Shown here: positions 1 through 17,475 of the stretch, piece after piece | How the letters are laid out: every line of letters begins with the position of its first letter | How positions within the stretch are numbered: the stretch's first letter is position 1 | NCBI GenBank assembly: GCA_003345545.1 | Contig: PRDH01000029.1 | Coordinates: 1-17,475, forward strand | Reading direction: 5' to 3' | Source: Candidatus Thorarchaeota archaeon | GTDB taxonomy: Archaea > Asgardarchaeota > Thorarchaeia > Thorarchaeales > Thorarchaeaceae | DNA: 17,475 bases | Made by a program: the position numbers and the translations under genes | The notes under the pieces: generated by a model | What the model saw: the letters and a program-made list of their open reading frames with translations, nothing else | Told to the model about the DNA's origin: nothing | The model's database searches: none

Positions 1-734
1 TCTCTCCAGATCAACTCATCAAACGGATTGAAGGCCTGTCGAAAAGTGCTCTCTTGACCTATCAATTCGTTTAGGAACTCGTCATAGAATTCAGCCTCAG
101 CGCTCTTGTTATTTCCAAGAATTGATGTGAACTCCGTATCGTTCTCTTCATGTGACTCTTTCAAGAGATTGTACGCCTGAGAGCCAAGGGCGACCCTCCG
201 AAGTTTTTGTGTTCCGTCCACCTTCTCTGGGATTGCTGAGAAGGGTTTCTCAAGCATTGTGTACACTCGGGCAAGGTACTTTGACGCGCTACGATGTTTG
301 TTATCATGTTCGCTCTCTACGAATGGCCCACTTGCAGCAGCTGCCTGATGCAACCATGCTAGGACCTTTGCCATCCATACATCTGCTAGATTCTTTTGGT
401 TCTCTGCGGTGAGTTCCTCGACTGCAGTCTCGAGCTGTTGCTTCACTTCCCCCTCGGATTCTGCTACCCGGTTCCTCAGGTAGGCCATGTCGAAGTCTCC
501 CATCATGACCTGTTCACTGAATGCTGCCACACTATCATATAGCTCCGTGAATGCATCGTGCATGGCAATACGATCTTTCTCAAGGCCTTCCTTATCATCA
601 ATATCATGAAGAGCAAACTCCCTGACAGCATCCTGCGCCTTTAGGTTCAGTTCAAACAGCAAACTTGTGTAGACTGTAGCGTCTTCGACAGGTGTGCTAT
701 CTGTCTTCTCGGAGCCGGGTAGAACATTGGCCAA
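1..734 (-). CDS. Hypothetical acidic, alpha-helical protein; runs off the left edge of the window (at least 244 aa)
   Basis: Not in the ORF track. Manual translation from TTG at 734 gives an uninterrupted frame, MANVLPGSEKTDSTPVEDATVYTSLLFELNLKAQDAVREFALHD...FRQAFNPFDELIWR, to the window edge. GGAGG lies 8 nt upstream of the TTG. Confidence 0.8.
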   Translation of the reverse strand, partial: MANVLPGSEKTDSTPVEDATVYTSLLFELNLKAQDAVREFALHDIDDKEGLEKDRIAMHDAFTELYDSVAAFSEQVMMGDFDMAYLRNRVAESEGEVKQQLETAVEELTAENQKNLADVWMAKVLAWLHQAAAASGPFVESEHDNKHRSASKYLARVYTMLEKPFSAIPEKVDGTQKLRRVALGSQAYNLLKESHEENDTEFTSILGNNKSAEAEFYDEFLNELIGQESTFRQAFNPFDELIWR

Positions 735-928
735 TCATGGGTCCTCCTAGATGAGTCTTGCCCACGATTGGATAGCTTAGCACTTACTTAAGAGTACTTA
801 CGCCAAACGAAAGTAGCGCCTACTGTCTTCTATGTCGTATCTGGTGACTTACCATATGCAAGAGCAGGATCTTCCCTTTTGTGGGAGGGATTCTTAGCCT
901 GAAGCAGTCCTGAAACGACAGTCACAGA

Positions 929-1303
929 TCAGTCTTCAGCTGATCGGAATCGAATCATCCGACCATCTCTATACTTGACAATGTGGCCATCATCGGCCAG
1001 CATATTCAGTACCTCACTCGTGCGTGTCCTCGACTTTCCCCATCTCTTTGCGAGTTCTGTCGTCGTGAGACCACGCTCAGCATGGCTTAGTAGAGTGAGA
1101 AGTCTGTTCCAGCTCACATCGCCCTCGAGCGTGTTGGACCTATTGGTGAATATGTTGTACTGCCCGCCTTCATATGGTGAGGCGCCGGCACTCAACTCCA
1201 GCTGATTTGTGAGTTCAATGACTGTATTCTTGAGACTGTAGACGGTCTTCTTGAGTTCTCGAACCTCTTTCTCAAGCACCTCAAAATCGTGATTATTCGA
1301 CAT
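929..1303 (-). CDS. Winged helix-turn-helix DNA-binding protein with N-terminal coiled coil (putative transcription regulator)
   Basis: The N-terminus has heptads (LEKEVRELKKTVYSLKNTVIELTNQL). The C-terminus, LLTLLSHAERGLTTTELAKRWGKSRTRTSEVLNMLADDGHIVKYRDGRMIRF, fits the wHTH pattern. GAGGAGG lies upstream of the ATG. Confidence 0.8.
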   Translation of the reverse strand: MSNNHDFEVLEKEVRELKKTVYSLKNTVIELTNQLELSAGASPYEGGQYNIFTNRSNTLEGDVSWNRLLTLLSHAERGLTTTELAKRWGKSRTRTSEVLNMLADDGHIVKYRDGRMIRFRSAED

Positions 1304-1315
1304 TCCACACCCTCC

Positions 1316-1648
1316 TCACTTGATTTTCGCATGGTCCGCTTTAAACTCGATGTAGTTTCTCCGCTTCTTCTTCTTCTCGAAGATCTCTTTGACTTTCATG
1401 ACCTCAAAGTCAATCTCTTGACATGGTCGGTAGTTCCCCATCTCATCGAGGTCTGTACATTCTCTGGTGTCATCGCTCTCTAAAATATTCGACCCATTCT
1501 CGATATGACCCGCATCTCTTCGCTTTAGAGAGTAACCCTTGCGCGATGAATCTGTCAGGTCGTAATCACCATTGCGCGCGCGCAGGAGGTCTTCAATGAT
1601 GTCCTTGGTGTTCTTCATACACGGATCCCGCTTATGGCGATACGTCAT
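1316..1648 (-). CDS. Small charged hypothetical protein
   Basis: 110-aa ORF that fills the gap between trmI and the wHTH gene in the same orientation. Its stop overlaps the wHTH ribosome-binding site. The start may be the later Met (MKNTKD). Confidence 0.55.
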   Translation of the reverse strand: MTYRHKRDPCMKNTKDIIEDLLRARNGDYDLTDSSRKGYSLKRRDAGHIENGSNILESDDTRECTDLDEMGNYRPCQEIDFEVMKVKEIFEKKKKRRNYIEFKADHAKIK

Positions 1649-1704
1649 TACTATCCACAGCCGTCGACAATAATCGACAACAAGCTCTGATGGAATGACT
1701 GAAT

Positions 1705-2529
1705 TTAAGGCTTTGTTTCCTGCCGAAGTAACTCTGAAGACTTGTACTCTTCTTGCTCTATCATACTACGTGCAAATGTCATATACCCTGTATGTCCGAC
1801 CATCCAAGTGGTTGGTCGGGTCTTGTTCTCTCTCACCATGATCTCCCGTTCGAAGATTTCTAGTGTCTTGATCATGCCCCACTTTCCATCATGAGCCAAG
1901 GCAGTGCATGTCTTCATGACCTGTTCAATCGTAGGACTGTAGCTTGCTAAGTGATGGCTCGGCTTAAGCACCCTGTGTGCCTCATTGACGACTTCCCATG
2001 GTGTTGCTAAGTCCAGCACGACGGCATCGACGTCCTCCTCCTTGATGCCCTGAAGGATATCCTGATTGTACTGGGTGACATTCTCAGTCAGTCCGAACTT
2101 CTCCAGATTCTTCTTTGCTCCCTGGAACATGTCTTCTCGAATCTCATAGGTGTAGACATGACCTGTCGGACCCACAGCTCGTGCCAGCATACCGGTGAGT
2201 GCACCTGAGCCTGTGCCAGACTCGACCACGCGGGATCCTGCACCAATGCCAGCCTCAACAAAGATGATGCCTGCATCCTTTGGGTAGATGATCTGCGTGT
2301 TTCGGCCCATAGATATCTGAATATCAGTTGGGCTTGGTCTGTGGACCTGAAAGACGACTCCCGAGTGGCTCACAGTCCTAATGCCGTACGGCTTGCCAAT
2401 GATGTCGTCGTACTTGATGATCCCCTTATTTGAGTGGAAACTCTCTCCAGCTTGGACTTTGCGAATCCAATTCCGCTTAGCATCAAGGAATATGTAGACA
2501 AAACTTCCGCCTTGAATCAGGTCTTGCAT
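1705..2529 (-). CDS. trmI: tRNA (adenine-N1)-methyltransferase, TrmI/GCD14 family
   Basis: TQIIYPKD, SAM-binding ESGTGSGALT, YEIRED, DAVVLDLATPW, YSPTIEQV and GHTGY motifs. ATG 2529 (MQDLIQ) is preferred over 2601 on typical family length. Confidence 0.93.
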   Translation of the reverse strand: MQDLIQGGSFVYIFLDAKRNWIRKVQAGESFHSNKGIIKYDDIIGKPYGIRTVSHSGVVFQVHRPSPTDIQISMGRNTQIIYPKDAGIIFVEAGIGAGSRVVESGTGSGALTGMLARAVGPTGHVYTYEIREDMFQGAKKNLEKFGLTENVTQYNQDILQGIKEEDVDAVVLDLATPWEVVNEAHRVLKPSHHLASYSPTIEQVMKTCTALAHDGKWGMIKTLEIFEREIMVRENKTRPTTWMVGHTGYMTFARSMIEQEEYKSSELLRQETKP

Positions 2530-2800
2530 GATAGGTTCTCTATTCGGATTGCGTTTTGAGTCTTGCTGAAACTGCGAATTCCTGCTAGAGACCACAGGCA
2601 TTCAAGATTGCGCATTCGAGTTGAGTTGGTCATTCATGACTAGGACTCAAAGGGCGAATGGTTTTACTAGACAATTGTAGAAACCAGTGCGCTGCTGCAA
2701 ACACATTCTCATAGGAATCCGGATTCTTGGATTCCGGCCGCGAATCGCGCGTCAAGGCACTATCAAGCTAAGCTTTATCCGAGGTCAAGACAGAGTCGTC

Positions 2801-2808
2801 AGGAGGTG
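2801..2808 (+). promoter_or_regulatory. Shine-Dalgarno site AGGAGGTG for the HerA-like ATPase
   Basis: AGGAGGTG ends 5 nt before the TTG at 2814, which supports the non-ATG start. Confidence 0.7.
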
Positions 2809-2813
2809 CACAG

Positions 2814-5030
2814 TTGAACGAACCGGGAAATCAAGACACGCCAGAAGATGAGGATCCCGAGAGTCCGCGAGATTCAGATAGACCAATAGAGTTGCTCCCA
2901 AAGTCCCTATTGCCATACCATCCCCGCGTAGGTGACCCTCTCGACCTGCACGTCGACCTCAGCGTTGGAGTAGTCCTTGGGCGTTCGGAGTCATTCCATC
3001 GGAAGTACCACTCTGTAGGTCTGGGCATGGTGGGAGGTGTTACAGAGACCTCTGATGATGTTCTGACCTCACTCATGGGGATGCCCGTGAAACTTGACCT
3101 CATGAGCCCTCATGTCATGTTTGTTGCAGGAAAGAGGGGATCGGGAAAGAGCTATACGCTTGGAATCATTGCTGAGGAAATTGCCCTAGCCATGGAGCGC
3201 CGAGAGATTGAGGTTGCTGCAGTCGTAGTGGACACTGTGGATGTCTTTCGACAGATGGTTGATGCAAATGACGAGCAGGCAGATATTCTCAGGAAGTGGG
3301 GCTATGAGGCAAGGGGATTCCCGGTGAATGTCTACATACCCCGAAGGACATACGTAGGACTCCCTGAAGAGATAAAGAAGAAGGCTCGTCTCTTTCCATT
3401 GTCCATTGGGCCACGAGAGCTCTCCGTTTCAGACTGGGGATACGTACTGGAGAAGGGTGGTACACTCAGTACTGCTATGGAGAACTTGATAGCTGAAACC
3501 TTGGACGCTGTACGAAAGGGATACACCCTCGAGTCCGGAGAGCATATGCAGCTCAAGCGAGATTTCAGCATCACAGATTTGATCAACTGTATCGAGTCCA
3601 ATCCGACCATTGTCGAGTTCTACAAACCTGCTTCAAGGACTGCCATTATCCAGAGGCTACGGCGTGCTGATAGACTAGGAGTCTTCATTCCTGGCGGCAC
3701 AAGCGCTCAGGACTTAGCTGTCGCAGGGCAAATCACAGTCATTGATGTAGCGCCTCTCGGTTCGGATGCCGAGGCCGTGCTCGCAATTCTGACAAACATG
3801 CTGTGCCGTCAAGTCCTGACCTATCGTATGGCTTGGACCGATGAGGGTACGAGTGCGCGGGAAGAACTGCCACCCACCTGGTTAATCATTGATGAGGCCC
3901 ACACCCTTGTACCACGGTCAGGAGCTACCCCTGCCAAGGATGCGATTGTGAGCTATGCAAAGCTTGGACGAAGGTTTGGCTGTAGTCTTGTTCTTTGCAC
4001 ACAGCAACCATCAGCAGTGTCCGATGAAGCAATCTCACAAGCAGATATCATCATCTCTCACTCACTGTCCCATGATGATGACATTAGAGCTCTCCAACAT
4101 CGGGCTCCAGCTGTGATGCCAGATCAATTCCGCGATAAGGCGTTCATCAGCGGTCTTCCGCGAGGCGTTGCCCTGGTCTTCGACCAGACCACTGAGAACA
4201 GGAGGGGTTTCATCATGCAGGTCCGTCCGCGTCTCTCACAGCATGGAGGTACTGATCGACTATCAGGCCTCTTTGAAGCGGTCAAGCTCCTAATGCCAGA
4301 GGAGGCTTCTGAGGAAACAGCGCCAGCCGAAGAGCCCAAGGCGACTGAGCCAATTGAGGGATCAGCGGATGAGTACGAGGGTTCGGAAGAAGCATTTGCT
4401 GAGGAGTTGCCAGAAGTACCACGACCTCCGCTGAAGTTGAGCAAAGAGGACTGGCTGCTTCTCGATGAGTGGATGCGAGACTATGTCAAGACTCTCTTTG
4501 ACCACCAGAAGCAGGGCTTCTCCATTACCGATGAACCGTCGCCTCGCCTTGAGGAACCTGTCGTCGCAGAGGAAGTCATGCCTTTCGAAGTTGAAGTTGA
4601 AAGAATCAGGACTTCGGACTTTGACTCTTCAAGGGTACTCGTGAAAGCATTCGGTCCGGTTTCGAAGGAACTTCTCTCGAAGGCAATAACAAGGAAGGTT
4701 CTGTATAGTCCGGCATCGCATGGTTTTCTCTTCACTTCAGAACATGACATTCGGGATACTATTGTCGTGAACCGCGAAGACAGTGATGCGTCAGATCTCA
4801 TCAGCTTTGCTGCAAATGCAATAGATACAGCTGGCGCAGAGCTTGAGCAGATGATTCATGAAGATGGTTTCACTTTCGTCTGCTACCGACGAGAGGGCGT
4901 TCGCATAGTATTCTCTATTGCTAGCAGCCAGTCGTTATTGAGCTTACCAATTGTTGTCGTTGGTGTCAACCGAAAGTCAGTCATCTCCATTGCCGACAAG
5001 ATACGAGCTGTCCTTCGTGCTCCTAGCTGA
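2814..5030 (+). CDS. HerA/FtsK/VirB4-superfamily P-loop ATPase (DUF87-type) with acidic linker and extra C-terminal domain
   Basis: Walker A PHVMFVAGKRGSGKSYT, VVVD strand, Walker B WLIIDEAH, and the HerA-type LGRRFGCSLVLCTQQPS (Arg-finger region and TQ motif). An E/P-rich linker spans about aa 495-545. Confidence 0.88.
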   Translation: MNEPGNQDTPEDEDPESPRDSDRPIELLPKSLLPYHPRVGDPLDLHVDLSVGVVLGRSESFHRKYHSVGLGMVGGVTETSDDVLTSLMGMPVKLDLMSPHVMFVAGKRGSGKSYTLGIIAEEIALAMERREIEVAAVVVDTVDVFRQMVDANDEQADILRKWGYEARGFPVNVYIPRRTYVGLPEEIKKKARLFPLSIGPRELSVSDWGYVLEKGGTLSTAMENLIAETLDAVRKGYTLESGEHMQLKRDFSITDLINCIESNPTIVEFYKPASRTAIIQRLRRADRLGVFIPGGTSAQDLAVAGQITVIDVAPLGSDAEAVLAILTNMLCRQVLTYRMAWTDEGTSAREELPPTWLIIDEAHTLVPRSGATPAKDAIVSYAKLGRRFGCSLVLCTQQPSAVSDEAISQADIIISHSLSHDDDIRALQHRAPAVMPDQFRDKAFISGLPRGVALVFDQTTENRRGFIMQVRPRLSQHGGTDRLSGLFEAVKLLMPEEASEETAPAEEPKATEPIEGSADEYEGSEEAFAEELPEVPRPPLKLSKEDWLLLDEWMRDYVKTLFDHQKQGFSITDEPSPRLEEPVVAEEVMPFEVEVERIRTSDFDSSRVLVKAFGPVSKELLSKAITRKVLYSPASHGFLFTSEHDIRDTIVVNREDSDASDLISFAANAIDTAGAELEQMIHEDGFTFVCYRREGVRIVFSIASSQSLLSLPIVVVGVNRKSVISIADKIRAVLRAPS

Positions 5031-5103
5031 ATGAGCGGTGTTGCATATCACAATGCTTGCTCTTATAAGGAAAGGAACGAAATGCGATTTGGTGCGCGAG
5101 AGA

Positions 5104-5463
5104 ATGAGCAATGACGATATTCGACCCCCAGTAAACATGAAGATAGCTTCTATGATTGACCTGGTAAGAATGCTTGTTTCTTGGTCGCAGAGAGAACGAC
5201 CTGCGAGTATGCTGTATTTTGAGCACAAGGGAAAGCACATCTATGGGACCCTGATCTCCAATCATGGATACTATGAGATGTATGGACTGCCTCTCTGGGT
5301 TCATGCAGAGGGTGACGGACCTCCGAAGGGCAACTTCATTGCCTATAAGGGCAGACCAAAAGAAACCATCGAGTTTGTTGACACGTTTGCCGAGTCCGAG
5401 CCGATGACTGTCTTTCTCCCCATCATTAGGCTCACGAAGAAACTCGATATAATTGATATGTAG
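5104..5463 (+). CDS. Conserved archaeal hypothetical protein resembling crenarchaeal 'cren protein' family members
   Basis: The pattern S-x-x-DLVR...GKHIYG...H-x-YY-x-x-YGLP...LPIIRL resembles small conserved TACK proteins (recalled, not searched). ATG 5104 has GGTG upstream and is preferred over 5038. Confidence 0.65.
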   Translation: MSNDDIRPPVNMKIASMIDLVRMLVSWSQRERPASMLYFEHKGKHIYGTLISNHGYYEMYGLPLWVHAEGDGPPKGNFIAYKGRPKETIEFVDTFAESEPMTVFLPIIRLTKKLDIIDM

Positions 5464-5501
5464 TCGGTATTCAGGCACTTCAGCGGAAGTACTCTATGAT
5501 C

Positions 5502-6542
5502 TTAGTAGAGCTCCCTTGAGGAGGCTCTGAGGTAGCTTACGATTGCAAGCGCCGCATAGACAATGAATGCCAACAGGATTATCGAGGTCTTTAGGAAGAA
5601 GTCAGTTCTATTGAAGAGTTCAACTGCGAGAAACAGCCCTATAACAATAATGTTAGTCGCTCCGCCCATCGTGCTGTCTCTCTTGACCCTGAGAACTACT
5701 TTAACTAGGACCATAATGGATACTATTCCAAGAGAAATCCAGTTGATATAGTTCTGAAAGAGGACTGAGAGGTCCAGAAAAGGGATGACTCCAAGAGGTG
5801 TTGGGATCGGGGGCAGATAAATCACTAGGAATATGGAGAAGAGGATGAGTTCTCCCAGTCTTATCCAAATTGTCGGCGTTTTCGTGTACACTTCCCCATA
5901 GAGCCCTTTATCATACTCCTGAGCACCATAGTAGATGAAATATACAGGGGCACCAAAGCTGAGGGCATTGACAAGGCACTGCGCAACGCCATATGTGACA
6001 TCTAACCAGAAATCAGTCCATGTCTGGAGAATCGTGTTCCATACTACCATATAACCAGGAATGAACACAAACATCACGAATGCTGGAAATATGATGAGCG
6101 CCAGTGCCACGATGATGCCGAGAAAGGCAGCCGGCTTGCCCCCTCCTAGCTTACCAAGGCCAACAAGACGAAACACATGCACGGCAACAGCGAGTCCTTC
6201 TACAATCGCGATAACAGGTGTTGCCATGGGCAGTACGAACAGCATCAGGACAAAGAGAGCATTTGCTCCATAGAACATTCTCCATCTGAGAGGAACTGCG
6301 GTGATGGTCTCATCCATGATATGGGCAGTATTCGCTAGTCTGTACCGCTGGTAATAGATGGTGCCCACCCAGGGTAAAGAGAAGACGATAGGTGCTGCAA
6401 GATAGTGAAAAAGCAGATTAAAGAACGGATCAGCAAAGGGCATCATCTGCGGGATGAACAGCATCAGCAAGAAGAAATAGATAGGCCCGGCTATAGCCAA
6501 TAATACAACGGTCAGTCTTGACATCAACCAATCCGGACTCAA
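5502..6542 (-). CDS. Polytopic integral membrane protein of unknown function (roughly 8-10 TM segments)
   Basis: 346-aa ORF with many 18-25 aa hydrophobic stretches. TTG start with a TATA-like element about 36 nt upstream. Confidence 0.8.
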   Translation of the reverse strand: MSPDWLMSRLTVVLLAIAGPIYFFLLMLFIPQMMPFADPFFNLLFHYLAAPIVFSLPWVGTIYYQRYRLANTAHIMDETITAVPLRWRMFYGANALFVLMLFVLPMATPVIAIVEGLAVAVHVFRLVGLGKLGGGKPAAFLGIIVALALIIFPAFVMFVFIPGYMVVWNTILQTWTDFWLDVTYGVAQCLVNALSFGAPVYFIYYGAQEYDKGLYGEVYTKTPTIWIRLGELILFSIFLVIYLPPIPTPLGVIPFLDLSVLFQNYINWISLGIVSIMVLVKVVLRVKRDSTMGGATNIIVIGLFLAVELFNRTDFFLKTSIILLAFIVYAALAIVSYLRASSRELY

Positions 6543-6577
6543 TCTTCCTTCTCCGTTCTTTCAAATGGCAGAGTCTG

Positions 6578-6590
6578 ATATAAGTTTGCG
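6578..6590 (-). promoter_or_regulatory. Putative BRE/TATA promoter (CGCAAACTTATAT) of the membrane protein gene
   Basis: The minus strand reads cgcaaacTTATATcag 36-48 nt upstream of the start at 6542. Confidence 0.5.
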
Positions 6591-6700
6591 TTGCTGGTAC
6601 ATGCAGAATCCAGCGAACGAGAATTTATTTGGATGCACCTCATAGGAATTGGCAACACCCTGAAGTAATGAGCATTCATTGGGATATAGGAGTGAACCAT

Positions 6701-7486
6701 GTGTACAAGCGAAAGCTCACAGCCACAAGTTTCGTGAAGAAGAGCAAATTGATTATCGGTCTGGATCTGGTCGCGAACATGACAGGCAAAGATGCTGCTG
6801 GCATAAAGGCTGAGAAGGACCGATTAGAAAAGGAGGCACTGCGTCTTGTCTCACAGACTGCAGAACATGCAGCTGCATTCAAGATAAACAGGCAGCTAGT
6901 CCTACCTCTTGGAGTCTATGAAGGTATTCCACGATTGGTCGATAAGATTCATGCTGAGGGCTTGACAGCGATCATAGACTGCAAACTAAATGATGTCGAG
7001 AACACAAACAGGGTGATTACGAAGTACTATTTTGATGCTGGGTTCGATGCGATTATTGTCAGTCCTTTCATAGGGATGGAGGGCGGTCTCGACAGCGTGT
7101 TTGAGGCGGCGACCAATCGAAAACGAGGCGTCATCACTCTCTGCTACATGTCACATCCAGGTGCGAAAGATGGTTTTGGTCTGACCGTGGCTGCTGATGA
7201 GAAATCACGAAAACCTGAACCCCTCTATCTGCGCTTTGCACGTCAAGCCCGGCTCTGGGATGTAGACGGTGTCATTGTGGGCGCCACTTTTCCTGAGAAG
7301 ATTCAGGAAATCAAGGCAGTGCTCGGTGACGAGATACCTATCATGTGCCCGGGAGTCGGTGCTCAAGGCGGCAGTGCCCGTGATGCAATTGAAGCAGGTG
7401 CGAACTTTGTCATTGCAGCACGATCCATCGTCGAGGCTCCTGACCCGGCAGCTGCTGCAGCTGCTCTAGCCGCCGAAACTCGTTAG
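6701..7486 (+). CDS. pyrF: Orotidine-5'-phosphate decarboxylase
   Basis: LIIGLD, catalytic DxKxxD motif DCKLNDVENT, MSHPG, PGVGAQGG and ARSI. GTG at 6701 follows GGAGTG and is preferred over TTG 6629. Confidence 0.92.
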   Translation: MYKRKLTATSFVKKSKLIIGLDLVANMTGKDAAGIKAEKDRLEKEALRLVSQTAEHAAAFKINRQLVLPLGVYEGIPRLVDKIHAEGLTAIIDCKLNDVENTNRVITKYYFDAGFDAIIVSPFIGMEGGLDSVFEAATNRKRGVITLCYMSHPGAKDGFGLTVAADEKSRKPEPLYLRFARQARLWDVDGVIVGATFPEKIQEIKAVLGDEIPIMCPGVGAQGGSARDAIEAGANFVIAARSIVEAPDPAAAAAALAAETR

Positions 7487-7674
7487 TCCGTCTCATGATT
7501 CAGGTCTAGCGTAAATGTATAGATTGGACGACCACTTCCGTACATCACGGTTCGGAAGAGAGCGTTTCGAAAGCTGCTACCTTAGAAACTGTTAAAGGAT
7601 GACACTCTCTATTCGTGTACAGAAGTGTTCATGCTTCTCTGCAGTATCGTGGTAAATTTTCTTGGTGAGAACCA

Positions 7675-8946
7675 ATGGCAAATGACAATAGCTACGGTTT
7701 TGCTACTTGGACTTCTTTTATTGAGGAGTCTCAAATACGTGCACTTCTCAAATACAAGGTCAAGTACTATTTTGCAGGCGGAAAGCCCGGCATAATCCCT
7801 ACTGATACTTTCGCTGACATCATGGCTGAACTGAGTGTTAGGTATAAGAAAGACCCGATGATGGCTCTGGATGACCTGAACTACGGTCCAACGGGCGGCG
7901 CACCATGGTTCCTCAAGACGCTGGCCAAGCGAATGTGCAAGGTCCGTAAGATACCTATTGATTGCGAAACCCAATGGGAAGATGTATCCATTACGAACGG
8001 GTCGCAGCAGGCGCTCTACGCCCTGTTGGACACATTGATTGATCCTGGCGATGTCATTATCACGCCCGCTCCCGCATACCTCGGATTTCTCGTTCCTGCT
8101 GTGAAACTTGGTGCAAGAGTGATCACTGTGCCCACCGACAACAAGGGGATTATTCCGGAGTTTGTCGAACGAGCTATTCACCTCTCGAAGATCAAATTTG
8201 GCAAGAATCCTGACTTGCTCTATGTTGTTGCTGACAGCGACAATCCAAAGGGAACTACCCTGCCCATGAATAGACGTAGAGCTCTGTTCGATATCTGTGA
8301 GAACCATAACATCCTCCTTCTTGAGGACGCAGCGTATGCTGAGATTCAGTTCAAAGACACTCCCAAGGCCATCAAGACCCTCGACAAGGATAACTCTCGA
8401 GTCGCTTACCTTGGCACCAGTAGTAAGGAGGCAGCTGTCTTGAGAGTTGGATATTCAATACTACCCGATAATGTCAGAGAGCAGGTTCTCAAGGATAAAG
8501 GATACCTTGACCTATGTACTACAACACTTGTCCAACGCATCCTTGACGAGTACTATAACAAACACATCGATGATGCCATGAGAGTTGCCATTCCATTGTA
8601 TAAGAAGAGGTGTGAGGCAATGGCAAAGGCAATTGACGAGTCATTTCCAGCCGGGACGCGTAGTGACCCGACCGGAGGTTTCTTCATCTGGTGGCAGAGT
8701 GATAAATCTGATTTCGATTCAAGTAAGTTCATGGAAGATGTGGCGATTCCCAATGACCTGCTCTATGTGCCTGGAGGCCCCTTCTATCCTATCACCGGAC
8801 ATAAACTTACAGCTGACAGTAATGACTTGGAGCCAAGCGTACCAGAAGGCAATACTATGCGCCTGGGCTTCTCATATGCTCCTCCTGACGTCATCTATGA
8901 GGGGATTTCCCGACTCGGAAAGCTATTGTCAAAGGAGCTGGGCTAG
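7675..8946 (+). CDS. PLP-dependent aminotransferase, class I/II (2-aminoadipate/aromatic aminotransferase-like)
   Basis: FAGGKP, LNYGPTGG, ITNGSQQAL, NPKGTT, EDAAY, PLP-lysine motif GTSSKEAAVLRVGY, GGFFIW and MRLGFS. Confidence 0.92.
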   Translation: MANDNSYGFATWTSFIEESQIRALLKYKVKYYFAGGKPGIIPTDTFADIMAELSVRYKKDPMMALDDLNYGPTGGAPWFLKTLAKRMCKVRKIPIDCETQWEDVSITNGSQQALYALLDTLIDPGDVIITPAPAYLGFLVPAVKLGARVITVPTDNKGIIPEFVERAIHLSKIKFGKNPDLLYVVADSDNPKGTTLPMNRRRALFDICENHNILLLEDAAYAEIQFKDTPKAIKTLDKDNSRVAYLGTSSKEAAVLRVGYSILPDNVREQVLKDKGYLDLCTTTLVQRILDEYYNKHIDDAMRVAIPLYKKRCEAMAKAIDESFPAGTRSDPTGGFFIWWQSDKSDFDSSKFMEDVAIPNDLLYVPGGPFYPITGHKLTADSNDLEPSVPEGNTMRLGFSYAPPDVIYEGISRLGKLLSKELG

Positions 8947-8979
8947 AACCATATCAGACGCTCATCTGTCTGTGTCCAA

Positions 8980-10695
8980 TCATAATGAGAAGTTGACGAA
9001 GATAGTGCCGCCATTCTTCATCTGACCAGTGTATGCGCGATTGTAGGGACCGAATAGATCACTGAAGCCTGAATTGATTGCCCACTCGATCCATGACCAT
9101 GAAGACTCTTGTCCTAGCTTGCCCTCGGCAAACTGACCAAAGGCCCAACTGAGATATCGTTCTAGGTCCATCCTGAGGCCTAGATGAGTTGCTGCTTCCT
9201 CTTTTGATGCGGCAGCGATTCTTGGCTCTATAGTTCTGAGTTCGCTATTGAGTTTGGCGTGACATTCCAGTATCAGATTCTCAAGGTTCTCAAGTTCCTG
9301 ATTCATCTCATCGAACTGGTTCTTCTTTCTGTACTTCGAAACTCTCCCCATGATATTGAACAAGTTCCTTCCCTGAAGAACCGGCATCTCTTTCCCTTCA
9401 AGTGATTTTGCCAATTGCTCATTCCAGGGAGTGTTGAAGTAGACCCGTGGATACTTGACGAACATAGGGAACGGGGCTGAGATTGCTCTCGCACTGGGTA
9501 TCACTTGTGCATAGTATGCTGTCTCGCCGGCACCTCCAACATGCGTGACGATTGGTATTATTGAGTCGATTGCTAATTGTCTGGAGTCTACGCGGAGCGA
9601 GATACTCCGAGCAATATCACCGAGATATGGTGTATCTGCGGATGTTTCAATCTCAATCTTCTCAGAGCAGGATGGGCAGGTTCCAGTGAGAAGGGCAGTA
9701 GTCCCTCTTTCCTCATAGTGAAACTCTGTTCTTGCTTTGTTGCAGGTCTCTCCGGGGCATTCGTAGAAGAATGGCACGTAGTCAGTTCCTCTGAGACCAA
9801 TTCCAGGATTGTATCCTTTCTCCTCGATCAGTGTGGTCACTTCATTGAACATGGCCAGGAATCTCTCCCGGTTCTCACGAGCCAGAAGGAACTCTAGACC
9901 CTCGACAAGAAGGTCTCTGATACCCTCAGAAGATGCTGAGAGCAATGGGATGCCCAAATCGCCTTCTATATTGAACAGCCTGCCCAGTGTTCGTGCTGCC
10001 CATTCTGCCAGAGTTGTGGAGTTGGTGTAACTCCACCGAAGAATCGACAAGGCCTGCTCAAGCCGCTCATCTAGAAGCGTTCTAGAAGATCCCTCTAGTG
10101 CTTTGAACATCGGCCTGTAGGTTGTCCTGATATCGTCCTCAACCTGATTGTACCAGTCTCTCGCTGGTAGGGGGAGCACACTCACTGGTGAGTTCTCATA
10201 GCCCTCAGGCACTGGAATGCTCACGAGTGAGCACTCTGAGCCCAGTACAGGTAGGCGGATATTCGTGAGTTCTGGCTGAACAATGTCATAGTCCGCAAGA
10301 CAGAAGAAGGGTGCAAGGTCAAGTCCTCTCTCAGCGCATAGACTGGCAAGTCGTCTTGCTGTTGCCGCCTTGTTCAGGACATACACAGGACCCCCCAGAA
10401 CCACAGTCTGGTGCGCCGACTCAATGGCTCCGTTCTTCAGAGAGCTGATACTGGATTTGGTGTCTTCTGTGAGGCATCCAAGGTCCCGATTCGAGGAGAT
10501 GAGGGCTCTCTCAAGAAGCTTCATCCGTTCGTCAATATGCCAGAGAGTCTTCTCATACTTCTTCATGAGCTCTGGCACTCGATCACAGATCCCATTCATT
10601 GTGAGCGGCGGACTATCATACAGTGTCTGAGCGAGCTTGGTGTCTTTCCCTTTCCAGACGAAGTCGTGATACACATCATAGACGCTCGGCTTCAC
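8980..10695 (-). CDS. bshC: Bacillithiol biosynthesis cysteine-adding enzyme BshC homolog
   Basis: SAHQTVVLGGPVYVLNKA matches BshC TGQQxGLFxGPLYxxxK. LADYD matches xEDHD. VGGAGETAYYAQV matches GGPGExAYxAQL. It also has a PR motif, a C-terminal coiled coil and GQES for LQER. 571 aa, directly downstream of bshA. Confidence 0.85.
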   Translation of the reverse strand: MKPSVYDVYHDFVWKGKDTKLAQTLYDSPPLTMNGICDRVPELMKKYEKTLWHIDERMKLLERALISSNRDLGCLTEDTKSSISSLKNGAIESAHQTVVLGGPVYVLNKAATARRLASLCAERGLDLAPFFCLADYDIVQPELTNIRLPVLGSECSLVSIPVPEGYENSPVSVLPLPARDWYNQVEDDIRTTYRPMFKALEGSSRTLLDERLEQALSILRWSYTNSTTLAEWAARTLGRLFNIEGDLGIPLLSASSEGIRDLLVEGLEFLLARENRERFLAMFNEVTTLIEEKGYNPGIGLRGTDYVPFFYECPGETCNKARTEFHYEERGTTALLTGTCPSCSEKIEIETSADTPYLGDIARSISLRVDSRQLAIDSIIPIVTHVGGAGETAYYAQVIPSARAISAPFPMFVKYPRVYFNTPWNEQLAKSLEGKEMPVLQGRNLFNIMGRVSKYRKKNQFDEMNQELENLENLILECHAKLNSELRTIEPRIAAASKEEAATHLGLRMDLERYLSWAFGQFAEGKLGQESSWSWIEWAINSGFSDLFGPYNRAYTGQMKNGGTIFVNFSL

Positions 10696-10703
10696 GATAA
10701 TAC

Positions 10704-10715
10704 GTCCTCCTCACC
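10704..10715 (-). promoter_or_regulatory. Shine-Dalgarno site (GGTGAGGAGGA) for bshC overlapping the bshA stop codon
   Basis: The minus strand reads cggTGAggaggacgtattatcGTG, which suggests a translationally coupled bshA-bshC operon. Confidence 0.65.
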
Positions 10716-11877
10716 GTTTGACGACTTCGTTGAACACATTCTCGTACATAGGAACAATCTTGTTGGCGTCAAAAACATTGACACGTTGTCGACCTGCCTT
10801 CGCCAGTCTCTTTCTCTCGCCCTCATTCTCAAGGAGGTGAAGAATTGCCTGCGCAAATTCCTCCTTCTCGAAGCCCTTCGTGACAATTCCATCCTTGTCT
10901 GCACGAACAAGCTCAGGAATTCCGCCTGCAGGTGTTGTAATCACAGGAAGACTACAGGCCATCGCCTCCAAGAGCGTCAGAGGCATTCCCTCAAGTGTCG
11001 AATTGAGCAAGAAGATGTCAGAGGAACACATGATTTCCTGCATGTTGCTTTTCACACCCAAGAGATGTACATTATCACACAGTTTCAGGTCCTCTATTCG
11101 CCGCTCGACGTCAATACGTGTGGGTCCATCGCCTGCAATCACGAGTCTTGCATTTGGGTTATGGTCTACGACAGTGCGCATGATCTCGACAAGTTCAACG
11201 ACACGTTTGACCTTTCGAAAATTGGAGGCGTGAAGCAATATCCTATCCTCTGGTTCTATCTCAAAGGCATCCTTCTCACTCCGCACTGATACACACCCCC
11301 TCTCAACAAGAAGTCTGATCCCTGAAACCTTGGAGAACTGCGTTGTATCAATGAAGTTCGGGATGACATGAATATCCCTCTTGATTCCGAGCTCTTTGTG
11401 AGCTTTGTCTGCTAGGAATTGGGAGACCGCAGTCACAGCATCAGCATTCTCCACGGTGTGCTGGACAACTGGCTTGTATGCAGGATCCTGACCTAGTGTA
11501 TGCACATCAGAGCCATGAAGTGTGACCACATAGGGAATCCCATTGATCTCACGAGCCATATATGCCGCCATCGCATGAGGAATCGCATAGTGCGCATGGA
11601 TGAGGTCCAACCCCGCATCCTTTGCAACCTTGACGATTTTTGATGTGAGCGCCATAGTATAGGGGGGTCCAATCGTGTCAAACAGAGGATAATCAAAGCT
11701 GTCCACAAGGTCGACATGGACGCCCTCTGTCTGCTGCCACATCAATGAGAAGGGTCTCTGATAGGTGATGAAGTGGATTATGTGTCCTTTGTTCGCCAAG
11801 TGTTGGCCGAGTCGGGTTGCAACATGACCGCTACCGCCAAATGAAGGGTAGAGATTCACACCAATTCGCATAGCCAT
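10711..11877 (-). CDS. bshA: N-acetyl-alpha-D-glucosaminyl L-malate synthase BshA (GT4 glycosyltransferase)
   Basis: BshA-diagnostic YPSFGGSGHVATRLG, HFITY, YPLF, HAHYAIPHA, TLHGSD and HASNFRKVKR, plus the GT4 motif EGMPLTLLEAMAC. Confidence 0.92.
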   Translation of the reverse strand: MAMRIGVNLYPSFGGSGHVATRLGQHLANKGHIIHFITYQRPFSLMWQQTEGVHVDLVDSFDYPLFDTIGPPYTMALTSKIVKVAKDAGLDLIHAHYAIPHAMAAYMAREINGIPYVVTLHGSDVHTLGQDPAYKPVVQHTVENADAVTAVSQFLADKAHKELGIKRDIHVIPNFIDTTQFSKVSGIRLLVERGCVSVRSEKDAFEIEPEDRILLHASNFRKVKRVVELVEIMRTVVDHNPNARLVIAGDGPTRIDVERRIEDLKLCDNVHLLGVKSNMQEIMCSSDIFLLNSTLEGMPLTLLEAMACSLPVITTPAGGIPELVRADKDGIVTKGFEKEEFAQAILHLLENEGERKRLAKAGRQRVNVFDANKIVPMYENVFNEVVKR

Positions 11878-11974
11878 ACCTTCTGACTGGTCTATTCCTG
11901 TTCCCCTTTAAGGCACTTGGTCTGCACAGTCGAACATGCCAAACCTTGATTAGATACTGAAAGAACACTCACAT

Positions 11975-12628
11975 ATGAGCTCTATCCTTGTTGTGGTTGC
12001 ACACCCCGATGACGAGAGTCTGGGTGCCGGCGGTACGATACGAAAACATGCTGACATGGGGATTCCTGTCGACGTGCACTGTATGACGGGCAATGGAATA
12101 AGGAACGACGAAATGAAGTCTGCATGCGCCCAGCTTGGTGTGCGGAACCTCTATCTAAGCGAGCGCGATGACTTTGCCATTGACATGAGCCTTCGAAATG
12201 AAGTCGTCGGAGCGATTCTCAAATCGCGTCCGAAGATAGTGATAACTCACTTCTCTGGAGACTACAATGTGAATCATCAACACTGCGCACAGATAGTCTT
12301 CGATGCTGTTGAATGGGCATCCCACACAACACTCTTTGATGATGCACACCGCGTTGAAAGAATCTACAACATGGAGATCAACACCTTGATTTCCCGACCC
12401 CACGTGTATGTTGATATTTCGGACTCGTTTGAGTATGCTTTCAACGCGATCAAAGAACACAAGTCACAGATTGAGAAAGCCGATCTCTTCTATGAGAAGC
12501 TCTACGATGCGAGGACACGTCTTCGCGGAGTCCAAGCGAAATGCGAGCGTGCTGAGGCCTTTTCGATTACCCTTCCTGAACATGCTGGACCGTTCTATAG
12601 AGAAAACAGCGTTGAAAGTCTTGTGTGA
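11975..12628 (+). CDS. bshB: PIG-L/LmbE-family deacetylase, probable BshB (GlcNAc-malate deacetylase)
   Basis: ILVVVAHPDDESLGAGGTI metal motif, RxxE...A...LG, HKSQ and RG...AEAF. Divergent from bshA across a 97-bp gap. Confidence 0.8.
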   Translation: MSSILVVVAHPDDESLGAGGTIRKHADMGIPVDVHCMTGNGIRNDEMKSACAQLGVRNLYLSERDDFAIDMSLRNEVVGAILKSRPKIVITHFSGDYNVNHQHCAQIVFDAVEWASHTTLFDDAHRVERIYNMEINTLISRPHVYVDISDSFEYAFNAIKEHKSQIEKADLFYEKLYDARTRLRGVQAKCERAEAFSITLPEHAGPFYRENSVESLV

Positions 12629-12646
12629 GGCATCTGGCTACTACGG

Positions 12647-13033
12647 TTAGTCTGCCTTTCTCTTTCTGGCAGCTAGAAGTTGCTTGAGTTCGCCCATCAT
12701 GCTCATGCCTCCCCCTGGCGAGGGCGGTGGAGCTGTTGGGGCTCTTGCCATGCCAGCAATTGGCTGTCCTCCGGCTGCTGAGGGTCCTGCTGATATGGTT
12801 GCGCCACCAGAGGCGCGGCTCGAGAGAGAATCAATCCTTGATTCCAAAGCGCTGACTTGCGATTGGAGCTGAGCTGTTGTTGCCTGTAGATTGCTAATGG
12901 CTTCTGTGAGCTTAGTAGTGATGATACTCACAACTTCCCCGAGCTGGCGAATCTTCTGTGTATTTGGATCCTGAAGTGCCCACTCGAACTCCCCCATCAC
13001 AGCATCTTCAAGTTCCTTCTTCTCTTTGCTCAT
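12647..13033 (-). CDS. Small protein: coiled coil + Gly/Ala/Pro-rich linker + C-terminal basic amphipathic helix; candidate actin-regulator-like protein
   Basis: 128-aa ORF with its own GGAG site and TATA. Heptads span about aa 27-74, followed by APTAPPPSP and a terminal GGGMSMMGELKQLLAARKRKAD. The CDS call is solid; the function is inference. Confidence 0.8.
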   Translation of the reverse strand: MSKEKKELEDAVMGEFEWALQDPNTQKIRQLGEVVSIITTKLTEAISNLQATTAQLQSQVSALESRIDSLSSRASGGATISAGPSAAGGQPIAGMARAPTAPPPSPGGGMSMMGELKQLLAARKRKAD

Positions 13034-13076
13034 TGGTCTAGCTCCATCAACTGTCTGAAGAGGTCGCGGAATCCGC

Positions 13077-13088
13077 TATAAATCTTGT
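13077..13088 (-). promoter_or_regulatory. Putative TATA box (TTTATA) with purine-rich BRE for the 128-aa gene
   Basis: The minus strand reads acaagaTTTATAgc 44-55 nt upstream of ATG 13033. Confidence 0.55.
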
Positions 13089-13111
13089 CTGCATTATCGA
13101 AACAAATCATG

Positions 13112-14488
13112 TCATATCGATTTGATTGTCTTCTCAACAGCAAGCTTCGCTGTATTCGATACTTTCTTGACCAGCGCCTCTGTGGGACCCTCACACGTGA
13201 TTCTTATCACCGGTTCTGTACCTGACGGTCGTACTAGGACCCATCCCTCTTTTAGAGTAATCCCAATGCCGTCCACTGTTAGAACCTGCACGACATTCTC
13301 CAGTGCCTTAGGGAGCACCTCTGCAAGAGCTTCCATTACCTGTGCCTTCTTCTCATTTGGACATTTCAGTTTGGTCTTCACTAGAGGATATGCTGGAATG
13401 CCTGAGATCAGCTCTCCAAGACTCTTTCCTGTTCTTGCCATTTTTTCAAGAATCCTGCAGGCTGTGAGGAATGGCTCCGGCGCAAGGTGGAACTCTGGGA
13501 GAATGAACACACCACAGGCCTCGCCACCCATGACTGCATCAGTTTCCTTTACTTTGACTGCAACTTGGATATCCCCCACAGGTGTTCGAATTATCTTGCC
13601 GCCTCTTTTCTTGACGGTTTCGTCAAGCACCAATGAGCTATCCACAGTGGTGACCAAAGTCCCCCCCTTCGTAGTGCCAAGATAGTCTTGAGCGAGAAGC
13701 GCAATCGTTCTATCTCCTCTGACTACCTCGCCCTTCTCAGTCACAAACACCACCCTATCAGCATCACCATCATGAGCGATACCAAGGTCTGCACCAATCT
13801 CCTTCACCATCTGAATGAGATCACCAAGGGAGCTCTCATCTGGTTCAGAAACTCTTCCTGGAAAGTGTCCGTCCGGCTGACTGTTTATCGTGACGATCTT
13901 GCTAGCAAGTCTCTGCATGAGATATGGAGTGAGAACAGATGCTGCGCCGTTACCCGGGTCAACTACTATTGTGAATGACTTCGACCTTATCAGCTCTGCA
14001 TCGCACCTTGCTAGGATTGCCTCGATGTGTTCGTCAGCAGCGCTTTCTGTTGTGGACTCCTTTCCCAGCTGATTCCAGGGTGCAACCTTGAATTTCCTTG
14101 ATACATAGATCCGCTCAATCTTCTCTTCCTCTTCGGGTGTAAAGCCCATACTATTCTTAGACCAGAATTTTACTCCCGTATACTCTGGTGGGTTGTGCGA
14201 TGCAGTAACCATGACGCCCGCATCGAGTCTTCTGTTCATCACTGTGAAGGCCAGCGTAGGTGTCGGGATGATGCCTGTTCTGACTACGTTCACCCCTGTG
14301 GATAGCAAACCAGCAGAGAGCGCATCGGCGACCATGAGCCCTGTGGTTCTCGTGTCTCGTGCTAGGAGGACCGTTCCTCCACCCAGCAGTGTTCCGAGTG
14401 CTTTTCCTAAGTCCAATGCCATCTCAAGGTCGAACTCTTTTCCGTAGACCTTTCGCACGCCCGTTGTTCCGAAGAGTCTGTCCGCCAT
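13112..14488 (-). CDS. glmM: Phosphoglucosamine mutase / phosphomannomutase-phosphoglucomutase (alpha-D-phosphohexomutase)
   Basis: RLFGTTGVR, phosphoserine loop VTASHNP, metal loop DGDADR, GGEACG and VRPSGTEP. Sugar specificity is not certain. The start could be 14506. Confidence 0.85.
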   Translation of the reverse strand: MADRLFGTTGVRKVYGKEFDLEMALDLGKALGTLLGGGTVLLARDTRTTGLMVADALSAGLLSTGVNVVRTGIIPTPTLAFTVMNRRLDAGVMVTASHNPPEYTGVKFWSKNSMGFTPEEEEKIERIYVSRKFKVAPWNQLGKESTTESAADEHIEAILARCDAELIRSKSFTIVVDPGNGAASVLTPYLMQRLASKIVTINSQPDGHFPGRVSEPDESSLGDLIQMVKEIGADLGIAHDGDADRVVFVTEKGEVVRGDRTIALLAQDYLGTTKGGTLVTTVDSSLVLDETVKKRGGKIIRTPVGDIQVAVKVKETDAVMGGEACGVFILPEFHLAPEPFLTACRILEKMARTGKSLGELISGIPAYPLVKTKLKCPNEKKAQVMEALAEVLPKALENVVQVLTVDGIGITLKEGWVLVRPSGTEPVIRITCEGPTEALVKKVSNTAKLAVEKTIKSI

Positions 14489-14714
14489 GGAGCTCACAGG
14501 TACCATGTCTGTATGCTCTAGAGAAAAAGATACCTGAACAATACATTACAGTGAAATTGGGTCGTTATGCGATTGTCACTCGTCCTCAAACCAATGATCG
14601 AGCACCCCAAGGAGTTCAATAGGTTACTGCGCGAATTCGTTTCTTGGGTTGAGGAAGAGGGTTAGCTCACCGTCTCTCACCTTTGTTCTGTTCTGGTCTC
14701 GTTGCTCAATATAT

Positions 14715-14729
14715 CGCGAAACCTTATTA
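14715..14729 (+). promoter_or_regulatory. Possible BRE/TATA element (CGCGAAACCTTATTA) upstream of the Rab-like GTPase
   Basis: Resembles the elements at 6578-6590 (-) and 11939-11953 (+). Confidence 0.35.
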
Positions 14730-14884
14730 GTGCCATCAGTAACTTAGGCTTCGAATGCGCAACCACTGTTCAGGCCGATAGACTGCATGGGGATCTTTCA
14801 TGAATACACACAGAGACTCTTCATATGTCAATGGCGTAGCCACGTATGCATTCCACATCGATTCTACAGCTGGAGGACTGCGCT

Positions 14885-15433
14885 ATGAGTAGCACCTATG
14901 ACTTCTTGTTCAAAATCGTGGTCTTAGGAGAGGGCGCAGTGGGAAAGACAGCCATAGTCACCCGCTTTTCTCACGGATTCTTCAGGACTGATTACAAGAC
15001 TACTATTGGCTCCCAGTTTGCTGTCAAGAATGTTGAAATTGTAAAGTCGGAGCGCGAAAAGGTGACCGTGAAACTGCAAATCTGGGATGTTGCAGGGCAG
15101 TCTCGGTTTCAGATTCTCAGACCCATGTACTATAGGGGTTCGAGCGGTGGGATACTCGTCTATGATGTGACGAGACGAAGAACCTTCATCGTGCTCCAGG
15201 AGTGGCTAGAGGAACTCCACAAGGCGCTTGGAAAGGATATACCACTGATTCTAGTAGCGAACAAGACCGATCTTCCCGACCGCGTGGTTGAACCATCAGA
15301 GGGACGCGAATTCGCGGACAGCCGTAGCATGCCATATGTCGAGTCGAGCGCAAAGACTGGAGAAGGAATCATCGATATCTTTGAGCAGCTTGCTAGGGTC
15401 CTCGTCGCTGATCGTGAGCAGAAGGAAATGTAG
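14885..15433 (+). CDS. Rab-like Ras-superfamily small GTPase (eukaryotic signature protein)
   Basis: G1 GEGAVGKT, G2 TIG, G3 WDVAGQ, G4 NKTD and G5 SSAK. Rab-family motifs KLQIW, YYRGS and LVYDVT, and a YDFLFKIVVLG N-terminus. GGAGGA at 14872-14877 supports ATG 14885. Confidence 0.95.
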   Translation: MSSTYDFLFKIVVLGEGAVGKTAIVTRFSHGFFRTDYKTTIGSQFAVKNVEIVKSEREKVTVKLQIWDVAGQSRFQILRPMYYRGSSGGILVYDVTRRRTFIVLQEWLEELHKALGKDIPLILVANKTDLPDRVVEPSEGREFADSRSMPYVESSAKTGEGIIDIFEQLARVLVADREQKEM

Positions 15434-15520
15434 CTCCACCATTTCTGGCAAGGAGTGTGTCATCACTTCTACCAGAGAGCTAATTCATAACAGTAAGAAT
15501 GATTGATGTGACGTGCAACA

Positions 15521-16105
15521 ATGACAGACCCCGATGAATCCTATCCCGTAAACACCATCCCTGCACTCGCCTGGGCACTGGACCTGTACTTCAAAGCTGG
15601 AGGTGCTTTCAAGGAAGGCGGTGTAGTCGAGCTTGTGTTTCCTGCTGGCAATCACAAGGAAGTCATGAGAAAGAAGGGAGAGCATGAGAATATCCTCTGG
15701 ATGTCAAAGAAGAATCTCTATGTGAGAGCTCGGTGCAACTACGATAAGGGATGCAGCTTCAACTCTGAGAGAATCGACGGCGGAAACAGAGAGGCTCTGA
15801 AAGGTCTGTCATGGGACCAATCAAATGACCGTGCCTTCTTCATCGCCGTGCGAAAATGGTTGATTCGATTGAAGTTCGACTTTGTCACTCTCATCCGTGC
15901 TCTGAATACAATGTGCGACAAACGGGTTGAGTTACCGCTGACCACCAAGTATGGCCGCTCGTTCAAGAAGTTCGATGAATATCGCAAGAACAAGTGGCCC
16001 GAAGACGCAACACCCGACAACAGGGATAGATTTCTCGAAGAGGTTCTCGTTCGGGTGTCTTTCTGGATACAATCTGCAGCCCAAGTCAACGCTCTCAAGG
16101 ACTGA
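15521..16105 (+). CDS. Hypothetical soluble protein (194 aa)
   Basis: Clean ORF with globular-like composition, co-directional with its neighbours. No motif recognised. Confidence 0.8.
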   Translation: MTDPDESYPVNTIPALAWALDLYFKAGGAFKEGGVVELVFPAGNHKEVMRKKGEHENILWMSKKNLYVRARCNYDKGCSFNSERIDGGNREALKGLSWDQSNDRAFFIAVRKWLIRLKFDFVTLIRALNTMCDKRVELPLTTKYGRSFKKFDEYRKNKWPEDATPDNRDRFLEEVLVRVSFWIQSAAQVNALKD

Positions 16106-16160
16106 ATACAACTACTTTAGAGGTGGGTTGTCTTACTAGCGATGCAGGAGTCTTGTAGCT

Positions 16161-17291
16161 GTGTTATACCTTGGTCTTCTTGTCAATCCGATTGCGGGGA
16201 TGGGTGGTCGTGTCGGCCTCAAAGGGACTGATGGTGTTGTTGAAGAGGCAATTAGCCTTGGAGCGACTCCTGTGGCACCAGTTCGAGCAATGGAGTTCTT
16301 ACAGGCTCTGGCTCCCCTTGTCCAAGGCAACCCACGACTGGATCTGATTGTCTGTCCTCTCCAGATGGGAGAGGATGTCAGCCAAGAGATGGGTTTGGAG
16401 CACAAAGTAGTCGATCTCAAGATAAGTGACACGACCAGCTCTGAGGACACGCGTCAGTGTACTCTTGCGCTCTACAAGGCGGGAGTTCGTCTCTTGGTCT
16501 TTGTTGGAGGCGATGGCACAGCACGCGACATCCTAGATGCGATTATGGCGGAAGGTCTCGATGACCTTCTCGTGCTGGGTGTTCCGTCTGGAGTGAAGAT
16601 GTACAGCGGCATCTTCGTTGTGAATCCTACGGATGCAGCAGAGGTCGTCAATCTTGTTCTTGATGGAGGGGCAGGGACCGCAGACTTTGAAATCATGGAC
16701 GCTGATGAGGAGGCATATCGCGAGGACCGTTTCGTCATCCGTCTCTATGGCTACATGAAGGGGCCATCAGTTCCAGCCCGATTCCAGGGAGCCAAACAAG
16801 CCAGTCCTGAAACCATCGATGAGCACGAGGCACAGGTGGCCATTGCCAACTACATCATTGACCAGATGGTTCCTCAAGGAACCTATATCCTGGGACCCGG
16901 CACCACAGTGAAGACAGTGACCGATCTCTTGGGTGTCAAGAAGACAATCCTTGGAGTAGATGTCTATCAAAGACGTATCATGCACAATGATGTGAGCGAG
17001 ACCCAGATTATCGAGTTAGTCGATGACTTCAGCATGACATGGATCATTGTATCTCCCATCGGGCATCAGGGAATGCTCTTTGGTCGTGGCAATCAGCAGA
17101 TCAGTCCTGGCATCATCGAGCGTGTTGGTCGTGAGCATATCATTGTGATCTCAACGCTCTCAAAGCTCAAGGGAATTGAGAGTGAGACTCTCAAGGTGGA
17201 CACTGGCGACTCACTGGTAGATGAAGTGCTGAGAGGATACATCAGAGTCGTTACAGACTACAACGAAGTGCGACTAGTTCGCGTGGAGTAA
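16161..17291 (+). CDS. ATP-NAD kinase family protein (COG3199-like)
   Basis: VNPIAGMGGRVGLKGTDG, GGDGTARD, GVPSGVKMYS, GPGTT, LGVD and GRGNQQIS. GTG start preceded by GGAG. Confidence 0.88.
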   Translation: MLYLGLLVNPIAGMGGRVGLKGTDGVVEEAISLGATPVAPVRAMEFLQALAPLVQGNPRLDLIVCPLQMGEDVSQEMGLEHKVVDLKISDTTSSEDTRQCTLALYKAGVRLLVFVGGDGTARDILDAIMAEGLDDLLVLGVPSGVKMYSGIFVVNPTDAAEVVNLVLDGGAGTADFEIMDADEEAYREDRFVIRLYGYMKGPSVPARFQGAKQASPETIDEHEAQVAIANYIIDQMVPQGTYILGPGTTVKTVTDLLGVKKTILGVDVYQRRIMHNDVSETQIIELVDDFSMTWIIVSPIGHQGMLFGRGNQQISPGIIERVGREHIIVISTLSKLKGIESETLKVDTGDSLVDEVLRGYIRVVTDYNEVRLVRVE

Positions 17292-17302
17292 GGGATGACT
17301 GA

Positions 17303-17475
17303 ATGATTGTTTTACTTACTGATTTCGGTGAGTCTGAGTATGTGGGTGTGATGAAGGGCGTCATTCTCAGCATCGACAGTGATGCCCGCATAGTTGACCT
17401 TACACACTCCATCTCTCCTCAGTCCGTGCGTGAGGCAGCTTGGGTCCTGCTGAAGTCCTACAAGTACTTCCCCAG
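17303..17475 (+). CDS. SAM hydrolase / SAM-dependent chlorinase-fluorinase family protein (DUF62); N-terminal part, runs off the right edge
   Basis: Not in the ORF track. Manual translation gives MIVLLTDFGESEYVGVMKGVILSIDSDARIVDLTHSISPQSVREAAWVLLKSYKYFP, with the family motifs LTDFG, YVGVMKGVI, DLTH and YFP. Confidence 0.9.
   Translation, partial: MIVLLTDFGESEYVGVMKGVILSIDSDARIVDLTHSISPQSVREAAWVLLKSYKYFP

Follow-up and report, generated by a model that had tools for sequence, protein, structure and literature searches.

A 17,475-nucleotide stretch of contig PRDH01000029.1 from a Candidatus Thorarchaeota archaeon (hereafter, the window) carries three clustered genes that, judged from sequence comparison and structural modelling, probably direct the synthesis of bacillithiol or a close variant of it. 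In the proposed pathway, BshA would join to L-malate an N-acetylhexosamine, which is most probably GlcNAc donated by UDP-GlcNAc, with the neighbouring GlmM feeding the supply; a PIG-L zinc hydrolase would take off the acetyl group; and a BshC-like enzyme with a class-I aminoacyl-tRNA-synthetase-like fold would put cysteine on the free amine. The product, a cysteinyl-aminosugar-malate thiol (bacillithiol or a close variant), would serve DinB-family thiol transferases and contribute to redox buffering as a low-molecular-weight thiol. The proposal builds on evidence documented below, namely homology and fold, the structure of the operon, the co-inheritance of the genes and their phyletic pattern; we infer every substrate and the product.

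The core idea is not new. In 2020, Rawat and Maupin-Furlow listed 39 BshA and 39 BshC InterPro matches among archaea, for the most part Asgard members, and suggested that BSH is made there (PMC7278568), and NCBI product names already label these proteins as such; what we provide here is confirmation and refinement. A 2025 RefSeq-based survey listed no archaea with the pathway (PMC12719100), a blank that probably stems from the few Asgard genomes in RefSeq and from an archaeal BshC too divergent for the thresholds. Bacillithiol has so far been measured in bacteria only, Asgard archaea have no thiol detection on record (PMC7278568), and the deacetylase and BshC-like protein described here are divergent archaeal forms.

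Organization of the locus

Direct reading of the sequence located all three reading frames where a first-pass annotation of the window had placed them. The gene for BshA, a GlcNAc-malate synthase family protein of 388 aa, occupies positions 10711-11877 of the minus strand and is followed on the same strand by that for an archaeal-type BshC-like protein of 571 aa (UPF0747/PF10079; 8980-10695), presumed to add cysteine. A 15-nt spacer (10696-10710, minus strand) separates them: the bshA stop codon TGA (10713-10711) is followed immediately by GGAGG (10710-10706) and, after a further 10 nt, by the GTG at 10695 with which the BshC-like gene starts, bearing out the annotated operon with its Shine-Dalgarno sequence. 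The third gene, for a BshB-like, archaeal-type PIG-L/LmbE-family zinc deacetylase of 217 aa (11975-12628, plus strand), diverges from bshA across an intergenic region of 97 bp (11878-11974), as the annotation had described, in which the promoters of both units are presumed to lie.

Beyond the deacetylase gene lies glmM (13112-14506, minus strand), which encodes an archaeal phosphoglucosamine mutase (TIGR03990, 526 bits; cut-off, 439), is predicted to supply the precursor for UDP-GlcNAc and adjoins the cluster in 11 of 11 Thor-type loci. Between the two sits a 128-aa coiled-coil/low-complexity reading frame (12647-13033, minus strand) that matches no Pfam or NCBIfam family, is conserved at the same position across Thor loci with 47-97% identity, and may be unrelated. 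On the other side, a class I/II PLP-dependent aminotransferase gene (7675-8946, plus strand; PF00155, 73.3 bits) converges on bshC; its product reaches no NCBIfam equivalog. The gene is syntenic in Thor genomes, adjoining bshC in 10 Thor-type loci, and any role in the pathway is putative. The whole block, glmM-orf128-PIG-L/bshA-bshC/aminotransferase, recurs in 11 of 11 Thor-type loci, as far as each reaches.

The three enzymes and their product

BshA scores 383.1 bits against the TIGR03999 equivalog model (382.5 in the genome scan; cut-off, 273.7) and matches the solved, biochemically characterised enzymes of B. subtilis (5D00) and B. anthracis (2JJM/3MBO) over its full length (residues 1-387) with about 250 bits, and those of S. 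aureus (6D9T and 6N1X) with 204 bits. The motifs GGSG, HGSD, NFID, SNFRKVK and EX7E are retained. Functional residues of S. aureus BshA comprise H118, T120, N171, K209, E280 and E288, together with a sugar-contacting ESFG loop (PMC10361700). The window's protein keeps the His, the Asn, the Lys and both Glu of EX7E and replaces the Thr by Ser (in HGSD); in the alignment its sugar loop reads EGMP, with both Phe and Gly gone. Thor BshA also carries an additional segment of approximately 17 residues between its two domains. The 301 Asgard genomes surveyed are grouped by family, f1 being the window's own Thor family and f9 the largest of those in which the trio was not found. E[ST]FG occurs in f5, f14, f26 and f27 and in all 72 sampled bacterial BshAs; the loop is EGMP in f1, EGAP in f12, ESAP in Bathyarchaeia and ESFN in f18.

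The deacetylase matches PF02585 (PIG-L) with 71.2 bits and falls below the cut-offs of both the BshB1 (TIGR04001, 79.1 versus 182.5 bits) and the BshB2 model (67.1 versus 195.25 bits). Its best solved relative is B. cereus BshB (2IXD, 52.8 bits), whose HxDD + H zinc motif is present, with His10, Asp12, Asp13 and His101 corresponding to His12, Asp14, Asp15 and His113. Within the substrate-binding set, the equivalent of Arg53 is retained, while those of Arg109 and His110, two residues of importance for BshB activity, are replaced by Tyr97 and Asn98. The first replacement is found in 15 of 15 aligned archaeal-type deacetylases (f1, f12, f5, f14 and f26), the second in all Thor orthologues, whereas other archaeal families, including f12, retain His. 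A second PIG-L and GT4 pair lies elsewhere in the genome, on contig C49.

The BshC-like protein passes the Pfam model PF10079 (52.5 bits; cut-off, 27) and remains below the TIGR03998 equivalog (62 bits; cut-off, 265.8). A single-sequence phmmer search with it did not match the solved BshC 4WBD, which is the sole PDB match of a profile built from archaeal sequences only (A2; E 1.4e-22). The BshC fold of 4WBD consists of a Rossmann core with connective peptides and a C-terminal helical domain, and the AlphaFold2 model of the window's protein (pLDDT 95.8, pTM 0.94) has 4WBD as its top Foldseek match (E 5.9e-19, TM 0.69/0.73). Next come class I aminoacyl-tRNA synthetases, namely LysRS and MetRS (1IRX and 7WPJ; TM 0.37-0.41; for 1IRX, E 2.9e-8). 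On the evidence of the archaeal-only profile and the predicted fold, the protein is a true BshC homologue. Gln96, Lys109, Asp137 and Gly388-Glu391 are kept and are invariant or nearly so among archaeal and bacterial members; in the family motifs GQQ..GP.Y...K, EDHD and GPGE..Y, GQQ becomes AHQ, EDHD becomes DYD and GPGE becomes GAGE. An insert with four cysteines (Cys313, Cys318, Cys340 and Cys343), missing from bacterial BshC, sets the archaeal form apart; among 28 archaeal-type sequences, Cys313 and Cys340 do not vary and Cys343 shows more than 90% conservation. Some class I synthetases have cysteine-rich zinc-binding inserts.

The first-pass claim of a complete bacillithiol pathway is therefore not supported in that form: the trio is present and BshA exceeds its cut-off, but the deacetylase and the BshC-like protein fail when held to curated models. 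For the latter, which the annotation had tied to a family-model or structure match, the equivalog model fails and the structure agrees. The standard chemistry it assumed also needs qualifying, the deacetylase being without two BshB substrate-binding residues and the BshA sugar loop being altered. The broader suggestion of a bacillithiol-type thiol draws support from the BshA score, from the homology and fold of the BshC-like protein and from the co-occurrence of the trio.

Because the EGMP loop and the loss of Arg109 and His110 leave room for a modified product, an intact pathway might instead yield a bacillithiol that is built on another sugar epimer (e.g. GalN, with UDP-GalNAc as donor) or that carries a different aglycone or amino acid, the substrate-contacting residues of both BshA and the deacetylase being changed in the Thor/f12/Bathyarchaeia sublineage. 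We regard this as possible but unlikely. Among the sampled groups listed above, only f1, f12 and Bathyarchaeia combine Pro in place of the ESFG Gly with loss of the GlcNAc-contacting Phe. The N. meningitidis W capsule polymerase has Pro at the same position, and with Gly in its stead the enzyme takes UDP-Glc rather than UDP-Gal as donor (PMC10361700), a rule carried to BshA by analogy from a distant GT4 enzyme. The deacetylase replacements and the interdomain segment of Thor BshA point the same way; however, BshA still exceeds its equivalog cut-off by 110 bits, the adjacent glmM indicates a GlcN route, and the enzyme changes do not strictly co-vary, f12 retaining His. More specifically, and doubtfully, Thorarchaeia, f12 and some Bathyarchaeia may make, in place of bacillithiol, a hitherto undescribed relative of it, such as a Cys-hexosamine-acid thiol that contains galactosamine or is altered in some other way and is recycled by another reductase. 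This is suggested by the Gly-to-Pro change at a GT4 donor-epimer position, the lost deacetylase contacts and a BshC branch that is probably zinc-binding; the other reductase is proposed because Bdr and bacilliredoxins were not found.

The search for these redox partners, which the annotation had recommended, covered a genome that is 92.9% complete with an estimated contamination of 5.4%. In it, no Bdr/YpdA exceeded the TIGR04018 cut-off of 339.9 bits (best match, 96 bits for the whole reading frame and 78.8 when scanning the genome), and no BrxA/B or BrxC was found, neither PF06491 nor TIGR04019 giving a match. The best TIGR04018 match was rejected as Bdr/YpdA, being a TrxR with 340 bits on TIGR01292. 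In favour of the proposed thiol, no gamma-glutamylcysteine ligase was found. Five DinB_2 genes are present in this genome, and across Asgard genomes DinB_2 tracks the BshC-bearing families (f1 65/76, f5 28/28, f12 17/19, f14 11/11; f9 5/68; none in 17 other families), a co-distribution whose weight is limited by the breadth of the DinB_2 family.

The missing redox partners also bear on a more distant possibility, that the cluster builds a glycoconjugate other than a thiol, be it a compatible solute, a glycan of the cell envelope or the head group of a glycolipid, to which the BshC-like protein adds another acyl or aminoacyl group. Pairs of GT4 and PIG-L enzymes also take part in making lipids that contain GlcN, and the pair on contig C49 shows other uses for such pairs; the BshC reaction has yet to be reconstituted even with the bacterial enzyme (PMC5790435), and both the deacetylase and the BshC-like protein lie below equivalog cut-offs. 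We nevertheless deem such a product improbable, given that BshA satisfies a malate-synthase equivalog model, that no membrane segments or lipid-carrier enzymes occur within the cluster, that the three genes strictly accompany one another, just as they do in bacteria that produce BSH, and that DinB_2 thiol-transferase-type genes follow the same families.

Distribution and inheritance in Asgard archaea

bshC was originally discovered through its co-occurrence with bshA (PMC5790435). Across the 301 Asgard genomes, the three genes share one family distribution: BshA is present in 69/76 genomes of f1, 27/28 of f5, 16/19 of f12, 11/11 of f14 and 0/68 of f9; the BshC-like protein in 69/76, 27/28, 17/19, 10/11 and 1/68; and the PIG-L orthologue in 73/76, 28/28, 17/19, 11/11 and 0/68, respectively, related genomes being non-independent in these counts. 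The trio is clustered, in varying orientations, in 20 of 20 fetched loci from nine Asgard families, and the arrangement is therefore not due to chance; the divergent layout is kept in f1, f12 and f26. The BshA and BshC trees agree in their family groupings: each recovers one group of f1+f12+Bathyarchaeia and another of f5+f14+f26+f18, and both groups lie apart from the bacteria sampled. Well-supported branches separate the window's BshA, in an archaeal clade, from every one of the 36 bacterial BshAs sampled, and the BshC-like protein, in a separate archaeal clade, from 65 representatives in the clade of bacterial BshCs, of which seven were checked and five named, all of them from bacteria. The phylogenies proposed in the first pass thus favour vertical Asgard inheritance, and on this comparative evidence the cluster is an old, vertically inherited archaeal form.

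Recent bacterial transfer or a mis-binned bacterial contig, to which the contamination estimate and the bacterial-type operons of f27 and f20, nesting among or beside bacterial sequences, might lend some credence, is highly improbable, since families co-carry the trio and are grouped alike by both trees, the archaeal GlmM and a Ras-family GTPase gene mark the contig as that of the archaeal (Asgard) host first assumed, six-gene synteny holds in every Thor-type locus examined, and 69-73 of the 76 family genomes have the cluster. The bshC-bshB-bshA operon of f27 and f20, within the same phylum and with the same presumed product, differs from that of the window: its BshC reaches 227-280 bits on PF10079 and nests within the bacterial clade, its BshB keeps DRHPDH and its BshA keeps ESFG. 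It looks like a separate, bacterial-derived acquisition.

Relation to known thiol pathways

The closest known system is bacterial BshA-BshB1/B2-BshC (B. subtilis, B. anthracis, S. aureus; TIGR03999, TIGR04001/04000, TIGR03998; 5D00, 2IXD, 4WBD), with which the window shares its three enzyme families and the logic of their succession. The curated model marks BshA as an orthologue, the fold of BshC and the metal site of the deacetylase are kept, and bshA and bshC co-occur and co-localize. In contrast to the bacterial system, the BshC-like protein is only about 16-22% identical to bacterial BshC, forms its own clade and has the Cys4 insert and AHQ for GQQ; the Thor deacetylase lacks the Arg109/His110 equivalents, the BshA loop is EGMP, the genome yielded no Bdr, BrxA/B or BrxC, and the host is archaeal. 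The mycothiol enzymes MshA-MshB-MshC of Actinomycetota likewise combine a GT4, an LmbE/PIG-L deacetylase and a class-I aaRS-like cysteine ligase around a GlcN core, but the models for MshA and MshB reach 56 and 31 bits, well short of those for the Bsh enzymes, and MshC is a CysRS paralogue, unlike the UPF0747 BshC-like protein.

The archaeal BshC branch with its Cys4 insert could help to address a long-standing gap, the reaction and cysteine donor of BshC. If chemically confirmed, the product would give Archaea their first low-molecular-weight thiol of the glycoside type, and its presence would bear on how the mostly anaerobic relatives of the host of eukaryogenesis handle oxidants and electrophiles.

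Locus organization and gene neighborhood

The first-pass annotation had claimed a complete bacillithiol (BSH) pathway clustered in this archaeon, and the three open-reading frames it named were confirmed at the coordinates it had assigned: bshA (10711-11877, minus strand), a BshC-like gene (8980-10695, minus strand) and a PIG-L deacetylase gene (11975-12628, plus strand). On the minus strand, the bshA stop codon (TGA, 10713-10711) is directly followed by GGAGG (10710-10706), ten bases before the GTG start of the BshC-like gene at 10695; a 97-bp gap separates bshA from the start of the PIG-L gene, which lies on the opposite strand. The window spans an entire contig (C29, 17,475 bp), which belongs to a 2.69-Mb MAG of 82 contigs, with 92.9% completeness and 5.4% contamination.

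The PIG-L gene is followed by orf128 (12647-13033, minus strand) and then glmM (13112-14506, minus strand), the product of which matches the archaeal GlmM equivalog (526 bits), and an aminotransferase gene (7675-8946, plus strand) converges on the BshC-like gene. This block (glmM-orf128-PIG-L / bshA-bshC / aminotransferase) is kept in every Thor-family locus examined. The orf128 product, considered as a possible pathway member, proved cysteine-free, coiled-coil/low-complexity and without family, and may be unrelated to the pathway; it is Gly/Pro/Ala-rich, and Thor genomes keep it in exactly this intervening position at 47-97% identity. Elsewhere, the contig encodes a 738-aa HerA/DUF87-type ATPase (2814-5030, plus strand), a 346-aa ORF that matches no Pfam or NCBIfam family (5502-6542, minus strand) and a Ras-family small GTPase typical of Asgard archaea (14846-15433, plus strand; PF00071, 166.7 bits), after which come a 194-aa ORF without family assignment (15521-16105) and an NAD kinase gene (16161-17291).

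The trio genes are neighbours in all 20 loci fetched from nine Asgard families, in varying orientations. In loci of the organism's own (Thor) family, f1, bshA and bshC are co-directional and PIG-L is divergent; in f5 and f12 the genes are convergent, with the f5 PIG-L gene 11-12 kb distant.

Assignment of the BshC-like protein

The BshC assignment, which the first-pass annotation had staked on the family HMM and on structure, fails on the former, with 62 bits vs an equivalog cut-off of 265.8; it holds on the latter, with profile and AlphaFold2 model both pointing to B. subtilis BshC (4WBD). The broader Pfam domain models are passed by this protein (PF10079) and by the deacetylase (PF02585). 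A profile built from 28 archaeal-type sequences alone returned 4WBD as its sole PDB match (E 1.4e-22), and in a Foldseek search with the AlphaFold2 model (pLDDT 95.8, pTM 0.94), 4WBD ranked first (E 5.9e-19, TM 0.69/0.73), ahead of class I LysRS and MetRS. Single-sequence phmmer gave no BshC match in the PDB at E <= 1, missing 4WBD as well, so that homology is demonstrable only by profile and fold comparison and the branch must be far diverged.

Exhaustive search of 1.84 billion representatives yielded 47 clusters at E < 1e-30 and then a gap, beyond which the next matches (E 1e-12 to 1e-5) are proteins about 520-560 aa long. Named members of the strong-match group come from Thor-, Hod-, Heimdall- and 'Promethearchaeota' MAGs and one Bathyarchaeota cluster, and bear the NCBI product name 'bacillithiol biosynthesis BshC'. 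In an unrooted tree of 111 sequences computed with FastTree, which is prone to joining long branches, the archaeal-type sequences (42 rows) and the bacterial-type ones (69 rows) form two clades, both fully supported locally. Seven representatives of the bacterial clade were checked, and the five that are named (Paenibacillus, Alkalicella, Thermincolia, Acidobacteriota and Pyrinomonadaceae) are all bacterial BshC.

Gln96, Lys109, Asp137 and Gly388/Glu391 are common to archaeal-type and bacterial BshC, and the archaeal type has AHQ or GHQ in place of GQQ. Unlike bacterial BshC, it also bears a four-cysteine insert (Cys313, Cys318, Cys340 and Cys343 by window-protein numbering), in which Cys313 and Cys340 never vary and Cys343 is >90% conserved. 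AlphaFold2 models the insert as a set of short beta strands, and the region would be compatible with a zinc ribbon.

A third small UPF0747 subgroup of metagenomic proteins (P0190, P0245 and P0215, ~520-545 aa) takes a basal position in the archaeal-type clade. In the UPF0747 alignment, which included P0190 and P0245 and not P0215, both members have the cysteine insert; the GPGE motif is missing from both, which read AHQPNF..PYYGVWKK.

Predicted pathway and product

The window BshA scores above the cut-off of the NCBI equivalog TIGR03999 (383.1 vs 273.7 bits). The deacetylase scores under the BshB1 cut-off (79.1 vs 182.5 bits); among solved structures it is closest to B. cereus BshB (2IXD), with archaeal diacetylchitobiose deacetylases narrowly behind. 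We regard a three-step bacillithiol-type route, for which we infer the substrate of every step, as the probable function of the trio: BshA would form a HexNAc-malate, most likely GlcNAc-Mal, for deacetylation by the PIG-L enzyme, and the BshC-like enzyme would then add cysteine to give bacillithiol or a close variant. The BshC reaction is not settled even for the Bacillus enzyme (PMC5790435).

A modified product is a distinctly less probable reading that still carries some weight, mainly through the sugar loop of BshA. The ESFG loop of S. aureus BshA contacts GlcNAc, and in the W capsule polymerase of N. meningitidis, which has Pro at the Gly of ESFG, replacing that Pro with Gly shifts donor use from UDP-Gal to UDP-Glc (PMC10361700). 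The loop reads EGMP in the window BshA and all Thor orthologues, EGAP in f12 and ESAP in one Bathyarchaeia orthologue, which by analogy might alter the product, but the Pro/Gly donor switch comes from a distant GT4 enzyme. E[ST]FG is found in f5, f14, f26 and f27 and in 72/72 sampled bacterial BshAs, and f18 reads ESFN.

Lineage-specific changes extend to the deacetylase. In BshB, His12-Asp15-His113 ligate the metal, with Asp14, and Arg53, Arg109 and His110 bind the substrate (PMC4101496, LmbE review). In the window enzyme the metal motif is intact and Arg53 has an equivalent; Tyr97 takes the position of Arg109 and Asn98 that of His110. Every aligned orthologue from f1, f12, f5, f14 and f26 has the Tyr; the Asn occurs in the Thor family only, His being retained in the other four. 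A second PIG-L deacetylase (35.5 bits) of the same genome, G000, adjoins another GT4 glycosyltransferase (G000:C49:17489-17821 and C49:18469-18981), a pair that probably serves a different GlcN-containing glycoconjugate pathway.

Among the partners that the first-pass annotation had proposed seeking elsewhere in the genome, YpdA/Bdr and BrxA/B were not found. The genome does encode five DinB_2 proteins. In the scan of the 92.9%-complete MAG, nothing passed the Bdr/YpdA cut-off; two thioredoxin reductases (G000:C70:2926-3879 and C26:106395-107324) came closest, scoring 340 and 299 bits with TIGR01292, both just under its cut-off of 343, and 96 and 78 with the YpdA model. Nor did the scan recover BrxC/YtxJ. 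The best match to CoA disulfide reductase was a Nox/CoADR-like flavoprotein (G000:C28:5503-6810; 326 bits, under the 578.8 cut-off), and this protein and the two thioredoxin reductase paralogues are candidate disulfide reductases for the thiol. Gamma-glutamylcysteine was rejected as an alternative thiol, a genome search for its ligase with GCS2 (PF04107) as sole model having given just one 24-bit fragment.

The DinB_2 superfamily includes bacillithiol and mycothiol S-transferases, and it tracks the BshC-bearing families (f1 65/76, f5 28/28, f12 17/19, f14 11/11, f27 9/11, f22 20/21); it is scarce in f9 (5/68) and was not found in 17 other families, with f13 (3/3) an exception to the pattern. 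This distribution is supportive context for a bacillithiol-type thiol, short of proof, and we consider it unlikely that the trio makes a non-thiol glycoconjugate. In f22 (e.g. G062, G102, G259), weak PF10079 matches (E about 1e-4) occur in 10/21 genomes without any BshA, and the 20 genomes with DinB_2 hold up to 13 copies.

Distribution, inheritance and earlier surveys

Across 301 genomes sampled from the phylum, where related genomes make the counts non-independent, the three genes share a family-level pattern. BshA over cut-off, BshC-like protein and PIG-L orthologue are found, respectively, in 69/76, 69/76 and 73/76 genomes of f1, 27/28, 27/28 and 28/28 of f5, 16/19, 17/19 and 17/19 of f12, 11/11, 10/11 and 11/11 of f14, 3/3, 3/3 and 2/3 of f26, and 0/68, 1/68 and 0/68 of f9.

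The BshA tree (IQ-TREE quick mode, C20 mixture) has a branch (support 99) that sets 36/36 sampled bacteria apart from the rest, and it groups f1, f12 and Bathyarchaeia (98) and f5, f14, f26 and f18 (92), as does the BshC tree. Its sample was drawn with the patterns HGSD... and SNFR..., which skews the bacteria to the FCB group and excludes Bacillota (HGTD), and the tree therefore names neither donor nor root. Recent transfer or mis-binning of the cluster is ruled out as highly improbable by these groupings, the Thor synteny and the contig's Ras-family GTPase and archaeal GlmM.

Families f27 and f20 carry a co-directional bacterial-type bshC-bshB-bshA operon (loci L045-L047 and L049; genomes G238, G123, G232 and G042), with PF10079 scores of 227-280 bits, DRHPDH in BshB and ESFG in BshA. 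In the trees, the BshC of this operon falls within the bacterial clade and the BshA forms the sister group of the bacteria sampled; the Asgard phylum thus seems to have acquired the pathway at least twice.

Whether genomic surveys had already noted the pathway, a question the first-pass annotation had raised, receives a divided answer: a 2020 review and NCBI product names have it, and a 2025 survey does not. Rawat & Maupin-Furlow (2020) listed archaea with 39 BshA and 39 BshC InterPro hits, mostly Asgard, and only two YpdA homologues, and suggested archaeal BSH synthesis as possible (PMC7278568). The 2025 survey, using RefSeq only and BLAST thresholds, reported the pathway in no archaea (PMC12719100), a miss likely explained by few Asgard genomes in RefSeq and by archaeal BshC too divergent for the thresholds. 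Beyond the published hint, our analysis adds a third co-inherited gene, that of the deacetylase, a separate archaeal BshC clade bearing a cysteine insert, lineage-specific changes to two of the enzymes (BshA and the deacetylase), what seem to be two independent Asgard origins, and the correlation with DinB_2.

Follow-up and report, generated by a model that had tools for sequence, protein, structure and literature searches.

The gene at positions 12647 to 13033 (minus strand) encodes a 128-amino-acid protein that belongs to a narrow, unnamed and undescribed family restricted to Asgard archaea. Its plan follows the logic of the WAVE, WASH, WASP and VASP proteins, though the protein is not a member of their families: an N-terminal helical stalk is joined by a disordered tether to a short C-terminal tail, and that tail is probably a protein-docking motif. 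Actin regulation is a reasonable hypothesis for the family and not a finding. Actin is, tentatively, the most likely single partner of the tail, and a different conserved partner is, taken collectively, about as likely.

A stand-alone gene for a three-part protein

The window, by which we mean the whole 17,475-nucleotide stretch of Thorarchaeota DNA that was analysed, carries at 12647..13033 (minus strand) an ATG-to-TAA open reading frame, stop codon included, that has about 279 close homologs. Comparison with 12 Thorarchaeota orthologs gave pairwise dN/dS values of 0.04-0.21, with dS saturated, and the protein is therefore under purifying selection. This is a real protein-coding gene, and in that respect the earlier note on this DNA, which had described a stand-alone gene of 128 codons for amino acids, was right. 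That note had also given the gene its own TATA box and Shine-Dalgarno sequence. Reading the sequence, we found a TATA-like TTTATAG at 13076..13082 (minus strand; -49 to -43 relative to the ATG) and a possible Shine-Dalgarno GGAG at 13042..13045 (minus strand; -12 to -9). The two elements would suit an archaeal TATA box and ribosome-binding site, and their roles as promoter and Shine-Dalgarno sequence are plausible.

An AlphaFold2 model built with a 21-sequence alignment divides the protein into a stalk, a tether and a tail. The stalk begins with helix 1 (aa 3-20; 12974..13027, minus strand), which holds an invariant EFEWAL block (alignments A1 and A3), and continues with a long helix 2 (aa 23-75; 12809..12967, minus strand) predicted with pLDDT values of 90-96 (above 90 for aa 31-70), for which the only Pfam matches are of a non-specific coiled-coil kind. 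The first half of helix 2 is invariant in the Thor lineage (IRQLGEVVSIITTKL) and the second half is a variable heptad coiled coil. The tether is a disordered stretch rich in Gly, Ala and Pro (aa 76-111; 12701..12808, minus strand; pLDDT below 50 for aa 77-110) whose length and proline content differ between lineages in the family alignments. It contains a short proline run, APTAPPPSP (aa 98-106; 12716..12742, minus strand), that is itself variable, P99 and P102 being its only near-invariant residues in the Thor alignment. The last element is a terminal helix (aa 112-127, MMGELKQLLAARKRK; 12653..12700, minus strand) that the model and its family-wide conservation mark as a putative family docking motif; it has a net charge of +4 and, with a hydrophobic moment of 0.19, is weakly amphipathic. 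The extreme C-terminus reads ...ARKRKAD and the sole Trp is W18.

Two blocks are thus invariant in the Thor lineage, the N-terminal EFEWAL..DP..IRQLGEVVSIITTKL and the tail GGGMSMMGELKxLLAARRRK (A1 and A3), while variation is seen in the linker and in the heptad region of the stalk. A Foldseek search of the PDB with the model of the 128-aa protein returned no match. The anatomy agrees for the most part with what had been read from the DNA beforehand, namely an N-terminal helix and coiled coil (placed at aa 14-74), a flexible Gly/Ala/Pro linker and an end that is basic instead of an acidic, Trp-containing tail. Two of the earlier descriptions need to be qualified: the proline motif is present but its exact sequence is not conserved, and the terminal helix is indeed basic but only weakly amphipathic.

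An undescribed family confined to Asgard archaea

A word-indexed search returned 279 near-full-length relatives with 60-97% identity, nearly all of them from the Thor lineage, and the close homologs are labelled Candidatus Thorarchaeota. An exhaustive phmmer search of 1.84 billion representative proteins yielded just 14 matches, none clearly outside Asgard, and unnamed Asgard clusters were the sole result of an Atlas feature search. We found no publication describing the family in our literature search. A family profile, which is biased towards Thor sequences, matched 259 of 400 Asgard genomes, including 79 of the 85 in the Thor family, and many non-Thor families were matched at E-values of 1e-8 to 1e-17. 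Full-length members occur in Loki-type lineages and in those that we label f14-f17, f28 and f30.

The distant members are proteins of 120-170 aa that share one plan: a helical hairpin with the pattern EEF...P...E.V..L..V.E.I at the N-terminus, a coiled coil, a proline-rich disordered stretch and the tail. In members from two single-contig genomes (4.4 and 6.0 Mb) that we infer to be of Loki type, the disordered stretch carries two or three PPPPPG runs. The earlier note had let its proposal hang on whether homologs keep the three-part architecture and whether they occur widely in prokaryotes that lack actin. The architecture is kept across Asgard lineages down to about 23% identity, and the phmmer search of 1.84 billion representatives gave no sign of a spread among actin-less prokaryotes.

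The genome that contains the window has genes for an actin (442 bits; identity to eukaryotic actins about 60%), for a gelsolin of two domains and for two ESCRT-III proteins. The Pfam model detects no profilin in it, which does not imply absence, Asgard profilins being divergent. Three small genomes with true members of the family, G300, G307 and G008, gave no detectable actin. Same-genus assemblies of G300 and G307 do have actin and these two genomes are 77-82% complete, so that incompleteness of the assemblies explains the missing gene in both (congeners of G008 lay outside the comparison). The occurrence of family members in actin-less archaea is not supported by this sample. To our knowledge essentially all Asgard archaea have actin, and for this reason co-occurrence of the family with actin is little informative either way.

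The tail as a probable portable docking peptide

The tail is the best-conserved part of the family and is conserved far beyond the stalk. Its consensus is P-x-S-[LA]-R-x-x-[IL]-[MQ]-x-E-L-K-x-L-F-x-[KR]-[RK]-[RK] (alignments A4 and A7), a shorter form of it being R-x-x-[IL]-M-x-E-L-K-x-L-[FL]-x-[KR]-R-R, and across the whole family only E115, L116, K117 and L119 are near-invariant (A4 and A7). The basic run that follows E-L-K-x-L-F is the least conserved part of the tail and is replaced by KRRTDD, SRMRSR or TKLKTQ in other lineages. Most members have tails with a net charge of +3 to +4; some Loki-type tails end in DDDDDD and have a net charge of 0. The hydrophobic moment of the tail lies between 0.14 and 0.21 across members and its mean hydrophobicity is negative.

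The motif also occurs in other protein contexts. It lies internally, directly after SAPPPPG, in a 705-aa protein that has a transmembrane segment of its own; a 310-aa paralog from a 5.8-Mb genome has three copies of it, one N-terminal, one internal and one C-terminal; and it is fused behind HEAT-like repeats in a 410-aa paralog. Its presence inside a membrane protein and in triplicate in one paralog suggests that the tail behaves as a portable docking peptide and not as a membrane anchor, and the fixed adjacency of charged and hydrophobic residues in E-L-K points to a protein groove as its binding surface rather than a lipid one. A sequence search of the PDB with the tail profile found just a designed peptide (E 4). 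In this Thor genome the motif is present in a single copy. Elsewhere there is also a 338-aa coiled-coil paralog with an internal copy of the motif. The loci of these motif-bearing paralogs are L057 (G128:C1:567353-570412), L059, L040 and L041.

These features bear on two other accounts of the end helix. It might be a membrane-targeting helix of the MinD or FtsA type that pins the stalk to the inner membrane face by way of the spacer, and such an account expects a C-terminal helix with a basic cluster behind it, a form that the tail has, its charge being +3 to +4 in most members; the Loki-type members also adjoin a gene for a BAR-like protein that presumably binds membranes. The low hydrophobic moment and negative mean hydrophobicity speak against it, as do the Loki-type tails that carry no net charge and end in DDDDDD, the strict conservation of E-L-K, which is atypical of lipid-binding helices, and the reuse of the motif both in a protein already anchored by a transmembrane segment and three times over in a soluble paralog. 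We regard membrane targeting as improbable. Alternatively, the basic tail might bind the ribosome or nucleic acid, with the remaining parts acting as spacer and oligomeriser. The Arg/Lys run ARRRK of the Thor tails would suit such a role, but it is the basic run that varies most while the E-L-K-x-L-F core is invariant, and this makes the account very unlikely. The docking reading is the one that we prefer.

Comparison with known actin-binding and other modules

The earlier note had proposed that the protein is an actin regulator of the WASP, WAVE, WASH or VASP kind. No WH2, WHD, EVH1, VASP_tetra or other actin-related Pfam match was found for the Thor protein at E <=10, its only Pfam matches being to sub-threshold generic coiled coils; one relative matched CCDC53 (E 0.13). 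The hmmscan was applied also to seven relatives and to three tails in isolation, and it was likewise negative at E <=10 for WH2 (PF02205) and for every other actin-related family, with the proviso that the HMMER filters may drop very weak matches. The LKK[TV] motif is absent from every aligned member, the tail reading ...ELKQLLAARKRKAD, and the Asgard tail profile gives the WH2-like GAB of VASP a score of -8.7 bits. EVH1 gave no Pfam match, and the N-terminus is modelled as a helical hairpin. Nothing matched the WHD/SHD or WAHD1 assembly domains. The features of a WCA region are missing too: the C-terminus is basic, W18 is the only Trp and there is no WH2 match. Membership of the WH2, WASP, WAVE, WASH or VASP families is ruled out on these grounds (no Pfam match, no LKK[TV], no EVH1, no acidic Trp tail). 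What stands of the proposal is the three-part architecture, which is real and conserved; the tie by homology does not.

The likeness to those families is one of plan. In WASP, WAVE and WASH the parts come in the same order, with an N-terminal helical assembly region, a proline-rich region and a C-terminal short helix, although the Asgard protein has no WH2, no central region or acidic Trp tail, and no WHD or WAHD. The EVH2 part of Ena/VASP (PMC10340426) resembles the 128-aa protein in having a coiled coil that oligomerises, as is predicted for the Asgard one, a proline-rich region and a short helix with a basic run, and M, E, L and ARRRK of its F-actin-binding motif (FAB) align with Asgard tails without a gap. 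The differences are that the Asgard protein has neither EVH1 nor a WH2-like GAB and shows no detectable sequence homology, and that the coiled coil of Ena/VASP is C-terminal, right-handed and tetramerising (VASP_tetra) whereas the Asgard one lies N-terminal to the proline-rich region and gives no VASP_tetra match.

We scored the human VASP FAB (residues 259-278, taken from PMC10340426) with position matrices made from Asgard tails alone. It reached 22 bits with all rows, 18.7 bits with the non-Thor rows and 24 bits with the Thor rows only, and the best of 1.1 million windows from the archaeon's own genome reached 18.4, 18.3 and 23.4 bits, respectively, so that the FAB lies just above the own-genome background with each of the three matrices. 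The score divides into 10.7 bits from the helix and 11.8 bits from the ARRRK run. When the helix part is taken alone it is matched or beaten by 73 of the 1.1 million background windows, and L116, K117 and L119 of the family face M, N and M in the FAB. The expected frequency by chance is about 2^-22 per window, which corresponds to a few equally good matches per eukaryotic proteome. The resemblance, a matter of sequence scores, appears to be real but moderate, half of it coming from the basic run. Its weight is raised because VASP, in whose actin-binding motif it falls, likewise has a proline-rich region and an oligomerising coiled coil, and lowered because the comparison was picked out from among all known motifs.

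A similar logic is seen in the bacterial cell-division protein FtsZ, where a self-associating domain is followed by a long, variable, disordered linker, a short conserved docking peptide and a variable basic end. The C-terminal linker and peptide of FtsZ share this logic with the Asgard family; the sequences are unrelated and a GTPase domain is missing from the Asgard protein. FtsA, ZipA and SepF, to which the FtsZ peptide binds, are not implied as partners of the Asgard tail.

A reading of the tail as an ESCRT-III interaction motif of the MIM type, (D/E)xxLxxRLxxL(K/R), is not supported: the hydrophobic spacing can be made to fit, but the charges run the opposite way. The C-terminal helices of both ESCRT-III proteins in this genome are acidic and do not resemble the basic tail.

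Gene neighbourhoods and the BAR-like neighbour in Loki-type genomes

Directly upstream of the gene lies one for a protein of the phosphoglucosamine/phosphoglucomutase family (GlmM-like; 13112..14506, minus strand; Pfam PGM_PMM I-IV and synteny). The gene sits between GlmM-like and BshB-like genes in all Thor loci examined, down to 45% identity, and it faces the BshB/BshA/BshC-like cluster there. A bacillithiol-type gene set that occupies 8980-12628 and 13112-14506 of the window is conserved across Thor genera; its members are BshC-like (PF10079, 52 bits), a GT4 glycosyltransferase (BshA-like), a PIG-L deacetylase (BshB-like) and the GlmM-like mutase. Outside Thor the neighbours are unrelated and include BAR-like, Elf1-like, radical SAM, Pelota, molybdopterin oxidoreductase and LarA-like genes. 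Actin, profilin and gelsolin were never among the neighbours of family genes at the loci examined.

The constancy of the Thor locus raises the possibility that the protein serves the sugar/thiol pathway (GlmM, this gene, BshB, BshA, BshC), for example as an assembly or regulatory subunit. One metagenomic ORF fits this idea: P0266, of 472 aa on a contig of 2127 bp, joins the C-terminal domains of a GlmM-like mutase to a protein of the 128-aa type, and it was the one longer or fused form in a set of 5.8 billion proteins, the fused and multi-motif paralogs described above having come from genome searches. Either the two parts are truly fused or a frameshift in this short contig has joined them. 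A single example that may be such an artefact carries little against the unrelated neighbourhoods outside Thor, and a coiled coil with a disordered tether is unlike the architecture of an enzyme subunit; a role confined to this pathway therefore seems to us far-fetched. In a 4.4-Mb Loki-type genome, a family member is immediately followed by two genes for hexapeptide-repeat transferases (L025:3567-5841), and this locus and the Thor GlmM hint at a recurrent loose link to amino-sugar nucleotide genes that may be coincidence.

Further upstream in the window, a Ras-family small GTPase (167 bits) is encoded at 14846-15433 and a 194-aa protein that belongs to no family at 15521-16105, and the same pair is found near the gene in another Thor genus (L003). 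The 194-aa product was considered as a BAR-like protein and rejected.

More than 45 genomes of the largest Loki-type family have a gene for a 206-aa protein upstream of the family gene, at a distance of 100-190 bp. Three other families also keep the pair side by side but differ in its order or orientation, and three different arrangements are seen overall. The 206-aa neighbour (L027:5242-5862, L024:5253-5873 and L028:5248-5868) has no Pfam family. AlphaFold2 models it, with a pLDDT of 90, as three long helices (6-70, 78-148 and 153-205), and the top rows of a Foldseek search with it are nearly all BAR proteins: arfaptin, FAM92A, SNX-BAR, Lsp1/Pil1, endophilin and I-BAR. TM-scores to arfaptin chains range from about 0.4 to 0.67, the highest being to arfaptin-2 (Foldseek; 0.6-0.67 among the top rows), and VIA-align Z-scores are 10-13.5 over about 186 residues, a level at which long helical bundles can match by shape alone and without kinship. 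The model of this neighbour appears to place the Loki-type proteins in a membrane-shaping context. Two families have the BAR-like gene in 13 of 14 and 122 of 135 genomes, respectively, and the 85 Thor genomes all lack it; as the tail is invariant in Thor, the BAR-like protein is therefore not a universal partner of the tail. The pairing recalls IRSp53 or MIM with VASP or WAVE, and arfaptin, in which eukaryotic BAR-domain proteins are coupled to proline-rich actin regulators. It differs from them in that the Asgard pair has no SH3 domain and in that the BAR-like gene is missing from Thor, this genome included.

Actin and other possible partners

Asgard archaea form actin-based protrusions and the regulators described to date are profilins and gelsolins, with no Asgard factor described that nucleates, elongates, bundles or anchors filaments (bioRxiv 10.1101/2025.11.30.690169; PMC12050087). 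Thor and Heimdall profilins bind polyproline weakly, and Loki profilins are reported not to bind it (PMC8410842); it is the Loki lineage that has the richest proline runs.

A published co-immunoprecipitation with Lokiactin from L. ossiferum significantly enriched actin, an Arf GTPase, a profilin and five gelsolin-type proteins, and it detected two BAR proteins without significance (bioRxiv 10.1101/2025.11.30.690169). We took a 6.0-Mb genome (G138) to be Lokiarchaeum ossiferum, its actin and gelsolin genes agreeing in order and sizes, and interpolated the locus number of the family ortholog from three anchors: actin (03343) at 3.925 Mb, 2DGel2 (02589) at 3.040 Mb and 2DGel1 (04136) at 4.784 Mb. 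The anchors give about 0.85-0.92 genes per kb and place the ortholog, at 2.629 Mb, near 02235, +/-10. Identifiers 02220-02249 are absent among the listed co-IP rows, which extend down to a log2 ratio of -1.06 in Supplementary Table 2 with 841 further rows beyond them, and several of them are present in the proteome sheet. With an indirect mapping, rows that are listed in part and the chance that low-affinity multivalent binding could be lost, the co-IP amounts to weak negative evidence on actin.

It is quite possible, though short of probable, that the scaffold and docking peptide are as described and that the tail engages a partner other than actin, such as a small GTPase, an ESCRT or cell-division component, a chaperone or a ribosome-associated factor, or that in Loki-type lineages it forms a complex with the BAR-like neighbour. 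The evidence for portable docking applies to these partners equally and none of it is specific to actin; the listed co-IP rows give no sign of actin association, and the resemblance to the VASP FAB is only moderate. A GTPase is suggested by two further facts: the closest structural matches of the BAR-like protein are arfaptins, which bind Arf, Arl and Rac GTPases, and the Ras-family GTPase gene lies 1.8 kb from the gene in the window and likewise near it in another Thor genus. Against this, the acidic tails of the ESCRT-III proteins leave a MIM-type reading unsupported, and the BAR-like protein, found in none of the 85 Thor genomes, cannot be universal.

The scheme that we favour is as follows. 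The N-terminal helical hairpin runs into the coiled coil of what is probably a small oligomerising scaffold, and a disordered Pro/Gly/Ala tether of 35-100 residues leads to the end helix and would give reach to the docking. The end helix, a putative portable docking peptide, would bind a highly conserved cytoplasmic protein, and the coiled coil would make that docking multivalent. The single most likely partner is, tentatively, actin: the tail might bind filaments or monomers of actin much as the Ena/VASP F-actin-binding motif does, in which case the oligomer could bundle or tether filaments or feed their ends. The proline runs may recruit profilin-actin in those lineages whose profilin binds polyproline, and in Loki-type archaea the protein may act with the BAR-like product of the neighbouring gene at curved membranes.

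In its fullest form this scheme would make the family a forerunner in archaea, or an analogue, of actin assembly factors of the Ena/VASP type, its proline runs loading profilin-actin, its tail holding filaments or their ends and, in Lokiarchaeia, the BAR-like partner coupling membrane curvature to actin growth. We consider this doubtful; if true, it would fill an apparent gap in Asgard actin systems, that of a factor for elongation or bundling. An actin partner would bear on the origin of the eukaryotic actin-membrane machinery, and any other partner would still define a new system of short linear motifs in archaea, organisms in which they have been little studied. The family is in either case a cheap and concrete test case, consisting of one 15-residue peptide and one protein of 128-152 aa.

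Two other genes of the window are of separate interest. A 124-aa winged-helix protein encoded at 929-1303 has MarR-type HTH matches and a sub-threshold match to EAP30/Vps36 (E 5e-4), and it may be a winged helix of the ESCRT-II kind or simply a regulator. A 738-aa ATPase of the HerA/DUF87 type is encoded at 2814-5030.

Follow-up and report, generated by a model that had tools for sequence, protein, structure and literature searches.

The stretch of DNA analysed here (GCA_003345545.1 PRDH01000029.1:1-17475, 17,475 nucleotides; hereafter the window) belongs to a Candidatus Thorarchaeota archaeon of the Asgard group (Thorarchaeota-type), whose assembly of 2.69 Mb is 93% complete. On its minus strand lies a small gene, P0001, to whose product neither Pfam nor NCBIfam assigns a family. 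The features of the gene and its surroundings are listed in Table 1. The end of the encoded protein had drawn attention in a preliminary description made from the window sequence, and ORF translation confirmed both the position and the peptide given there: residues 107 to 128 read GGGMSMMGELKQLLAARKRKAD and are encoded exactly by 12650-12715 on the minus strand.

Table 1. Features of the P0001 gene and of its surroundings in the window
Feature	Position	Strand	Basis or remark
BshC-like	8980-10695	(-)	bacillithiol-type set
GT4/BshA-like	10711-11877	(-)	bacillithiol-type set
PIG-L/BshB-like	11975-12628	(+)	bacillithiol-type set
128-aa gene P0001 with stop	12647-13033	(-)	ORF list, translation
End motif, aa 107-128: Gly run, amphipathic helix, basic cluster	12650-12715	(-)	
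Disordered Gly/Ala/Pro-rich arm, aa 77-110	12704-12805	(-)	AF2, pLDDT <50
Helical N-terminal part, aa 3-75	12809-13027	(-)	AF2, pLDDT 77-91
Invariant block, aa 7-50	12884-13015	(-)	alignment of 26 Thorarchaeota sequences
Spacer, 78 nt, from stop of upstream GlmM-like gene (TGA 13112-13114) to ATG	13034-13111	(-)	
GlmM-like phosphoglucosamine mutase	13112-14506	(-)	
Ras-family small GTPase	14846-15433	(+)	Pfam Ras 4e-49
194-aa ORF, no Pfam match	15521-16105	(+)	follows Ras-family GTPase

In the spacer upstream of the gene, ATTTATAG can be read at 13076-13083 and an apparent GGAG element at 13042-13045, 8 nt ahead of the ATG. In two metatranscriptomes, RNA contigs (X7 and X8) span the flanking genes only. 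Further away in the window, an ORF of 738 aa for a HerA/DUF87-type ATPase occupies 2814-5030.

The genomic setting is well kept among Thorarchaeota: in 21 to 22 of 22 loci the family gene is found between the GlmM-like mutase and PIG-L deacetylase genes, beside the bacillithiol-type cluster. The pair formed by the Ras-family GTPase gene and the 194-aa ORF (14846-16105) is divergent from the pair of mutase and family gene. Ras-like GTPase genes directly adjoin the family gene in three other loci (L024, L025 and L028), and in the window the GTPase gene is two genes away. In Loki-type loci the upstream neighbour is an Elf1-like zinc-ribbon gene, and hexapeptide-repeat genes lie downstream. The upstream ORF, of 205-214 aa, lies on the same strand (L036:4550-5167 (-), L038:3103-3720 (+) and similar), and the Elf1-like zinc ribbon was found in it in the two Loki-type genomes checked (L036 and L. 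ossiferum, L038). No actin gene was present within ±4 kb of the family gene in 25 loci. The host genome does carry actin and gelsolin genes; since all Asgard genomes checked contain actin, including those of 1.4 Mb and one that lacks the family, co-occurrence cannot discriminate between partners.

A pan-Asgard family of stalk, arm and end helix

Homologues of P0001 numbered 279 at E≤0.01, nearly all of them labelled as Thorarchaeota, and the few names present were generic or plainly wrong. A family profile made from 33 members matched 273 of 400 Asgard genomes, with E values between 1e-40 and 1e-64 for the window's own family and between 1e-8 and 1e-18 for many others, and the matches covered nearly the full profile length. 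The end-motif profile alone matched 345 of the 400 genomes at E≤1. P0001 itself scored E 3.6e-61 with the family profile and E 2.7e-8 with the end-motif profile, and in its own genome the end motif occurs only once. Relatives of the same build, whose arm is rich in Pro, Gly, Ala and Gln, were found in about 25 further lineages, among them 1.4-Mb genomes and closed genomes such as that of Candidatus Lokiarchaeum ossiferum B35 (CP104013.1). The N-terminal signature of the family, a (D/x)P..K(I/V)..LGE(V/I)(V/I) helix followed by a coiled coil, is present in P0001. Judged from its sequence, P0001 is thus the Thorarchaeota stand-alone member of an undescribed pan-Asgard family composed of a stalk, an arm and an end helix; no published description of the family turned up in literature searches.

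Larger collections were also searched. A scan of 1.8 billion representatives with the single protein returned 14 relatives only, the ESM Atlas gave unnamed archaeal clusters only for the whole protein and no match for the tail, and Foldseek against the PDB gave no match. In a set of 5.8 billion proteins, an EMILIN collagen-like match, taken as a candidate for a fused longer form, proved spurious, and poly-Pro words crowded the candidates. The only other long form in this set was P0136, in which the GlmM-like gene reads through into the family gene; this JGI metagenome protein of 472 aa may be a genuine fusion or may reflect a frameshift or an assembly artefact. Tandem family paralogues adjoin each other in two genomes (L028, G124:C202 85-447 and 599-973; L029, G123:C457), which suggests possible hetero-oligomers.

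For the N-terminal part, AF2 with the family alignment predicted a helix at residues 3-21, a turn at D22-P23-N24 and a long helix at 25-75 that would form a coiled-coil stalk. In the 26 Thorarchaeota sequences aligned, the invariant block at residues 7-50 reads ELE..EFEWAL.DPN..KIRQLGEV.SIITTKL.EAI. Profile matches in the PDB were generic coiled coils only, many of them trimeric (sigma-1, trimeric adhesins, gp26, HA2 and designed trimers), with HSBP1 among them at E 1.8. These coiled-coil-type matches give a hint that the stalk may oligomerise.

The arm varies in length and sequence in the alignments, and only P91, P102 and G88/E90/I92 are kept. A second semi-conserved arm motif, (G)GEPIPTM(A/E)K, is seen in Thorarchaeota members and is degenerate in P0001 (GGQPIAGMAR; aa ~82-95, window 12760-12790). 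The preliminary description had placed the end helix directly after a proline-rich segment, where it expected profilin-actin to be handed off. A short segment, APTAPPPSP, does precede the helix, but its longest run is of three prolines, and many Thorarchaeota relatives have PKPAGAP in its place. Loki-type relatives carry one to three runs of 4-7 prolines just ahead of the tail. Asgard profilins are apparently not regulated by polyproline, a Heimdallarchaeota profilin being the exception among those tested (PMC8410842). Because of this and of the absence of any proline run longer than three, a profilin hand-off is unlikely for P0001.

Larger proteins of three other Asgard genomes carry the end motif at their extreme C-terminus. 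Ten larger proteins were checked: eight are Arf/Gtr1-RagA-like GTPases of 397-475 aa and one is a HEAT and winged-helix (wHTH) protein. Positions 3-123 of the 126 positions of the family profile align to their last ~105 residues (i-E 3.6e-16 to 3e-08), and therefore the whole unit of stalk, arm and tail was fused rather than the tail alone. What is new here is that the whole module ends Arf/RagA-like GTPases and a HEAT protein of other Asgard lineages, and as far as alignments tell the module is mobile between protein families. AF2 of one GTPase fusion, run on a shallow alignment, gave pLDDT values of 28-63 for the module and no sign of its docking back onto the G domain. In Thorarchaeota, in L. 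ossiferum and in a second closed Loki-type genome (G135), the motif is found on the stand-alone family only.

Fusions were located at L050, L054, L059, L051, L063, L062, L065, L068 and L060, with three GTPases in tandem in G170:C10, and each fusion GTPase bears a confident helical N-terminal extension of ~110 aa. The module was also seen in an internal rather than C-terminal position in proteins of 310-705 aa without Pfam domains (L053:628-2742 (+), L056:1102-2115 (-) and L049:1312-2241 (-)).

The end helix and its likeness to the F-actin-binding helix of VASP

A C-terminal helix had been proposed from the sequence, and AF2 does predict one at residues 112-127 (12653-12700; pLDDT about 66), after the disorder at 77-110. 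The basic cluster stands 2 residues before the stop, the tail ending in ...RKRKAD. In the 26 Thorarchaeota sequences G107-G109, M112, M113, G114, E115, L116, K117, L119-A122, R123 and K126 are invariant, and the tail block reads GGG..MMGELK.LLAAR..K. Three of these residues, L116, L120 and R123, are also invariant in 33 relatives, and L116/K117 are invariant across Asgard classes, so that the M/L/L and basic positions emphasised in the preliminary description are kept among homologues. Over all Asgard lineages the tail consensus is xPxSxRxxxMGELKxLFxKRR, and a 24-residue end motif, [NSG]P.S.R..(I/L/M)(M/Q).ELK.L(F/L).(K/R)(R/K)(R/K), lies ~10 residues or less from the stop. In a helical-wheel projection, columns of low entropy (E, L, I/L, R, L, F/L, M, K) group at 0-200 degrees, and those at 220-340 degrees vary freely. 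The conserved face is thus made up of I/M, M, E, L, K, L and F/L, followed by R/K; this one-faced conservation, which includes the charged residues E, K and R, fits surface docking on a specific partner. Loki-type tails carry in addition a run of 2-6 Asp right after the basic cluster (L038:3866-4321 (+), L031 and L036), which Thorarchaeota tails lack.

The family tails have a net charge of +1 to +4, a hydrophobic moment of 0.22-0.54 and a mean hydrophobicity of 0.06-0.31, and their lipid-binding discriminant is 0.74-1.68. Such values raise the question of a membrane-targeting amphipathic basic helix, similar in function to those of MinD and FtsA or to the anchors of eukaryotic small GTPases, made of a hypervariable region and a polybasic stretch, by which the protein would be a membrane-tethered coiled-coil stalk. 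The terminal position of the helix behind a flexible linker would suit this function, as would the charge, the moment and the discriminant, which amounts to 1.34-1.68 in several members. The same module also ends Arf/RagA-like GTPases, which need a membrane anchor and for which lipidation is not expected here. However, lipid-binding helices usually conserve character and not identity, whereas the family tail is conserved at the level of residues, including an invariant Glu in mid-helix and a P-x-S-x-R cap. Further, its mean hydrophobicity is low, and the conserved stalk within the module would be superfluous for an anchor. The residue-level conservation, with its Glu, argues against a role in lipid binding alone, and membrane targeting by the tail has a rather low probability.

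The preliminary description had likened the tail to the F-actin-binding (FAB) motif of Ena/VASP proteins and to WH2-related helices. In human VASP, a WH2-like site (GAB, residues 223-239) is followed by the FAB (259-278) and a tetramerising coil (343-380) (PMC10340426). The human FAB sequence given in the preliminary description agrees letter for letter with residues 259-278 as printed in that paper. Local alignment (BLOSUM62) of the P0001 tail with the FAB scored 40, compared with 17.7±4.1 for 5000 shuffles (z 5.5, p about 4e-4), and comprised eight identities (M113, E115, L120, A121, R123, R125, K126 and A127) and one gap. Tails of other family members gave z values of 2.7-9.9 over shuffles. 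Likewise, the pan-Asgard tail profile scored the FAB at 11.8 bits, above all of 2000 shuffled FABs (best 10.4 bits).

The likeness has a ceiling. When the FAB was aligned to the six-frame translation of the host genome (2.72 M residues), one unrelated segment reached 42 and the window tail 40. Scores of the 33 Thor-type members ranged from 26 to 64 (median 43), and 17 of them exceeded 42; members outside this group scored 23-37. The FAB likeness thus exceeds what composition would give, yet for P0001 it equals the best chance match in one genome, so that the proposed resemblance holds against shuffled sequences but not at the scale of a genome. It is largely a Thorarchaeota trait, brought about by the Gly run and ARRRKA. 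Its fading outside Thorarchaeota argues for convergence over shared descent; an amphipathic-basic helix reached independently seems a better description of the likeness than an inherited FAB.

A relation to WH2 found no backing. The Pfam WH2 model (PF02205) left 12650-12715 unmatched at E≤10 in a genome-wide scan, and the VASP GAB scored like shuffled sequences, with z about 0 (from -1.0 to 1.4 over the family tails). In addition, hmmscan of 14 tails returned no family, tail profiles run against the PDB matched designed coiled coils only and no VASP, WASP or WAVE chain, and Pfam detected neither WH1/EVH1 nor VASP_tetra on P0001. The P0001 family is not a member of Ena/VASP.

These results bear on the view that the tail is a VASP-FAB- or WH2-related helix and the protein a miniature Ena/VASP- or WASP-like factor that passes profilin-actin to the filament. 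In its favour, the FAB is recognised above shuffled controls both by single tails and by the family profile, poly-Pro runs (PPPP or PPPPP) stand ahead of the tail in Loki-type relatives, coil, arm and tail recall the parts of EVH2, although in a different order, and the host genome encodes actin and gelsolins. The view is nevertheless unlikely: any GAB/WH2 likeness, an EVH1 and a VASP tetramerisation domain are missing, P0001 has only PPP and many Thorarchaeota relatives lack proline runs altogether, an unrelated peptide of the same genome outscores the tail and the likeness weakens outside Thorarchaeota, and Asgard profilins other than the Heimdall one are reported as not polyproline-regulated (PMC8410842). 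The presumed L. ossiferum orthologue was also not enriched in a published Lokiactin co-immunoprecipitation (see below), and the module is carried by GTPases as well.

Candidate partners and comparison with known systems

A probable, if by no means certain, reading is that the end helix serves as the partner-docking helix of a modular and probably oligomeric adaptor. Oligomerisation of the stalk would display several end helices on flexible arms; the hydrophobic face, flanked by the invariant Glu and Lys and by the basic cluster, would bind a very conserved cellular partner, and the module would thereby tether its carrier protein to that partner.

Actin may be sought among the partners in published data. 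In L. ossiferum, the proteins enriched by co-immunoprecipitation (co-IP) of Lokiactin included a profilin, five gelsolins and an Arf GTPase (PMC13716822; preprint 10.1101/2025.11.30.690169). The family member of this organism is encoded at L038:3866-4321 (+), which is CP104013.1 2628799-2629254. The GNAMCCOK identifiers of the published table run along the chromosome, and genes were mapped to them by monoisotopic mass. The upstream Elf1-like neighbour (24.013 kDa monoisotopic) corresponds to GNAMCCOK_02218 (24.01 kDa), which lies inside the expected index range, and because of this fit of mass and index we infer that the family orthologue is GNAMCCOK_02219. Applied to the published Arf, the same mapping gave an exact match (329 aa, 38.10 kDa). 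GNAMCCOK_02062, which had come up as orthologue by average mass, was rejected as the mass of the next gene mismatched.

In the proteome sheet, the putative orthologue GNAMCCOK_02219 has a mean log2 of 18.47 and ranks at roughly 400-460, and it was absent among the co-IP rows listed, which run from log2 +10 down to -0.96. It thus appears to be made, but not to be enriched with Lokiactin under the co-IP conditions. The input of the co-IP was a sonicated and centrifuged supernatant (PMC13716822), and therefore a binder of low affinity on the filament side could have been lost. The Arf that was co-immunoprecipitated does not carry the module. GNAMCCOK_02218, the presumed Elf1-like product of the upstream gene, was itself enriched with Lokiactin (log2 1.36, adjusted p 0.034).

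Taken singly, an actin filament or monomer, bound in the manner of the VASP FAB or of arcadin-2, is the leading candidate for the partner, albeit a doubtful one. Actin is the most specific candidate because of the FAB-like chemistry of the tail, the need for a very conserved partner and the precedent of arcadin-2, whose C-terminal helix sits behind an unstructured linker in the groove of an actin (PMC5173319). Further points speak for it: about half of the Thor-type members (17 of 33) outscore the best unrelated peptide of the host genome, actin and gelsolin genes are present in that genome, and the presumed L. ossiferum orthologue ranks among the abundant proteins of its proteome. Against it stand the lack of database-level similarity to any actin-binding family, the FAB score of P0001 at the chance ceiling of its genome, the much weaker FAB likeness outside Thorarchaeota, the absence of an actin gene within ±4 kb in 25 loci, the co-IP, in which profilin and gelsolins were enriched and the presumed orthologue was not, and the Arf that was recovered without the module. 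Given the GTPase fusions and the negative co-IP, a membrane anchor and another conserved protein both stay in play.

Docking of the tail on another conserved protein, for example a small GTPase, its regulators or a hub, is a tentative possibility of somewhat greater weight; the stand-alone copy would then compete or, via its stalk, co-assemble with the GTPase-fused versions. The fusions to Arf/RagA-like GTPases and to the HEAT and wHTH protein are consistent with this, as are the Ras-like GTPase genes next to or near the family gene, the tandem paralogues of two genomes and the restriction of conservation to one side of the helix, as expected of a docking surface. On the other hand, the module of the modelled fusion had low pLDDT values and showed no sign of docking back, in a model based on a shallow alignment, and Thorarchaeota and the two cultured Loki-type genomes have the motif on the stand-alone family only. 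Actin, the membrane and another conserved protein together leave a remainder of the probability unassigned.

In the literature consulted, only profilins and gelsolins are named as actin regulators of Asgard archaea, and formins and Ena/VASP filament polymerases are treated as features of the more complex migration machinery of eukaryotes (PMC13716822). A small family present in most of the Asgard genomes searched, with an abundant presumed L. ossiferum orthologue, a probably oligomerising stalk, a flexible arm that is often rich in poly-Pro and a nearly invariant terminal helix, is a concrete candidate for a further actin regulator. That it represents a third class beside profilins and gelsolins, a VASP-like oligomer that binds, bundles or elongates filaments and grips Lokiactin with its end helix, seems unlikely at present. 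If this were true, a FAB-type helix, together with the poly-Pro tracts of Loki-type members, would predate eukaryotes in their archaeal relatives, and in some lineages this helix would be coupled directly to Arf/Rag-like GTPases. If, instead, the partner of the end helix were the membrane or a GTPase-linked hub, the family would show how small GTPases and adaptors of Asgard archaea reach their sites without a lipid anchor, a matter relevant to how membrane and cytoskeleton came to be coupled in eukaryotes.

Compared with known systems, the docking adaptor proposed here shares several traits with the EVH2 part of Ena/VASP proteins: a Gly run precedes a hydrophobic and acidic amphipathic stretch and RRRKA-type basic residues, with FAB scores of 40-64 in Thor-type members, and a coil that may oligomerise is combined with a proline-containing region in one protein. 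Unlike in EVH2, the order is reversed, with the coil first and the tail last. EVH1, a GAB/WH2-like site and a VASP_tetra match are missing from the Asgard family, the proline region of P0001 does not reach the length of a classical profilin site, and the similarity, weak outside Thorarchaeota, stays far from significance at database level. With WH2 and the V-C-A region of WASP-family proteins, the Asgard tail has in common a short amphipathic helix with basic residues behind it, which in Loki-type relatives comes after proline-rich sequence, and the acidic run that ends Loki-type tails recalls that of V-C-A. It differs in lacking an LKKT/V-type motif and a Trp in the acidic end.

Arcadin-2 of Pyrobaculum (PDB 5LY3), a regulator of crenactin, ends in a small conserved helix that an unstructured, non-conserved linker holds apart from its core, and this helix alone binds the hydrophobic groove of crenactin (PMC5173319). 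The Asgard family has the same layout, with predicted disorder at 77-110 and a helix at 112-127, and would follow the same logic. Arcadin-2 relies on a Trp, whereas no Trp is present in any Asgard tail aligned, and it is encoded beside crenactin, unlike the family gene, which is not beside actin in the 25 loci. The likeness is one of layout, and no relation in sequence could be shown: with 17 residues, the peptide chain of the arcadin-2 structure is shorter than the 20 residues at which the PDB sequence library starts.

The C-terminal peptide of FtsZ and the targeting helices of FtsA and MinD follow a general plan in which a folded or oligomeric core is joined by a variable disordered linker to a conserved terminal helix, short in length, by which it docks on partners or the membrane. 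In the Asgard family, the core is a coiled coil and not a polymerising enzyme, the tail is unrelated in sequence and the module is mobile between protein families. What it has in common with these tethers is the plan itself: a core that is probably oligomeric, a variable disordered linker and a conserved terminal helix.
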